From a virus, in IMG/VR virus record IMGVR_UViG_3300008262_000008: a stretch of 64,000 nucleotides of DNA. One strand, written 5' to 3'. The notes beneath the pieces were generated by a model that was given only the letters and a program-made list of their open reading frames with translations, made no database searches and was not told where the DNA came from. Of the stretch, positions 1 to 64,000 are shown piece after piece (positions within the stretch are counted from its first letter, which is position 1; each line of letters begins with the position of its first letter). The position numbers and the translations under genes were made by a program.

Positions 1-1
1 A

Positions 2-214
2 TCAATAACGCTCAGGAATTTTATCGTAATCTAATGGATGGTCTTGTTTCTTTTCTTGCTTACGAAACTTTTTGAGATCTTCAAACAATGCTTTGATTTT
101 TTTGTATGCTTCGTTAGCATCTTCTTTACCTGCAAGTTCTGCAGCAAGAATATATTCTACCTTTTTACCAAACTCAAAGAGGTGCCATTCAAAATCAGTT
201 TGATTTTCGTACAT
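2..214 (-). CDS. Small hypothetical protein (MYENQTDFEWHL...)
   Basis: ORF 2..268 trimmed to the ATG at 214, which has a GGAGG SD; the extension would overlap tRNA-Ile. Confidence 0.75.
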   Translation of the reverse strand: MYENQTDFEWHLFEFGKKVEYILAAELAGKEDANEAYKKIKALFEDLKKFRKQEKKQDHPLDYDKIPERY

Positions 215-238
215 ATTACCTCCTTTATTTTTAGTATA

Positions 239-310
239 TAGGACCGCAGAGAATTGAACTCCGTTCACACCGTTATAAGCAGTGGGCCTTAACCGATAGG
301 CGACGGTCCC
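239..310 (-). tRNA. tRNA-Ile (anticodon TAT)
   Basis: Acceptor GGGACCG/CGGTCCT, D arm, anticodon arm CACTG-CTTATAA-CGGTG, T arm CGGAG-TTCAATT-CTCTG; no encoded CCA. Confidence 0.88.
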
Positions 311-484
311 TCATTCGTTCTGTTTTGTATCCATCATATATTCTACAGTATTTGCTACATCATTCATAGCATCTCGTAGAAAAGGTTGTTGACCAGATTC
401 TTGCTTACATATAGGACGGGAATTATCAACTAAGGTCCATCGCCATTGCTTCATATCTTTACAATACCAGAGATTAATTTTCAT
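311..484 (-). CDS. Small hypothetical protein (MKINLWYCKDMKQWRWTL...)
   Basis: ORF track; likely start at 484, overlapping the stop of the upstream small ORF. Confidence 0.7.
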   Translation of the reverse strand: MKINLWYCKDMKQWRWTLVDNSRPICKQESGQQPFLRDAMNDVANTVEYMMDTKQNE

Positions 485-635
485 GTTTGAAATACTCCAG
501 TTTGATCCAGTTGAGGAGGGTGTGATATTGAGCGAGTTTATTTTCATCATGTTTAGGATAAGACTTCAATGAAAGAACATAATATTCTAATGCTTCAATA
601 ACCATTTGACGGTCTTGTTGTGAAATTAGTGACAT
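474..635 (-). CDS. 53-aa hypothetical protein (MSLISQQDRQMVIEALEYY...)
   Basis: Translated manually; fills the gap between two minus-strand ORFs. Confidence 0.65.
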   Translation of the reverse strand: MSLISQQDRQMVIEALEYYVLSLKSYPKHDENKLAQYHTLLNWIKLEYFKHEN

Positions 636-636
636 T

Positions 637-885
637 TTAGAGTAGGAATAATTCGATTAATTTTGCAAATTCAATTGCTGCAAAGAAGCTTCTTACAGTT
701 ACCATATCCCACATTTTAATTTTAAAGAAATATGGGAATGATAGTAAGTTACCTGCTAATCTTATATAGATGCCTAAAGTTACACTATTAAAAAGTACTA
801 CAGCATAACCTCCGATGAATAATACATTGCCAATAACTCTTAACCAAGAAAGAATAGGATACTTTACATCAATTACTGTTTTCAT
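637..885 (-). CDS. Small membrane protein
   Basis: 82-aa ORF with hydrophobic segments, 4-nt overlap with cpeT. Confidence 0.65.
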   Translation of the reverse strand: MKTVIDVKYPILSWLRVIGNVLFIGGYAVVLFNSVTLGIYIRLAGNLLSFPYFFKIKMWDMVTVRSFFAAIEFAKLIELFLL

Positions 886-1364
886 TTCTTAAGTGCTAAA
901 GGATCATTTTCTGGATCCGTAATTCTATTGAATCTAAAAATACCGTTTTCTCTACCCCAAATTAATTTATTAGTTTCAAGATTAAATCCTGCTTCTCTAG
1001 ACAGAAGTAGGTCTTTGGAGAACCTGAGATCGCTTAGTACCCTAACTCCATTAATTATAAGATCATCTTTGGCATTGGATACCCAGAATTCTCCGTCCCA
1101 ATCAAATTCAAACGTACAAAGTTTATTCCAATCTAGATCATAATTATCAAAAGTAACTTTAGTATCTGTTATCTGTTGGAATGTATGATTTGTAGTTCTA
1201 TATGTAGGACCACCTATTTCATATTCATAGTAATAACTACTACGAGATTGCATTTTATTTTCTTCTAACTGTTCAATTTCCACCACAATATGTGCCCAAT
1301 GTGCAGGACTTTCAAATGCTTGCTTTGTGTTGATGTAACTACCAACAATTTCAGTAAACTGCAT
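882..1364 (-). CDS. cpeT: CpcT/CpeT-like phycobilin lyase (auxiliary metabolic gene)
   Basis: N-terminal N-x-x-QAFESPAHWAHI and C-terminal WG-x-x-x-G-x-FRF resemble the T-type lyase family common in cyanomyoviruses. Confidence 0.75.
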   Translation of the reverse strand: MQFTEIVGSYINTKQAFESPAHWAHIVVEIEQLEENKMQSRSSYYYEYEIGGPTYRTTNHTFQQITDTKVTFDNYDLDWNKLCTFEFDWDGEFWVSNAKDDLIINGVRVLSDLRFSKDLLLSREAGFNLETNKLIWGRENGIFRFNRITDPENDPLALKK

Positions 1365-1387
1365 ATCAGATCATGAATAGAAACTGA

Positions 1388-1458
1388 AGCGGACAACGGG
1401 GATCGAACCCGTGACTACAACTTGGAAGGATGGTATGTTACCGCTACACCATGTCCGC
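1388..1458 (-). tRNA. tRNA-Gly (TCC), imperfect anticodon stem
   Basis: GCGGACA/TGTCCGC acceptor, loop CTTCCAA, T arm ACGGG-TTCGATC-CCCGT. Confidence 0.85.
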
Positions 1459-1533
1459 TGGCTCCCCCACCTCGATTCGAACGAGGAACCTTAGAGTTAA
1501 CAGCTCTCTGCTCTGCCGTTGAGCTATAGGGGA
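1459..1533 (-). tRNA. tRNA-Asn (GTT) with encoded CCA
   Basis: TCCCCTA/TGGGGGA acceptor, loop CTGTTAA, ends GCCA. Confidence 0.93.
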
Positions 1534-1534
1534 A

Positions 1535-1670
1535 TGGTGGGGAGGAATTGCTCCCTCCCCGCTATCACGGCATTCTGGATTATCAGCTCCAGCGCAAATG
1601 ATAGGGTGAAATGGCAGGTTCTATAGAACCCCCTCGATCTCCTTCTAGGCTATCTGCCTAGCGAGTATCG
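1535..1670 (-). ncRNA. Unassigned structured RNA ending in a 9-bp GCAA-loop hairpin plus ACCA
   Basis: Hairpins CTAGGC/GCCTAG, GGTTC/GAACC, CTGGA/TCCAG, CTATCA/TGATAG and GGGGAGGGA-GCAA-TTCCTCCCC-ACCA between two tRNAs. Confidence 0.6.
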
Positions 1671-1671
1671 A

Positions 1672-1753
1672 TGTCGATGAGAGGACTTGAACCTCCACAG
1701 AATACTCTACTGGAACCTAAACCCAGCGCGTCTACCAATTCCGCCACATCGAC
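1672..1753 (-). tRNA. tRNA-Leu (TAG)
   Basis: GTCGATG/CATCGAC acceptor, loop TTTAGGT, long variable arm, T loop TTCAAGT. Confidence 0.93.
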
Positions 1754-1758
1754 TTGTA

Positions 1759-1829
1759 CTTCTGTCTGGGAATCGAACCCAGTTTCCATGTGTGTTGTCC
1801 ACCCGTCCTTACCAATAGACTACCAGAAG
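1759..1829 (-). ncRNA. tRNA-like element without a canonical anticodon arm
   Basis: Acceptor CTTCTGG/ACAGAAG, D arm GTCT-ATTGGTAA-GGAC, T arm CTGGG-TTCGATT-CCCAG; anticodon region pairs poorly and lacks U33. Confidence 0.65.
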
Positions 1830-1849
1830 AGAAGGGGAAGGTCAATCCC

Positions 1850-2049
1850 CCGTGAGCAGGCTCGCCACCTATTTAGTTATCGAGGAAATAGGAAACTCGG
1901 CGGGAGATAAATCCCCATCCGCACCACTTGCTTTTTAAGGAAGCAAGAAACCTAAAAGGGAACCGTCCCGACCAGGGCGCTTTTAGTGTCATCCCGAGAC
2001 AAGTAGGGTCATTGACTCCACCAGTGCTGTTATAGTCCATCCGTGACTA
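1850..2049 (-). ncRNA. manA-like structured RNA motif
   Basis: GTCTCGGGATGAC..AAAAGCGCCCTGGTCGGGA..GGTTTCTTGCTTCC..AAGCAAGTGGTGCGGATGGG..CCCGCC..GGCGAGCCT matches my recollection of the manA motif, reported next to tRNAs in cyanophages; no covariance search run. Confidence 0.65.
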
Positions 2050-2122
2050 CGGGACAGGAGGGGATCGAACCCCCGACCAACTGCTTAGAAGGCAGATGCT
2101 CTATCCGCTGAGCTACTGTCCC
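2050..2122 (-). tRNA. tRNA-Arg (TCT)
   Basis: GGGACAG/CTGTCCC acceptor, loop CTTCTAA, T loop TTCGATC. Confidence 0.93.
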
Positions 2123-2289
2123 TAGTTACGAAGTTTATTCAGTTGTTTAATCTTAGATGCAACTTCTTTTGCATCCGAATAAAAACCAGAACTTACTAGA
2201 TCATGAAGTTTATCAACTAGAATACTAATAGTATCATTAAGATACTCTTCATCTGCAGAGAAGAGTTGAAAATCCACTTTTGAATTCAT
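2122..2289 (-). CDS. 55-aa hypothetical protein (MNSKVDFQLF...)
   Basis: Translated manually; GGAGGAG SD; directly downstream of a sigma70-type promoter. Confidence 0.7.
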   Translation of the reverse strand: MNSKVDFQLFSADEEYLNDTISILVDKLHDLVSSGFYSDAKEVASKIKQLNKLRN

Positions 2290-2314
2290 TTGCTCCTCCG
2301 TTGGTTACCTTGTA

Positions 2315-2343
2315 AGTATATAGGGTCTGATCTGAGTTGTCAA
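2315..2343 (-). promoter_or_regulatory. Early sigma70-type promoter for the tRNA/ncRNA operon
   Basis: TTGACA-17 nt-TATACT. Confidence 0.85.
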
Positions 2344-2771
2344 GCCCCGTGGAAGTAATCCTTACGCATGTATCTGCCTAGGATGTTGGAATTATAGTAG
2401 GCAGGGGTGCCGTCTGTCAAGGCTTCAGTCAAAACATTATTCAAGAAGAGTTGTTTTGTTTCTTCAAAGTTGCATTGTCCCTTTGTTTTATGAAGGCTAA
2501 GTATTCTTCTGTCGCAGGATGTTTTTCCCCAAAGGTTAATATCGGATTTGAGTTCGGGGCAGGATCCGTAATACTTTTTCCAATCAGATTCTGATTTAAC
2601 TTTTCTAGATTTTCCCTTCGGTGTCTTGAAACTCCAGAAATATTTTCTACCAATATAAGACCTGCCAGTTGAACGGCAGTGAATATGATAAACAAAACCA
2701 AAATAATCTTGAATGTGATCTGATTCAAAAACTTCTGAATTATACATCCAAGGATTTTCATAACTGCACAT
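2340..2771 (-). CDS. GIY-YIG family endonuclease
   Basis: GFVY...YIGRK motif followed by YYGS; 143 aa. Confidence 0.7.
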   Translation of the reverse strand: MCSYENPWMYNSEVFESDHIQDYFGFVYHIHCRSTGRSYIGRKYFWSFKTPKGKSRKVKSESDWKKYYGSCPELKSDINLWGKTSCDRRILSLHKTKGQCNFEETKQLFLNNVLTEALTDGTPAYYNSNILGRYMRKDYFHGA

Positions 2772-2799
2772 TAAAAAACCTCCGTATGGAGGTATTTAG
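2772..2799 (-). promoter_or_regulatory. Late promoter (CTAAATA) overlapping a terminator/SD-sequestering hairpin
   Basis: CTAAATA-CCTCC-ATAC-GGAGGT-TTTTT-A-ATG. Confidence 0.6.
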
Positions 2800-2958
2800 T
2801 CAGTAACTTGCGTCCCTGTAATTTGGCGGTTCTAAAGTCAGAATTTCTATATACTCGTCAATTTGATTAATTTTTTTGTGCATCTCCTCTGTAGTTAAAT
2901 TATATGCGATAACATGGTTATCTTTATCATAGATGTGATGGACTGGTTCTGTAAGCAT
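2800..2958 (-). CDS. 52-aa hypothetical protein (MLTEPVHHIYDK...)
   Basis: Translated manually; GGAGG SD; late promoter CATAAATA at 2981-2988. Confidence 0.65.
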   Translation of the reverse strand: MLTEPVHHIYDKDNHVIAYNLTTEEMHKKINQIDEYIEILTLEPPNYRDASY

Positions 2959-2983
2959 ATACCTCCTTTTGAACCGAAATTAT

Positions 2984-3154
2984 TTATGTGACAGTATCAT
3001 TCCACGGATCAGGAATTTCCTCATAACGTTTAACGCCATGATATCTTTTAGAACAAACACTTCTAGCTATAGCTCTCATGAAACTATTGACTTCTGCACA
3101 CATACTTTTGTAACTGCCGCAATACGGGCATCTAGGAGATTTCAGAGCGATCAT
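2984..3154 (-). CDS. 56-aa Cys-containing hypothetical protein (CPYC...C...C)
   Basis: Translated manually; overlaps the end of the upstream ORF. Confidence 0.5.
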   Translation of the reverse strand: MIALKSPRCPYCGSYKSMCAEVNSFMRAIARSVCSKRYHGVKRYEEIPDPWNDTVT

Positions 3155-3389
3155 TGTTTTCATCCTGTAATTGTTTTTCTTTCAAAAATTTTTTCATATC
3201 TCGTTTCATCTTCCAAGTAGAAAATTCTAATCCAATTCTCATCTTGGTTCCCCAAAAGAATCTTATCACATTGATCCTAAGGATCTGTACCATAAGATAC
3301 AGAAACTTAGGAACATTTTCATCAACTATACAAACATATGCAATTATTGCAAATACAAATAACCACACATAATAAGTAGTATCAACCAT
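3132..3389 (-). CDS. Hypothetical protein with N-terminal hydrophobic segment
   Basis: ORF track; likely start MVDTTYY at 3389, right after the lysin stop. Confidence 0.65.
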   Translation of the reverse strand: MVDTTYYVWLFVFAIIAYVCIVDENVPKFLYLMVQILRINVIRFFWGTKMRIGLEFSTWKMKRDMKKFLKEKQLQDENNDRSEIS

Positions 3390-3390
3390 A

Positions 3391-4770
3391 TCAGTCGAAG
3401 ATACGACCCCAGCCATCGTTGCCACCAGGACACCAACGTGCTTTGAGCATTGCCTTGCTATAGACAGTACCTTTACCGTTAGTTACAGGACCAGTGTAAC
3501 CATCGTTGCATGAACCATATGGATCATTCACAACATATCCATCACCCTTCTTACCGATGACTACACACATGTGTCCACCAGTAGGAGCAGAAAGAGAACC
3601 CCTGTGGAGAATGCCAATAACCACGGGCTTGCCAGCAGCAAGGGACTTGTCCAGATCAGCAAAAGAAAGATTGTATGAGAAATGGGACTTGACACCATAC
3701 GACGCAAGAACCTTCGTCTGAACCGCATGGTCAGTAGTGTCACCAATCGCAAATACTTTCGTAACGTATGCATCATCACCTTTATCACCTTTTAATGTTC
3801 CAGGCTTAAGGAACTCTAGACACATAGCACAAGAGGAACTGTTGCATGTTCTATGTGCGTCTCTGTAGTTGTCAACCTGATTGAAGTATGGTACTGCAAG
3901 AATAGGTGGAATGGGTGGTTTGGCACGAAACTTTTCAATCCAAGCAGCATCAGTTGCTCCACCAGCACCGTCATCGACTAGGCACTCTGGATCTGTTTTT
4001 GCCATAGCCTCTTCTAGTTGACCTACTGCCTTCACATGGCAAGCATTTCTCTCTGAGAAATGCTCAAAGAAAGCATGTAAATCTGGTTTACCACCATCGG
4101 CATTACCACCACGATAGGTGACGACCCAAGGTGAGTTTGGTTGTAGATGCTCAGGAATAGCTGCTTCTAGCAGTGCTACGCCTGCAACATGGTTCGCATT
4201 ATTTTCATCATAAAATTTGAAGAAGTTAATTAGAACCTTAGACATTTTACTTACCTCTGTTATAGTTGACATTGTAGCGGGTGCTGAGGAACCCCCCATA
4301 CCCTTCTTCCACATGTTCCCTTCAGCGGTCCTACGACGTGCCAGACCCGCCTCTACGGACGTTCCTGGGTTACGATACTTGTAGAGTGCTTCGGGAACCT
4401 TGGACCAGTTTGCTTTCGATTCTAGAGCGGTATTAATAGAGTTAAAGTTGGCACGATCACCAACAAATCCTGCTCCTAGATTATATGCAAACGACAAAAT
4501 GGCACCCTGTTGTTCAGGTGACATCTCTGCCCAGTGTGGAATTTTTTTAAGTGCTGGAAGAAAATGCTTTTCACATTCTTCCACTAGAAGATCATCAGCA
4601 TACTGTTGCGTGATCTTTTCTCCTAGTACGAAAGGAGATCCATCCTTCTTACGAGTAGATCCCCAACCGCATGTATAAGGCTTACCTCCTGATAGTGGAT
4701 CAGGATAAGCTGTAAGTCTGCATCCCTCAAATTCTTTAATAAGGGAAAGTCCTGGTGCTGGTACGGTCAT
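3391..4770 (-). CDS. Modular endolysin: GH24 lysozyme, two internal helical repeats, C39-like peptidase
   Basis: N-terminal LIKEFEG...AYPDP...GWGST and GL-x-RRR-x-x-E; C-terminal VPYFNQ...CNSSSCAM...GH...NDPYG. Confidence 0.85.
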   Translation of the reverse strand: MTVPAPGLSLIKEFEGCRLTAYPDPLSGGKPYTCGWGSTRKKDGSPFVLGEKITQQYADDLLVEECEKHFLPALKKIPHWAEMSPEQQGAILSFAYNLGAGFVGDRANFNSINTALESKANWSKVPEALYKYRNPGTSVEAGLARRRTAEGNMWKKGMGGSSAPATMSTITEVSKMSKVLINFFKFYDENNANHVAGVALLEAAIPEHLQPNSPWVVTYRGGNADGGKPDLHAFFEHFSERNACHVKAVGQLEEAMAKTDPECLVDDGAGGATDAAWIEKFRAKPPIPPILAVPYFNQVDNYRDAHRTCNSSSCAMCLEFLKPGTLKGDKGDDAYVTKVFAIGDTTDHAVQTKVLASYGVKSHFSYNLSFADLDKSLAAGKPVVIGILHRGSLSAPTGGHMCVVIGKKGDGYVVNDPYGSCNDGYTGPVTNGKGTVYSKAMLKARWCPGGNDGWGRIFD

Positions 4771-5909
4771 AGTTTAAATCCTGCAAAAGTATCAGTTGTT
4801 ACATCTTGTTTAATACCACCAATCACATATGATTCAATCTCAGTTTCTTGTGGTGCTGCCTGCATAGATTTAGAATTAATCCAATGCTCGGTCCATGGAA
4901 GAGGGTTATTATTGGCAGGAATATTATAAATTGCCTTCAATCCAATGGATTTAAGACGGCGATTTGCAATCCATTCTACATATTGTCCGAGAAGTTTGTC
5001 ATTCAAACCAATCATAGACCCTTTCTGAAATAGATAATCTGCCCAACGCTTCTCTTCATCAACAGTTCTTCTGAACATTTCATAAACATTCTCTTCTTCT
5101 TCCTGTGCAATTTGAAGCATGTCAGGATCATCACCTTCCTTCCATTTATTTAGAATATTTTGTGTTAGCACTAAATGCTGACTTTCATCTCTAGCAATCA
5201 AAGAAATTATTTTCGCAGATCCTTCCATAAGCTTGAGTTCACCAAATGCAAAAGAGCAAGCGAAGCTAACATAGAAACGAATCCCTTCCAGAATGTTAAC
5301 GTTCGCAACTGCACGATAAAGTTTTCTTTTAAGTTCATACAAAGTCTCCTGTGCATTAGGTACTCCTTCCTGGGCAAACTTCCAATCATTTGAAGTACCG
5401 TACATTTGAGCGGCATTAACAAATTCATCGTATGCTTCAGTAACAGTTTTTGCCCTTTCTAAAATATTATTATCTGATAGAATTGTATCAAATACTTCAG
5501 ATGGATTTGAATATACATTCTTAATTATATAAGTATAAGATCTTGAATGTATCATTTCCATAAATCCCCAGGCAGTCATCGCTGCTTCCAACTCAGGCAA
5601 AGAACAATATGGAATAAATGCCATCCCAGGACCACGACCTTGAACACTATCAAGCATAATCTGATACTTCAAGTTACTAGTAAAGATATGCTTTTGTTCC
5701 TCACTCAATTGTGCATAATCTGCACGATCCTTTTGGAGGGAGACCTCTTCAGGTCTCCAAAAATAACCTAACTGTTGTTGGGTCAATCTTTCAAAAATAG
5801 GATACTTAGATCCATCATAACGTTGTACTCCCAAAGGAGCACCAAAAAACATTGGTTGCTTCTTGGTGTTTACTTCTTTGGTATTAAAAACCGTCATTCC
5901 AGTTACCAT
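4767..5909 (-). CDS. nrdB: Ribonucleotide reductase class Ia beta subunit
   Basis: FWRPEE, EMIHSRSY, EGIRFY and RDESQH iron-binding motifs. Confidence 0.97.
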   Translation of the reverse strand: MVTGMTVFNTKEVNTKKQPMFFGAPLGVQRYDGSKYPIFERLTQQQLGYFWRPEEVSLQKDRADYAQLSEEQKHIFTSNLKYQIMLDSVQGRGPGMAFIPYCSLPELEAAMTAWGFMEMIHSRSYTYIIKNVYSNPSEVFDTILSDNNILERAKTVTEAYDEFVNAAQMYGTSNDWKFAQEGVPNAQETLYELKRKLYRAVANVNILEGIRFYVSFACSFAFGELKLMEGSAKIISLIARDESQHLVLTQNILNKWKEGDDPDMLQIAQEEEENVYEMFRRTVDEEKRWADYLFQKGSMIGLNDKLLGQYVEWIANRRLKSIGLKAIYNIPANNNPLPWTEHWINSKSMQAAPQETEIESYVIGGIKQDVTTDTFAGFKL

Positions 5910-5921
5910 TTAGTTTCTCCT

Positions 5922-8237
5922 TTATACTTTGCAGCTGTCACAATCATCTTCAACTAATACATCATTTAGTACACTATTAATAAAATCTTGTACTGATTGT
6001 TTGTCTTCTACTGGATCATCTGCGTCTTTTTTATTGTCGTAAGTATTATGATAATAAGAGGTCTTCCAACCGTACTTATATGTAGTTAATAGGTCTTGAG
6101 CCATTACTGAAGTAGGAACTTCATTATCTTCATAATGTTCTGGATTATAGGACCAGTTTCCAGAAATCGCTTGATCAAAGAACTTCTGCATAACTGCAAC
6201 AATATTAATATACCCACGATTGCTAGACATATCCCAAAGAAGCGTGTAATTGTTCTTAAGTGTTTGGTACTGGGGAACAATCTGCTTAAGCGGACCTTTC
6301 TTCGACTTCTTAACGGACAGATACCCTCTAGGAGGTTCAATTCCGTTTGTTGCATTTGACACAACGGAACTGCTCTCCGATGGCATTTGTGCGGACAGTG
6401 TTGAGTTCCTGAGACCGTGAGCCAGGATGGATGTTCTAAGACTTTCCCAATCATAGTTCAAATTATTAGGTACGATTTCGTCCACATCTTTCTTGTATGT
6501 ATCAATTGGAAGAATTCCATCAGCATACTTAGTACGATCAAAGTAACCACACTTACCTTTCTCAATAGCAAGTTGATTAGAAGACTTCAGTAGATAATAC
6601 TGGAATGCTTCTGTAAGATCATGAACTAATTCCCATGCTCTCGGATCATCATAGTGCTCACCATGACGAGCAAGATAATGTGCTAGACCGATATAACCAA
6701 TGCCAAGAGATCGACGGTTCTTTGTAGAATGCTCAGCGGCAGTTATAGGATATTGCTGATAATCGATCAATTCATCAAGACCCCGAACGGAAAGATCACA
6801 GAGTTCTTCTAGTTCATCAAGATTTTTAATTTTGCCAACATTAACTGCAGAGAGAATACAAAGGGCAATTTCACCTTCTGGATCATCAATATGATGTAGT
6901 GGTTTGGTGGGAAGGGTAATCTCTTGACAGAGGTTACTCATCCAAACTTTATCTTTGAAGGAAGAATGCTCATTGCAGTGGTCGATGTTCATAATGTAGA
7001 TACGACCAGTCTCTGCTCTCTCCTTTAAGAGTGAAAGAAATAGTTCTTGAGCACTGACAGTTTTTCTTGGAATAGAAGTATCTCGTTCATAAACATTGTA
7101 TAACTCGTCAAATCCAGCAAGACCAAAAGCATCAGACAGACCTGGAACGTCATGTGGACTGAAGAGAGAAATGTCTTCGTTTCGGATGAATCGTTCATAG
7201 AAGAGTTTGCTGATCTGGATGCTATAGTCTAACTTACGAACTCGGTTATCGTCGGTTCCTTTATTATTCTTTAATACTAGGATGTCCTCGATCTCTTGGT
7301 GCCAGATTGGGAAGTGGACAGTTGCTGATCCACCTCGGATGCCATTTTGAGTGCAGCATCTGACAGTTGCCTCAAACTTTTTGAGGAAAGGGATAACACC
7401 TGTGTGACTAACTTCTCCCCCTCGGATCTTGCTGTTGAGACCACGGATTCGACCTGCGTTGATACCGATACCCGCCCTTTGTGCAACGTATCTGCCAATA
7501 GCCATATCGCTAGTAAAGATACTATCGAGGGTGTCATCGCTGTCAACAAGCACACAGCTAGCAAATTGTCGAAGTGGAGTTCGCACTCCCGCCAAGATAG
7601 GTGTGGGTACGTTGATTTTGTGTTTGCTGATTGCGTCATAATATTTCCTTACATAGGAGAGACGTGTTTCTTTTGGATACTCTGCAAAGATTGTGGCAGA
7701 TGCCAACATATAAGCATATTGTGGCGTTTCAAATATTGTTCCGTTACTTCTATCCTGCACAAGGTATTTATCAACGACCTGACGTAGACCTGCATAAGTG
7801 AATAGGAAGTCACGATCATGATCAATAAAGGTATCAATCTTGTCCCACTCTTCCATAGAGTATTTACCGAGAAGTTCTCCATCATACACACGCAAAGAAA
7901 CACCTCCAACAAGATGGTCATGAACATTTGGAAACTCTACTTTCCAATTTGCCCCAAAGACATGCTTGCGTAGACCGAAAAGAAGGAGACGAGCAGCAAC
8001 AAACTGATAGTTTGGATTATCAAGAGAAATAAGATCGTTAGCTGATCGGACCAGGATCTCTTGGATTTGGGAAGTTTTAATGCCATCATAAAATTGAATG
8101 TTTGCGTTCATTTCTACTTGTGAAGCAGACACACCACTCAATCCATCACAAGCATGTTCAACCATAATATGAATTTTATCAATATTAAGACGCTCTACAG
8201 AACCGTCTCTCTTTACAACTTTGATGCCATTACTCAT
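5922..8237 (-). CDS. nrdA: Ribonucleotide reductase class Ia alpha subunit
   Basis: ATP cone VVKRDG, SNLCQEI, C-terminal CDSCKV; no intein-size insertion. Confidence 0.97.
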   Translation of the reverse strand: MSNGIKVVKRDGSVERLNIDKIHIMVEHACDGLSGVSASQVEMNANIQFYDGIKTSQIQEILVRSANDLISLDNPNYQFVAARLLLFGLRKHVFGANWKVEFPNVHDHLVGGVSLRVYDGELLGKYSMEEWDKIDTFIDHDRDFLFTYAGLRQVVDKYLVQDRSNGTIFETPQYAYMLASATIFAEYPKETRLSYVRKYYDAISKHKINVPTPILAGVRTPLRQFASCVLVDSDDTLDSIFTSDMAIGRYVAQRAGIGINAGRIRGLNSKIRGGEVSHTGVIPFLKKFEATVRCCTQNGIRGGSATVHFPIWHQEIEDILVLKNNKGTDDNRVRKLDYSIQISKLFYERFIRNEDISLFSPHDVPGLSDAFGLAGFDELYNVYERDTSIPRKTVSAQELFLSLLKERAETGRIYIMNIDHCNEHSSFKDKVWMSNLCQEITLPTKPLHHIDDPEGEIALCILSAVNVGKIKNLDELEELCDLSVRGLDELIDYQQYPITAAEHSTKNRRSLGIGYIGLAHYLARHGEHYDDPRAWELVHDLTEAFQYYLLKSSNQLAIEKGKCGYFDRTKYADGILPIDTYKKDVDEIVPNNLNYDWESLRTSILAHGLRNSTLSAQMPSESSSVVSNATNGIEPPRGYLSVKKSKKGPLKQIVPQYQTLKNNYTLLWDMSSNRGYINIVAVMQKFFDQAISGNWSYNPEHYEDNEVPTSVMAQDLLTTYKYGWKTSYYHNTYDNKKDADDPVEDKQSVQDFINSVLNDVLVEDDCDSCKV

Positions 8238-9238
8238 ACTTTTTTCCATTCGGTAAATTTAATTTTTGCTTCTAATCCTTTGTAAGTATTAGATTGAACT
8301 AATTGCTGTGGATTAAGACCAGCAATTACCATTTCATTAATATCTTTTTTATTTAAAGACTTTGGCCAAATTACAATAGAATGTTTTCTATTGATGACTT
8401 TTTCCATTCTAGCAACGATCTGAGCGTTGCGGGGCTCGTTATCATACACGAAAACGAATTCTGTGTCAACACAAGAATTAACAAATGTCCAATCAATGTC
8501 TGCTCCAACCATTGCAATTGAATTGGTTAAGAACATGCTATCGAAAGCACCTTCTGTTATATAAACTTGTTCTGTGTTATTAACATTATCTAAGTTATAA
8601 ATTTTAGGTTTGCTTTCGTCAAGAATTGTAGTTAGATACCGCATTGAATTTTTCGGATTAAGTGCTCTTGCTTGAAAACCAAACCATTCTTTATCTAGAA
8701 TAAGGGGAATAATAATCCTTGAGTGATCAGGATAAGTATCCTTGAATGTAGGTTTTTGTTTATTCACCCACTTTTTATATTGTGCAATATAATAAATCTC
8801 TTTGAATTTTGTTTCTGGTATTTGTCTACTTTCTACATATTTTCTTGCTGCGTGTGTTTTATTTAGATCAGATATTCTAACAAGTCCATCAATCTTTGCA
8901 GCAAATTTTGGTGCTTCAAAATTATATTCTTGATCCGATTTTTCAAATAGTTTATTACTTGAAAATCCATCCTTATAAGTTTCCAGAATATATTCATCAT
9001 AAACATCTGGAGCATTTTGTTTTAGAAAATTTGAAAAGTTAGTTGTAACTCCACAGTTATGACACTTGTATACTGTTACATTTTTATTATCAAAGAAATA
9101 TCCTCTTGCCTTACTCTTATTCCTACTACTGTCTCCACAATAAGGACACCTAAAATTATAGATGCCTTCTTTTTTGCGAGCAAATTTATCTAACCTAATG
9201 GAAATTAGGTTGATATATTTAACATCAATATAATTCAT
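8234..9238 (-). CDS. gp61: T4-like DNA primase gp61
   Basis: Zn finger CPYCGD...CHNC, TEGAFDS and VYDNE TOPRIM motifs; start trimmed to MNYIDVKY. Confidence 0.95.
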   Translation of the reverse strand: MNYIDVKYINLISIRLDKFARKKEGIYNFRCPYCGDSSRNKSKARGYFFDNKNVTVYKCHNCGVTTNFSNFLKQNAPDVYDEYILETYKDGFSSNKLFEKSDQEYNFEAPKFAAKIDGLVRISDLNKTHAARKYVESRQIPETKFKEIYYIAQYKKWVNKQKPTFKDTYPDHSRIIIPLILDKEWFGFQARALNPKNSMRYLTTILDESKPKIYNLDNVNNTEQVYITEGAFDSMFLTNSIAMVGADIDWTFVNSCVDTEFVFVYDNEPRNAQIVARMEKVINRKHSIVIWPKSLNKKDINEMVIAGLNPQQLVQSNTYKGLEAKIKFTEWKKV

Positions 9239-9633
9239 TTTGTGGATTGTATGGGTGCTCCTCCTATAGTAACACGACCAGAACCCACTGTCAATAGATT
9301 TCCAAAGAATGCCGCTGATCCAATGACCAATGTAGCAGCACCAAGAACACCCATAGTAACCCAACGAAACTTAGAAAGGTCTTCTACCTTTCTTTCAAGT
9401 TGCTCTAACTTATTATTGATAGCTTTGATTAATTCTAAAATAGCAGCCTCTGCTTTATCTACTTGGTCTAATCTATTTTCGTGGCGTTCTAAAATGAGGG
9501 CAACATTCTGGTTGCTCTCACTAATTTTGTCTACTGCACGTTCAAGTTTGTCAAGCATCTCCTTAGAGAGATCTTCATATATCTGAAACTTCGCTTCTAA
9601 TACTGAAAGGTCTTTTGGAATTCCAAAGGGCAT
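9235..9633 (-). CDS. Coiled-coil protein with a C-terminal transmembrane helix
   Basis: Heptad-rich N-terminus, then RWVTMGVLGAATLVIGSAAFF. Confidence 0.75.
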   Translation of the reverse strand: MPFGIPKDLSVLEAKFQIYEDLSKEMLDKLERAVDKISESNQNVALILERHENRLDQVDKAEAAILELIKAINNKLEQLERKVEDLSKFRWVTMGVLGAATLVIGSAAFFGNLLTVGSGRVTIGGAPIQSTK

Positions 9634-9643
9634 TTCAGTATCC

Positions 9644-10081
9644 TCAATTATTCAATCCTGGATTTTTTGCTGCCAATTTCTGTTGTTGAATTTGATTGGC
9701 CATTGCTTGCTTCTGCAATGCAATTTTCTTTTGAAGTGCTTGCTTTGCAACTTGTGCTGCCTTCTGTTGAAGTGGAGAAGGTTTAGCAGTTGCTTGTGTA
9801 GTAGAAGATGCTTTAGCAGGAGCAGCTGCTGGCGCTTGGGCTGCTTTAGCAGCTTCTTGCTTCTTTGCCATTACTTCTTGTGGTGATGGTTGGGGACTAC
9901 CAGTTGCAGATTGAACAGGTTTCTTTTGATTATTTTGTTGTTGTAACATGGTAGCTTCCTTTATTCTTTTTCTTTTAATTAATTTTTTAACTAATTTAAC
10001 TCCAGGTTGTACTGCAGGAGGTAAAGAAACTTCAGCACCTTGATTAGGTCCAATACTATTAGTTGGTGGATGACCTTCCAT
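9644..10081 (-). CDS. Q/A/K-rich low-complexity hypothetical protein
   Basis: 145-aa ORF in operon context. Confidence 0.7.
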   Translation of the reverse strand: MEGHPPTNSIGPNQGAEVSLPPAVQPGVKLVKKLIKRKRIKEATMLQQQNNQKKPVQSATGSPQPSPQEVMAKKQEAAKAAQAPAAAPAKASSTTQATAKPSPLQQKAAQVAKQALQKKIALQKQAMANQIQQQKLAAKNPGLNN

Positions 10082-10082
10082 A

Positions 10083-10445
10083 TTAAATACCTCTTAATGA
10101 ATTCTCAATATCTTCATCAACTGGAATTCCTTCCATAGATTCTGATGGAAGACGGTTCAAGAATACCATAAATGCTTTTAAACATCCCCAATATTCTTTA
10201 TCCAATTTATAAAAAAGTAATGGTGTTGCCGCTTCACCAAAAACATTATATAAAATTATGATGTGATTTAGTAATAAATGACTTCGAAGGGGACCACCAG
10301 TTAGATACCTTTTCAATAATCTTTTAATATATTTAAATCTTTTGATGTCCTCTTCAAAGTCTTCTCTAGTAACAGACTGAGGATTATCATAATGTTTAAT
10401 AGCAAACATCATATAATTGTCTTCATTCAATTCCTCAAATCTCAT
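10083..10445 (-). CDS. Conserved T4-like phage hypothetical protein
   Basis: MRFEELNEDNYMMFAIKHYDNP...LNHIIILYNVFG pattern. Confidence 0.8.
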   Translation of the reverse strand: MRFEELNEDNYMMFAIKHYDNPQSVTREDFEEDIKRFKYIKRLLKRYLTGGPLRSHLLLNHIIILYNVFGEAATPLLFYKLDKEYWGCLKAFMVFLNRLPSESMEGIPVDEDIENSLRGI

Positions 10446-10451
10446 AATTTA

Positions 10452-11060
10452 TCATGCATAGGTTAATGACGCACTGTTAGAAATGACTTCCTCAGTACCA
10501 CCAGCAGAATTGATCTTTACACGGAACTTGTAACCATCATAGGTTGCCTTAGCAGCAGCAGTAAGTGTAAGAGTTGCTGTTGTAGCACCAGTATAAACAC
10601 CTGTATTTGAAATGTCTGTCCACTTAGTTGTCTGCGAAGCAGTTTGATACTGCCACTGATAAGTGAGAGTTCCAGGTGTACCAGTTGTTGAAGTCGTAAC
10701 TGTGAATGTTCCAGTGTAAGGAGTTGATGCTCCAGTAACTGCTGCTGGTTGACCAGTAATAGTAACTGCAGATGCTACATCTGCTGCAATAGTATCATCT
10801 GCCTGAGTTTCATTAGCATTTGTATCAGGGTCAGCAAGGGCAACCATCTTCTCTGACTTATGACGAGTGTTGCCATCAGTATCAACATATGTATAATACG
10901 ACCACCAACCTGGACCATCAATACCACGTTGACGGTTCTCGTTTAATTGTGCTTCTGTTTCATCAACGAAGACGATTGTTGGCGTAATTGATGATGCGGC
11001 AACTCCAATACCAGCCTTTGTTTTATTTGTGTTTGAATCGGTTCTTCCGTAAAGAGACAT
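10452..11060 (-). CDS. Probable virion protein with a C-terminal Ig-like domain
   Basis: TITGQP...FTV...YQWQ...ATLTL...DGYKFRV Ig pattern; late promoter TATAAATA at 11094-11101. Confidence 0.7.
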   Translation of the reverse strand: MSLYGRTDSNTNKTKAGIGVAASSITPTIVFVDETEAQLNENRQRGIDGPGWWSYYTYVDTDGNTRHKSEKMVALADPDTNANETQADDTIAADVASAVTITGQPAAVTGASTPYTGTFTVTTSTTGTPGTLTYQWQYQTASQTTKWTDISNTGVYTGATTATLTLTAAAKATYDGYKFRVKINSAGGTEEVISNSASLTYA

Positions 11061-11100
11061 TGTATTCTCCAATAAACTTTTATATCCTGTATTTATTTAT

Positions 11101-11123
11101 AAAAAAGGACCCGTAGGGGTCCT
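11101..11123 (-). terminator. Rho-independent terminator followed by a late promoter
   Basis: AAGGACCC-CTAC-GGGTCCTT-TTTT then ATAAATA. Confidence 0.8.
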
Positions 11124-11129
11124 TCAGGA

Positions 11130-11309
11130 TCAAGGGGTTAGATCTTTTGCCCCTTTATTCTTAAGCTGTGCTTGGACTTGCATAAGAACTAGGGAAAGAA
11201 TACCGTTTGATTTTACCTTTGGGTTTGCTCCAAGTGCTTCTGAAACTGCAAAAAGAACAGTTGCGATAAGAGCCTGGTTAGCAAAAGCCCATGCGATTAG
11301 TGCCGACAT
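11130..11309 (-). CDS. 59-aa hydrophobic protein (MSALIAWAFANQALIATVLF...)
   Basis: Translated manually; ends just before the terminator. Confidence 0.65.
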   Translation of the reverse strand: MSALIAWAFANQALIATVLFAVSEALGANPKVKSNGILSLVLMQVQAQLKNKGAKDLTP

Positions 11310-11346
11310 GATGATACCTATACTAAAGGGTATAGGTATTTATCAA

Positions 11347-12738
11347 TTAAGTTCCTCTAGTATCATTCATAAAATCTTGTGATGCTTTAGCAGCAGCACG
11401 ACGTTTTGCAACCTTCTGAGCAGGAGTAACACTAGGTCCAGGTGTAGGAGCACCCTTTTCCTTTTTCTTTCCTCTTTGTTGGATAGCACCACCAGCACCC
11501 ATTCTTCCAGAACCCATAACTTTGTGCATGTGTCTCATAACTTGAGAATGCTTATCATCACCACCCATGGTGCCACCTTTGGTTACAGGTTTACCAGTCT
11601 TAAGATCCTTACCTGTTTCTTTCTCGTAACGATTACGCTCAGCAATAAAATCAGAGAATGAAAGTGATTCACCCATTGCTTTTTGCTTACGAAGTTTCTT
11701 AGGATTCTTCGTCTTGTCTGCTGAGTAGTTACTATCCTCACCCTCAGGATCTACAGCACTACGATGTCTTGTGCTTCTTTCATGATCGGGCATATTTGCA
11801 CGACCACTCTTTGCTTCATCTGGAGAATACGTTCTACCACTGTTGTACCATTCCTTACCTACATGACCTCTCTTCTTAGCATCAGCAGAAGCTTCTCTAC
11901 GCTTGAGTTTTCTGCGGTTTGCTTTGAAAGCCTTCATATCCATGCCTTCTTCCATTTCAATCTCTTCCTTCATTCCCTTTTCTCTTGCTGCTCTTGCTGC
12001 TTTTGCTTTAGCAAGAGTTCTTTCTCTTGCAGCATCACGCTCATCCTTAGGGATAGCAGTTACAGCACCAAGTCTTTCTGCAGGTTTGCCAGGAACAGCA
12101 GATTCTAATACTTCACCTTCTGGATCAAAAGAATTTTTTAATCCTAATTTAGTTTTAATTCTATCACCAATACTTTGCTTTTTAGGTGCTGATGACCTAT
12201 ATCCATGACGCTTAGCATAATCCATATAAGATTCACCTGGCTTCAGTTTTTTAGGATCTTCTTTTGGTTTAGAAGTAGCATCTTCACGAGCACGAAGTTT
12301 TGCACCACGATCACTTAGTTTTTTATCTTGCTCAGGATCTGGATGCCAATAATCACCTTCATTTACAAACTCTTCATTACTCACCATACCAGGAATATAT
12401 TTTCCTTTGGTTTTTTTGTCATGCCATTTAATAGATTTAGTTTCTTTTTTTGCATAATCTGATGCAATTGAGTTGGCATGTAATCCTGGAGTATGACTTT
12501 TTACACCAGCTCTTTTTGCTTCTCTTTCTCGTTCAGCAGCACGTTCTTGTGCTGCCAATCTTCTCATCTCACGATCTTCTTCTAGAGATTGTCTGATTTG
12601 TTCTTTGAGACTTTCTTTAGTTGGATTAATTTTCACGGTGCTTTTGTTTCCTGTGTCTAATTTTTTTCCTGTTTTAATATTGTTATTATCCTTTTCCATA
12701 TCACTCCTCACAATAAATTTGTACGCCACTTTCTTCAA
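11347..12738 (-). CDS. Highly charged modular protein, putative internal head protein
   Basis: K/E/R-rich modules separated by hydrophobic-x-E motifs; internal SFSDFIAE motif. Confidence 0.75.
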   Translation of the reverse strand: MKKVAYKFIVRSDMEKDNNNIKTGKKLDTGNKSTVKINPTKESLKEQIRQSLEEDREMRRLAAQERAAEREREAKRAGVKSHTPGLHANSIASDYAKKETKSIKWHDKKTKGKYIPGMVSNEEFVNEGDYWHPDPEQDKKLSDRGAKLRAREDATSKPKEDPKKLKPGESYMDYAKRHGYRSSAPKKQSIGDRIKTKLGLKNSFDPEGEVLESAVPGKPAERLGAVTAIPKDERDAARERTLAKAKAARAAREKGMKEEIEMEEGMDMKAFKANRRKLKRREASADAKKRGHVGKEWYNSGRTYSPDEAKSGRANMPDHERSTRHRSAVDPEGEDSNYSADKTKNPKKLRKQKAMGESLSFSDFIAERNRYEKETGKDLKTGKPVTKGGTMGGDDKHSQVMRHMHKVMGSGRMGAGGAIQQRGKKKEKGAPTPGPSVTPAQKVAKRRAAAKASQDFMNDTRGT

Positions 12739-13996
12739 AAATTACTTCATGTCCATCTTCGTATGCAGCAATAACTTCACGAACTTGCTCAACTGTGAAA
12801 CCTTCTTCGATCATATCAAGATAGAGTTCTTGATACTCTTCCTTAGGAACACAGTTAGGAACTTCCTTACCGCCCTTCATTTTCTTACCAACCATTTGAT
12901 ATCCTTTCCAGCAAGGATCCTTATCGCCACCTTGCATCTCACCGTCTTCTTCAATATGCTCTACTTCTTCTTTGTTATATGCTTTCCAAGCAGTAGCATA
13001 AGCAATACCTTTTTCTTTTTTAGTTAATCCACCCTTCTTATACTTATCTTTGATATGCTTAACCATACGCTCATGCTTAGCACTAGGAGGTGCTTTCTCT
13101 ACCAATGTTTCTTCACCTAAACGACTTGCAACTTTACCTGCACCTGATGCAACCTTTCTAGCTGCTTTACCGACAACTTTCTTAATTCCACTCTTAAGTT
13201 TTGCACCAACTCTTGATAGGAAAGAAGGTCTTGCTGGTTTATCTGAAGATGAAGAACTGCTCGATGATGAGGAACTACCAGAAGAAGATGAACTAGAAGA
13301 CTGTTGCTTCTCTGATGCCTTTGCTTTACCTGCAGCATATCCTGCGCGAGCTGCACCTGCGATTTCTCCTGCTGCGCCTGCTGCTTTTACTGCAACTTTC
13401 TTAGCACCCGACGCTGCTGCTTTCACACCAGCTTTTGCACCAGACTTAACTTTACTTGCAAAGTTCTTAACTGCACCTTTGATCTTAGCAACCTTTTCTT
13501 TTCTTTGCTGTTGTCTTTGGTGTTGAAATAAATCTAATTGCTTTGCTGCTTCATCTAAAGATTCAACTAGCATCATTTCAAGATCTTCGATCTCATAACC
13601 TTCTGCTAGGCACTCAGTTAGAGCTTCCTCTACCATCTCTTCAATAAGATCATCAGTTAAGAATACAATATCTTCATCAGAAAAATCATCAAGAACTGAA
13701 GAGAAATCTAGATCTTCTTTTTTCATTGCCTTCTTAATGGCCTTATCCTTTACACCAGCATACTCATCAGTCTCATCTTCTACAGTGCCATCTTCATCAT
13801 AGTCTCTTGACTTCTTACCAGACTTGTTAGGATACTTATCTTCCTGATCCTCGCCAGCCTTTTCAGATTTTTCTTCTTTTTCCTTACCTTCTTTTTCTTT
13901 TTCTTTTTCTGCTTCAGAAAGATATCCAATACCGTTTAGAATATCTTCAATTCCAGACAATCTAGAAGTAGATTGTGAGTACATGTCGTTAAGCAT
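12701..13996 (-). CDS. Highly charged modular protein with Ser and Ala/Lys tracts, putative internal head protein
   Basis: Acidic and basic modules, poly-Ser linker, DPCWKGYQMVGKKMKGGKEVPNCVP module. Confidence 0.75.
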   Translation of the reverse strand: MLNDMYSQSTSRLSGIEDILNGIGYLSEAEKEKEKEGKEKEEKSEKAGEDQEDKYPNKSGKKSRDYDEDGTVEDETDEYAGVKDKAIKKAMKKEDLDFSSVLDDFSDEDIVFLTDDLIEEMVEEALTECLAEGYEIEDLEMMLVESLDEAAKQLDLFQHQRQQQRKEKVAKIKGAVKNFASKVKSGAKAGVKAAASGAKKVAVKAAGAAGEIAGAARAGYAAGKAKASEKQQSSSSSSSGSSSSSSSSSSSDKPARPSFLSRVGAKLKSGIKKVVGKAARKVASGAGKVASRLGEETLVEKAPPSAKHERMVKHIKDKYKKGGLTKKEKGIAYATAWKAYNKEEVEHIEEDGEMQGGDKDPCWKGYQMVGKKMKGGKEVPNCVPKEEYQELYLDMIEEGFTVEQVREVIAAYEDGHEVIFEESGVQIYCEE

Positions 13997-14010
13997 AATT
14001 GATACCTAAA

Positions 14011-15195
14011 TTAGTTCTTCTTTTTATTATTTATATTTCTGAAATCTGAAAATTTCATTACAGGTTGACCAGGAGTAAGTTCCTGAACATACTCTCTATA
14101 CTTATCTGTACCTACTTCTAATTGAGTTTCTGGATCTTCTCCTTCAGTTAATTCAATTAGATCTTTTAGCCAACCTCTATACTTTTCATCATGCTCATCA
14201 ACGTAGATAACATGATTTGTTCCTCGATTTACAATCCTACCTACAATACCAGTATTAATATTTTCAACAATAGTCCCAATTTCAAAGATGTTACCTTTGA
14301 AATAGTTTTCTCTTAAATTTAAGTAATCAAGTTTAGGAGCAATCTCCCAAAGATTATAATCATAATCTTCTTTAATATTCATTGCTTTACGCAAGGTAGT
14401 CATAATACCTCTTGCTTCACTGTCATTAATAGTCTTAGGCATACCCTTTTTAAAGGTATCAAAATCATTATCGGCAGCTGCTTTACGCATCTTGGATGCT
14501 GACATTCCTTCTACACCTTCTGCATCAGCATCTCTTTCACCTGCAGACAATACTTGGATCTCTTCAAAGTTATATATCTTACCATTATACTTCTTGGCAA
14601 GAGCATCAAATTCCCCAACTCTATCACTACCAACTACAATATGAACTGACCCATATCCTTCCCCATATGCCGCAGAAAGAACATCGAAGATATTTTTCAT
14701 ATCCTCATTATCCTGAATAGCATCAGCATAATCAGGAAACATTTTTTTCATGATTGCAACTTTAGTTGCTGGATCTAAGGGGTTCTTTTTAGGATCTTGT
14801 GTCCTGCTAGGATAAATTCTAAGATCTCCACCTTGAGATAACTTGCCAACTTGATTGATTAATTTTTCATGTCCGATAGTAGGAGGATTAAACCTACCAA
14901 AAGTAACAGTAATTGTAGGACCACCAGCATTTACTTCTAAAGCATCTGTTGGTGCATTTGGATCTTGAGCAGGGGCAGCTGCTTGTCCTGTAGGTGCTAC
15001 AGCAGATTGATCTTGTCCAGTAACAACAATTGGAGTTTGAAGTTTTTTTAGTACACCATTTTCAGATTTATATGTAATCTGACCCATATCATTGGCATAT
15101 CTTCCTCTACCAACATGATGTACTTTTAATTTTTCAGCCTGATCTCTAGTCTTTGAGACTTTTGCTTCAGTTAGAAATTCGTTAAAACTTTTCAT
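14011..15195 (-). CDS. Cytidylyltransferase-like (HIGH-family) nucleotidyltransferase
   Basis: TFGRFNPPTIGHEKL, VVGSDR and MSASKMR motifs; late promoter CATAAATA at 15253-15260. Confidence 0.85.
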   Translation of the reverse strand: MKSFNEFLTEAKVSKTRDQAEKLKVHHVGRGRYANDMGQITYKSENGVLKKLQTPIVVTGQDQSAVAPTGQAAAPAQDPNAPTDALEVNAGGPTITVTFGRFNPPTIGHEKLINQVGKLSQGGDLRIYPSRTQDPKKNPLDPATKVAIMKKMFPDYADAIQDNEDMKNIFDVLSAAYGEGYGSVHIVVGSDRVGEFDALAKKYNGKIYNFEEIQVLSAGERDADAEGVEGMSASKMRKAAADNDFDTFKKGMPKTINDSEARGIMTTLRKAMNIKEDYDYNLWEIAPKLDYLNLRENYFKGNIFEIGTIVENINTGIVGRIVNRGTNHVIYVDEHDEKYRGWLKDLIELTEGEDPETQLEVGTDKYREYVQELTPGQPVMKFSDFRNINNKKKN

Positions 15196-15401
15196 TTATC
15201 CCAATTTTTACTGTTTGCAATGTGGATTAATCCACGTTTCTTCATCAAATAATATTTATGCTTCAATGCTTTTGTCTTTGCTACTGAGATTTTACAATCC
15301 ATTACCGTAGCAAAATAAGCAAGAGCAACTTCCATCTTTTTGGTTTTCAATAAGATCTCCAATGATTTATTTAGATCTTCATTATCAATAGACTTTAACA
15401 T
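15192..15401 (-). CDS. Small basic hypothetical protein
   Basis: 69-aa ORF overlapping both neighbours. Confidence 0.55.
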   Translation of the reverse strand: MLKSIDNEDLNKSLEILLKTKKMEVALAYFATVMDCKISVAKTKALKHKYYLMKKRGLIHIANSKNWDK

Positions 15402-17103
15402 GAAGTCCTCCAGTAAATTGTGCTTTTAATTTGTTTGCTTGACCTACTCCACTTTGAGCCAGTAATTCTCTTTCTTCTTTATTAAGTCCAGATCCAAATC
15501 CAACTGATGCACATGCATTATAAAGATTTTGAATTACTCTTCTTTTGATTTTATCATCTGGTATTCCTGCTATAGCTAATGATACTTCAGATGACATCAT
15601 TTTATCTTTCAATAAATTAATATCTTTACCTACAGATTTATCCTTTCTCATGTCTGGCATATTATCACCATTAACTGCTTTCCAAATATCATCCATATAT
15701 GCAGCAACTTGATCATATTGCTCATCAGTAAATTTAACTTTTTGACTTATGAAGTAGTCATCTTTAGTCAAATCTAAATGAGGATGCCTATCTTTTATTT
15801 TATCTAATGCATGAATTCCTTGCTTAGAAGTTTCAGAAATAATAGAGGTAAAAGATTTTGATCCCAATGATCCCATTTTTGCTAATGCTAATGAAGGCAT
15901 TTGTGTTTGGGTATACTCAAGTTCAAGTTGCTTCTTATTTACATTATATTTAATGCGAATATGCTTCTCAGATCCTGGTTTAACTTTACCTATATTACCA
16001 AATAAATTTGCTTGTGCTCTACGAGCTGTCATACCCTTATTCAGTTCAATTGTCTCTAATGTAAAATTAATTTTCATATCACGGTTTCCACCAGTTAATT
16101 CAATGGTAGGATTTTTACTTTTGCCAATAGAAATTCTTTCAATATATTCATTACTATTCAAAACAGTATAGTGAACTTGTGATGGATCTGCTTTAGTTTT
16201 CTTTAGTGAAATAGGAATAATATCTTTTGTTTTAAATTGATTAATTAGAAAGTTATTTAAAAGTGCAACACTTGCTGTTTTTCTATTTGCCGTTTTTCTA
16301 TTTAAATGAACTAAATCTCTAATTCCTGCAGGGGTCATGACCCATATATCTGCAGGGTTCCACTTATCAGGTTGCAATCCTGTATTAGCACGTAAATAAA
16401 TTGCATAAGGATCTCCAGGGGATCCATTACCAAAAATTTTATCATTAAAAATTTTAGCATCAGAAGGGATATTTAATTTGTCAACTAGTGTTTGTGCTGC
16501 TGCTGAAGCACTATCTAACCATGTATCATTACCATCTGAAATTTGTCTAGAGAATGCTCTTAAATTTTTTCTTACTGCAGTGTTTGAAAAAGCAAAACGA
16601 CCTGGTGTTATAATCCTAGATTTAAGTGCATTGTATACTTCAGTTTTAAAATCATCTCCATCACCCACTACATCATGTGTTGCTCTCTTATTATATACAA
16701 GTTGATATGCTAATGCAAATTGAACTAATATTTCACTATAAACCTCTGTATCTCTACCTCCAATTTTAGCAGCATTAGATGCCTTAGTTTCTTTTACATT
16801 ATCTTTCCAGAGTTCAGTAATCTTAACTTTACCACCCTCTACTGTGGGCATTTCAGTATTATACTTATTCAAAAATGCAATGACCTCTCTGGAAGTAGTA
16901 CATTTTGCCATGTCCGCAACAAATTTTTTATGGGCAGCTGCTGTTTTGTATCCTATTACTGCAGCACCATCTTGCCCTTGCGTTCCTTTTTTGAATGGTT
17001 GTTTATCTCTTACCATTTGCCAAAATGATGGCCAATATTTTAGATCTCCACTTTTATGTACTTTGGCTAAATCTGGGGTGCTACCCATTTTTAATTTTGC
17101 CAT
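15385..17103 (-). CDS. Large hypothetical protein, possible PD-(D/E)xK nuclease-fold domain
   Basis: DKWNPADIWV...IIPISLKK spacing fits PD..(D/E)xK; start trimmed to MAKLKMG. Confidence 0.6.
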   Translation of the reverse strand: MAKLKMGSTPDLAKVHKSGDLKYWPSFWQMVRDKQPFKKGTQGQDGAAVIGYKTAAAHKKFVADMAKCTTSREVIAFLNKYNTEMPTVEGGKVKITELWKDNVKETKASNAAKIGGRDTEVYSEILVQFALAYQLVYNKRATHDVVGDGDDFKTEVYNALKSRIITPGRFAFSNTAVRKNLRAFSRQISDGNDTWLDSASAAAQTLVDKLNIPSDAKIFNDKIFGNGSPGDPYAIYLRANTGLQPDKWNPADIWVMTPAGIRDLVHLNRKTANRKTASVALLNNFLINQFKTKDIIPISLKKTKADPSQVHYTVLNSNEYIERISIGKSKNPTIELTGGNRDMKINFTLETIELNKGMTARRAQANLFGNIGKVKPGSEKHIRIKYNVNKKQLELEYTQTQMPSLALAKMGSLGSKSFTSIISETSKQGIHALDKIKDRHPHLDLTKDDYFISQKVKFTDEQYDQVAAYMDDIWKAVNGDNMPDMRKDKSVGKDINLLKDKMMSSEVSLAIAGIPDDKIKRRVIQNLYNACASVGFGSGLNKEERELLAQSGVGQANKLKAQFTGGLHVKVY

Positions 17104-17147
17104 AGAAAAAGTCCCTCCCTTCAATAATATTTAGAAGAGAGGGACTT
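17104..17147 (-). promoter_or_regulatory. 13-bp hairpin with a late promoter (CTAAATA) in the loop and the SD in the 3' arm
   Basis: AAGTCCCTCTCTT-CTAAATATTATTG-AAGGGAGGGACTT-TTTCT-ATG. Confidence 0.7.
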
Positions 17148-17151
17148 AGTA

Positions 17152-17613
17152 TTATCGATCATCAGCAGATCGATTTTCAGATCGATCTACGCTAAACATT
17201 TCTCCAGGATAACGCTTCATAAGTTTAACAGTATTGGTAACAATAACATCTTCAATGCGAACACCTAGAGCCATACATGCTTGAGAAAAATACCACATAA
17301 CATCTCCAAGTTCAATCAAAAGATGTTCTTTATTATCTTCACTATATGGTTTACCTTGGAAGATAATCTTCTTTACAATCTCAGTAAACTCACCTGCTTC
17401 GGCAGACATACCAACAGCAGCAGTCAAAAGACGAGGAACATCAGCGCCATATGCTTGAAGTTCTTGAACTCGATTAATGAACGCTCCAGTATTAGTACTG
17501 GCATCACTAGTAGTTTTATTTACAAACTCAAGATACCTGTCAGTATCAACATCAAATTTACCCTCAACCTCTGCAGCGTTGAGATCTTTTTCCAGAATTT
17601 CTTTTACGGTCAT
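17152..17613 (-). CDS. mazG: MazG-like nucleoside triphosphate pyrophosphohydrolase
   Basis: LLTAAVGMSAEAGEFTEIVKK...ELGDVMWY...KLMKRYP. Confidence 0.92.
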   Translation of the reverse strand: MTVKEILEKDLNAAEVEGKFDVDTDRYLEFVNKTTSDASTNTGAFINRVQELQAYGADVPRLLTAAVGMSAEAGEFTEIVKKIIFQGKPYSEDNKEHLLIELGDVMWYFSQACMALGVRIEDVIVTNTVKLMKRYPGEMFSVDRSENRSADDR

Positions 17614-17614
17614 T

Positions 17615-18997
17615 TTAAAACTTCAAATCTACAAAGGACTTTTTGCGAAACTTACTTTCAGTTTCATCTTCATAATCATCTTGCCCAGAATCAATAATGT
17701 CTTTCTGTGCTGATTGATCTACATCATACAACTTCATCTTAGATCTGTCAACCCCAATGATGAACTTCCTATTTGATGTTGGATCATTATATCTATTTTT
17801 GAGTTGCTTTACACAAATTTGACCTAGTTCTTCTAGTTCTTCAGTACTAATAAGAGCAAACATAAAATCGGCAGTAGCAGGAAGACCAAAAGATTCAGAT
17901 GTATCTGTAAGATCAACATCAGTATTACTATAACCACTACGAGTAGTTTGAGTAGCAGATACAATAGGTACATTATGCTCAACTGCCATACCTCTAAGTT
18001 CTTCAGCAATTGCTTTAACATAGGTATAAGAATTTACAATAGTTCCCTTATACCTAGAACTTGCACAAATATTCAAGTAATCAATAAAAATAATATCTGG
18101 TCGAAAAGATTTCTTCAATGAAAGTTCATTAAGTAAAGACTTAAAATGACCAGAGTGAGCAGAGGCAGTCGGATATTCTTTAATAATAAGTTTGCCTTGC
18201 GTCTTCTTAGATAAGGAGTTAATCTTATTTTCATATAATTGTTTTGGCAGAGTTTCTAAATCTCGTATTGAGATATTCAATAGATTGGCATCAATCCTTT
18301 CTGCAATACGTTCTTCTGCCATCTCCAAAGTAATGTATAAAACATTCTTACCTTGCAACAATGCAGCTGCCGCGACATGACACATGAAAAGAGATTTGCC
18401 AACGCCTGTGCCAGCAAGACAAATATTCAAAGTCTTAGACGGAAGACCACCTTTAGTAATCTTATTAAAGAATTCTAAATCGAACGGAATTTTTTCTTCT
18501 TTACGATGATAGAAGTCGTAACGATCTGATGCATCAATAATATAATCATGACCAACATGATCATCAAAACTGACACTCAGGGCAGTTGAAAGGATATCTG
18601 GAATTGCATCTCTAGTCATCTTACTATCTTTGCCATCGGCAATCCTGACACTTTCCAGGAGTGCCAAGTAGATAGCACGTTCTTTACACCAAGATTCAGT
18701 AGTATTTAATTTCCATTCATAATCCCACTCATCTTCAGGAAGATTTGTTAGAACATTTACAACCTCAGAATATCCATCTTGAGATAGATCAACTCTTTTA
18801 CCTGTTTGAATTTGTAGAGCATTTGCTGTAGGGAGAGACTGATACTGATTGACAAAAGTATTGATTTCTTCAAATAATACTTTATCAGAGTGATCCTCAA
18901 AATAATCCTTCTTCAAAAAAGGAAGAACCTTACGAGTATACTTTTCATCATAAAGTAAGTTAGCAAGAACTAGGTGTTCAATCTTTCCACTAAACAT
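17615..18997 (-). CDS. gp41: T4-like replicative helicase gp41
   Basis: Walker A AGTGVGKS, DYLNI, SATQTTRSG, KQLKNRY. Confidence 0.96.
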   Translation of the reverse strand: MFSGKIEHLVLANLLYDEKYTRKVLPFLKKDYFEDHSDKVLFEEINTFVNQYQSLPTANALQIQTGKRVDLSQDGYSEVVNVLTNLPEDEWDYEWKLNTTESWCKERAIYLALLESVRIADGKDSKMTRDAIPDILSTALSVSFDDHVGHDYIIDASDRYDFYHRKEEKIPFDLEFFNKITKGGLPSKTLNICLAGTGVGKSLFMCHVAAAALLQGKNVLYITLEMAEERIAERIDANLLNISIRDLETLPKQLYENKINSLSKKTQGKLIIKEYPTASAHSGHFKSLLNELSLKKSFRPDIIFIDYLNICASSRYKGTIVNSYTYVKAIAEELRGMAVEHNVPIVSATQTTRSGYSNTDVDLTDTSESFGLPATADFMFALISTEELEELGQICVKQLKNRYNDPTSNRKFIIGVDRSKMKLYDVDQSAQKDIIDSGQDDYEDETESKFRKKSFVDLKF

Positions 18998-19583
18998 AAT
19001 GTAAATAACTCCCAGCAATATATTTGGTTCCAGAAATAGGAGGTCTCCCCGCATGAGGGAACATCCATAATGGAGGGAACACCAGTATGCTACCACACTT
19101 TGGTTTGATATGCAAGTTTAGTGAAGGAAAGGAAGTTTCCCCTCCTTCCTCCACATCATTCAAATATAAAAAGAATACTAAAAATCTTCTAGCAGAATTG
19201 TAATTACCTACATCAACATGCTCTTTGAATTGTTCTTTGCCATTATTGAGATAACGCTTTATTCTAATCTGCTCTAGAGCATAATCCTCTGGAAATTCTC
19301 CGTTAATGAGAAGATCTTTTTGATACTGCCTAACAGCAAATGCAGTAGCATTTTGAATGACTGCATGATGTTCACTCCAAGGATCATTGATATTTCCATT
19401 CTCTAATTCTTGAGCAAGATATTGAGTAATATTTAATTGAGTGAAAGTTGGACGTTGCTCTCTATCATGATATTCATGTAGGTATACATCTTCTTCAAAT
19501 TTATTAATTATTTTGGAACACAGTTCTTTATCTACAACATCATCATATACTTTAATAAAGTCTGGTAATGTTTTTCCTATCAT
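18990..19583 (-). CDS. 2OG-Fe(II) oxygenase (prolyl-hydroxylase-like)
   Basis: FKEHVD...[13 protein letters not shown]...PHAG...KY (HxD...H...K). Confidence 0.9.
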
Positions 19584-20626
19584 ACTTCTTCCTCTTGGTC
19601 CGAACTATCTACTGAACTTTGACCATAACTAAATTCTTTTTTAGCAGATTCGTCAAGTGCTTGCATAATCTCTGGAGTAAAATATTTTTTAGGATCAGCA
19701 AGAATAGTTTTTGCAAAAGTTTTTACGCCATTGATTTCATAACGTCCTGCCGACTTAGAGAAGACACCATACTTTTCACCAAGTTCTAGCAGACCATAAT
19801 AAGGATCTAATCCACAATCATAGAATAAACGAGTTTCTGCTACAGAATTCTCTTTGGTAAATCTAGATTTCTGTGCTTTGCATTTGATGATATTACCTAC
19901 AACTACAGTGCCATCTTTTTCTTTAGACTTAGAAAGATAAATGATTGTAGATGCTGCATATTTCAGACCGCTACCACCGCCCATTTCTTTGGTAGGAACG
20001 TAAGCGCCAACAACATCATAGGTATGATTAGTAACGAGCATCGGGATATTTGCCTTACCAAGTTTCAGTGTCAGTACACGGAATACAGATTTGGTAACTT
20101 GGGCTCTAGTCATATCACGGGTCTCTTTACCTTCAGAACTATCCTCAATTTCTTTTGTAGTTGAAAGATTACCAAGACTGTCAAGCACAAACATCAATGG
20201 TTTACGATCAGATTGTTTCTGTTCTAAGAATTTATCAACAATCTTAAGAGCTTGAGTTCTAAATTCTTGAACTGTCACTACAGGAACAATGATCATACGC
20301 TTACTATCAATTCCACGTTCCTCAATCATCTGCTTTGTAATTGCAGATTCAGATTCAAAGTAAATAACTCCTGCTTCTGGATTACTATCCAAAAAATGTT
20401 TTACAATACTCAAACAGAAAAAAGTCTTACCAGTGGAAGTTTCACCAGCAAGAGCAGTAATTTTATTGGAAGGAATGCCACCGTAAATAGATCCAGACAA
20501 CAAAGCATTTAAGATATAACTTCCTGTATCGATAAATTGATCACAATCACCAGTAGAAACACCATCAGCAACAATGGATGCGTATTCATTTTTAATTTCT
20601 TTTACGATATCTTGTAGAAAATTCAT
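19580..20626 (-). CDS. uvsX: UvsX RecA-like recombinase
   Basis: [14 protein letters not shown] Walker [19 protein letters not shown]. Confidence 0.95.
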
Positions 20627-20628
20627 AA

Positions 20629-21204
20629 TTACTCCTTTACTTTAATGTTTAAGTTTGTTAGTTCAGTTGTGTCTCCAAACATTCCGTCAGCAAATATATT
20701 AAAAGATACTGATAGTCTGTCGTCTTCATTCCAGTTTGTTGCTTCATGTTGTAAATAAGATGGGAATATTAAACATGTTCCTCGCACACCCATCATTGCT
20801 TTAGCGATACTGTTAATATCGTTTTGTTCTTTTGTTTTGGGATACATCATCCACTGCTGTTGCCCATAAAAAATAATAGGACTATTTACATAATCAGGAT
20901 ACCATACTCCAGAAAGTAAACTATTTGGATGAAAATGTTTTTTCAATCCTGATTGTGCTGGTAGACGATTGCACCACATAGAGCAAATAACTGGATTAAC
21001 ATCTACCCACAACATTTCATTGAAACATTCCTGAGCAAAATTTCGTATGTGAAATGTTAATTCATTAAAAGCATCTTGCTTATGAAGATCTCCAATACTT
21101 TGAGTTGCAGAAATATTTTGAATATATCTAACAATTTCTAATCTATTAGAAGGCTCAAATTGAGTTTCAAACACAGGTGTAGGAAACAAATTATGTAGTC
21201 TCAT
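20629..21204 (-). CDS. 2OG-Fe(II) oxygenase family protein
   Basis: [33 protein letters not shown]. Confidence 0.85.
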
Positions 21205-23696
21205 CCAAATAGTGCCTCCAAAGTATTGACTTTTTCTGCTTTCCAACCGATAGTATCCAAAATTGTCTTCAGTGGTTCCAGAAAACTTTTGTCAAATTGT
21301 AGATCATAATCTATAGATTTGTCAAGTCCTAATTCAACAGGAAATGTTTGAATAAACGCAATCACATTTTCATTAATTTTATTGGGAGTTCTAAGCATAA
21401 TAAACTTAATCTTTTCACCCTCTTGAATTAATGGATACTTGTGAGTAAGATTATTCTTTTTGATGTAATAGTTATACAACAATGATCCCCTTGCGTTAAT
21501 TGGAGTTCCCTTACTATAAATCTGTTTGGGATCATGGTATTTTTTCAATCCATTAACACTGCGAGGGAATGAGATAAGTTCTGGAGGAAGACTAGAAAAT
21601 TCCTTTCTAAAATCTTTAATGAATTTTTGCAGATCCTCTTCAGTTTTTGTCATGATAACTTTCAGAGCATCCTTAATCTTCTGACGGCAAGGTGCAGGTG
21701 TTGAAGATTTAATTGCCTCAATACCCATAATCTTAAGTTTGGGTTGTTCATAACGAACACCTTCACTGTCCCAGACATTCAGAATGTATCGTTTTTTGGC
21801 AGTCCAGATACCTTTATCTGCAATGTTCTCTCGCTTCATGATCATCTTCTGATCATAGGCATTCACATACGAAGCCAGTTCTTGGTAGCGACTTTCAATA
21901 TACTTTTCAAGTTCCACCTGACAGACCTTATCAAGGAACGTGACAATGCCTTCAGTAGTTTTCTCTCTTCCCTGGTATACACGTTCAACCAAAGGACCCA
22001 TATTGAGATAAATGCTATCGGTATCCACAGCAATAACATAATCAGTGTTCTCCGTTTTTAAAATTTTGTTTAGATACTCATTCATCTTATTTTCAATCCA
22101 ACGAATTGAAAGTTGTCCCGAAAGAGTAATTGCCTCGGCATTTGCAAGATTATAATAACGAAAATATTGATTGCCAATAGCACCATAGGCAGAGTTCAGT
22201 TGGATCTTTCTTGCCATCTGAATGTTATTATACTTCGCAATATCTTTAACTAGTTGAGGATCTTTAGTCTTCTCATACTCCTGCTTAGCAGCAATCATTT
22301 TCTTCTTATAGATGGTACGTTCATCATAAATTTTTTGCATCATCTTAGGAAGAAATCCCTGATACTCTGTTGTATACATAGCACCATTTGCACAGACTGT
22401 AGAATCAGTAAGGCAACTCAAATCAATTTGGCAGTTAAGTAACTTATCAACATTCACTCCAGAGAAACGTTTTGGTAAAAGAGTTTCTGGTGAAATATTA
22501 TATTGCATAATAAGGTGTGGGTATAGTGAATTCAAATCAAAGTTGACTACCCAATTATAAAGTCCAGGAGCAGGTTCCTTAACAAAAGCTCCTGCGTATT
22601 TGTCATCTTTACTTGCGGCATCACGAGGAGGTACAACAATATTATCCTTTTTCAGAAAATTATAAATCAGAGTATCCCACATACGAACCTGAGAATACAC
22701 ATCCTCAAAATTTACCTTTGCATCATATGCCATTGTAATTGCCAGTTCAATCAATTTCATCTTGTCTTCTAGACGATCAACAAGTTCTACGTCATGAATG
22801 TTATACTCAATAAACTTTTGCCATCCATTTGTATAAAAATCACGGAAAGTTTCAAATTCACTATGATCCAACTTACGTTGATCCAATTCAACTTCAGCAA
22901 TATAATCTAGTCTATAACTTTCTTGAGCAGAGTAAGTAAACTTTTTATAGAGATCCAAATAATCTAGAATAGATACACCAAGAATACTATAAGAAGTATA
23001 TTTTCTACCCTGAATAATAATCTCATTTGCATTCACCCTGCTCCATGGCGAAAGAGATTTCATGTGTTTTTCAGTCAAAACTTTTTCAATACGACGGCAA
23101 ATAAAAGGTATGTCGAATAGGTTGATATTCCATCCAGTAACAATATCTGGAGTATTTTGAACCCAGTACTGTAGAAACTTCATCAGTAAATCTTGTTCAT
23201 CATCACAGAGAACAAACTTTACATCCTTTCTAGTGTTTTGATATGGATTTACACCCCATACAACAATTTGTTTGGTATTAAAACATTTGATTGTAATACA
23301 AAGAATTTCTTCCAGTGCTTCTTCAACAGAAGGAAATCCATTTTCTGAGGTAGTTTCAATGTCAATAGTATACAATTTAATTTGTGAAATATCATAATGC
23401 ATTTCATCCTCAGGATGTTGCTCAGCAATATACTGATAAACAAACCTTTCATTTCCATAAACAGAAAAATTCTCCATAGAGGAATACTTGGATATAAAAT
23501 CCCGTGCCTCCCTTGGAGAATCAAATCTGATAGGTTTTACATACAATCCATCAAGTGTTTTATACTTTGTTTTCTTAGGTGATTGTACGAACATAGTTGG
23601 AGAGAATGGTTCTTTCACAGTAACTTGTTCTTCTCTATCATATCCACGATAGAGAATGTTATCACCCAGTAGTTGAACATTAGTATAGAACTTCAT
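21201..23696 (-). CDS. gp43: Family B DNA polymerase gp43
   Basis: DIET exonuclease motif, DLNSLYPH, KIQLNSAYG, AVDTDSIY; uninterrupted. Confidence 0.98.
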   Translation of the reverse strand: MKFYTNVQLLGDNILYRGYDREEQVTVKEPFSPTMFVQSPKKTKYKTLDGLYVKPIRFDSPREARDFISKYSSMENFSVYGNERFVYQYIAEQHPEDEMHYDISQIKLYTIDIETTSENGFPSVEEALEEILCITIKCFNTKQIVVWGVNPYQNTRKDVKFVLCDDEQDLLMKFLQYWVQNTPDIVTGWNINLFDIPFICRRIEKVLTEKHMKSLSPWSRVNANEIIIQGRKYTSYSILGVSILDYLDLYKKFTYSAQESYRLDYIAEVELDQRKLDHSEFETFRDFYTNGWQKFIEYNIHDVELVDRLEDKMKLIELAITMAYDAKVNFEDVYSQVRMWDTLIYNFLKKDNIVVPPRDAASKDDKYAGAFVKEPAPGLYNWVVNFDLNSLYPHLIMQYNISPETLLPKRFSGVNVDKLLNCQIDLSCLTDSTVCANGAMYTTEYQGFLPKMMQKIYDERTIYKKKMIAAKQEYEKTKDPQLVKDIAKYNNIQMARKIQLNSAYGAIGNQYFRYYNLANAEAITLSGQLSIRWIENKMNEYLNKILKTENTDYVIAVDTDSIYLNMGPLVERVYQGREKTTEGIVTFLDKVCQVELEKYIESRYQELASYVNAYDQKMIMKRENIADKGIWTAKKRYILNVWDSEGVRYEQPKLKIMGIEAIKSSTPAPCRQKIKDALKVIMTKTEEDLQKFIKDFRKEFSSLPPELISFPRSVNGLKKYHDPKQIYSKGTPINARGSLLYNYYIKKNNLTHKYPLIQEGEKIKFIMLRTPNKINENVIAFIQTFPVELGLDKSIDYDLQFDKSFLEPLKTILDTIGWKAEKVNTLEALFG

Positions 23697-24067
23697 TCCT
23701 TCTCCAAATACTTTTTATACAGTCCAAGGATTGCTTCCTCAGGATCCAGTATAGTAGCAATGGCGTCAGATGTCAAGAAGATTTCACGTTGAGTAGTGTA
23801 TTTTGGGTACTTCTGTAAGATTACATATTCATAAACATAGTAATCCTTTTCACCTTCATCAACTTTTTTAGCAGTTACTTTCAAATGTGTTCCCTCTAAT
23901 GAGTGAGCACGTTTTTCAATCTCTGCTGCATCTGTTCCATATTCAGCACACTCGACAATTTTATAACAATTTTCAAATAAAAACATTGGTTCTTCATCAA
24001 GTTCTGTTACTTGGCCAATGTAATAATTTTCATCACCCCGTAATAATAGGACTTTCGCTTGTTCCAT
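23693..24067 (-). CDS. Hypothetical protein
   Basis: ORF track, overlaps the gp43 start. Confidence 0.7.
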   Translation of the reverse strand: MEQAKVLLLRGDENYYIGQVTELDEEPMFLFENCYKIVECAEYGTDAAEIEKRAHSLEGTHLKVTAKKVDEGEKDYYVYEYVILQKYPKYTTQREIFLTSDAIATILDPEEAILGLYKKYLEKE

Positions 24068-24422
24068 TCTTTGCTCCAACTAATTGATTGTACTTATTAA
24101 CAACCTCGGCATGAGGTTCATAAATTGAAATTACTTCTGAAAGAGAAACTACAAATTTTCTATCTGCACTAAGAGGAGCCCAGGGAAACAAATTAAGTCT
24201 AATATCATTAATTTTTTGTGGTTCGTCACTTCCTTCAAGTAAAATCTGTGCGCTTTCTTGATCTACCCAAACATTATAGGGTTCAGTAAATTGAAAAGCA
24301 ACTACTCTTTCGGGAGAAGGCATATTATTATTCATCATAATAGAACTACCTTGCTCTACGATTTCACTGATATCACAGATAACGTCTTCACCTGTTCTTA
24401 GTTTTGCGATTTTTACGGTCAT
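24033..24422 (-). CDS. Conserved T4-like hypothetical protein (Sm-like fold possible)
   Basis: MTVKIAKLRTGEDVICDI...LFPWAPLS pattern. Confidence 0.7.
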   Translation of the reverse strand: MTVKIAKLRTGEDVICDISEIVEQGSSIMMNNNMPSPERVVAFQFTEPYNVWVDQESAQILLEGSDEPQKINDIRLNLFPWAPLSADRKFVVSLSEVISIYEPHAEVVNKYNQLVGAKNGTSESPIITG

Positions 24423-24618
24423 ACCTTTTACCAGAAATAATGTTTACAGATTCGTTTACAATCTCTTTAAGAGATTTATGTTCAGTAATATTTTTTTGTT
24501 GTGAAATTGCTCTAGCGTGTGCTAAAAGATAATCCATCACTTGTGGATGTGTTTCAACTGTAATCGTATCAGTTGTATCTTCGTACCCACTAGGAACTAA
24601 ATTAAAATAAAAATTCAT
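24388..24618 (-). CDS. Hypothetical protein (early)
   Basis: Start trimmed to MNFYFNL, downstream of a sigma70 promoter. Confidence 0.65.
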   Translation of the reverse strand: MNFYFNLVPSGYEDTTDTITVETHPQVMDYLLAHARAISQQKNITEHKSLKEIVNESVNIISGKRYDRKNRKTKNR

Positions 24619-24628
24619 GTTCATCTCC

Positions 24629-24657
24629 ATTATACACACAAAAAAGGGAGGGGTCAA
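24629..24657 (-). promoter_or_regulatory. Early sigma70-type promoter overlapping the hsp20 terminator
   Basis: TTGACC-17 nt-TATAAT; hairpin AGGGAG..GGG/CCC.CTCCCT followed by a T run. Confidence 0.8.
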
Positions 24658-24689
24658 GCCCTTCTCCCTTATTCTGTTTGTTTTATTTA

Positions 24690-25145
24690 TCAACTTTCTG
24701 CAAGTAGTTGTGGGGCGCTGCCCTTAATATTGTAAGTTGTTTTCTTTTGATGTTCTGGAATAATCTTCTCCAAGTCGATTGTTAGTAGTCCATCTTCAAA
24801 TCTTACCTCTTGTACTCTTACGTCTTCAGACAATTGCCAAGATCTGTTGAAACTTCTTTTTGATAATCCTTTGTGCAAGTAAGTTCTTGTAGTATCTCTG
24901 TCCTCAACTTTAGAGGCAACTCTGAGAATGTTTTGTTCAGTAGAGACTTCGATCTCTTCTCTTTTAAATCCTGCAAGCGCAACTTCAATAGTGAAATTAC
25001 TCGAGTCATGTTTGATTAGGTTGTAAGGTGGATAGTTGATGTTGTGACCAGATAGTGCATCTAATCTATTAAAAACATCATCCAGACCTACAGCGTGTGG
25101 TGCGTATTCTTTCCAAAAAGTATCCAATGTAGTGGTAGTAAGCAT
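24690..25145 (-). CDS. hsp20: Small heat shock protein (Hsp20/IbpA family)
   Basis: YPPYNLI, IEVALAGF, YLHKGLSKRSF, DGLLTI alpha-crystallin motifs. Confidence 0.95.
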   Translation of the reverse strand: MLTTTTLDTFWKEYAPHAVGLDDVFNRLDALSGHNINYPPYNLIKHDSSNFTIEVALAGFKREEIEVSTEQNILRVASKVEDRDTTRTYLHKGLSKRSFNRSWQLSEDVRVQEVRFEDGLLTIDLEKIIPEHQKKTTYNIKGSAPQLLAES

Positions 25146-25200
25146 TCTACTTCTCCTTAAATAAGCGAGTTGTTTGTAGTGGACCCCGAAGGCATCCGAA
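25146..25200 (-). promoter_or_regulatory. Putative ROSE-like RNA thermometer in the hsp20 leader
   Basis: C(UUCG)G hairpin, then CTCGCTT-ATTT-AAGGAG pairing the SD with a bulged G. Confidence 0.55.
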
Positions 25201-25203
25201 AGA

Positions 25204-25220
25204 TATTTATAGCATAAATA
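25204..25220. promoter_or_regulatory. Back-to-back divergent late promoters
   Basis: TATAAATA on minus (25204-25211) and CATAAATA on plus (25213-25220). Confidence 0.75.
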
Positions 25221-25259
25221 CCTCAGGTCGTCATTTAAACATTTTAGGAGAAACCGAAC

Positions 25260-25727
25260 ATGAAAAAGGTAATCACCGCACTTGCGGCATCCTTTTTCGT
25301 TATGCCTTCGTCATTCGCAGCTGAAATTACTTCGAGAATTACTGATTCAGTACAGTTGGGTGTGCAGGGTGCAGCAGTTCAATCAACGAGAATTGGGGCT
25401 TCATATTCTGCCTCAGGTACAAATATTCAAGCAACTTCATTTGGTGGAGTTGGTGGTGCTGGAACTTATGATATCAATACAGCAGGTCAAGCATTTACTT
25501 TCTCAGAAAGTTTCAATGCTGCTGATGCTATCGTAACAGATCAAACAGTTACAAGTGGTGTTATTGGAACTCCAAATCTTTATGGAGATAGTGTTACTCA
25601 GTTAGCAGGAGACAAAGGTTCTCTCGCTGGTACTCTATCTGCTACTGGTGTTCCCACTATAACTGCTGGTGGTGCTGGAACTACAGGAACAGCACAACGT
25701 AGTATCGAATTGAGCGTATTCAAATGA
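25260..25727 (+). CDS. Exported hypothetical protein
   Basis: Signal-peptide-like N-terminus; G/T/A/S-rich mature part; AGGAG SD. Confidence 0.8.
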   Translation: MKKVITALAASFFVMPSSFAAEITSRITDSVQLGVQGAAVQSTRIGASYSASGTNIQATSFGGVGGAGTYDINTAGQAFTFSESFNAADAIVTDQTVTSGVIGTPNLYGDSVTQLAGDKGSLAGTLSATGVPTITAGGAGTTGTAQRSIELSVFK

Positions 25728-26089
25728 GACATTTAACTCCCGTTTTGCTTTTGGCAACGGGAGTCATTTGTACTCCTACATATGCTGAAAGTGTTGTGCC
25801 TAATTTTACAAGAGGCACTATCAATGCAACTACAGAATCAACTACAAAAATTGTAGAAACTATTCGTCAAGTTGAATATACAACTGGCACGTCTTATACT
25901 GTCACTGGAACTAATATTAATATTCCTGGCACTCCTCAACAAGGAGCAAATTATACCATCATGCAACAAGGTGCTCCATTCCAGTTCAGTGAAACTTATC
26001 TCGGACCTGGAGTGGCAAAAGAAACATGGATAGATCGCACCACAGAAACTCAATCAACCACTACATCTATATCTGTATTTACGCAGTAG
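25724..26089 (+). CDS. Exported hypothetical protein
   Basis: Signal-peptide-like N-terminus ending TYA-ES; ATGA overlap with the upstream gene. Confidence 0.8.
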   Translation: MRHLTPVLLLATGVICTPTYAESVVPNFTRGTINATTESTTKIVETIRQVEYTTGTSYTVTGTNINIPGTPQQGANYTIMQQGAPFQFSETYLGPGVAKETWIDRTTETQSTTTSISVFTQ

Positions 26090-26628
26090 GTCTTTATGTA
26101 TCGCCTGTGCTGGCTCAAACAGCTCCTAGTAATACTAATATTGCTGGGCCTAGTGCTTCTGCTACAGGAAACGTTACAAACCAAGCGGTACAAGTCCTCC
26201 AGGGGCCATACGCCGTCAATACGTATGGTGGTGGAGTTAGTTGCCAGGGACCGACGATGAGTTTATCCCCCTTCGTATTAGGGAGTATTAATAGTAGTCA
26301 AGACCCAGAAACATTTCAATCTCAGAATGGAAATGCTGGTATCAGTATGGGATTTAACTTTCCTTTAGATGGAAGTTTAACAGAATTATGTAAGGAAAGA
26401 GCAAGAACAGAAATAAGAAGACAGAATGCAGAAACAGATAAAGCACGTTTAGATTTTGAATTAGTAAGACTTCTTAAATGTGGTGAAGCAATTAAATCTG
26501 GAATTACATTTCATCCAGACAGTCCATATGCAAAAATTTGCTCTGACGTTGTTGTTAGGTATCCAACACCAACTATTGTAACAAATCCACAAAAACCAGA
26601 TACTAAAATAAATAAGGCAGATAAGTAA
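26026..26628 (+). CDS. Exported or membrane hypothetical protein with four Cys
   Basis: Hydrophobic leader ending VLA-QT; start uncertain. Confidence 0.75.
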   Translation: MDRSHHRNSINHYIYICIYAVGLYVSPVLAQTAPSNTNIAGPSASATGNVTNQAVQVLQGPYAVNTYGGGVSCQGPTMSLSPFVLGSINSSQDPETFQSQNGNAGISMGFNFPLDGSLTELCKERARTEIRRQNAETDKARLDFELVRLLKCGEAIKSGITFHPDSPYAKICSDVVVRYPTPTIVTNPQKPDTKINKADK

Positions 26629-26653
26629 TTCTACTGTGCGATATGTATCAGTC

Positions 26654-26767
26654 ATGCTTCTTAAGCATAACAAAAGAGTTGAATGGTATGACATTCCTTG
26701 GGGTAAATCCCATCTGGATGTTATTAGAAAACACGGTATTATTCTTATGACTATTGTACATGAATAA
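26654..26767 (+). CDS. 37-aa hypothetical peptide
   Basis: Translated manually; island context. Confidence 0.45.
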   Translation: MLLKHNKRVEWYDIPWGKSHLDVIRKHGIILMTIVHE

Positions 26768-26779
26768 GGAGATATTCAA

Positions 26780-26923
26780 ATGTATGTACTCTCAGAAAAA
26801 GACATCAATCGTCTAATCATCTTATGTGCTGAGAAATCAGCAACTACAACTGACAAGAGTGCCAAACAAGAATATCAACATCTCGTTAATAAATTGAAAA
26901 ATTATAAAGATCAAAATCTATGA
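26780..26923 (+). CDS. 47-aa hypothetical protein
   Basis: Translated manually; AGGAG SD. Confidence 0.6.
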   Translation: MYVLSEKDINRLIILCAEKSATTTDKSAKQEYQHLVNKLKNYKDQNL

Positions 26924-27090
26924 GACATTTGGTAGTAGAAATCTTAACAAATACTGTATGTTTAGGGATCTTAAGTGGTGCTTTGATTATACTACCGATT
27001 ATTGGTATCGCAAAAATTCATGAGCCACCGAATGGAAAAAATACATCCCGAACGTCTGGTAACACAGAAAGAATGCCAGGAGATGATTGA
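26920..27090 (+). CDS. Small membrane peptide
   Basis: ATGA overlap with the previous ORF; hydrophobic helix. Confidence 0.5.
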   Translation: MRHLVVEILTNTVCLGILSGALIILPIIGIAKIHEPPNGKNTSRTSGNTERMPGDD

Positions 27091-27238
27091 TGCTGCTATA
27101 CGCAGACACAATCGGAATGCTTCCATTATTAGTATGTGTGTTGGTTGGGTGGTCCTTGCTTTATTTGCTGAAGGACTGTTGAGACTTATTGGTGTTATTC
27201 CTCCACTTCTACCATGGCTGAACATTACCCTGAAATAA
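27020..27238 (+). CDS. Small membrane protein (LVTQKECQEMIDAAIRRHNRN...)
   Basis: ORF track; one TM helix; start uncertain. Confidence 0.7.
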   Translation: MSHRMEKIHPERLVTQKECQEMIDAAIRRHNRNASIISMCVGWVVLALFAEGLLRLIGVIPPLLPWLNITLK

Positions 27239-27393
27239 TAGGAATTGTTTTCTTGCTAGTATTTGCTGCCACCATGTTCTATCAAGGAACATGCATCATA
27301 AGGGGGCAACGTGGATATTCTCTTCGAGATTATCTCAAACAGGATAGTGATAATATGCGTAAACGAATAGAGGAACTACTCAAGGACAAATGA
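27214..27393 (+). CDS. 59-aa membrane protein
   Basis: Translated manually; N-terminal TM helix and charged tail. Confidence 0.55.
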   Translation: MAEHYPEIIGIVFLLVFAATMFYQGTCIIRGQRGYSLRDYLKQDSDNMRKRIEELLKDK

Positions 27394-27497
27394 TCATCTT
27401 AACAGAAGAGGATTTAAAAGAATTGCAAGAAAGAGTTTTTCAACAGAAAATGGATGAACTCTTTGAAGAACCATCTACCTATGAGGATGACGAATGA
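27390..27497 (+). CDS. 35-aa acidic peptide
   Basis: ATGA overlaps at both ends. Confidence 0.5.
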   Translation: MIILTEEDLKELQERVFQQKMDELFEEPSTYEDDE

Positions 27498-28225
27498 GAA
27501 AATTAATTGCATCTACATGTTTAGCATTGTCTATTTCCATGCCAGTTATAGGAGAGACAATTAGAATTGAGGAACCTAAAGTAAAATACCATAGTTACGA
27601 ATCTTTAGGGTGTGTAATTTTATTAGAGTGTACTACTGGTGTTGAACGTGCAACAGTAAATTACGATTATGGTGTCCTACAATCTGAACATCTAAATGAA
27701 ATTAAAGAAATTATTACTGCACTAGATAATTTAAATGTTGAAGTATATATTGCAGATGAAAAATATTTTCCATTTAATACTAATGGAATTTATAAACCAA
27801 AATACAATCGTTTTATCATTCGTAGAGATTTATTAGAAAATAGAATTGAATTTATTAGTACGTTAAGACATGAAGGTTGGCATGTTGTTCAAGATGCAAT
27901 GGCTGGAGGAGTAGACAATCCTTTCATTGCTCAAGTACATCAAGATAATGAAATACCAGATGTCATCAGAATGAGAACTTCATTAGTTTATGGGGCGGCA
28001 GGGCAAAATGCTGGAATAGATTGGGAAACGGATGCTAACTGGGCAGAATTGCAACCAGGAAAAACTGCAAAGTATTTAAAAATGGCATCGGTCAAACCTC
28101 TATGGGAACAAATAGAACCAACTCCAATGACTAAAGAATGGTTAATTGGATGTGGTTATATGCCTCCTACAGATAATTATAAATTGTATTCCAATAAAAA
28201 ATATTGTAAAGAAGGTGGAATTTAA
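27494..28225 (+). CDS. Exported putative zinc metallopeptidase
   Basis: Signal-peptide-like N-terminus and TLRHEGWHVVQ (HExxH). Confidence 0.65.
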   Translation: MRKLIASTCLALSISMPVIGETIRIEEPKVKYHSYESLGCVILLECTTGVERATVNYDYGVLQSEHLNEIKEIITALDNLNVEVYIADEKYFPFNTNGIYKPKYNRFIIRRDLLENRIEFISTLRHEGWHVVQDAMAGGVDNPFIAQVHQDNEIPDVIRMRTSLVYGAAGQNAGIDWETDANWAELQPGKTAKYLKMASVKPLWEQIEPTPMTKEWLIGCGYMPPTDNYKLYSNKKYCKEGGI

Positions 28226-28227
28226 TC

Positions 28228-28320
28228 ATGAAAAGAGATATTATAGTTTCATCTTTAGTATACTTTAGTATTATGGGTTTATGGATATGGTGGGGTCTCA
28301 CACATGCATATCCTTCCTAA
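28228..28320 (+). CDS. 30-aa membrane peptide
   Basis: Translated manually; single hydrophobic helix. Confidence 0.4.
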   Translation: MKRDIIVSSLVYFSIMGLWIWWGLTHAYPS

Positions 28321-28356
28321 AATAGGATGCTAAATAATCCCATATGGAGATTATAT

Positions 28357-28677
28357 ATGCTATCTACGCAATATCGTCTTCGTCTTGAAACAATTTGCCA
28401 AAAAATTGTTAGACACGAAGAGGTAGGTTTGGAAGATATGATCTGGGCAGAAAAACTTGCAAAAGTAAATCGTACTGCAGGTACAATGCTCAGACAGGCA
28501 AGAAGAACAGCAGAAAATCCTAATATGCAGGAAGGAGACCTAGACGATTTTTTAAATCAACTTGATATTGGAGGTACTGGTCATGAACGTTTTGGAAAAC
28601 GTGGTTTCAATGACATTGATGATATGATCGATTGGTTCACTCAAGATAAACCTAATGATTGGAGGCAACGTGACTAA
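28357..28677 (+). CDS. Hypothetical protein (MLSTQYRLRLE...)
   Basis: GGAG SD; late promoter CTAAATA at 28330-28336. Confidence 0.75.
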   Translation: MLSTQYRLRLETICQKIVRHEEVGLEDMIWAEKLAKVNRTAGTMLRQARRTAENPNMQEGDLDDFLNQLDIGGTGHERFGKRGFNDIDDMIDWFTQDKPNDWRQRD

Positions 28678-28853
28678 TGGACATTGAAGCACAAAACGAA
28701 AAATGGAACAGAGGTCTTGATCTGTTCATTGAAAGTGTATATAAGCCAGATAATGAATTAAGACAAGATGCACATGATCAAAAGTGTTATAATGAACTTA
28801 TGGGTATTCGTTGGCATGTTCTAGAGTATCTTCAAACATTAAGAAAGCATTAA
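28677..28853 (+). CDS. 58-aa hypothetical protein
   Basis: Translated manually; abuts the previous stop. Confidence 0.6.
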   Translation: MDIEAQNEKWNRGLDLFIESVYKPDNELRQDAHDQKCYNELMGIRWHVLEYLQTLRKH

Positions 28854-28879
28854 TTTGGTATCAAACTTTACAGTGATGC

Positions 28880-28908
28880 TTGAATAAATACAGATAACGG
28901 GGTATACT
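28880..28908 (+). promoter_or_regulatory. Overlapping sigma70-type and late promoters
   Basis: TTGAAT-17 nt-TATACT with AATAAATA at 28883-28890. Confidence 0.7.
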
Positions 28909-28929
28909 AATCCCCTATCGTTCATCCTA

Positions 28930-29151
28930 ATGTCTAAAGCACTTCTGCTTTTGGCATGGATACCCTTTCTGATCTTTCCCTATCATGCAGATCCAAGCAC
29001 TACTCAGTATGTTAAAGTGACTTGTGATCATGCATGGGTATTGATGGACATCGTTAAAAATAACGATACTATCTCATGGAAACAGAAAGATCCTTTGCTA
29101 TTAGACCTCCGAGAGGAAGTCATTAGTGAGTGTAATAGACACTATCAATAG
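28930..29151 (+). CDS. 73-aa protein inside the first riboswitch loop
   Basis: ATG follows the P2 5' strand and the TAG stop lies in the P2 3' strand; signal-like N-terminus; two Cys. Confidence 0.65.
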   Translation: MSKALLLLAWIPFLIFPYHADPSTTQYVKVTCDHAWVLMDIVKNNDTISWKQKDPLLLDLREEVISECNRHYQ

Positions 29152-29188
29152 GACGGAAGTAAGCCAACTCGGAACGGAACGTTCATCT

Positions 29189-29341
29189 ATGGAAGCACTC
29201 ATTCTAACTTGTCTTCAGGCACAATTGATTGCAGGAAGAGTTTATAAGCAAGATATTCCGAAACAAGCGAAGCTTGAATTAATTTCGGAATTGAAACTCA
29301 TCTCACCTAGAGAGTGCAAGATAGACGCAAAAGTTGACTGA
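29189..29341 (+). CDS. 50-aa protein inside the second riboswitch loop
   Basis: MEALILTCLQAQ...; similar Cys spacing to the previous ORF. Confidence 0.6.
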   Translation: MEALILTCLQAQLIAGRVYKQDIPKQAKLELISELKLISPRECKIDAKVD

Positions 29342-29379
29342 AGGAACGCTCTTTAGCCTAAAAATTAAGGAGAACCCTA

Positions 29380-29544
29380 ATGTCAATCGCAACATACCGT
29401 GGGTGCAAGTACAACACTAACACCCCTAAGCAAGAATATCAACACTGGTATTCTGAAACTCATGCCCCATCCCATCCACAGAATGTATATCGTGGTCATG
29501 CATATCGTCCATGCAACAACTGGAATTGGGAGGAAGGTAAATGA
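29380..29544 (+). CDS. DUF4278-like small protein
   Basis: MSIATYRGCKY and VYRGHAY (two YRG-x-x-Y motifs); AAGGAG SD. Confidence 0.7.
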   Translation: MSIATYRGCKYNTNTPKQEYQHWYSETHAPSHPQNVYRGHAYRPCNNWNWEEGK

Positions 29545-29627
29545 ATTGGTTAAATATTATCCGTAAACAAATTCTCAAAGAGAGAAAACTCCAAGAGGCA
29601 CAATATTATATTGCCACTCTTGGTTAA
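29541..29627 (+). CDS. 28-aa basic peptide
   Basis: ATGA overlap with the DUF4278-like ORF. Confidence 0.5.
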   Translation: MNWLNIIRKQILKERKLQEAQYYIATLG

Positions 29628-30514
29628 AATGATAATCTTGCTGAGAGTTTCTTAGCAATCTTTTTCGCAGGGGCAAACAGAGGTTTAAATCTCTTTTGCC
29701 CTTCTTTTGTAAATTTGTCAGAGATAATATCATCCACAATAATTTTATTCTCTACTTCGTAAAGTGGATTAATATCAACTTGGTCTCTGAGATACTGCTC
29801 TACATTATCAATCGTATCGAGGAGTTTAGTTCCTTCCGAAGAGTATTGGAAAACGTCAACCTTACCACTATCAGTTAGAACATAGTGCAGTACAGGTTTG
29901 ACTTGTTTGATTTTAATTTTAAACTTATTCTTTGCTGCTTCTCTAATCAACGGTTCTGCTGCGTTCTTAAGAGTATTAAAAACCATCGTTGATCCGATCG
30001 TGGCAGCAGTCGTAACGATTGCTACAGACCCCGCTGTAGCGATCATAGAGGGGTCTGGGAGGTCCACCTTGACCCCTGCGATGGTGATGCTAGGGTTCTC
30101 TGCTGGGATCTCTGCCTTGGTCACTGGAGGGGTCTGCTGGAGTGCCTGGATCTGTGGAGGCAGTTCTGGTTTAGCATCAGGTAACCCTCTGGTCTTATCC
30201 TGCTGTTGCTGTTGTTCTTTTTCTCTTTCTGCTTTTACGGCTGCATCAAATTCTTCCTGTGTAGGTACATTAATCACAGGATATTTGATTGAGGTATCTG
30301 GATTATCAAATACAGGTAAAGCAAGTCCCCGAGAAACAGGGACTTGCATCTGTTCTATTACAGGAGGATCAAGCCTCTGTATCAGCGTACCTTGAGGGTT
30401 CGGTATCCGCTGCTGCTGCAACGGGGGTATCGAAGACAGGTTGGACTGCTGGTTCGGCAGGGACTGGAGTTGGTTCGACTGCAGTGGTTGCAGGAACGGA
30501 ATCTGGTTTGGCAT
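29624..30514 (-). CDS. Pro/Gln-rich membrane-anchored hypothetical protein
   Basis: ORF track; central hydrophobic helix; start uncertain. Confidence 0.7.
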   Translation of the reverse strand: MPNQIPFLQPLQSNQLQSLPNQQSNLSSIPPLQQQRIPNPQGTLIQRLDPPVIEQMQVPVSRGLALPVFDNPDTSIKYPVINVPTQEEFDAAVKAEREKEQQQQQDKTRGLPDAKPELPPQIQALQQTPPVTKAEIPAENPSITIAGVKVDLPDPSMIATAGSVAIVTTAATIGSTMVFNTLKNAAEPLIREAAKNKFKIKIKQVKPVLHYVLTDSGKVDVFQYSSEGTKLLDTIDNVEQYLRDQVDINPLYEVENKIIVDDIISDKFTKEGQKRFKPLFAPAKKIAKKLSARLSF

Positions 30515-30710
30515 CGTCCTTCTTCTCGTCCTTCTTCAAAGTATCAACACCGAAAGTAGCGGCTGCTGCAGTGAAGACTGTAGCAATAAAGGTTGGGTCC
30601 ATCTTTGATAATAGACCAGCATAACTAGCTGTAAGTAGTGCAGCACTCCAACTCAAAACTGAAATTCTAACGATTGTGCTCATACATCTTTCCTTTTTCT
30701 GAGTTTCCAT
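30369..30710 (-). CDS. Two-TM hypothetical protein with a Pro/Ala tail
   Basis: ORF track; late promoter GATAAATA at 30743-30750. Confidence 0.7.
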   Translation of the reverse strand: METQKKERCMSTIVRISVLSWSAALLTASYAGLLSKMDPTFIATVFTAAAATFGVDTLKKDEKKDDAKPDSVPATTAVEPTPVPAEPAVQPVFDTPVAAAADTEPSRYADTEA

Positions 30711-30715
30711 CGTTC

Positions 30716-30744
30716 TAAAAAATTAGAGGGGTATGTCCCCTCTA
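30716..30744 (-). terminator. Terminator hairpin after regA
   Basis: AGAGGGG-ACATA-CCCCTCT-AATTTTTT. Confidence 0.6.
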
Positions 30745-30748
30745 TTTA

Positions 30749-31174
30749 TCATGAAGAAATTTTCTTCTTACCAATATTATATTTAGATTCTAAAGTCCAC
30801 TCATCTTTATCTTTATAAGAGATAACTTTAATTTGATTTAATGGAGCAATATCTGAGATGGAACTTGCATTCACAATACTGATTAATCCCCAGTCACTCA
30901 AAAGTTGAGCAATTCTATTTCTACGTTGAAGATCATTCACAGATAAATTTGTGTTCTTGCCATCAAGAGAAAATAGTTCTTTAAAGTGAACAATATAATA
31001 CTTACCTTTCTTATGCAGAATATGGCAAGACTGATATAGTTTCTTTTCCTTCCTAGATGCGACACCAATTCTAGTCAGCGTCTCTCGAACCTTAAGAAAA
31101 TCATCGGGCTCATTAAGAGTGATTTCGACCATATCTGTCTCACTCCACTTTACTTCAGAATATTCTTCTGTCAT
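30749..31174 (-). CDS. regA: RegA translational repressor
   Basis: PDDFLKVRETLTRIGVAS...LYQSCHILHK.G.YYIVHFKELF. Confidence 0.96.
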   Translation of the reverse strand: MTEEYSEVKWSETDMVEITLNEPDDFLKVRETLTRIGVASRKEKKLYQSCHILHKKGKYYIVHFKELFSLDGKNTNLSVNDLQRRNRIAQLLSDWGLISIVNASSISDIAPLNQIKVISYKDKDEWTLESKYNIGKKKISS

Positions 31175-31554
31175 TTTTTACCTCCAACATTCAGCCTAGA
31201 CTTAATATATTCAAGTTGATCCTTAGATAACATACCGAGAGCAGTCTTAGCTTTTTCATTACTATAACCATAGTATTGCTTGACAATCTCAAGGTCTTTT
31301 AGTTTATCTGCCTTTAACCAGGGAGAAAAACGTTTCTTTGGTCTCAGACTATTTAGCAAAAAAATATATTGGATATCTTTATCTAGAAAATGATGGATAT
31401 TCATTTCATTCGCATACATGATAGTATCAATCGTACCCGACAAACAACGATTAATAATGTATGGCGGATAACCTTTGATAGCATCAGTTTCATCTAAAAG
31501 ATTATTCTTCTGATGATTAATAGAATTAAGATAATCTTTTAATTCATACTTCAT
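31171..31554 (-). CDS. gp62: Clamp loader small subunit gp62
   Basis: YPPYIINR...RPKKRFSPWLK...YYGYSNEKA; synteny. Confidence 0.92.
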   Translation of the reverse strand: MKYELKDYLNSINHQKNNLLDETDAIKGYPPYIINRCLSGTIDTIMYANEMNIHHFLDKDIQYIFLLNSLRPKKRFSPWLKADKLKDLEIVKQYYGYSNEKAKTALGMLSKDQLEYIKSRLNVGGKK

Positions 31555-32377
31555 AGTTAGTCACCAAAAGTTCATAACGACCTTTCTGTTCTTGCATATA
31601 ATCTCCTACTGAACGCATCGTATAAGTAAGATCCCAAGAATGCATGTGGTATCCATTCAACCATTCACGAAGAGTTGGATTGTCATTATAAGTGATCATC
31701 CAGTTTAACTGACACTCCTTCACACGATCACAGAACAGTTTATGATCAAATCCTTTATGCAAATTTCCTTTGTTTCCATAAAGATTATCTTTAATATCAT
31801 ATGGAGGATCCAAGAAAATAAAAGCTGACTTGTTAACTTTTTCAGGATAAACTAACACATGTTCATAAGAGATGTGTGTAATAGTCCAATTCTTAATTAA
31901 CTCTTTATATAATTCCAATTTTTCAATACCAGCATGTGAGAAATTACTGACACTTGCTTGTGCTGAAAAAGAAGAACTTTCAGTAAGACCAGAAAAACTA
32001 CATTTATTTACAATGTAAAAAAACACTGCTCGATCAAGAGCAGATACTGTTGGATCATTTACACCTACTTTAGCATGAGTAAAAAGTTCTCTTGCTTTAT
32101 CTGGAGTATCATGAGCATACTTAGCATTAGAAAGAATGTCTCTCATATGACCACCATTTGCTTGTAACTGTTGCCAGAAATTTACAAGAGGTTCATATAA
32201 ATCACTTACCCAAACATCAGCATCTGGGTTCTCTTTAGTAAATGCAATTGCTACACTACCACCACCAAGAAAAGGTTCTCGATATTCTAGAATACCTTTA
32301 GGAAATTTCGGTACAAGATATTTTGTGGCACGAGACTTACCACCAGGATAACGTAAAGGTGTCTTAAGACTTTTCAT
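31544..32377 (-). CDS. dam: Dam-like N6-adenine DNA methyltransferase
   Basis: LRYPGGKS, EPFLGGGSV (motif I), DPPY (motif IV). Confidence 0.85.
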   Translation of the reverse strand: MKSLKTPLRYPGGKSRATKYLVPKFPKGILEYREPFLGGGSVAIAFTKENPDADVWVSDLYEPLVNFWQQLQANGGHMRDILSNAKYAHDTPDKARELFTHAKVGVNDPTVSALDRAVFFYIVNKCSFSGLTESSSFSAQASVSNFSHAGIEKLELYKELIKNWTITHISYEHVLVYPEKVNKSAFIFLDPPYDIKDNLYGNKGNLHKGFDHKLFCDRVKECQLNWMITYNDNPTLREWLNGYHMHSWDLTYTMRSVGDYMQEQKGRYELLVTNYEV

Positions 32378-33312
32378 TAGAAACACTCCACCATAATTTC
32401 AGTTAAACAAGCAAGAGTATTAATCTCTTGGTCAGCAACAAATGCTGCTTGATATTGATATTTTGCAATCAAAAGAATTGCCTGGGCAATTGCAGGACCT
32501 TCAAGATTACTATACAGTCCATCATAAATTGACCTGAAGATCATCGATGGTTCACTATCCAAATTGGCATTAACCCATTTGCGAACTTCACCAAATTTTT
32601 TAGATTTCAGATCTTTCATTAAATCATCAACATTGGATGAATTTGCATTTAAAATGCCGACATCAATACTACCTGCTGCCGAATATCTTTGTAGTTCATT
32701 TAGAACTCTACGCCAATCTGGAAAATATTTTTGAACAATATCAGCAACTACTTGTGCTTCATATTCAACATTTTCTTCAGAGAGGATTTGCCGTACTCGA
32801 TTAAAGAACTGAGCAGCAAGATTTGATTTTTCTTTTCCTTTGATGGAGAAGTCAATAACTGAACATCGGGAATGGAGTGGTTCAATGATTTTGTTTTTGT
32901 AATTTGCTGTGAAGATAAATCGACAGTTGTTAGCAAATTCCTCAATAGACGCACGTAGGAGGAGTTGTACGTCGTTTGTTGTGTTATCTGCCTCATCAAT
33001 AAGGATGACTTTGTGTTTAGCAGTTGATGTAAGCGAGCGGGTCGCAGCGAAGTTTTTCGCATTGTTTCGGACAGTATCGAGGAATCTACCCTCGTCGGAT
33101 CCATTGATGACATATAAATCTACTCCTAGTTCATTGCACAGTGCTTTTGCAACTGTAGTTTTTCCAATTCCTGCAGTTCCATGAAGCAGGAGGTTAGGGA
33201 TTTCACCTTTAGTTAGAAATCCCTGAAAGACTTCTTTGGTATCTTTAGGTAAGATACAATCCTCAATACTCTGAGGACGGTATTTTTCTACCCAAAGGAA
33301 TTTTTCACGCAT
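32377..33312 (-). CDS. gp44: Clamp loader large subunit gp44
   Basis: WVEKYRP, GTAGIGKTT, IDEAD, PLHSRC. Confidence 0.96.
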   Translation of the reverse strand: MREKFLWVEKYRPQSIEDCILPKDTKEVFQGFLTKGEIPNLLLHGTAGIGKTTVAKALCNELGVDLYVINGSDEGRFLDTVRNNAKNFAATRSLTSTAKHKVILIDEADNTTNDVQLLLRASIEEFANNCRFIFTANYKNKIIEPLHSRCSVIDFSIKGKEKSNLAAQFFNRVRQILSEENVEYEAQVVADIVQKYFPDWRRVLNELQRYSAAGSIDVGILNANSSNVDDLMKDLKSKKFGEVRKWVNANLDSEPSMIFRSIYDGLYSNLEGPAIAQAILLIAKYQYQAAFVADQEINTLACLTEIMVECF

Positions 33313-33340
33313 AACAAAACCTCATAATAAAATAAATGTA

Positions 33341-34024
33341 TCAGTCTTCGTTTGGTTCTAGTGCAATCCAATATCGAAGATTAGTTGGTTCAGATACAAC
33401 AGTAAACTGTGCTGCTGTTGCTGCTTCAGAAATTACCACTTCATAATCATAATCAGGAATGATTCTAAGGTTCTCTACTTTAAAACAGTGACAGAAAATT
33501 TCTGTAGTTTCTCCCAAAGGATAAGAATATACATTAGAAGTATTATTCTTTTTGTCTGTAACCAAAATATTAATTTCTTCTCCGTTACCGTTAATACAAA
33601 GATCTGTGACCTGATACACTCTTGCTGCATTTAAAATATTACGCAGCATTTGTTTAGTAAGCAAAAAGGAAATATCTTTACTAGGAAGAACTAGATCTTT
33701 ATCTGGAGGTGAAGTAATTACACTGGGATCTGCATAGTAAAAATGACTTTTTGCTTTTGATACTGCATCAATAACAACCAATTTTTCACTATTAGAAGTA
33801 TCAAATTCTGGTTGTTCAAACAAAGACAATCCACCAAGAAGTTGAGGTAGATCATAAATTGCAATTTGCTTATCAAACTGCTCATTAACATCGCACTTAG
33901 CAAAAATATTTTTATTTACGCTAAGCGTAGAAATAGTTTTTCCAGGATTAATGATAATAGAAGTGTTGATGCTGGCAAAGTTTTTAAGAATATTAATTGT
34001 CTGTTTAGAAACTGCAAATTTCAT
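33341..34024 (-). CDS. gp45: Sliding clamp gp45
   Basis: TINILKNFASIN, IYDL..LL, YWIALE; synteny. Confidence 0.93.
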   Translation of the reverse strand: MKFAVSKQTINILKNFASINTSIIINPGKTISTLSVNKNIFAKCDVNEQFDKQIAIYDLPQLLGGLSLFEQPEFDTSNSEKLVVIDAVSKAKSHFYYADPSVITSPPDKDLVLPSKDISFLLTKQMLRNILNAARVYQVTDLCINGNGEEINILVTDKKNNTSNVYSYPLGETTEIFCHCFKVENLRIIPDYDYEVVISEAATAAQFTVVSEPTNLRYWIALEPNED

Positions 34025-34335
34025 ACTGATTTAAACTCCTGAAGTCCATTGTTAGTGCGGGAATAGTGTTTGTCAAAGTGAAGTAGTAGCATAGCATAGT
34101 GAATAACTTTGAGCAGATCACGCTTGTTATGACCATCTTTATCACCATAACGAGATCCATATTTCAGGATATTTGCTTGACAGAAATCTGCTGCTAGTCC
34201 TTTTGCTGCCATAAGGTCAATAGTCTGAATATCTGAATATTCATCATCGTGCCCACAATAATGGCTGCCATAAGTGCTTACAACATAGTCTTCAACATCT
34301 TTAAGGATTTTATCCTCATTGTACTTCCATTGCAT
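34021..34335 (-). CDS. DUF3310-like conserved phage protein
   Basis: HY...NILKYGSRYGDKDG...DLLKVIHYA. Confidence 0.7.
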   Translation of the reverse strand: MQWKYNEDKILKDVEDYVVSTYGSHYCGHDDEYSDIQTIDLMAAKGLAADFCQANILKYGSRYGDKDGHNKRDLLKVIHYAMLLLHFDKHYSRTNNGLQEFKSV

Positions 34336-34353
34336 AATAAATAAATCTCCAGT

Positions 34354-34378
34354 AAAAAGGGGAGGAACGACCTCCCCG
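34354..34378 (-). terminator. Rho-independent terminator after the CobS-like gene
   Basis: GGGGAGG-TCGTT-CCTCCCC-TTTTT. Confidence 0.8.
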
Positions 34379-34386
34379 TTAGTATA

Positions 34387-35451
34387 TCAGAAAGGTGCTT
34401 GTTCGTCAACCGTAGTTTCAACCTTTTCATCCACCTTAGAATACAGATCCAAGAAAGATTGTTTGGTGTCAGCATCGAAACGGTTCACACACACTTCAAT
34501 TGCCTTATCACGTTTGCCAAAGATCTTGTATGCCTTGGCAATGTGAACCAAGCGGCGAGTGCTGATTACTTCATCCACGCCACCATCATAGAAGGTCTTA
34601 CGGATCACTTGTGCCCAGCGCACCAGTTTCTCAGCAAAGTCATCATCCTGACCGTCAAGTGCCTGAGAAACAATCTTCACCTCAGTCTTTTCTGCAGGAT
34701 AGTCTTGCTCAAACGTGATCGGGAAACGCTCAAGGAATGCTTCGTTCAGAACGTTGGTGCCGATGAAGCGACCATCATCAGAACCTTTGCCCTTGGTGTT
34801 AGCAGTAGCAACCACACTAAAACCGTCAGCAGGAATAACATACTTGCCAGTTTTCTTCAGATAAAGACCAGAACCCTCCAAAATGGACTGCAGACACAGG
34901 ATCTTATTAGAAGCAAGATCAACTTCATCAAGCAGCAGAACGGCGCCCCGTTGCATTGCCTCAATCACAGGACCATTATGCCAGACAGTCTCACCATTCA
35001 CTAGACGGAACCCGCCGATCAGATCATCCTCATCAGTCTCAATTGTGATGTTGACACGGATCAGTTCACGCTTCAGTTGAGCACATGCTTGCTCCACACC
35101 AAAAGTCTTACCGTTACCAGACAGACCAGTAATAAAGATAGGATAGAACTGCTTAGATTGAATAATCTTCTTCAGATCAGCAAAGTTCCCGAACGGGACA
35201 AAACTAGCATCCTTAGCAGGAACATAGGACTTAATTTCCCGAACGGGATCAACAGCAGGAGATGCAAAATTTTCTTCCAGTTTCTCTACTTCCAAGGTCC
35301 ATACTCCGCGTCCAGTTTTATAATTAGCAAGTTTCTTACTAAGAGTTTGATAGGTAGTGCCCATCTCAGCAGCATATTCCTGTAGTTGAGGGGCAGTGAC
35401 GGTATTGCCAAATCGTTGTTGCAGTTCAGAGATTTCCACAGTTTTGGTCAT
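34387..35451 (-). CDS. cobS: CobS-like MoxR-family AAA+ ATPase
   Basis: GLSGNGKT, LLDEVD, ANTKGKG, AFLERF; start trimmed to MTKTVE. Confidence 0.88.
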   Translation of the reverse strand: MTKTVEISELQQRFGNTVTAPQLQEYAAEMGTTYQTLSKKLANYKTGRGVWTLEVEKLEENFASPAVDPVREIKSYVPAKDASFVPFGNFADLKKIIQSKQFYPIFITGLSGNGKTFGVEQACAQLKRELIRVNITIETDEDDLIGGFRLVNGETVWHNGPVIEAMQRGAVLLLDEVDLASNKILCLQSILEGSGLYLKKTGKYVIPADGFSVVATANTKGKGSDDGRFIGTNVLNEAFLERFPITFEQDYPAEKTEVKIVSQALDGQDDDFAEKLVRWAQVIRKTFYDGGVDEVISTRRLVHIAKAYKIFGKRDKAIEVCVNRFDADTKQSFLDLYSKVDEKVETTVDEQAPF

Positions 35452-35484
35452 GATGAAGGGGTTGCTCCCGTCGATTACCTTAGT

Positions 35485-35513
35485 AGTATAGGGCATCGGC
35501 GGTCAGGGGTCAA
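35485..35513 (-). promoter_or_regulatory. Early sigma70-type promoter
   Basis: TTGACC-17 nt-TATACT. Confidence 0.8.
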
Positions 35514-37651
35514 GCCACCTGACCCACGAACTTCGATAAGATTGTCTTATTGATCATCTTGCCAGTCATATGTTTTTTAAATGCGGTGGCAAGTTGTCCC
35601 TTAGTTGCATTTTCTTTTACTTGAATTTCATTAGTATTTTCTTCCTGTTTAGGATTCCAATAACGATAAGGATTATAGTTACTCTTAGGAAGTTGCATCA
35701 GATAAAGTTCATCAAATCCAGTACCTTTAATTGCAACTGACTTATTCTTCTCCCACTCTTTATTAAGATTTGCAGCATCCATAAAATCCATTCCAGCACA
35801 ACTTGCCTGCAAACGAATTTCAGATTTACTGCAAAGACGGAAACCTAGAAGATTAGCATCAACGATATTAGAAATATATTCTACAAAAGCATTGGTGATA
35901 CCTTTTTCAAAATTAACTTGTCGTTGATAACGAGAATTAGGATCACGGACCACGCAAACACGATCACCATACATCGGTTGAGAATGAATTTTGGTCATAG
36001 CAGCGATGTATTTGTTATACATCGGGTAGCAAGCTTCACCATCAGAAAGATAAACAACATTCACTTTCTGAACTTTCTCTTCACTTTTAAATTTATTAAT
36101 AACCTGAGGAGTTGTAATAATGGTTTCTACCAAAGGAGTGCCAGATAGAGAATAATCAATATTATAAGAACCGTTAGAATTATAAAAACTATCACAGTTA
36201 TAGTACATATATTCCATCATCTTATCAAGAGTTTGAGAATTCATCTTGGAAGAAAAGAACTCAAGCAAACGAAACGACTTGTCAATATGTACATCATTTA
36301 GTTTAAGTTTGGCAGGAATACCAGGGAAAAGATGATCATTATGACATGAATCGGAGAACGCATAGACACGGAAAGGAATGCCAACCTTCTTACAGAACCA
36401 GATCAAATCATACAGTTGCTTAATGGTAGGAACCATAGTATTAGACATAGAACCAGACCAATCAAGATAGAACACTAGACCATGGTTTTTACCATCAGGA
36501 ATAGTAGTAACTTTCTTAAAGAGATCCTCATTCCACTTGAAGGTATGAAGTTTCTGCGTATCAAGAACTCCAGTGTTGGAAGTGTTAGCACGATGATATT
36601 GATCAGCAGCTTTCTTGCACTCAAACTCTTTTGCAAGATAATTAACAGTCTTGATACTCTCTTTTTTATAAGTACGATAGTTCTCTACAGACCGTGAATA
36701 TGGATCTGGATTCACAATCTTTTGATTGTTTGTCCAATATTCAAAATCACTATAAGTTTTTTTGAAAGGCACAATCATCTTGTCCAAATTAACAGTTGGA
36801 ATAGATGCATAGATATATTCTTTAGCATTCTTGTCCACAAGATCCTGTCGATTATCATCCATAGCGCGTTGAGTTTCAGAAGTGAATTCATCAACGGTTT
36901 CGTTCTTACCAGCACCATTATTGGAACCACCCATTTCTGGAGTAGAATCACCCCCTTCTTGAGTAGTTTCTACCTGTGAACCAGAACCCTCAACTTCACT
37001 ATTAGAAGGACCAGATTGTTGTTGCTCAACTTGATCTCCACCACCAGCAGAAGACTGGGGAGGATTAGGCATATCAACTTTCATCTTTTCTTCTTTCTTT
37101 CGATTGAGATAATCCATCAGATCCATTCCAAGATCGACAACATCATCAAAAGTTTCAGTCTCAGCAGTACGATTAATCCACTGCATTTCTTCACGTTCAA
37201 AAGGAACGATGGTGCGATTACCAAACACACCACATTTAAAATGAACGTTGATGCGATCGATCAGAGACAACTTGCTAAGATCTTTACCTTGGATCTCAAA
37301 AAAGTTCTTCTCATCCAGTTCAGAATATCCACGGTAAAAAGATTTTGCCAGACCAGGATAACGTCGCTTCATGAGTTTTTCAACCCGAACATCCTCCAGC
37401 ACGTTCAGAATGTCCTGTGGGACCGCCTGAGTAGCAGAGGTATAGTCTATAGGGGTATAGAGGGCATGACCGACTTCATGCCCCACCAGCATGTCGTATA
37501 CGTCCGCAGAAACGTCCTTCCAGATCGGCAGGCAAAGGATACGGTTCAGCACGTCGAAATATGCAGTCTCCACATTGCGATGCTCCACATTCAGGTTCTC
37601 AGTGGCAAGCAGTTTGGCAAGGGTTCCTTTAACTTCGGTGTTGACGGTCAT
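35510..37651 (-). CDS. CobT-like protein with an N-terminal HExxH domain and a C-terminal VWA/MIDAS domain
   Basis: HEVGHALYT; LDWSGSM MIDAS; GTPL; LSDGE. Confidence 0.85.
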   Translation of the reverse strand: MTVNTEVKGTLAKLLATENLNVEHRNVETAYFDVLNRILCLPIWKDVSADVYDMLVGHEVGHALYTPIDYTSATQAVPQDILNVLEDVRVEKLMKRRYPGLAKSFYRGYSELDEKNFFEIQGKDLSKLSLIDRINVHFKCGVFGNRTIVPFEREEMQWINRTAETETFDDVVDLGMDLMDYLNRKKEEKMKVDMPNPPQSSAGGGDQVEQQQSGPSNSEVEGSGSQVETTQEGGDSTPEMGGSNNGAGKNETVDEFTSETQRAMDDNRQDLVDKNAKEYIYASIPTVNLDKMIVPFKKTYSDFEYWTNNQKIVNPDPYSRSVENYRTYKKESIKTVNYLAKEFECKKAADQYHRANTSNTGVLDTQKLHTFKWNEDLFKKVTTIPDGKNHGLVFYLDWSGSMSNTMVPTIKQLYDLIWFCKKVGIPFRVYAFSDSCHNDHLFPGIPAKLKLNDVHIDKSFRLLEFFSSKMNSQTLDKMMEYMYYNCDSFYNSNGSYNIDYSLSGTPLVETIITTPQVINKFKSEEKVQKVNVVYLSDGEACYPMYNKYIAAMTKIHSQPMYGDRVCVVRDPNSRYQRQVNFEKGITNAFVEYISNIVDANLLGFRLCSKSEIRLQASCAGMDFMDAANLNKEWEKNKSVAIKGTGFDELYLMQLPKSNYNPYRYWNPKQEENTNEIQVKENATKGQLATAFKKHMTGKMINKTILSKFVGQVA

Positions 37652-37675
37652 ACGGTCCTCGTTTGGTATGTACCT

Positions 37676-37704
37676 AATATAGAGTATCAGGATCCATGGG
37701 TCAA
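37676..37704 (-). promoter_or_regulatory. Early sigma70-type promoter
   Basis: TTGACC-17 nt-TATATT. Confidence 0.7.
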
Positions 37705-37733
37705 GGGGTTGACCGATAAAAATTACTTATCAA

Positions 37734-37806
37734 TGGAGAATAGCGGACTCGAACCGCTGACATCCTGCTTGCAAAGCAGGCGCTCTACCAACTGAGCTAA
37801 TTCCCC
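37734..37806 (-). tRNA. tRNA-Ala (TGC)
   Basis: GGGGAAT/ATTCTCC acceptor with G3-U70, loop TTTGCAA; upstream TTGACA-17-TATTCT. Confidence 0.95.
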
Positions 37807-37840
37807 AAGAAACCTAGAATACACTAGGTATTTAGTTTTG

Positions 37841-39568
37841 TCAAGATTTCAAAGTTTCATCAACAATTTTACTAAAATCTTGAACCTTATCAAATTTAAT
37901 GTTGTTTACAAATCTATCTGTTAGAATTTCTCCTTTATGAGAAATAACAAATACATTAGTAGAACTGTCTAAATTTTTAAGAATTTTAAGTAGATCTTCA
38001 GTACCATTGGTGTCCAAAGAACTATCAAAAACTTCATCTAATATAAGAAGATTAGTAGAAACACTATTCTTCATTCTAGCAATCTCTCTCCAACAGAATA
38101 GAATTGATAGGTCAATCTTTTGTTTTTCACCCTCAGAAAAAGAAGAATAACTAAAAGCATCCCTATAACGAGATTTAATTATTTCATTAAACTCTTCATC
38201 AAGAGTAAAGTTGGCATAGAAGTCCATGCTTGCCAAATATTTATTGATTAATTTATTAAAGATTGGAACATATTTTTTAATAATCTGCGACTTAATTCCA
38301 CTATCTTTTAATAGGTTAGAAATAACTTCATAGATATTTTTTTGTCTGGAAACTTCAGAACAACGTTTTTCAGTTTGAAAGTATTCTTCTTGATAAACTT
38401 CCAATTTACCTTGCATCTTAGCAATATCAGGAGATGCAGAAAGACGATTGATTTCCTCTTTCAAACTAGAAATTGAATTTTCATTTCTATTGATAATGTT
38501 AGAAAGATGAAAAACCTTTGATGTGTTTGACTTCATAACATCTCTACGTTCTTGAAGAATGGTAAATTTACCATCAAGATCTTCAATCTGCTGACTCATC
38601 TTGCCGAGAGCATCAATGTATTGTAGAGTTTTACCACGAAGATCGGAAATTTTCCGATCTTTGAATTCTTTTTCGATAGTTTGAGTACACGTTGGACATG
38701 TATCATTATCATGAAAAAAGTCTAGATTTTTTTCTGCATCGTTTTTATTGTGAGTGATTTTAAAATGCAGTTCATTAATTTTCTTAATCTGTTTCTTTAG
38801 ATCATCGATCTCTGATGTATGAGCATCAATGTCAAGACTTTCTGCTTCAAGCATATTGATTTGCTTTTGAAGATCAAAGATTTCCTCTTCAATCTTAGCA
38901 ATCTCTTTCTCTTTAGTGAGAATTACATCCCCATTCGCTGTTTGCGAATTGCGAATGTACTCTTCCTGCATCTTAACCTTCTCTTCTGCAGACTTGAGTT
39001 CATAGGTACAATCTCTTTGTTGTTCCTGGGTCAAACGAAGACGTTCTTTTAAAAGAATATTCATTGTAGAAAAGATTTGAATATCCAGAATATCTTCAAT
39101 AACTTCCCGACGATATGCAGGAGTTAGTTGCATGAAAGGTACAAAAGTAGAAGATCCAAGAATTACAACTTGAGTAAAACTCTTAAAGTTCATTTTCAGA
39201 ACATTCTGCTCTAACCATTTTTGTTGATCAAGTGTTGCTGCATCTTGATCCAAAAGGACACCATCTTTATAGATATTAAATTTTGCTGGTTTAATACCTC
39301 TAACAACTTTCCATTTTAGTGTTCCAATACCAAACTCAATTTCAACTATGCAATCTTTTTCATTAATTGAATTTACAAGTTGGGGTTTATTAATTTTACG
39401 AAATGGTTTATTAAACAACCCAAAACAAATTGCATCAAGGATAGTGCTTTTACCTGCACCATTTGAACCTTGAATTAGAGTTGAAGAATTTGTATTAAGT
39501 TCAATTTCAGTGAATTGATTTCCAGTTGAAAGGAAATTTTTCCATCTAATCTTTTCAAAAATAATCAT
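37841..39568 (-). CDS. gp46: Recombination endonuclease subunit gp46 (Rad50/SbcC-like)
   Basis: GSNGAGKS, CPTC hook, FSEGEK signature, LDEVFD. Confidence 0.96.
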   Translation of the reverse strand: MIIFEKIRWKNFLSTGNQFTEIELNTNSSTLIQGSNGAGKSTILDAICFGLFNKPFRKINKPQLVNSINEKDCIVEIEFGIGTLKWKVVRGIKPAKFNIYKDGVLLDQDAATLDQQKWLEQNVLKMNFKSFTQVVILGSSTFVPFMQLTPAYRREVIEDILDIQIFSTMNILLKERLRLTQEQQRDCTYELKSAEEKVKMQEEYIRNSQTANGDVILTKEKEIAKIEEEIFDLQKQINMLEAESLDIDAHTSEIDDLKKQIKKINELHFKITHNKNDAEKNLDFFHDNDTCPTCTQTIEKEFKDRKISDLRGKTLQYIDALGKMSQQIEDLDGKFTILQERRDVMKSNTSKVFHLSNIINRNENSISSLKEEINRLSASPDIAKMQGKLEVYQEEYFQTEKRCSEVSRQKNIYEVISNLLKDSGIKSQIIKKYVPIFNKLINKYLASMDFYANFTLDEEFNEIIKSRYRDAFSYSSFSEGEKQKIDLSILFCWREIARMKNSVSTNLLILDEVFDSSLDTNGTEDLLKILKNLDSSTNVFVISHKGEILTDRFVNNIKFDKVQDFSKIVDETLKS

Positions 39569-39816
39569 CGGGGTGGCACTACAAAATCATTAGGTTCAAT
39601 AATGCAATATTTGTAACCAAATATATTGCAATTGTCAATAACAGCATTTTCATCTACTTCGGTAACTTCTAGAGGTTCACGATAGTCATCTGCTAATAGC
39701 AATCCATGATATCTTACTGCGTCATCTTTGTCAACAAACATTTGAACAGTTTTGATGCGATCTTTATTTTCGATCGCATAAACTCCTCCAGATTTTTTAG
39801 AAGTAAGAATATACAT
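39565..39816 (-). CDS. Small hypothetical protein between gp47 and gp46
   Basis: Coupled overlaps; position typical of cyanomyoviruses. Confidence 0.75.
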   Translation of the reverse strand: MYILTSKKSGGVYAIENKDRIKTVQMFVDKDDAVRYHGLLLADDYREPLEVTEVDENAVIDNCNIFGYKYCIIEPNDFVVPPR

Positions 39817-40865
39817 TAGACCTCCAATGCTTCAGTGTAAAGACTTTTTATTGCAGTCTTAACAAGATCTCTATCAACAGAATATTCAAAATTATCTATG
39901 TAATTTTCCAATAGAGTGATTGTATCTTCGGTCTGAAAATCTTCTTCACTTCCTTCAAATTCGACAGAAAGATCTTCAATAATTTTAACTTCTGCTGGAT
40001 TTGAATTATATACCATATTGATATACCGATCAAAAATTAATTGATCATTTTTACTTTCAACAAAAACTTTAACATATCTGTTTTCTAGATGTGAAAAATC
40101 TATTTCTGATGTGTAACAATTTTTAATATCATTATAATAAATCTTCTCAAACATCGTAAAAGGATTTCTATAAAATTTTAAACTCAAATCATCAGTATCC
40201 AAAACATGAAATCCCCTTTTGGATTGATAATCATTCCAATAAAGTTCGTAAGGGTTGCCAAGATAATACACATTACCCTTATTTGATTTACTATGAAAAT
40301 GACCTGAAAGAACCTTATCAAATTTCCTAAATGGATCTGTGGATATCCCATGATCCATTACAATTCCAGGCACAGTCTCAAAACCATTAAACTCAAGATG
40401 GCCCACACAGAGAGATGCGTTAGATTTTTCCAAAAGTTCGTAAACTCTGGATCGATTGTCATCACATATCCAAGGGATGCCAAGTACAGGCAAAGAACCA
40501 AGAAGGAATTCACCAGGGCCATCCATAATCTGAATGTTGCCATACTCTCCCAGGAGGAGAGATGGGGCATTAATTCTAAGAGTGTTTTTATAGTAGATGT
40601 CATGGTTTCCTACCAGCATGGTCATCGAGACACCCATATCTTGCAAAGGATTGAACCACATTTCTTTTGCCGCATCCAAAGAATTGAAGTTTACAGATTT
40701 ACGGCGGTCAAATGTATCACCCAAGCAAAGTACATGTTTAATTTTTGAGGCTTTAATAAAGGGTAATGCAATTTCAGTATAAAATTTTTTATAATACTCT
40801 ACATAAGTTTGCGAATCATTTCTCACTCCAAAATGTTGATCAGTAATAACAAAGACTTTACTCAT
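39816..40865 (-). CDS. gp47: Recombination endonuclease subunit gp47 (Mre11/SbcD-like)
   Basis: TDQHFG, LGDTFD, VGNHD, SGHFH. Confidence 0.96.
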   Translation of the reverse strand: MSKVFVITDQHFGVRNDSQTYVEYYKKFYTEIALPFIKASKIKHVLCLGDTFDRRKSVNFNSLDAAKEMWFNPLQDMGVSMTMLVGNHDIYYKNTLRINAPSLLLGEYGNIQIMDGPGEFLLGSLPVLGIPWICDDNRSRVYELLEKSNASLCVGHLEFNGFETVPGIVMDHGISTDPFRKFDKVLSGHFHSKSNKGNVYYLGNPYELYWNDYQSKRGFHVLDTDDLSLKFYRNPFTMFEKIYYNDIKNCYTSEIDFSHLENRYVKVFVESKNDQLIFDRYINMVYNSNPAEVKIIEDLSVEFEGSEEDFQTEDTITLLENYIDNFEYSVDRDLVKTAIKSLYTEALEV

Positions 40866-41332
40866 TAACCGTACCTACTGCTAGTTTCAACTTTAGATTT
40901 TATTTGTGAATAATTTGCATAATTTTCCACATCACCTGTAAATATTTGTTCAAAACCTGTCTTTTCAATTAATTTTTCCTTGATATCCATCTGACGTTTT
41001 TCTTTTGCAATCCTTCTTAGGAAGGCATAGTAAACAATCTGAGTAAAATATGCAAATGGATTTTTAGATTTTTCAGGATCAAAATTATCAATGTACTGAA
41101 TACAATTTTCAATCCCATCACATACCATATCATCTTTATACATGTAATTAATAAAGTTTGGTCGATACGATAGATGAGTTGCAATCTTAAGAAAACACTC
41201 ACCGAGATAGTTTGATACTCTTGGTTTTGTTAATCCTTTTTCTTTTGCAATAGCAACTTTATTCCTATAGACAATGATAGCCTCAAGAAAATCTTGATTA
41301 TTAATATAATGTTGTTTTTTCTTTTCGTTCAT
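40865..41332 (-). CDS. gp55: Late-transcription sigma factor gp55
   Basis: HYINN..F, IATHLSYRPNF, NPFAYFTQI; upstream TTGACA-16-TATACT. Confidence 0.95.
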   Translation of the reverse strand: MNEKKKQHYINNQDFLEAIIVYRNKVAIAKEKGLTKPRVSNYLGECFLKIATHLSYRPNFINYMYKDDMVCDGIENCIQYIDNFDPEKSKNPFAYFTQIVYYAFLRRIAKEKRQMDIKEKLIEKTGFEQIFTGDVENYANYSQIKSKVETSSRYG

Positions 41333-41469
41333 TGCTTTGGATTATCTTTGTTTACTAGTATACCGCAAAATAAAAATTTGTCAAGTCCCAAACACAAAAC
41401 GATGGGAGCTTGACAAACATTCAAATTATATGTACAATCATTCTTGTAAAGGATGAAATACTTAGAGAT

Positions 41470-41898
41470 TCAAAGCTTCTTAAATAATCTCTCTAATCTT
41501 TCTCTTTCTGCAGCAACTGAGTTAATATATCCCATCGCTGCGTCAGGTTCAACTTTATTATCTACTTTATCTTCTTCATCCGTTTCTTCGCTTCTTAGAA
41601 ACATATGATAAATGGCAGAAGCTTCTTTAGATGTTGGAGCAATTGATAAAATATCTTTTTCTTGAATAATATAAAATTCTTCTTCAGAAAATCTCATCCA
41701 TTTCGAAACTCCAACACCTTGAACCTTTTGCCCATTTTCTCCAACTCGTGTGATAACTTCGACAGAGCAAGGATTTGAAACATACAATACAGATTGTTCT
41801 CCTTCTTGCGACAAAAGACATTCAGCAATAATTTCATCTCCTGACGTGAGTTTAATTACTGCTTCAAATTCTTCTTCGTGTCGAATGTAGTTAATCAT
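41470..41898 (-). CDS. Conserved T4-like hypothetical protein
   Basis: IKLTSGDEII pattern; lies between uvsW and gp55. Confidence 0.75.
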   Translation of the reverse strand: MINYIRHEEEFEAVIKLTSGDEIIAECLLSQEGEQSVLYVSNPCSVEVITRVGENGQKVQGVGVSKWMRFSEEEFYIIQEKDILSIAPTSKEASAIYHMFLRSEETDEEDKVDNKVEPDAAMGYINSVAAERERLERLFKKL

Positions 41899-41899
41899 A

Positions 41900-43369
41900 C
41901 TAGTCTTTGATCTTAATTTCTAGAATTTCGTAGTCAAAATTTTCTTCATTATAAATTTTAATTCTTTCAAACAAATGATTTAAGGTGTAATTTTTGAAAT
42001 TGTCTTTAGAAATATCATCAGAGATATCATATAAAACTGCTTGATTTTTATTCTCTCCTTTTCTCAGAACTCTTCCGATTGATTGGAGGTTTCTGACTCT
42101 TGATTTACTAGGGGAAGCAAAGATAACATTATGTAAATTTCGGATGTTAATACCAGTAGAAAAAGTCCCGTAAGAAGCAACGATGATAGCATTGTTTTCC
42201 TTTTCAGTTATAGCTCTAATTCTTTCACGTTCTTCAGTTTCTATTCCACCATGAACAAGAAAGACTTTTCTCTGATCGTCAACACTAGTATTTATAAGTT
42301 CATAAAGAGGGTCTCCATGTTTTTCGACATAGTTGAAGAGTACAAGAGTATTTCCTTGCAGATCTCGACATAAGTTACGAATAAATTTATTCCGACCTTC
42401 ATGGGTGACAATATACTCCATTTCATTTTGATAACTTTCAAATTTTTTAAATTTGTGTTTCAACAATAAAACTTTAATTTTCAAACGAGATAGGTGACCT
42501 TCATTGATAAGATGATTTGTGTTTGTAACTTTATTGCATTTACCAAACAAACCTTCAAGAACTAATTGATTAGTATTGCTACCATCAAGAGTTCCTGTAA
42601 ATCCAACTCTATATTTGCACTGGTGCATTTTAGTTAAAATGCCTGTCAAAGATTTTGCTTTAAATAAATGTGCTTCATCTCCAATAACAGCATCAAACCT
42701 ATCAAACCATGCTTTATTTTCTTTGTAGATTGATTGCCAAGTTGTAATTACTACAGGTTGATCGATATGATATTTGTCTCTACCTGCATAAATTTTATAA
42801 CAATAATCTTCTGCTCTCCATCCATAATCTTCAAAGTCTTTATAAAGTTGCTCTACTAAAGAAGTTGTCGGAACAATAATTAAAACATTTCTATCAGCAT
42901 TAACATGATATCTAACTAAAGAATAAATCATCAAAGATTTTCCAGAAGCAGTTGGAGATAATAAAAGTCTCCTATTAAATCTCAATGCTTCATAAATTGC
43001 CATATACTGATAGTCTCTTACTTTGTGTGGTAAGTGCAAAGATTTTATGAAGGAAACTATTCCCTCAGGACTAATCAATTCATTTTCTTCTTTTGGGTGA
43101 CCATGAAATTTGCAAGTTTCATATTCAAGAGAATAACCTTTAATATCACACCATTCTTCCAAGTATTCTATTAAACCACAATATAATTCTCCTGTTCCTG
43201 GAGAATATAATCTAATTTTGCCGTCCCACAGTTTGTTTCTGTATTGTGGCATAAATTTTGCTGCAGGAACTTCAAAGGTAAAGTATTCTGCAAGTTCTAC
43301 ATTGATGTGAGGTTCTGTTTGTATTTTTAAATAGACTTCGTTCTTTTTCTTGATGATAAGATCACTCAT
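41900..43369 (-). CDS. uvsW: UvsW SF2 helicase
   Basis: SPTASGKS, GDEAH, QSIGRVLR. Confidence 0.96.
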   Translation of the reverse strand: MSDLIIKKKNEVYLKIQTEPHINVELAEYFTFEVPAAKFMPQYRNKLWDGKIRLYSPGTGELYCGLIEYLEEWCDIKGYSLEYETCKFHGHPKEENELISPEGIVSFIKSLHLPHKVRDYQYMAIYEALRFNRRLLLSPTASGKSLMIYSLVRYHVNADRNVLIIVPTTSLVEQLYKDFEDYGWRAEDYCYKIYAGRDKYHIDQPVVITTWQSIYKENKAWFDRFDAVIGDEAHLFKAKSLTGILTKMHQCKYRVGFTGTLDGSNTNQLVLEGLFGKCNKVTNTNHLINEGHLSRLKIKVLLLKHKFKKFESYQNEMEYIVTHEGRNKFIRNLCRDLQGNTLVLFNYVEKHGDPLYELINTSVDDQRKVFLVHGGIETEERERIRAITEKENNAIIVASYGTFSTGINIRNLHNVIFASPSKSRVRNLQSIGRVLRKGENKNQAVLYDISDDISKDNFKNYTLNHLFERIKIYNEENFDYEILEIKIKD

Positions 43370-43797
43370 TAAAATCCACCTTTAAATCTTTGCCATTCAA
43401 TAGCATTTTTGATTTGATACGTTCTATTTGATACCATCTTTAGAATGTTATCAAGATAAGACAGTATCTGATTTATGTATTCTATTTTTAAACCTAGTTT
43501 TTGAAGGTCATCATCTGCCTCCAAAAATAAAGTGATCTCTTCTTTTGTTGTTAGTTTTAAATCAAAAGGCAACTCCTTATACATTTCTTTTGGTGCCTTT
43601 CCCTTATAATACCTCCATTTATCACGCAGCAAAATTTTATACTTAAATTCGTTCTCTTTTTTTATTAGAGAGAACTCATTAAATATAACCATGTATTTTT
43701 GATGTAGTTGTGGAATTCTGGTGCTCTCCACACAAAGAAGATCATCATCAATAACAGAGTCTTCTGCCCACATTTTTTGAATTTCTTCTAAAGTCAT
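43369..43797 (-). CDS. uvsY: UvsY recombination mediator
   Basis: IPQLHQKY...RTYQIKNAIEW; synteny. Confidence 0.9.
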   Translation of the reverse strand: MTLEEIQKMWAEDSVIDDDLLCVESTRIPQLHQKYMVIFNEFSLIKKENEFKYKILLRDKWRYYKGKAPKEMYKELPFDLKLTTKEEITLFLEADDDLQKLGLKIEYINQILSYLDNILKMVSNRTYQIKNAIEWQRFKGGF

Positions 43798-43831
43798 TAC
43801 AAAACCTCACATGTAAATTAATTATAACATA

Positions 43832-44389
43832 TTATTCTTCTCTTCTCTGCCCCCTCAAAGTTCTAATTTCATAAACAGTATAAGCAAATGTTACTTGTGC
43901 AGTAAAGAATTGAACATCATCTGCGGCAACATTAAAATTCAAAGTTGATAGTTCTGTAGGAAATAAATCTTTATATACTACATCAAAATTTGCATTTAAA
44001 TTATTGTTTAATACTTGAAGTGTCCCATCACTAAATTGAACTTTTTTTCTCAACTCTCTTGAATTTGTATTGTCTTGTATAAATTGTCTTCTCTCTTCAA
44101 AATTGTCAGGAACACCTAATGCTCTGATCCAGTTATGTATTTCTAGATAATTTTGTAGATCTTCATCAACCAAAAATGATAATTCTAAAGTACCATATGT
44201 AATGTTTCCATCAATAGGATATGCTTTAAATGGAGTTGGAACATCTACAGTTCCTAAACTGATACTCGGAATATTTGCCTCTTGACAAAAGAATATTGTT
44301 TTTGGCGCACGATCGAGTAAAAACTTAAAACCAATTGGTGATAGAAAGTTTCTATTTGTAATTTGTTTTGAATACCAATCTGATGCCAT
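43832..44389 (-). CDS. gp3: Tail tube terminator gp3
   Basis: NRNFLSPIGFKF, NYLEIHNW, LFPTELS; synteny. Confidence 0.88.
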   Translation of the reverse strand: MASDWYSKQITNRNFLSPIGFKFLLDRAPKTIFFCQEANIPSISLGTVDVPTPFKAYPIDGNITYGTLELSFLVDEDLQNYLEIHNWIRALGVPDNFEERRQFIQDNTNSRELRKKVQFSDGTLQVLNNNLNANFDVVYKDLFPTELSTLNFNVAADDVQFFTAQVTFAYTVYEIRTLRGQRREE

Positions 44390-44421
44390 TGAACTAATAT
44401 TCCTTTGTATTATTTATCCAT

Positions 44422-44447
44422 AAAAAAAGAGGGTCCGAAGACCCTCT
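44422..44447 (-). terminator. Rho-independent terminator after gp23, followed by late promoter GATAAATA (44411-44418)
   Basis: AGAGGGTC-TTCG-GACCCTCT-TTTTTT. Confidence 0.88.
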
Positions 44448-44466
44448 GAGTAACCTTGTGAATGGA

Positions 44467-45846
44467 TCACATTAGGTTCTTAACTTGTACACGTCTGTAG
44501 TATACGTTTGCGTTAGCGGTGAGAGCACCGTTACCTTGAGTTAGACCCTCAGCAAATGGGTTAGCAACTAGACCATAACGGGTCTTGAAGCCAATCTTAG
44601 GCTGGAAGGTGTCCTGACCAACGGCACGAACCATCTGGAGAGGAACATATGGGCAATAGAAGAGACCTGCATCATAAGGTGAGGTGCCCTTATAACCCAT
44701 AACATAGAAGTGGTTAGCAGCAACGTTTGCCGAATAAGGATCGACATAAACTTTGATGCGACCGTTGATAGTACCTGCAAGGGTGCTTGAGGTATCATCG
44801 GGGATCTCGTTGGTCTTGCCATTGAGAGGTGAGTTGTAATCGAGAACTCCTGCCATTGCTAGAGCACTTGCAACGTCTGCAGAGCAGATGATGAAGTTAC
44901 CCTTGCCACGACGGGTCTGTTGACCGATTGCGTTAGCATCACGCTCGATCTGGAAGAGTAGACCCTTGAACTTCTCAACTGACCAACGACCGTTGCTATC
45001 AACGTCGAGGTCGAAGATACCAGCGTTAGCAGTGTTGTTCTGAGCACCAGGCTTAGCGATGGTGTAGATAGTACGAACTACTTCGCGGTTGATTTCAGCG
45101 AGAACTTCGGTTGAGAGAATGTTTGCTAGTTCAGTCTCAGCATCAAGACCATGGATTGCCTTGAGGTCTTGTGCGAGTTCTAGCGAGTACTCAGCCTTGA
45201 GTGCGCGTGACTTTGCAGTAACGGTAACTTTCTCGATCGAGAAGCCCATTTCTGCGAAAGCATTTGAACCAGTACCTAGGGTCTCTGATTCATCAGTTCT
45301 CATGCCAGTACCACGGGTATAAGTACCAGGGGTTGCATCGTTAAGAACTGAAGGGTTGGTGCCACTGTGAGCGGTTGAAGAACCGAAACCTGAGGTTCCA
45401 GCTGCATCTCTACCCGAGAAGTCTGAATCTGCTTCGTTGAATAGAGCTTCGGTTGCACCTGCGTTGAAGTCACGGTTAGTACCGTAAGACGAACGCATTG
45501 CGAAAATTAGACCAGTAGGACCAGTCATTGGCTGAACACCGCAGATGTCATAAGCAATAAGCTTAGGCATCGAACGACGAATTAGGCTGATTAGAACTGG
45601 ATCGAAACCTGCAACAGGACCAGTTGAAGTTGCACCGCTGCTAAATCCAGCGAATGATGCACCTGAACCAGTGTTGTTAGTAGGTGATGCTTCTGCAAGC
45701 ATTCCACGCTCTTGGCGAAGGAATTGCTCTTGGTTTTCTAGCAGGACTGAAGTGACAGCCTTCTTGTAAGAATCTTTGATTGGATCAAGATCGTTATGCT
45801 CAAGAATAGGTGCCCACTTTTCCTGCAGATGCTCTGACATGAACAT
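44467..45846 (-). CDS. gp23: Major capsid protein gp23
   Basis: EKWAPIL, GVQPMTGPTGLIFAMR, AKSRALKAEY, GFKTRYG; late promoter CATAAATA at 45889-45896. Confidence 0.98.
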   Translation of the reverse strand: MFMSEHLQEKWAPILEHNDLDPIKDSYKKAVTSVLLENQEQFLRQERGMLAEASPTNNTGSGASFAGFSSGATSTGPVAGFDPVLISLIRRSMPKLIAYDICGVQPMTGPTGLIFAMRSSYGTNRDFNAGATEALFNEADSDFSGRDAAGTSGFGSSTAHSGTNPSVLNDATPGTYTRGTGMRTDESETLGTGSNAFAEMGFSIEKVTVTAKSRALKAEYSLELAQDLKAIHGLDAETELANILSTEVLAEINREVVRTIYTIAKPGAQNNTANAGIFDLDVDSNGRWSVEKFKGLLFQIERDANAIGQQTRRGKGNFIICSADVASALAMAGVLDYNSPLNGKTNEIPDDTSSTLAGTINGRIKVYVDPYSANVAANHFYVMGYKGTSPYDAGLFYCPYVPLQMVRAVGQDTFQPKIGFKTRYGLVANPFAEGLTQGNGALTANANVYYRRVQVKNLM

Positions 45847-45908
45847 TTGCTTATACTCCTTTTTTGGAAAAATTAACTTTGGCTTAATTATTTATGAATT
45901 AATGTAAT

Positions 45909-46940
45909 TCACTTTGACCAACGACTGATTGCACGAACATAAGTGTCCATGCTTCCAGTTAGTTGAACATTTTCGGTTAAAGTATCTTCAACCTGAGTTG
46001 CGGAAGCTGATTTAGCAAAATATGCTTCCTTGAGAGTTTCAACCTTTGTACGGAAATCACTTTCGTTATGAAACTCTACTGCTTCAGCTAGACCTGCTAG
46101 CTTCTCCTTCTGGATCTCAGAAAGACCCATAGAAATCTCATTCACAATCCCATTCTTGACAAAACTGCCCAACTGTTTGTTGAGCTCAACATTAATACTA
46201 ATTTGCTCATTTAGTTTCTCTTCTAGTGCTTCAACTCTAGTTTCAGCGTCACCTAGAAGATCAACCTTTTCTTCAGAGACATCAATATTATGCTCTTGGA
46301 AAAGATTTCTTAGACCTTGGATGATGCTCTCTCCAATTTCTGCTTTAATGCCACTATCAACTGCTAGTTTATTTTCATCTAACCAGTTGGTAGCAACATA
46401 TGAGAGATAACCATCAACCTTTTCTGCTAATTCTGTTTTAATTGTAGCAACTTCCTCTTCAAGAACTTCTGCAAATGCAGCTTCCATGATTGAATATTGC
46501 TCAGATAATTTTGAAGTTAGAGCTGCTTCAAAGATCGTTTTTGCTTTTTCTTTAAAATCTTCTGAAAGATCTTCACCAAAAACTAAAGCATTGACATCTT
46601 CCTCAACGTCAACTTTGAATGCTTCTTCAACAGTTTCTTCTGCTTCATCAGCTTCAACTTCTTCACCTTCTACTTCAGCAAGAACTTCTTCTTCATCTCC
46701 TTCAGTTTCTTCAGCAACTTTACCAGATGCTGCAGAAGGATGAGTAGTAGGAGCGGATGCTTTGCTCACTTTAGCAGCAACTTTTTTACCAGTGCTTTCT
46801 TTATCAGTTGGCTTGGTAGTCTTAACGTCTGGTCCGCCAATAACTTCAGCTTCGTTGCTTAATCCAGATTTTTCAGCAGGTTTCGCACCTCTGGTAACAA
46901 CCTGTTCTTCTGATAGATCGTGTTCAATTTGTGTTGACAT
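45909..46940 (-). CDS. gp22: Prohead core scaffold protein gp22
   Basis: Acidic coiled coil, LSEDFKEKAKTIFEAA; late promoter at 46982-46989. Confidence 0.92.
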   Translation of the reverse strand: MSTQIEHDLSEEQVVTRGAKPAEKSGLSNEAEVIGGPDVKTTKPTDKESTGKKVAAKVSKASAPTTHPSAASGKVAEETEGDEEEVLAEVEGEEVEADEAEETVEEAFKVDVEEDVNALVFGEDLSEDFKEKAKTIFEAALTSKLSEQYSIMEAAFAEVLEEEVATIKTELAEKVDGYLSYVATNWLDENKLAVDSGIKAEIGESIIQGLRNLFQEHNIDVSEEKVDLLGDAETRVEALEEKLNEQISINVELNKQLGSFVKNGIVNEISMGLSEIQKEKLAGLAEAVEFHNESDFRTKVETLKEAYFAKSASATQVEDTLTENVQLTGSMDTYVRAISRWSK

Positions 46941-46990
46941 TATGGAAGTCTCCTTGTCCTAACTTTTCAAATTTCTATATTTATTTATAT

Positions 46991-47635
46991 TCAAAGAGTT
47001 TTCAAATACATTTCAAATGCATTTAATTGTCTTTGTTCAATATTATGACGAGTAGATTCGTCCAAATATTTTTTAATTTTGTTAACAGTAACTTCTTTAA
47101 TAAGACCGTTATCCCAAATCCACTCTTTCCCTTCCATAATTCCATTCACAAATGCGTCAGGTGCGGAAGGATCTGCTACAATGTCAGCAGCAGTGGCAAG
47201 CATAAAATCTTCACCAACATAATTGATACCATTTTTTTCAGTTAGTGAACCCATGCCTCTCGAAGAAACACCGAGTTTTACACCTTCATCAATAAGATTT
47301 TGAGCAATGATGCCCATTGGTGTTGATAAGATTTTTGCCTTACCGATAAAATTATTTCCTTCTCTAGTGAGAGAAATAATTTTATGAGATACTCTGTCTA
47401 AATTAATAGTTGGACCCTCAGGGTGACCGAGTTCTCCAAGTGCTCTATTGTTCTCAACAAAAGTGTTATTATATTTAGCAACTTCTCTATCAAGAATATC
47501 TACATCATAATATCTTCTATTACGATTAGCAAGATTTCCTTGTAAGAAGACGCCTTCAATATATAGATGTTTTTTTCCGTTCTTTTCTTCGGTTAAAACT
47601 TTTACCTCTTCAATTTGTTCGCTAATTAATTTCAT
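46991..47635 (-). CDS. gp21: Prohead protease gp21
   Basis: NRNRR.Y, ALGELGHP, GVSSRGMGS, DIVADPSAPDA. Confidence 0.96.
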   Translation of the reverse strand: MKLISEQIEEVKVLTEEKNGKKHLYIEGVFLQGNLANRNRRYYDVDILDREVAKYNNTFVENNRALGELGHPEGPTINLDRVSHKIISLTREGNNFIGKAKILSTPMGIIAQNLIDEGVKLGVSSRGMGSLTEKNGINYVGEDFMLATAADIVADPSAPDAFVNGIMEGKEWIWDNGLIKEVTVNKIKKYLDESTRHNIEQRQLNAFEMYLKTL

Positions 47636-47808
47636 TCTCCTTCTCCTGCTAATTGATTTGCAATTTCATTCGCAACAACAGTTTTTCTTGCATCAATCAA
47701 ATCAACTGCATGTTGTTGAAATCCCACTTTAATATCATCAACAATATCAGAATTGCTTACATCAGCAAAAATTTTATCTACAATATCAAATGCAATTTGA
47801 CTGGTCAT
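47632..47808 (-). CDS. 58-aa prohead core-like protein (gp67/gp68 position)
   Basis: Translated manually; between gp20 and gp21; CTAAATA at 47831-47837. Confidence 0.65.
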   Translation of the reverse strand: MTSQIAFDIVDKIFADVSNSDIVDDIKVGFQQHAVDLIDARKTVVANEIANQLAGEGE

Positions 47809-47833
47809 AAAAACTCCTTTTTAATAATACTAT

Positions 47834-49191
47834 TTAGAATTCTGCTTTTTTCAATTCTGCAGAAGATGGTTGAGCAGGTTCTGCTGGTGGTGCTGCTTGT
47901 GCCATAGCATTTGGATCTTGTGCGCCCATTGCCATTGGATCCATTCCAGGCATTCCCATACCTGCATCCATTGCCATTGGATCCATGATTTTCCCATCAG
48001 CAATTTCAGTTTCAATCTGACCTTGAATTTCTTCAATTTCAGTATCGGTTTGTCTCAATACTTGTCTCTTAATATATTCCATTGAGAAATATCTACCAAC
48101 ATAAGGATCCATAGCACCAAGAAGTGCTAAACGATCATTCATAATTTCGCTTTCTTTTAATTCATTGAAATAGTTATCTGCAATGAAATCATATTGAATA
48201 TGGTTTTTAATTGCTTCCCAATCTTCAAGAGAAATAATTCCTTTGAGTAATAGTTGAGTTTTTAAAATATCATGGAATAATTCAGAGAATTTTTTACGCA
48301 AACGGTTAATAAATTTTTGAAATTTAATTTCATCTCTGCTAATTTCTGCTGATCTACCAATATTAAAAGTTTGTTCACTTTCTAATCTAGAATCTGGAAC
48401 GTTGAGAGACTTATATAATTTTCTTGAGATAATCTATAGATAACAAGACTATCTTCAATCATGCGAAGTTGGTTAACAGATTTGATTGCCTTATGCAAAT
48501 GACTGATAACCATGTTTTTGTTGAGTTCCAAAATACCAGATGGTACATAGCAAATTGCATCAGGAGCAATCTTAATTCCACTGCTATCTGAACCTCTAAC
48601 TCCTTTGGTATTGTAAATATAATATTCTACAGTTTTTTGCGTAAAAACTTCTGATGGATCAACCGTAGGAATATTTGGTTTGTTATCAATTTCTATAACT
48701 TTTCTAATCTTTCTTGGATCAATATAGCGAAGTTCAATAATTCCTTCTCCAGGTTTAGATGGATCAATTACTTTATGGAAAAATAATCTTCCATCAATAT
48801 ACCAACGACGGAAAAGGTCATATGCTCTATTTTCAAAATCCAACAATTCTAATACATGTTGGAATTCTTCTCTAATTAATTTTTTAATTTTATCCGATGC
48901 GTTTAAATTAGATAATTCAATACTGACAGGAACATCATCTAACCCACCGCAAATACTTTCGTTTACAATATCATCTACTGCTTCATCAACTTCAGGTTGA
49001 ACAGCCATGTCTCTATAACGAGTAATCAACTCCCATTCGTTTTTGACAGTTCCATCAATATCTACATACTGACCAAAGTAACCGCCAGCAACGATAGGAG
49101 TTGCTCCGTCTTGATTGTCCTTTTGAACGAAAGAAGGTCCCTTAGGAACCTTCTTTGCTCTTTCAATAGAGTAACCAAACAAATTTGACAT
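47834..49191 (-). pseudogene. gp20: Portal protein gp20, disrupted by an internal deletion and frameshift near 48426
   Basis: N-terminal part reads to EDSLVIYRLS; the C-terminal part (RKLYKSLNVP...) resumes in another frame; the conserved RAPERRIFYID...LPRREGG block is absent. Confidence 0.85.
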
Positions 49192-49232
49192 ACTATAATA
49201 AACCTAATTCCTCAGAATTATTTATAATACCA

Positions 49233-49847
49233 TCAGATCTGAAGATTATTGTTTGTTGATGGTACACCAACTTTATTCCAGTATTGAACTTGAAGTTCAA
49301 CTGTAAACTCTTCAATAGCATCATTGCTACCAAAATCTAGATCAATTGCACTTACATTTGTTGGGAATACATTTACAAACTGATATGTTGCTTTTGCATT
49401 TCCTTGGCGATCTAGTTGAGTAACACTCATGTTTTTGAAGTAACCTGAGTTTACATTTGATGATCCAGTTGCACCAGTAGTTGCTGATGAAGCACCCAAC
49501 CCAGCAATAGATGAATAGTTTTCATTATTTGCTTGGATTGCTTCAACCCATGCTTCAAATGAATTTCTTAGAACAAAGTTAGTATCATTGAAAACTGTAA
49601 TTGTCCATGCTTCAAATGTTCTGTCGCCTGCAATCTTAAGAGTACGTCCTCTAAAAGGAACCTCTACAACACCAAGTTGTGATGCTGGTAAATTTGCTGC
49701 TTTAACTAGAAAAGCACCTAGTTTTTTAACATCATCTCCAACACCATTAAGAACTGCTGGAAAATCAATGTCTACTTGGAATAGATTAGGTCTTGCAAAG
49801 TCAGTAATGACTGAAGACTTAAAGGTATCGATTGTGGATCTTGCCAT
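49233..49847 (-). CDS. gp19: Tail tube protein gp19
   Basis: ARPNLF, VPFRGR.LKIAGDRTF..W, IEEFTVE. Confidence 0.95.
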   Translation of the reverse strand: MARSTIDTFKSSVITDFARPNLFQVDIDFPAVLNGVGDDVKKLGAFLVKAANLPASQLGVVEVPFRGRTLKIAGDRTFEAWTITVFNDTNFVLRNSFEAWVEAIQANNENYSSIAGLGASSATTGATGSSNVNSGYFKNMSVTQLDRQGNAKATYQFVNVFPTNVSAIDLDFGSNDAIEEFTVELQVQYWNKVGVPSTNNNLQI

Positions 49848-49880
49848 GGTTTTTGTCTCCCGTTAAATTTATTTGGTTAA

Positions 49881-52148
49881 TTACGAAGCAACTTCTTCAA
49901 ATGCAATTCCAGTTCTGGTTGCAATGAATGTTAGGGTAATGTAGTTGATTGTTCTTGTTGGCTTGACATAAATTTCAGCATAGAACTCTCCTCTATCAAC
50001 TGCATCAGGAGGATTATTTTCATCATCGCACTTAACTAGGAAGTCATAAACACCTCTTCTACCTTGAACATCACGAAGATAAGGTTCAACAATATTTCTA
50101 AAGGTCGAACGAGTTGTTGCATCATTTTGTTGGAATAGTTGTTGCTTAGCAGCTGCCCCAATAGTTCTTTCTAGAATTAGGAATAGACGGCGAACGTTAA
50201 TTCTGTCAAATGCTGACTGATAACCGAGCGCAGTTTTATCACCAAATAGGACGATACCTTGACCTGGGAAAGCAACGATTGGATTAACTCTTGAAGAGTA
50301 CAATCTATCTCTTTGTTCTTTGTTTGGTGAATATGCAAGTTTGATTGCATTCCTTAGACCACCTCTTTGGAAACCTGCAGGTGAGAACCAAGCATCGGCT
50401 GTTTCGGTAGTCTGTACACAAAGACCAGCTACATCTCCATTGCAAGCAATATATCTGTAAGTATCATTATACTTATCGTAGATGTACTTATAACCAGTAT
50501 CAAATACTACATAAGAATTGCTTGGCAATTGATCGAAGAATTTGATCATATCTCTAGTGATCATTTCACCATCAACTTTACCAAGTACATCTCCCGAGAA
50601 TGGAGAAATGAACGCCATACAATCTTTTCTTGTATTAACAATATCAATAATCATATTTGCTTTAGCAAGTGTTGCTGGAAGATCAGCTGCACTTGGACCC
50701 ATCAATAAGTAATCAATCTGCCAAACTTCAGGATCAGCAACTAAATTGTAAGCATCTGCAAAGTTTTGATTTGTTAATTCACTTGCTTGTGCTGGTTCAG
50801 CACCATTTCCTAAAGTAAATTTAATAGAAGGACCTCTTAAGGTATTAATGACCAATGAAGAATTTGCTGATTCTGGTTCAACTTTATATGCCGCTGCCGC
50901 TTTAATTAAATCAAATTTAACGTTAACTGCACTCTGACCCCATGCACCAGAGTCTGCATCTACATCAAATAAATCAGAAGAAGTTAGATGCTTACCCCAA
51001 TAGATATATTTTGAATTATTTTTTAATACATCTTTGTAGTAATTATTTTCACCTTGAGTTGATTTAGAATCAGAAGCTTTGGATACATAAGTCCACTTTT
51101 CTAAGAGTGTATTTGGTGTACCTGTAATTTTTCCATCACCATCAAGAACTACTACATGAAGTTCATCATTACGTCCACCTTTTGCAGCTGCAAACTGTGA
51201 AGTACCAGGGCGACCTGCAAGACTGATCCACTTAAGACCTGGAACTACTTCTCTGGTATCATATTCACGATCAACAGAAGAGATTGTTACAACTGTGGAT
51301 GAAGCATCTAGAATAGTGTCTGCAGCAGCGAATTCTGTTGGTGATGTTGGTAGAACATGTACAGTAAGTCTTCTTCTAACTGCAGTATAGTTAGCAGTAA
51401 TAGATCCTTGTGTAATTGTTCCAGTTGCACCAATAACTCCAGAAATTGCGCTTCCAGATGGTCTAGTAATTTCTAATCTCTTTGAGATAGGATCATATGC
51501 AACAATGTTGACAGTCAATGCTCCAATAGTTGCCGCTCCTGGAGTAAGTGGTGCGGTTACGGTAACAGGATTTAAATCTAAAACGATGGAATAGTTGTAT
51601 ACTTTTCCTTGTGCTCCAGATCCAACTCCAACTAAATCTCCACTTGGAGATGCTCCAAAATCCCACTCAACAGCACCTTGACCTGTTGGTGTTGAAAGAA
51701 GTAATACTTGATCAGGACCTGCATCAGTTGCATATACTCTTAAACTGTTACCCCAAACACCAGGAGTTCTAGCAGCAAAGTTGAAATTATTTGAGTTAGA
51801 AGTTTCAACGTTTGTCTCATAGTATTGGAAATTTTGAATTGAAGTATATGAAGTGTTACTATAGTTTGCAGCAGTTTTATAAAGTGTATTATTTGTTCTG
51901 ATAACTTTTAGTGTTCCTCCATAGTTGAGAAACTGAGCTGCTACGAACCAATATCCATAATTAAAATTGTTTGGTTTACCAAAAGTTGCCAAAAGATTTT
52001 TTTCAGATGTGATTGTTACTACTTCGTTAATTGGACCTCTTTCAAAAGGTCCAGCAATAACTCCAACACTAGGAGTTGAGACATTAGTTACCGTAGTAAA
52101 GTCCCTCTCCTGAATAACAATTCCTGGTGAAGATTGAGATGCTGCCAT
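49881..52148 (-). CDS. gp18: Tail sheath protein gp18
   Basis: SPGIVIQERD, WFSPAG..RG, FDRINVRRLF; late promoter at 52189-52196. Confidence 0.96.
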   Translation of the reverse strand: MAASQSSPGIVIQERDFTTVTNVSTPSVGVIAGPFERGPINEVVTITSEKNLLATFGKPNNFNYGYWFVAAQFLNYGGTLKVIRTNNTLYKTAANYSNTSYTSIQNFQYYETNVETSNSNNFNFAARTPGVWGNSLRVYATDAGPDQVLLLSTPTGQGAVEWDFGASPSGDLVGVGSGAQGKVYNYSIVLDLNPVTVTAPLTPGAATIGALTVNIVAYDPISKRLEITRPSGSAISGVIGATGTITQGSITANYTAVRRRLTVHVLPTSPTEFAAADTILDASSTVVTISSVDREYDTREVVPGLKWISLAGRPGTSQFAAAKGGRNDELHVVVLDGDGKITGTPNTLLEKWTYVSKASDSKSTQGENNYYKDVLKNNSKYIYWGKHLTSSDLFDVDADSGAWGQSAVNVKFDLIKAAAAYKVEPESANSSLVINTLRGPSIKFTLGNGAEPAQASELTNQNFADAYNLVADPEVWQIDYLLMGPSAADLPATLAKANMIIDIVNTRKDCMAFISPFSGDVLGKVDGEMITRDMIKFFDQLPSNSYVVFDTGYKYIYDKYNDTYRYIACNGDVAGLCVQTTETADAWFSPAGFQRGGLRNAIKLAYSPNKEQRDRLYSSRVNPIVAFPGQGIVLFGDKTALGYQSAFDRINVRRLFLILERTIGAAAKQQLFQQNDATTRSTFRNIVEPYLRDVQGRRGVYDFLVKCDDENNPPDAVDRGEFYAEIYVKPTRTINYITLTFIATRTGIAFEEVAS

Positions 52149-52236
52149 GTTTATACTCCTAGAAAATTTCCATTTGAGTTTCTAGTAATATTTATAAATT
52201 GATTTATTTCAAATGGGGAAACAGTGCGTGAACATA

Positions 52237-52467
52237 TTACCAGTCAGGATATTCCCACTTATCAAATACTGCAGTGGTGATTCTACTTACAGTTATTCTT
52301 TTAATAGTACATTTTTTGCACTCATATGAATATGCTGATGGATATGATCCTCTGTCTTTTCTAGTCAAATAAAAATCTTCTAATAAGTTTTTTGTTTGAC
52401 CACAAATTCTACATTGACGGTCAACAAATAAAAGATGTTCTAAATTTATTTGACTGAATAAATCCAT
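52237..52467 (-). CDS. Small Zn-finger-like protein (CxxC...CxxC)
   Basis: RQCRICG...YECKKC; start MDLFSQ. Confidence 0.75.
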   Translation of the reverse strand: MDLFSQINLEHLLFVDRQCRICGQTKNLLEDFYLTRKDRGSYPSAYSYECKKCTIKRITVSRITTAVFDKWEYPDW

Positions 52468-54119
52468 TACTGATATTCCCACATAAATGCTCTATCTCCA
52501 TATTCATCTACATGCCAAATTTCACCATCATCATCTACAAAAGTTTGTTGATCGGTTAATCCATCATCAATAAATCCAAATGGAGACATGTCAGCTTCAA
52601 TTGCTTCTCTTTGCTCCTCATAAATTCTTTGACGAACATCATTACTGGTCATCTCTTTAAAGTATGGTTGAGTTGCCAACCAAGAAAAGATAACTAAACA
52701 CATTGCTAAATCGTCATTACAACCATCTTCTGCTTCAAATCCTTGACCTTTTTGGATAAATGTAGTCAGCTCACTAATTACATCGTAATCATTTACGATT
52801 AATTTATCCTCTTCAATTAGTGCTTTTAAATTTGAGCAACCATATTTTTTGACCGCAGTTGTCATGCGAACTCCTAAAGTTGCTTTCTTACCACTAAATC
52901 CCGATCCAACAATTTGTCCTGCTCTACCTCTCATAGAACACATCAATAAATTCTCATACTCCAATTCATATTGTAAGATATCCGCCACTTGCCCACCAAT
53001 ATCATTTACTTCTACAAGAATATATGCTTTATTATAATTTAATGCTGTTTTATGAATTATGCTTGGAAATAAAATTGGTTTAATTTCATTGTTCTTATAT
53101 TTTGCTACAACACGATAAGGTATATCTGTAATATCAATAACAGTAAATGCACTGTAATCATTTGATAGACCTCTTGACACATCCACCGTAATCATGTATT
53201 GTCTATCTTCTATGGAATGTTGATACACATCCAATCCTGCATTAGAAACTACAGGATCCTCATATACCATCAATCTAAGCTTAGATGCAGAAATTAGTGT
53301 ATCAACAGATCCAAGGAATTCACATTCAAACTCAACTCTAAACTGTTGCTCTGAAGTATTTTTAATTGTTTGTTCTTTCCAAGCAGCATCTCTACCTGGG
53401 ACTTCACTCCAATGAACTTCAGTATTTACATATTCATTCTTACCTCTTTCAGCATCATGCCAAAGTTTATAGAACATATTCATACCATGTGGGGTAGAAA
53501 TAATAATTACTTTGGTTGATTTACCAGATGAGATTGTAGGATATACTGAACTGAAAAATTGTTCTGCAATATTTGATGGAACGAATGCAAATTCGTCCAA
53601 GAAAATAATGTTGAATGACATTCCTCGGACAGCAGATGCTGATGTTGAAGCAGCAAGAATTTTAGATCCATTTTCTAATTCAACGGATCCTTTATTCCAA
53701 GAAACAATTCCTTGCTGTAACCATTTCGGCAAATTTTCATAAGATAACTGTAAACGTCCTAGCATCTCTCTAGCAGTAGCTGCTTTGTTTGCTAAGATAG
53801 CAATATTTACATTATCATAAAAAAGAGAATACCATAGTAGGTAAGAAGTTACAATTGTAGATTTTCCTGACTGTCTTGGTAACTTACAAATATTAAAACG
53901 ATGTTTATTAAATTTAGTAACCATTTCTTCTTGAAATGGGTACATATCAAATGGAACTAATCCCTCATCCAATGAGACAATTTTAATATATTTTTTAATA
54001 AAATATATTGGATCATTTTGGCAAGTCATAAATTCTTGCACCTGTTCCTCTGTAAATTCAATAGGAACATTTGCTTTCTTTAAATTAGGATTACCTAAGT
54101 AAATATCGTCAGGACGCAT
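52467..54119 (-). CDS. gp17: Terminase large subunit gp17
   Basis: PRQSGKST, FLDEFAF, ISTPHG, DVSRG, DDLAM. Confidence 0.97.
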   Translation of the reverse strand: MRPDDIYLGNPNLKKANVPIEFTEEQVQEFMTCQNDPIYFIKKYIKIVSLDEGLVPFDMYPFQEEMVTKFNKHRFNICKLPRQSGKSTIVTSYLLWYSLFYDNVNIAILANKAATAREMLGRLQLSYENLPKWLQQGIVSWNKGSVELENGSKILAASTSASAVRGMSFNIIFLDEFAFVPSNIAEQFFSSVYPTISSGKSTKVIIISTPHGMNMFYKLWHDAERGKNEYVNTEVHWSEVPGRDAAWKEQTIKNTSEQQFRVEFECEFLGSVDTLISASKLRLMVYEDPVVSNAGLDVYQHSIEDRQYMITVDVSRGLSNDYSAFTVIDITDIPYRVVAKYKNNEIKPILFPSIIHKTALNYNKAYILVEVNDIGGQVADILQYELEYENLLMCSMRGRAGQIVGSGFSGKKATLGVRMTTAVKKYGCSNLKALIEEDKLIVNDYDVISELTTFIQKGQGFEAEDGCNDDLAMCLVIFSWLATQPYFKEMTSNDVRQRIYEEQREAIEADMSPFGFIDDGLTDQQTFVDDDGEIWHVDEYGDRAFMWEYQ

Positions 54120-54141
54120 AAAATTAATAATTCTATACTAT

Positions 54142-54375
54142 CTATCCATTTACTTTCTTTAAATCTTTTTCTAGAGCATTCATAGTACCTAATCTATCTT
54201 GCCAGGTAGTCCCGCTAGTTGATCCTCTACATGGATTGATACAAGTATCATCTCCAAACCTATTGCAGACTAATCCTGCAAGATCATGGGGATCCCCTTC
54301 TTTCCCCGTACCAGACCAGAAATGTTGCCCTCCGATCCAGCAAGCCCCACATTTAGGGCATGTTTTAGTATCCAT
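54142..54375 (-). CDS. Cys-rich small hypothetical protein
   Basis: CPKCGACW...C...CINPC. Confidence 0.7.
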   Translation of the reverse strand: MDTKTCPKCGACWIGGQHFWSGTGKEGDPHDLAGLVCNRFGDDTCINPCRGSTSGTTWQDRLGTMNALEKDLKKVNG

Positions 54376-54441
54376 TAAAAGTCCTACCAGAATTGGTGAA
54401 CTTATTATATAGGTGGATATTGTATCTGTCAGCTACCAATA

Positions 54442-54858
54442 TTACTTTTTGCGTTTTGAATCCAACACTGAAAAATCTTTTTTCTTAGTTCCCCCATCAT
54501 ATTCCCATGCATATCCTTCAGCAATCATTTGGTTATTGAGAGATGTTACTTCACTGTTGATAAACAGATGTCCGATGATGCGACCATACTTCTCTGTGCT
54601 GTCTGGAAGTTCGGTCTTGATGATAATATCTTTAGCATCTTCTAATCTGTGCTTGAGCCATTCTTTCGATTCGAGACCGTATTTCTTTTCGTTTGTATCT
54701 GCTGTGCGACTTTCAGGAGTATCCACACCAGCCAACCTAATGCGCTTAGTGAGGCTGATGTCAAAACCCAAGTCAATATCAGCATCAATAGTGTCTCCAT
54801 CTACTACCTTTAGAACTGATTTGATGCGGTAGATATAAGGATCTTTAATGTCTGTCAT
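54442..54858 (-). CDS. Staphylococcal nuclease-like (SNase/thermonuclease) protein
   Basis: VVDGDTI, RIRLAGVDTPE, KYGRII, EGYA..Y. Confidence 0.85.
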   Translation of the reverse strand: MTDIKDPYIYRIKSVLKVVDGDTIDADIDLGFDISLTKRIRLAGVDTPESRTADTNEKKYGLESKEWLKHRLEDAKDIIIKTELPDSTEKYGRIIGHLFINSEVTSLNNQMIAEGYAWEYDGGTKKKDFSVLDSKRKK

Positions 54859-54967
54859 TGTCTTTCATCTCTTCGTTAGCCATCCTTAATATATAGTAGA
54901 TGACATATAAAGTGAATAAAAGACCACAACAAAGAATTATGAATACTCCCCAGGGAAAGTCGTTCAT
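54845..54967 (-). CDS. 40-aa membrane peptide
   Basis: Translated manually; one TM helix. Confidence 0.5.
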   Translation of the reverse strand: MNDFPWGVFIILCCGLLFTLYVIYYILRMANEEMKDNDRH

Positions 54968-54973
54968 ATCAAA

Positions 54974-55090
54974 TTATTTTTTCTTTCCGCCGTTCTTTGC
55001 TTTCTTAGCAGTTGCGTTTCCCTGATTTTGTTTAGAGTTCTTTTGACCTCCAGCAGTACCTTTCTTTCCTTTGTTGGGTGACTTAGACAT
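54974..55090 (-). CDS. 38-aa Lys/Gly-rich basic peptide
   Basis: Translated manually; late promoter CATAAATA at 55116-55123. Confidence 0.55.
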   Translation of the reverse strand: MSKSPNKGKKGTAGGQKNSKQNQGNATAKKAKNGGKKK

Positions 55091-56070
55091 TAGCAGTTCC
55101 ACGCACGTAACGACTTATTTATGCGTGAATTTGGGTCATTCGCAGTTTCCTTAGAAGTTAGCTTATCTTTCATACCTCTCATTCGAGCACAAAACGACGC
55201 CCTGCGGGGATTTCCAACCTTCTTTGAAGGTGCTTTAAGGTCGCTTCCAGGATTGTCATCCTCATAAGATTTACGTCCTTTTTCGTTAAGTCCTCCATTT
55301 TTGTTCTTACCTTCTGAACGTTGCCATGCTGCAACTTCTTCAATGTAATCACCAAAAGATTTCAGTTCAAATTCTTCTTCATGGTTGCTTCTGAGATACA
55401 TTGCAGCAGCATTTAGATTATGAACTGCAAGTGCTAGTTTTGCCTGAACCCAACCAGGAAGTTGATAGTCTGGAGACTTGATTGTTTCTCTGAGCATCTT
55501 GATGTAGAGTTCGATCTCATCAAGTTGTCCAAGTGCCATCGCACCTTCATCATCTTTTTCAGTACCATTATTGATTGCAATATGGTTCTCTTTCAATTTT
55601 GATGCTTTTCTCTCTGCTGCCTTCCTACGCATCTCTGCTTCGGATGGGCTCATTCCTTTTTCCGATGCTGCTTTATGTGCTGCATCTCCAGCTGCTTTCA
55701 CTCTTTCTGCGAATTTTGCCTTTGCATCAGACTGAGATTTAGCAACTTCAGAATTACTGATTGGTCCAGTTGGTCTGGATTGAATTCCACCCATTCGTGC
55801 TCTACGTGCATTACCACTAGATACGTTTTCTTTGATGGGATCTTTCTTTTTCCATTCTTTTTTGAGTTGTTTTTCCATACCTAGTAAGTGCTTGTAGTAA
55901 TCGGGGAATTCTGCAATATGTTGAAGAGCAATACCGTATGCTGCTTTGTGATCAGTTACATGCTCACGTTCGACAGTAGAACCGATTTCTGCCTGACGAA
56001 TGACGTAATCAACATCAACACCATGCTTTTTAGCAATTTCCTGTTCGGTAGGTACTCTCTTCTTTGCCAT
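55090..56070 (-). CDS. Modular charged protein, putative internal head protein
   Basis: Modules EREH...IALQHIAEFPDYY, LPGWVQAKL and AAWQRSEGK...RRASFCARM, linked by hydrophobic-x-E sites. Confidence 0.75.
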   Translation of the reverse strand: MAKKRVPTEQEIAKKHGVDVDYVIRQAEIGSTVEREHVTDHKAAYGIALQHIAEFPDYYKHLLGMEKQLKKEWKKKDPIKENVSSGNARRARMGGIQSRPTGPISNSEVAKSQSDAKAKFAERVKAAGDAAHKAASEKGMSPSEAEMRRKAAERKASKLKENHIAINNGTEKDDEGAMALGQLDEIELYIKMLRETIKSPDYQLPGWVQAKLALAVHNLNAAAMYLRSNHEEEFELKSFGDYIEEVAAWQRSEGKNKNGGLNEKGRKSYEDDNPGSDLKAPSKKVGNPRRASFCARMRGMKDKLTSKETANDPNSRINKSLRAWNC

Positions 56071-56094
56071 GGTAACTATTCTTCTATGTACTAT

Positions 56095-57369
56095 TTATCT
56101 TTGCTCTAACCAGTTCAACACTGCTAGTGCTGCTTTGTTGGTATTTGGTGAAGCACAAACAAGAGTGTAAGTATCACTTACAGTTCCCAAACCACTTCTG
56201 CCAATTTGCAGAGATGCTTTTATATCAAGCTCGATCAAACTTGAACCACCACCAATCGTAAAACCACCAAGAATATTAGTGCCACCTGTATAAGCAGTAG
56301 CACTAATATCATATTGAGTGATGATATTAGGATCAGATGGATTAGTCCAATTTGCTCCAGTTAGAGTTGCATTCTCTACCAATCTCCAAAACACATTAGT
56401 ATTATCGTTAGTTGCTACCTGAAGTGATCTAGGCAAAGCAACACCTTGAAGTGCAGTTGGTTTCAATCTAATACTGATTACTGGATAATATGTGTTTGCA
56501 GATGCCATCGTGGTGCCAGCAATAGCATTACTACGACTTACAAGTTGTCCTAGTTTCTCTGGTTCTCCTTCTTGAATAAGAGAATTGGAACCTTGATAGA
56601 GATAGTGTGTGCCAGCAGCACCAGTTACATTCTCAAGTTCTAGACGAATTGGTAAGAATGGAGTAGCACACCAGACATAATTAATATTATTTGCGTTATT
56701 GAATTTATGAATAACGTGAGTTTCTCCGTCAATCGTATAACTGAAAATGACTTGACCAGCACCATACCATTCATAGTCAATATTGATTAGGTGTTGTGCG
56801 TCTGGGTCTGCTACGATTTGACTAGGACCATTACCATCTAACTTATCTCCATTCCAATCTTCTCTAGCAACTCGTCTCTCTACGACACTACCAGATGCTT
56901 TACTACGAATGACACAATAGTAGTTGGTGCCATCGTCTTCAAAGAAGACACCATCAGTATCGTTGAATATACCAAACCTTCTGCGAATACCTGCTACTGG
57001 TGCTTCCAAACGAATACCAAATGAGCACTGTGATGCTCTACCTGGAATATATCTCATTACTGTTCTGGTCTGTCTGATGACCTTATCCCCAGCAGTTCCA
57101 CCAACAGACATGATAATGTTTGCTGCATTTGGGTTATGGATAGCAGCACCAGCGCCCGTAGTTGCTTCATCCCAGACATCAGTTTCCTTTCCAAACTGGA
57201 AAGTGTTGAAGAATACTGTTTGGTATGGAGATGTTTTAAATCTACTCTTTGAAGTAAATTGAGGTCTCCAATCCGATTGCTCACCCCAGTGGTCGGCAAT
57301 ATTGACAACCTCAAACAGAGATCTTTCTTGATTTAGAAAATCCTGTGTACTCTTATTCCACTGAGCCAT
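56095..57369 (-). CDS. Hypothetical beta-rich protein, probable virion component
   Basis: 424-aa ORF in the late block. Confidence 0.75.
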   Translation of the reverse strand: MAQWNKSTQDFLNQERSLFEVVNIADHWGEQSDWRPQFTSKSRFKTSPYQTVFFNTFQFGKETDVWDEATTGAGAAIHNPNAANIIMSVGGTAGDKVIRQTRTVMRYIPGRASQCSFGIRLEAPVAGIRRRFGIFNDTDGVFFEDDGTNYYCVIRSKASGSVVERRVAREDWNGDKLDGNGPSQIVADPDAQHLINIDYEWYGAGQVIFSYTIDGETHVIHKFNNANNINYVWCATPFLPIRLELENVTGAAGTHYLYQGSNSLIQEGEPEKLGQLVSRSNAIAGTTMASANTYYPVISIRLKPTALQGVALPRSLQVATNDNTNVFWRLVENATLTGANWTNPSDPNIITQYDISATAYTGGTNILGGFTIGGGSSLIELDIKASLQIGRSGLGTVSDTYTLVCASPNTNKAALAVLNWLEQR

Positions 57370-57371
57370 TA

Positions 57372-57701
57372 TCAGAATGCTCCATACTTATGTGCAGATG
57401 TATCAATATTAACTTTATTTGATTTAGTAATATTTACTCTTGGTTTATATGGAGGATAAATTTGTTGAACCATTGCTCCAGGGTAATCTTGCTGTAGCAT
57501 CCATGTCAAATCACCATGATTGGGAATTCCATCTTCAGAAATTATTTCTATTCTGAATAACTCGCCGTTGTAGATAATATCTGCGCTATAAGTTTCTCCA
57601 ACTGGTTCTGCATTCTTTCCATCAGAATGGACGTGCAGAGTACCGTTGAAGTCTCCAGCAATATTAATAGATTCAGATAAAAATTGTTTGTAAGACTTCA
57701 T
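57372..57701 (-). CDS. Hypothetical protein with a CTS-like N-terminus
   Basis: Starts MKSYKQFLSE. Confidence 0.72.
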   Translation of the reverse strand: MKSYKQFLSESINIAGDFNGTLHVHSDGKNAEPVGETYSADIIYNGELFRIEIISEDGIPNHGDLTWMLQQDYPGAMVQQIYPPYKPRVNITKSNKVNIDTSAHKYGAF

Positions 57702-57702
57702 A

Positions 57703-58233
57703 TCAGCCTCCAACAATTTGTACTTCTTCTACAACAATATTTGCAGCACCAGCAGTAATCTTAACGCATCTATGTGCATATGCTTGAGCGCCAGATCCAG
57801 TATAAGTATAATTACCAGTTGCCGCTGATGAGTTAATATCAGTAGTGATAGTCATTCCAGTAGCAGCAGTAATCTTTTTGCCTGCAGTATCGGCAGACTC
57901 AAATGCATCATCAATTACGCCAGCAGCATCAATAATTGCAATATAATCATTAACACTGAAAGGATGTGTATCTCCTGTTATTCCCGAATTGCGATCACCA
58001 AAGGTATATACTGCAGTGGTAGAATCAGTTGCTGCAGTAATAGCTGCCCTTCCAGGGGTTGATCCCTTAAGCAAAACAGATTCACCTGCCAAAATTTGAA
58101 TTGCAGGACCAGCATTAAATTGAACGGTTGATGCTGAAGTAGCACTCACTCTGTAAATACCAGTATTGACAATCTGATATTCTGATTGAGTTGCAGAGAT
58201 ACTATTAGTATTCAATACATTTAAAACGGACAT
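57703..58233 (-). CDS. Hypothetical protein, probable virion component
   Basis: T/A/G-rich; late promoter GATAAATA at 58265-58272. Confidence 0.72.
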   Translation of the reverse strand: MSVLNVLNTNSISATQSEYQIVNTGIYRVSATSASTVQFNAGPAIQILAGESVLLKGSTPGRAAITAATDSTTAVYTFGDRNSGITGDTHPFSVNDYIAIIDAAGVIDDAFESADTAGKKITAATGMTITTDINSSAATGNYTYTGSGAQAYAHRCVKITAGAANIVVEEVQIVGG

Positions 58234-58263
58234 GTTAAACTCCGAAGATATTCTTTCCTATTT

Positions 58264-58683
58264 TTATTTATCTAAGGTTTGCTTTTGCTGTTTGATTAAT
58301 TTTGATAGTTCAGTAGTAGATCCAACAAATAATGCATTGGTTACATTTGTTGGTCCACTTCTTGGCTTTTCATCAATATCTTTCATTTTCTTTTGAAGAT
58401 CAACAAGTTTATCAGTCACATCTGCAACTTGTTTAATTAAATTGCCAGCAACCTCATATGCTCTAGGATGATCAGTACTTTGAGCAACATCCAATGCACC
58501 TTCAATAGCTCTCTGTCCTTTTTCAATTAGGTCATAAAGATTATTTCTACTATGTTCATAATCTCTCTGTATCTCTGGCTTTTTTTGAGATAGAGGAGTT
58601 GGGTCTTCCTCAACTGTTGGTTCAGTGCTTTCAATATCTGAAGAAATATCAAAAACTTTATTCAATTCATCAAAGGTACTCAT
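58264..58683 (-). CDS. gp16: Terminase small subunit gp16
   Basis: DYEHSR.NL, HPRAYEVAG.LIK, NALFVGSTTEL. Confidence 0.92.
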   Translation of the reverse strand: MSTFDELNKVFDISSDIESTEPTVEEDPTPLSQKKPEIQRDYEHSRNNLYDLIEKGQRAIEGALDVAQSTDHPRAYEVAGNLIKQVADVTDKLVDLQKKMKDIDEKPRSGPTNVTNALFVGSTTELSKLIKQQKQTLDK

Positions 58684-59489
58684 ACGGGTTCATCTTCTCC
58701 AGTTACAGGATTCCAATTTTGTGCATCAGTGAAATCTGAATACAGTTCATCAAATCCAAAATTATCATCTGCGTTTGCTGATAGTGGATCAGGTTGAACT
58801 GTATATCTAACTTCTCTAGTTGCGTTAGTAACATCTGTCGATGTATAGTAATCAACTTGTGCCTTACGAATAGTCTTGAAGTCTTCATCTTCTGTTCTGA
58901 TTGGACCATAATAATAAGTTTTAACATTAAATGACAATGTATAAACTATGGTTCTCCTTTCTGTGAAATCACCCTCATAGTTATCTTCATAGGATACATT
59001 CTCTAAAACAACAGGAATATCTTTAGTTTCATCACTGTTAGGAACCATCTTAACAGTCAAGTTGTAATGAGGTTGAAAATGTGGTAAAATTTGTTCTAAG
59101 ATTTGTAAGGCATCATCTTGATTTTTTGCAATGATACCTAGTTCAAATGATAGATTATATGGAACAGGCATGTATTGATGCTTCTGTTTATTATTTGCAT
59201 CAACAACTTTAATTGCTTGAGTTGGAGAAACTTTTCTGCTGCCATCATATGCAAGTCCAGTCATTTCAAAAGAAATTCTTGGAAGAGTAATTTGAATTTT
59301 TTGTGCAGTAATATCAGGTTGCTCTAGAATTCTTGCTAGGAATTTTTGCTTTGGACCATATGCAAGAGGAACTTTCATTACCTCTGTTTTGCTATTTGAC
59401 GTTCTTCTCAATTGTATATTGTTGAAAAGAGTACCAAAACCAACAATGGTCTTCTTAGTTAATTCGTGATAAAAATACTGTCCTAACAT
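58680..59489 (-). CDS. gp15: Tail sheath stabilizer/completion protein gp15
   Basis: YFYHE, FGTLFNNI, VPLAYGPKQKF, LPRISFE. Confidence 0.93.
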   Translation of the reverse strand: MLGQYFYHELTKKTIVGFGTLFNNIQLRRTSNSKTEVMKVPLAYGPKQKFLARILEQPDITAQKIQITLPRISFEMTGLAYDGSRKVSPTQAIKVVDANNKQKHQYMPVPYNLSFELGIIAKNQDDALQILEQILPHFQPHYNLTVKMVPNSDETKDIPVVLENVSYEDNYEGDFTERRTIVYTLSFNVKTYYYGPIRTEDEDFKTIRKAQVDYYTSTDVTNATREVRYTVQPDPLSANADDNFGFDELYSDFTDAQNWNPVTGEDEPV

Positions 59490-60379
59490 TAGAACTTATC
59501 TCCCATGTTTCCAATTTCCCCAAAGGGATTTTTCTCCGAAAAATCTAAAATCAGATTTCCCTTAGTCTCAAAATATTTATTCATTGCACCTTCAAAACTA
59601 TCCATAGCATAACTATCTAGAATTGTTATAGTCCAGTTTGCAGTGTTGTCTGCGTTTTTAACTGCTTCATTATCTTTAAATGTGCCAGTAAGATCTCTAA
59701 GTACAAGTTTTCTTGTAGTTGGATTCCAAGAAACAACAACTCCTTGTGCCTGACTAGTCTGACCAGTTACAGTCTGACCAGCAACAAAAGTTCCAGTTCC
59801 GCCTGCTGACATATTTAGACTTAAACTATAAGCAGATTCATCTTCAACTTCATCAACCTCAGTAATTCCAGTATCAAGAGTTTCATCACTATATTCAAAT
59901 AGTTCACATCTCAATTCCCATACATATCCTTTACCTAATGGATAAAATGGGGATTGGTGATCAACAAATTTAATTTCAAAAATATCGTTAGACAATGGCA
60001 TGTAGATTAAGTCACCTTCATTTGGTCTACCCTCTGCAATTAATGTTGCATTATCATCAACCAAATCTTTAAATCTTTTTCTTGCGATAACAAAAGTTGT
60101 CTGCTCAGCAATACGAATTCCAAATTTTGTATATAAATTTCCTTCTCCTTCTAATCCTTGAGCATTAGGAAAAAATGCTTCAATTTGGTATGAGGATGAA
60201 AATGTTGACATAGCATCTTCACCAAATAAAGAATCATAATTTGCTAAAGTTCTTGGTATGTAATATACTTCCATACCAAACATTTTAATTTGTTCTACGA
60301 CTAGACTTTCTATGAGGTTCTGCTCCCCAGAAGACCCCATAGTAATTCCAGTATTATTGAAGTATGGATTTCTTGGCAT
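59489..60379 (-). CDS. gp14: Neck protein gp14
   Basis: NPYFN, EQNLIESL, PNEGDLIY, CELFEYS. Confidence 0.92.
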   Translation of the reverse strand: MPRNPYFNNTGITMGSSGEQNLIESLVVEQIKMFGMEVYYIPRTLANYDSLFGEDAMSTFSSSYQIEAFFPNAQGLEGEGNLYTKFGIRIAEQTTFVIARKRFKDLVDDNATLIAEGRPNEGDLIYMPLSNDIFEIKFVDHQSPFYPLGKGYVWELRCELFEYSDETLDTGITEVDEVEDESAYSLSLNMSAGGTGTFVAGQTVTGQTSQAQGVVVSWNPTTRKLVLRDLTGTFKDNEAVKNADNTANWTITILDSYAMDSFEGAMNKYFETKGNLILDFSEKNPFGEIGNMGDKF

Positions 60380-60383
60380 ATTC

Positions 60384-61190
60384 TTAACCTATCATATCTA
60401 ATGGTGGAAGTTCGTATGTCGTTCTTAACTTCTCTTCCAACTTTTCAATTTCAATTAATGCATCTTGGAATATTTTATCTCCATTTAAGGTGACGCCACC
60501 TGGAAGTTGAACGTTGTTGTATTTGGTTAAGTTCTGACCCCACTGCTTTTTAAATAATGCAGTGGTATATTCTTTTAACCAAAGATTATTCCAAGCATCA
60601 GAAACATCTGCAGGATTTAATGCCCTGTAACAGTCAACTAAAATATAATCTCCTACTCCAATTTCATCCCAGTTGATGTCCAAATATAATTTTCTATCAT
60701 GAACATTAAATCTAGTTCTCTTCCACATACTAGCATTAGTAACAAAATCTAAAGTCTCTAAGTAACTCTTTACCATATAATAATGTAAAACTTGTGCCGA
60801 GGTAAAGGCATAGATATCATTTAAGAAAATTTGATATTTAATATTAAAAATGTTTGCAGGTACAGCATTTGCAGTACTCAATTGAGTATGAACATCATTA
60901 ATTCCTAAAATATAATCTGGTACTTCAATGTATGTATTTTGTGTTGAAAAATCAGTTCCAGTAATGTTGGTTGCAGTTTTTGCAGCATCTCTCATTTCCT
61001 GAGTGAACTGAGTTTTTAGCATCATTCTTTCAGATCCATCTCCATGAAATTGCCAAAAATATTGCAATGCCATATCAATAAGATCTTCTAGTTGATCATC
61101 GGCAACATTAATTTCTAGTACTGGTGCTCCCAATCTACGCAAACACCAAGCTTTTAATTCTGCTCTGCTAGCTGGTCTATTCGTTGACAT
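60384..61190 (-). CDS. gp13: Neck protein gp13
   Basis: LRRLGAPVLEINV, K.QWGQNLTK, LPGGVTLNG. Confidence 0.93.
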   Translation of the reverse strand: MSTNRPASRAELKAWCLRRLGAPVLEINVADDQLEDLIDMALQYFWQFHGDGSERMMLKTQFTQEMRDAAKTATNITGTDFSTQNTYIEVPDYILGINDVHTQLSTANAVPANIFNIKYQIFLNDIYAFTSAQVLHYYMVKSYLETLDFVTNASMWKRTRFNVHDRKLYLDINWDEIGVGDYILVDCYRALNPADVSDAWNNLWLKEYTTALFKKQWGQNLTKYNNVQLPGGVTLNGDKIFQDALIEIEKLEEKLRTTYELPPLDMIG

Positions 61191-61203
61191 TTTTCGTTAC
61201 CTC

Positions 61204-64000
61204 TTATACTGCATCAAATGCATTTGTACTGCTAATTGGATAATTTACTGCTCCACTCGTTAAAGTTTCACCTCGTAAAAATACTCCACTAATCGCATTT
61301 ACACTAATAACTGCTGGAGTATTGACTGAATCATATGCAGTAATTGTTGCTGTAGCACCACTAGTAGATCCAGTTACAGTTGAACCATTAGTATATGTTC
61401 CTGATCCCCCACCACCGCTGAATGAAATAGTTGGCGCTGAAGTATAATCTGAACCAGAACTAGTAATAACTAAACTTGTTACAACTCCACTACTGAGAAC
61501 TGCAGTAGCAGCTGCCCCTGATCCACCGCCTCCAGTGAATGTTACGGTAGGCGCTGATGTATAACCAGAACCTCCAGCAGTAACGTTATATCCAGTAACA
61601 CCCATACTAATTGTTGAAGATGCAGCGGCAGCAGACCCACCGCCTCCACTAAAGGAAACTGAAGGTGCAGAAGTGTATCCAGACCCGCCGCCAGTCAATG
61701 TTATATTTGAAACATATCCTGTAATTGTCGAGGTTGCAGTAGCACCTGTTCCACCTCCACCACTAAAGGAAACAGCAGGAGCAGAAGTATATCCAGAACC
61801 TCCAGCGGTAACAGTAACGGAAGAGACATTATAACCAATAGTTGCACTAGCCGTAGCACTTGAACCGTCTCCAGTGATTGATACTACAGTTGCGTTAGTA
61901 TAACCAGAACCACCACTATTAACAGTAATACTTGCAATAGCATATCCTAAAGTTACAGTAGCAACTAATCCAGCGCCCCCTGCAACACTAACTGTTGGAG
62001 GAAGTGTATAACCTGAACCACCTGCACTTACTGTGATAGCAGTAATTATACCACTTGCATCAGTTGTTGCTGTAGCAACAGCACCAGATCCACCGCCACC
62101 GCCACTAAATGTGACTGGCAGTGTGGAACTTGGAGCATATCCTGCTCCACCATTAGTTACTGCAATTGTCTTAACAGAACCACTAGAAGCTAAGTTAGCA
62201 GTTGCTGTAGCACCAGTACCAATACTGAATGAAACTGAAGGTGCAGTTGTATATCCAGAACCACCAGCAGTCACAGTAACACTCTTAACTGCACCTGTAC
62301 TAGATAGAGTAGACGTTGCAGTAGCACCTGTTCCACCTCCACCAGTAAATCCAACTGAAGGTGCTGAAGTGTATCCAGAACCGCCACCAGTTACGGATAC
62401 AGTGTTAACATATACGAATACAGATGCTGTAGCAGATGCTCCAGATCCTCCTCCACCACTAAAGGAAACTGAAGGTGCTGAAGTGTATCCAGAACCGCCA
62501 GATCCTAAAGAAACACTGTTTACTGGTCCACTGATGCTTGAAGTTGCCTTGGCACCAATCGCAGTAATATTAATCTTCATTCCAGTTGTAGAATCAAGAT
62601 TATTCAATAAAGCTTCAAATTGATCATATACAGAATTCATCTTATTCTGCATATCACTAATATAATCACTAATTTTAGATAAAGTGACACTTGGAATATC
62701 TGCAGCAGATAAAGTAGTACCACTTGTTGCTCTACCCTTAGCATCTACAGTAACTTTTGTATAAGTTCCAGCAGTTACTCCACTATTTGCTAGAGTAGTT
62801 GATATTGTTGCATTAGCACTACCATTAAAGTTAGCAGAACCTGTTGCATCTCCAGAAAGCGCAATGGTTCTTGTATTTTGTAATGTGGTAGCAGTAGAAG
62901 CATTACCAGTTAATGCTGCAGTAATTGTTCCTGCTGTAAAATTACCAGAAGCATCGCGTGCTACTAGAGTTGATGCAGTATTTGATGAAGTTGCATTAGT
63001 TGCAATAGTTACTGCAGAAGATCCATTATATGAAGTTCCTGTGAGATAAGTTCCAAATGTTAAAGTATTTAAGTTATTACCTAATGTTACCCCAGAGATT
63101 GTATTAGCAGCAAGTTTTGATACTGCAATTGCTGCAGTAGAACTAATATTACTATTACTTACTACACCAGCAGAAAGAGTAGTTGCTAGTGCAACGTTTG
63201 CACCACCATTGAATGATACCGCTGATGCTGTTACATCACCAGTGATACTGAAGTTTCTAGAAGTTTGAAGTGTAGTTGCAGTTGTAGAGTTGCCTGATAA
63301 TGCTCCAGAGAACGTTGTTGAAGAAAGTGTACCTGTAGAAGGATTATATGTTAACTTTGTGCTGGAAACTTTTGATGGAAGGTCTCCAGTATTTGCCGTT
63401 ACGAAGGTTAGATAATGAGTACTGTTAGTTGCATTATCATCAGTAATTGTGGTATTTGTAGCATTAGTTGCTGTTCCACTCAATGAAGCAGTAATAGTTC
63501 CTGCTGTAAAATTACCAGATGCATTTCTCAGTACAAGAGTTGATGCTGTATTTGCAGAAGTTGCATTTGTACCTAGAGTAACATTTCCAGCAACTCCAGT
63601 TGCATTACTAACTGTTAGTCCAGATCCAGCAGTAACATCTACTTGTCTAGTTACTGCAGTTCCAGATCCAGTTCGAACAATAATACCAGTAGTTGTTAAG
63701 TCTCTTAGTGCTACTAAATCCGTGTCTACAATCGATGCTGTTAATGTTACATCTGATCCACCATTAACTGAAACACTTCCACTTAAATCGCCACCTAAAG
63801 AAAGAGTTCTAGCAGTCTGCCATGTTGACGCAGTTGTTGCGTTTCCTGAGAGTGCAGCAGTGATAGTCCCAGCACTAAAGTTTCCAGAAGAATCGCGCAC
63901 CACAACAGTACTAACAACATTATTTGATGCTGTATCAAGACCATTTAGGAAGTTTGCATTTAAATTGTTTACCCTTGTGGTAGAAGCAACAACAAATGGA
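61204..64000 (-). CDS. Tail fibre-like structural protein, 5' end outside the window
   Basis: Frame stays open past 63903 to the window edge; repeated RD-x-SGNF-x-AGTITA and GGSGY-x-SAP modules. Confidence 0.8.
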   Translation of the reverse strand, partial: PFVVASTTRVNNLNANFLNGLDTASNNVVSTVVVRDSSGNFSAGTITAALSGNATTASTWQTARTLSLGGDLSGSVSVNGGSDVTLTASIVDTDLVALRDLTTTGIIVRTGSGTAVTRQVDVTAGSGLTVSNATGVAGNVTLGTNATSANTASTLVLRNASGNFTAGTITASLSGTATNATNTTITDDNATNSTHYLTFVTANTGDLPSKVSSTKLTYNPSTGTLSSTTFSGALSGNSTTATTLQTSRNFSITGDVTASAVSFNGGANVALATTLSAGVVSNSNISSTAAIAVSKLAANTISGVTLGNNLNTLTFGTYLTGTSYNGSSAVTIATNATSSNTASTLVARDASGNFTAGTITAALTGNASTATTLQNTRTIALSGDATGSANFNGSANATISTTLANSGVTAGTYTKVTVDAKGRATSGTTLSAADIPSVTLSKISDYISDMQNKMNSVYDQFEALLNNLDSTTGMKINITAIGAKATSSISGPVNSVSLGSGGSGYTSAPSVSFSGGGGSGASATASVFVYVNTVSVTGGGSGYTSAPSVGFTGGGGTGATATSTLSSTGAVKSVTVTAGGSGYTTAPSVSFSIGTGATATANLASSGSVKTIAVTNGGAGYAPSSTLPVTFSGGGGGSGAVATATTDASGIITAITVSAGGSGYTLPPTVSVAGGAGLVATVTLGYAIASITVNSGGSGYTNATVVSITGDGSSATASATIGYNVSSVTVTAGGSGYTSAPAVSFSGGGGTGATATSTITGYVSNITLTGGGSGYTSAPSVSFSGGGGSAAAASSTISMGVTGYNVTAGGSGYTSAPTVTFTGGGGSGAAATAVLSSGVVTSLVITSSGSDYTSAPTISFSGGGGSGTYTNGSTVTGSTSGATATITAYDSVNTPAVISVNAISGVFLRGETLTSGAVNYPISSTNAFDAV
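61400..62510 (-). repeat. About 10 degenerate Gly-rich coding repeats (GGSGYTSAPSVSFSGGGG), spaced roughly 110-120 nt
   Basis: Recurrent GAAGGTGC(A/T)GAAGTGTATCCAGAACC-like sequence on the plus strand. Confidence 0.85.

Follow-up and report, generated by a model that had tools for sequence, protein, structure and literature searches.

The leader and the operon behind it

The window analysed here is the whole 64,000-nt stretch of viral DNA (IMG/VR record IMGVR_UViG_3300008262_000008). Its DNA comes from lake water, and a wcaG RNA and tRNA genes, together with nearest records in the Kyanoviridae, identify the source as a T4-like freshwater cyanophage. On the plus strand, to which all coordinates refer, positions 28919-29349 are the leader of a small operon consisting of ORF1, ORF2, the IF17-like ORF3, and ORF4. 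ORF1 (73 codons, 28930-29151; ATG at 28930, TAG at 29149-51) and ORF2 (50 codons, 29189-29341; ATG at 29189, TGA at 29339-41) are contained in the leader itself. ORF3 (54 codons, 29380-29544) and ORF4 (28 codons, 29541-29627; translation MNWLNIIRKQ...) follow it, and a terminator scan places a terminator-like hairpin 3' of ORF4 at 29638-58.

ORF3 has two YRG motifs, which are typical of the DUF4278/IF17 family. It matches phrog_5049 with an E-value of 5.5e-10, and its match to Pfam DUF4278 (E 0.005, 17.6 bits) lies under the cut-off of 25.3. An ORF of this type follows the leader word 'd' (29344-48) at a distance of 29-37 nt in nearly all loci, with a dN/dS of 0.135, and this downstream IF17-like gene is the regulated target common to all relatives. 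IF17-like proteins are thought to inhibit the host glutamine synthetase. ORF4, which overlaps the ORF3 stop by ATGA, is conserved in DSL-LC02 and DSL-LC03 and is fused to ORF3 in S-CREM1.

Between the leader and ORF3 lies a putative expression platform (29349-72), in which the anti-Shine-Dalgarno (anti-SD) strand CUCUUUA (29349-55) pairs with UAAGGAG (29366-72), the strand that holds the ORF3 Shine-Dalgarno. RNAalifold predicts this hairpin with 7 bp from 29 leaders of the window type, directly adjoining the outer helix P1; its sequence is invariant, with no covariation, and it is absent from the marine group.

A preliminary description of this DNA had placed the leader behind a dual sigma70/late promoter. 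A sigma70-like site (TTGAAT, 17-nt spacer, TATACT; 28880-28908) and a late-promoter-like word, AATAAATA (28883-90), are both present, but the score of the sigma70-like site in a consensus scan (9/12) does not exceed that of shuffled sequence and the site is weak when taken alone. Relatives have a clearer TTGACT-N17-TATAAT at the same place. An inverted repeat spanning the -10 box (GGGG 28899-902, CCCC 28912-15) is kept as a structure with differing sequence in 92 of 98 loci. In lake metatranscriptomes from two studies, contigs that differ from the window at 0-2 positions span 28907/8-29165, where DNA carry-over is possible, and none covers 28764-28895. The start of these RNA-library contigs at 28907/8 in both studies is a weak indication, since contig ends cannot fix a transcript start. 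The conserved cores reach a very high summed metatranscriptome depth across many strains, in contigs that do not themselves prove transcription.

Two pattern scans of IMG/VR recovered the same ordered set of motifs from at least 240 cyanophage contigs, which makes the arrangement in the window more than chance. From the first scan we parsed 100 unique complete elements among the matches listed (at least 120 contigs). Both hairpins are short in 26 of these, a gene is present in the second hairpin (P2') only in 45 and in the first (P2) only in 13, and 16 have genes in both hairpins as in the window. P2 is thus short (10-28 nt) in 71 of the 100. A scan of one genome for each of 185,579 prokaryote species gave only seven MAG/SAG contigs with this layout, probably phage DNA themselves, so the layout looks phage-borne. 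One triplet element (L082) occurs among the loci.

A glutamine-I core closed around a second core

The consensus words of the glutamine-I aptamer (RF01739), namely CGUUC, A, P2, CGGAAGUA, P3, GAAG, and GAACG, all occur in order across 28919-29348. The 5' strand of P1, 'a' (CGUUC, CGTTC in the DNA; 28919-23), is invariant in all elements and has 'd' (GAACG, 29344-48) as its partner. A single A (28924) separates it from P2 (28925-29153), in which UCCUA (28925-29) pairs with UAGGA (29149-53) across a 219-nt loop. The junction strand J23 at 29154-61 (CGGAAGUA; CGGAAGTA in the DNA) consists of C29154 and GGAAGTA (29155-61) and fits the RF01739 consensus CGGAAGUA for one strand of the E-loop. It is followed by 'x' (AGCCAACU, DNA AGCCAACT; 29162-69), the 5' strand of the long-range P3, and by the P1' hairpin (29171-84), which is formed by 'b' (GGAACG, 29171-76), a GAA loop (29177-79), and 'c' (CGUUC, 29180-84). 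After A29185 comes P2' (29186-29325), where UCUAU (29186-90) pairs with AUAGA (29321-25) across a 130-nt loop. J' (CGCAAA, 29326-31), 'y' (AGUUGACU, DNA AGTTGACT; 29332-39), which is the 3' strand of P3, J31 (GAAG, 29340-43), 'd', and C29349 complete the element, and this last stretch fits the Rfam consensus GAAGGAACGC. Every motif listed in the preliminary description is present in the sequence, those at the 3' end about one base away from where it had put them.

Judged by its sequence, 28919-29349 is a glnA-type (glutamine-I) riboswitch doublet ahead of an IF17-like gene, and presumably binds glutamine. Rfam searches of the window, run both with the gathering score and with E<=10, matched neither RF01739 nor RF01704; for RF01739 the two large inserts explain the miss. 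The relaxed search returned a single minus-strand match, to PsrR1, which we attribute to chance (E 3.9). DSL-LC02 and DSL-LC03 have the same element as the window except that the P2 hairpin of unit 1 is short, and that unit matches RF01739. The short-hairpin units of the relatives score 24.4-35.6 bits against this model, two of them reaching the gathering score of 35 (DSL-LC02 35.6, P-SSM2 35.1, and DSL-LC03 34.2 bits). In S-PM2 and S-CREM1 both hairpins are short and the whole doublet takes up about 95 nt; the S-CREM1 doublet carries a glnA annotation (PMC9964418). P-SSM4, a cultured relative, has both genes.

We removed both loops of the window element by script, keeping 4 nt in each, and obtained a core of 95 nt. 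Over its full length this core aligns with a profile built from 26 ORF-free doublets (nhmmer, 64.8 bits, E 4.7e-22), to which the intact window gives two partial matches only. The preliminary description had assigned the element to the glnA glutamine aptamer and had suggested a search with the loop genes deleted. Run here with a sequence-only nhmmer profile, that search bears the assignment out: the consensus words stand in order and the loop-deleted core matches the gene-free doublets. Glutamine-II identity, a pseudoknot in which CGUUC pairs with GGAACG, was rejected. RF01704 has no match in the window and matches unit 1 of the relatives weakly (16.8-26.4 bits, under the gathering score of 33), and the linchpin pairs described below disfavour an a:b helix.

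Each unit of the doublet lacks one strand of the E-loop, GAAG in unit 1 and GGAAGUA in unit 2. The outer core, in which a helix joins the first CGUUC to the final GAACG and GGAAGUA lies opposite GAAG, contains every consensus part of a glutamine-I aptamer: P1 (a:d), P2, CGGAAGUA with GAAG, and P3. The complete core that the preliminary description had drawn across about 430 nt, with both genes looped out, therefore stands. Its picture of two incomplete units making up one aptamer holds for the missing E-loop strands and falls short in that a second, inner core exists. This inner core consists of the GGAACG-GAA-CGUUC hairpin, P2', and CGCAAA. It sits on the far side of the P3 that both cores share, and its strands have the polarity of the outer core. 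J' reads CGCAAA in 97 of the 100 elements and CGCAGA in 3, and begins with CGCA like the J-strand of glutamine-II riboswitches (RF01704 consensus CGCAGUUCGA). Since the inner core has no E-loop, it may not bind ligand.

The pairing patterns indicate that the fold is a nested double core, with two interlocked three-way junctions built on a shared P3. P3 would be a long-range 8-bp helix of x and y, always with a C.A mismatch and usually with a second one; in the window 7 of the 8 positions of AGCCAACT and AGTTGACT are paired, the C.A being the only mismatch. The last x base pairs with the first y base in all 100 elements, in three Watson-Crick types (x8:y1 is U-A in 75, A-U in 12, G-C in 12, and U.G in 1), and in 26/26 of the compact alignment A1. 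At x5:y4 we found G-C in 87, G.U in 8, and A-U in 3, the window having A-U, and at x1:y8 A-U in 97 with a single C-G, G.U, and unpaired A.C. Covariation, proposed earlier as a check on P2 and P3, is thus present at three x:y pairs among the 100 elements. For the RF01739 helices as a whole it is strong in P2 and P2', and the flanking linchpin covaries where the P1 strands are invariant.

These linchpins are long-range pairs next to the P1 helices. The outer one joins the third base of J23 to the base after 'd' and is a pair in 100/100 elements (C:G in 65, G:C in 35; G29156:C29349 in the window). The inner one joins the third base of J' to the first base of the P1' loop, directly after 'b', and pairs in 98/100. 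Both states of the linchpin occur among freshwater-type elements with similar genes, which points to more than one event, though the independent events are still few. The P1 and P1' strands never vary across the elements, so that the choice between a:d and a:b rests on the linchpin pairs and on topology. J23 and GAAG-d lie at one end of P3 and J' and 'b' at the other, and for this arrangement to give glutamine-I junctions the helices must be a:d and b:c.

In a published survey 157 glutamine doublets are classed as tandem (PMC9481103), and the Rfam model aligns each unit separately with 24-36 bits. Both observations would suit an ordinary tandem, that is two independent aptamers side by side (a:b and c:d), with tiny local P3 hairpins and pseudo-cooperative behaviour. 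In that arrangement each aptamer would be without one strand of its E-loop, the x:y covariation would run across units, and the local mini-hairpins implied by the Rfam alignment are broken in 14 of 26 compact elements. The linchpin pairs fit the tandem arrangement in only 65/100 elements, against 100/100 and 98/100 for the nested one. On topological grounds, moreover, formation of x:y would leave a:b and c:d unable to close compact junctions. We consider the tandem arrangement highly improbable. The length of the linker between 'b' and 'c' (a P1' loop of 3-6 nt in about 93% of loci) did not discriminate between the two models.

RNAalifold on the compact alignment A1 returned a:d and b:c. It drew the middle helix in a register that uses the AGU of J23, which we rejected since it takes no account of the covariation at x8:y1 and would consume the E-loop strand. 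Of the 28 proposed pairs, 27 (all five of P2 among them) are present in the unconstrained minimum free energy (MFE) fold of the 436-nt window RNA (-119.8 kcal/mol), where pair probabilities are 0.68-0.78 for P1' and about 0.2-0.3 for P3. The MFE fold (RNAfold) of the 95-nt loop-deleted core alone did not return the nested fold.

Genes within the hairpins

An intact ORF, 49-73 codons long, is present in every long insert, 29/29 in P2 and 61/61 in P2'. ORF1 has a median dN/dS of 0.29 and ORF2 one of 0.20, and the differences fall mostly at third codon positions. The description of the P2 loops as real protein genes is therefore upheld in 90/90 cases, and codon-level comparison, which had been proposed as a check, shows both to be under purifying selection. 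Both families have a hydrophobic N-terminus and two invariant cysteines (C32 and C68 in ORF1, C8 and C43 in ORF2). They are paralogues by profile comparison: hhalign aligns them Cys to Cys (88.8%, E 2.5e-6), and an ORF2 model searched against the window recovers ORF1 (E 0.005). AlphaFold (AF2) predicts a helix-turn-helix hairpin between the cysteines, with a pLDDT of 85.5 for ORF2 and 68.5 for ORF1. ORF2 matches phrog_504, and the 955 relatives of ORF1 in the protein database include none with a name. A Pfam search found no family for ORF1 or ORF2, and Foldseek with the ORF2 model found no match in the PDB below E 3.9.

In five complete cyanophage genomes the two families occur only inside riboswitch loops. 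Across 1.87 Mb of loci, all classifiable matches (60/60 and 149/149) likewise lie in loops; 11 matches that the script had flagged as outside belong to elements with a variant J' or sit at a contig end. The genes are also set into the stems in a regular manner. The AUG lies within or directly beside the 5' strand of the stem in 90/90 gene-bearing hairpins; in the window, the ORF1 ATG directly follows the 5' strand of P2, and the ORF2 AUG is inside that of P2'. Members of the ORF1 family stop within the 3' strand of P2, shortly before this strand, or at the J23 UAA, the window TAG being part of TAGGA. ORF2 reads through the 3' strand of P2', J', and 'y' into a conserved ...DAK(A/V)D end (ID AKVD in the window), and stops at a UGA or UAA made up of the last U of 'y' and bases of J31, with UGA in the window and its GA taken from J31.

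The closing stems are conserved around these inserts. Positions 1-5 of P2 are paired in 29, 29, 29, 26, and 29 of the 29 gene-bearing hairpins, with covariation at positions 3 and 4. In the 61 gene-bearing P2' hairpins the corresponding counts are 61, 61, 61, 61, and 60, and positions 3-5 show 3-4 pair types. P2' has 362 paired cells compared with 287 +/- 9 in shuffles. The five closing pairs are thus kept and covary around both genes, as the covariation check suggested earlier had asked of P2. A reading of the stems as terminal inverted repeats of a mobile cassette was discarded, because forms that lack genes have stems at the same positions and the element contains no gene for mobility.

The inserts themselves are predicted to favour closure. 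In the other gene-bearing elements predicted closure is 0.62 for P2 and 0.80 for P2', compared with 0.12 for both after the interior was shuffled, and the native sequence exceeds its interior shuffles in 25/27 (P2) and 59/59 (P2') cases. When synonymous codons were shuffled, with protein and codon usage kept, closure fell to 0.30 (P2) and 0.39 (P2'), native values being higher in 23/28 and 59/60. For the window the native values are 0.33 (P2) and 0.65 (P2'), with 0.00 for both after interior shuffles and 0.23 and 0.16, respectively, after synonymous ones. In these predictions the fold of the gene RNA leaves all five closing pairs free to form, and synonymous sites contribute to this.

A proposed switch and its relation to known systems

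We think it likely that the element is a nested double glutamine riboswitch, with whole genes extending both of its P2 hairpins, that competes with ribosomes; glutamine binding, switching, and competition are what we infer from the architecture. Nitrogen sensing and translation of the nested genes would then probably compete on one RNA. With glutamine scarce, the weak long-range helices would open and ribosomes could start on ORF1 and ORF2; ribosomes translating these genes would in turn keep the cores unfolded. With glutamine bound, P1, P2, P1', and P2' would close and bury both start codons.

For ORF3 the link would run through C29349, which, as read from the sequence, is common to the anti-SD hairpin and to the linchpin pair with G29156. 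This sharing suggests that ligand-bound closure loosens the hairpin and acts as an ON switch: the linchpin G29156:C29349 would take C29349 away from the anti-SD hairpin and so help to free the ORF3 Shine-Dalgarno. For the hosts, Klahn et al. (2018, PMC6212724) showed that glutamine riboswitches turn on their IF17 genes. The fullest form of the proposal is more tentative, and we would give it rather less than an even chance: the fold of about 430 nt would be a three-gene translational switch that, on binding glutamine at both of its interlocked cores, buries two start codons and frees the ribosome-binding site of the IF17-like inhibitor of host glutamine synthetase, with the nested genes co-evolving down to their synonymous sites as structural extensions of the hairpins.

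The genes could instead be passengers. The nested switch would then be real and control only ORF3, and the small genes would sit in insertion-tolerant loops, be moved by recombination at the conserved cores, and undergo translation that glutamine does not meaningfully regulate. Short and gene-bearing hairpins occur in all four combinations, and the compact forms show that the switch needs no genes. Two elements, L128 and L013, share about 99% identity downstream from the start of J23 but have nothing in common before it, with ORF1 in one and absent from the other, so that the conserved core seems to be a recombination joint at which modules are shuffled. Mere passengers would fit poorly with start codons in or directly beside the stem in every gene-bearing hairpin, with two ORF families found only inside loops, and with closing pairs that covary around gene RNA whose sequence, synonymous sites included, favours closure. 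Because start codons, loop-only families, and closure coincide in this way, the genes appear at least to have been shaped by the switch, and we regard the passenger account as unlikely. We give scarcely any credence to a relic, in which the gene-bearing riboswitch no longer works and its words survive as protein ends (DAKVD) or as recombination or promoter signals: J', y, and J31 do lie within the ORF2 reading frame and Rfam does not detect the window element, but the non-coding core (a, J23, x, b, c) is as conserved as in the compact forms, the stems around the genes covary, and changes in the linchpin and P3 are compensated in gene-bearing forms too, as at x5:y4 in the window (A-U).

The nested double riboswitch, if correct, would bear on how such RNAs are found and understood. 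Riboswitch aptamers are regarded as compact domains of 50-150 nt that do not code for protein. In the window, an aptamer of a validated class appears to span about 430 nt and to enclose two functional genes in its hairpins, and the gene sequences themselves appear constrained to let the sensor fold. Standard covariance-model scans would then systematically miss such elements, as the lack of an Rfam match in the window illustrates, and the 'tandem' glutamine riboswitches of cyanophages would be interlocked and not independent. Phages could in this way tie the translation of several genes to the nitrogen status of the host through one RNA fold, and the element would allow the competition of ribosomes with ligand-dependent RNA folding to be studied in a natural setting.

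Two systems outside the glutamine riboswitches invite comparison. In the Mg2+-sensing mgtA leader of Salmonella, translation of mgtL, a leader ORF of about 17 codons, competes with alternative RNA pairings. The window likewise has ORFs within a ligand-sensing leader but, unlike mgtL, they are conserved protein genes of 50 and 73 codons that are under purifying selection and lie in the hairpin loops of the aptamer. The td intron of phage T4 has the homing-endonuclease ORF of I-TevI in a peripheral loop of a group I intron. In both cases a whole gene is looped out from a structured RNA hairpin in a T4-like phage and translation has to be reconciled with folding; the td intron, however, is a ribozyme with a mobile endonuclease, whereas the window RNA belongs to a metabolite sensor class and its genes show no mobility function.

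Earlier publications describe cyanophage glnA RNAs, glutamine riboswitches in tandem, and the link to IF17 (PMC2864571, PMC9481103, PMC6212724, PMC9964418). Our literature search, which did not cover Ames & Breaker (2011), turned up no account of the nested fold or of riboswitch hairpins that contain genes. With glutamine-II riboswitches (RF01704; Huang et al., 2019, PMC6698751) the element shares the CGCA of its inner J strand and a C:G linchpin to the base after GGAACG, but it does not have their pseudoknot topology and its relatives score under 33. Like the tandem glutamine riboswitches (PMC9481103; Weinberg et al., 2010, PMC2864571), of which 157 doublets and 4 triplets have been listed as pseudo-cooperative (Sherlock et al., 2022, PMC9481103), it has two glnA-like units before one gene; unlike them, its units are interlocked, each without one E-loop strand, on a shared P3. 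With the glutamine-I riboswitches (RF01739), such as the Synechocystis gifB/IF17 leader (PMC6212724) and the S-CREM1 element (PMC9964418), it has in common the core, the long-range linchpin, and probably the kind of downstream gene (DUF4278/IF17-like). In contrast to these, the window P1 closes about 430 nt instead of about 55, its P3 is a long-range helix with a second junction instead of a hairpin, and both of its P2 loops, which cause the Rfam model to miss it, are whole genes.

The -10 inverted repeat

Directly 5' of the aptamer, an inverted repeat of the form GGGG...CCCC spans the -10 box (28899-28915). An inverted repeat is also present at the equivalent site in the related cyanophage contigs (L001-L128), for example AGGAT..ATCCT, GGTCTA..TAGACC or TGTGTTA..TAACACA, and its complementarity is kept between phages although the sequence varies. 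The 34 nt 5' of the first riboswitch strand, 'a' (CGUUC), gave a mean folding energy of -6.1 kcal/mol compared with -1.8 kcal/mol for shuffled sequences (92 of 98 loci). The repeat could form a 5' hairpin on a transcript starting further upstream, perhaps at a late promoter, or it could serve as an operator.

Variation and possible recombination in the riboswitch

Two of the contigs, L128 and L013, share ~99% identity from J23, the E-loop strand of the riboswitch, onward and are unrelated 5' of it; P2 holds ORF1 in one and a 13-nt hairpin in the other. From this comparison of sequences, the conserved core of the riboswitch looks like a recombination breakpoint.

Other contigs carry elements of different architecture. 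L082 has a triplet (~6529-6900), in which a shortened AGUCA:UGACU helix joins units 2 and 3; AGCCGACU of unit 1 has no obvious pairing partner. At 19 loci (L138, L153, L165 and L237 among them) the linker between the inner hairpin strands 'b' and 'c' is 20-21 nt long, compared with the usual loop of 3-6 nt, and holds a small hairpin of its own, ACCUA-CUUA-UAGGU. In some marine elements (L031, L054, L040, L094 and L111), an extra conserved segment of ~30 nt (GGAACACGGAUC..AAAGGUGCAAAGUCC), which may be an additional hairpin or platform, separates the riboswitch from the ORF3 Shine-Dalgarno sequence.

Downstream ORFs and other genes

The stop codon of ORF3, the IF17-like gene downstream of the riboswitch, overlaps in an ATGA the start of ORF4 (28 codons, MNWLNIIRKQILKERKLQEAQ..., 29541-29627). 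ORF4 is conserved in the relatives DSL-LC02 and DSL-LC03, and in S-CREM1 it is joined in frame to the ORF3 homologue. Many IF17-like ORF3 proteins (L001, L013, L018, L120 and others) contain a glutamine-rich stretch, such as QQQQQAQQQPQQ, and are encoded 3' of a glutamine sensor; ORF3 of the window itself lacks the stretch.

Elsewhere, the minus strand of the window carries a wcaG RNA, which scores 81.1 bits (1854-1955). Five tRNA genes are clustered on this strand at 239-2122, and one more lies at 37734-37806. Slightly more than 1 kb 3' of the operon, an ORF of 141 amino acids lies on the opposite, minus strand (30749-31174). It matches in size and strand a gene of 426 nt at the equivalent position in S-CREM1, annotated there as 'translation repressor'.
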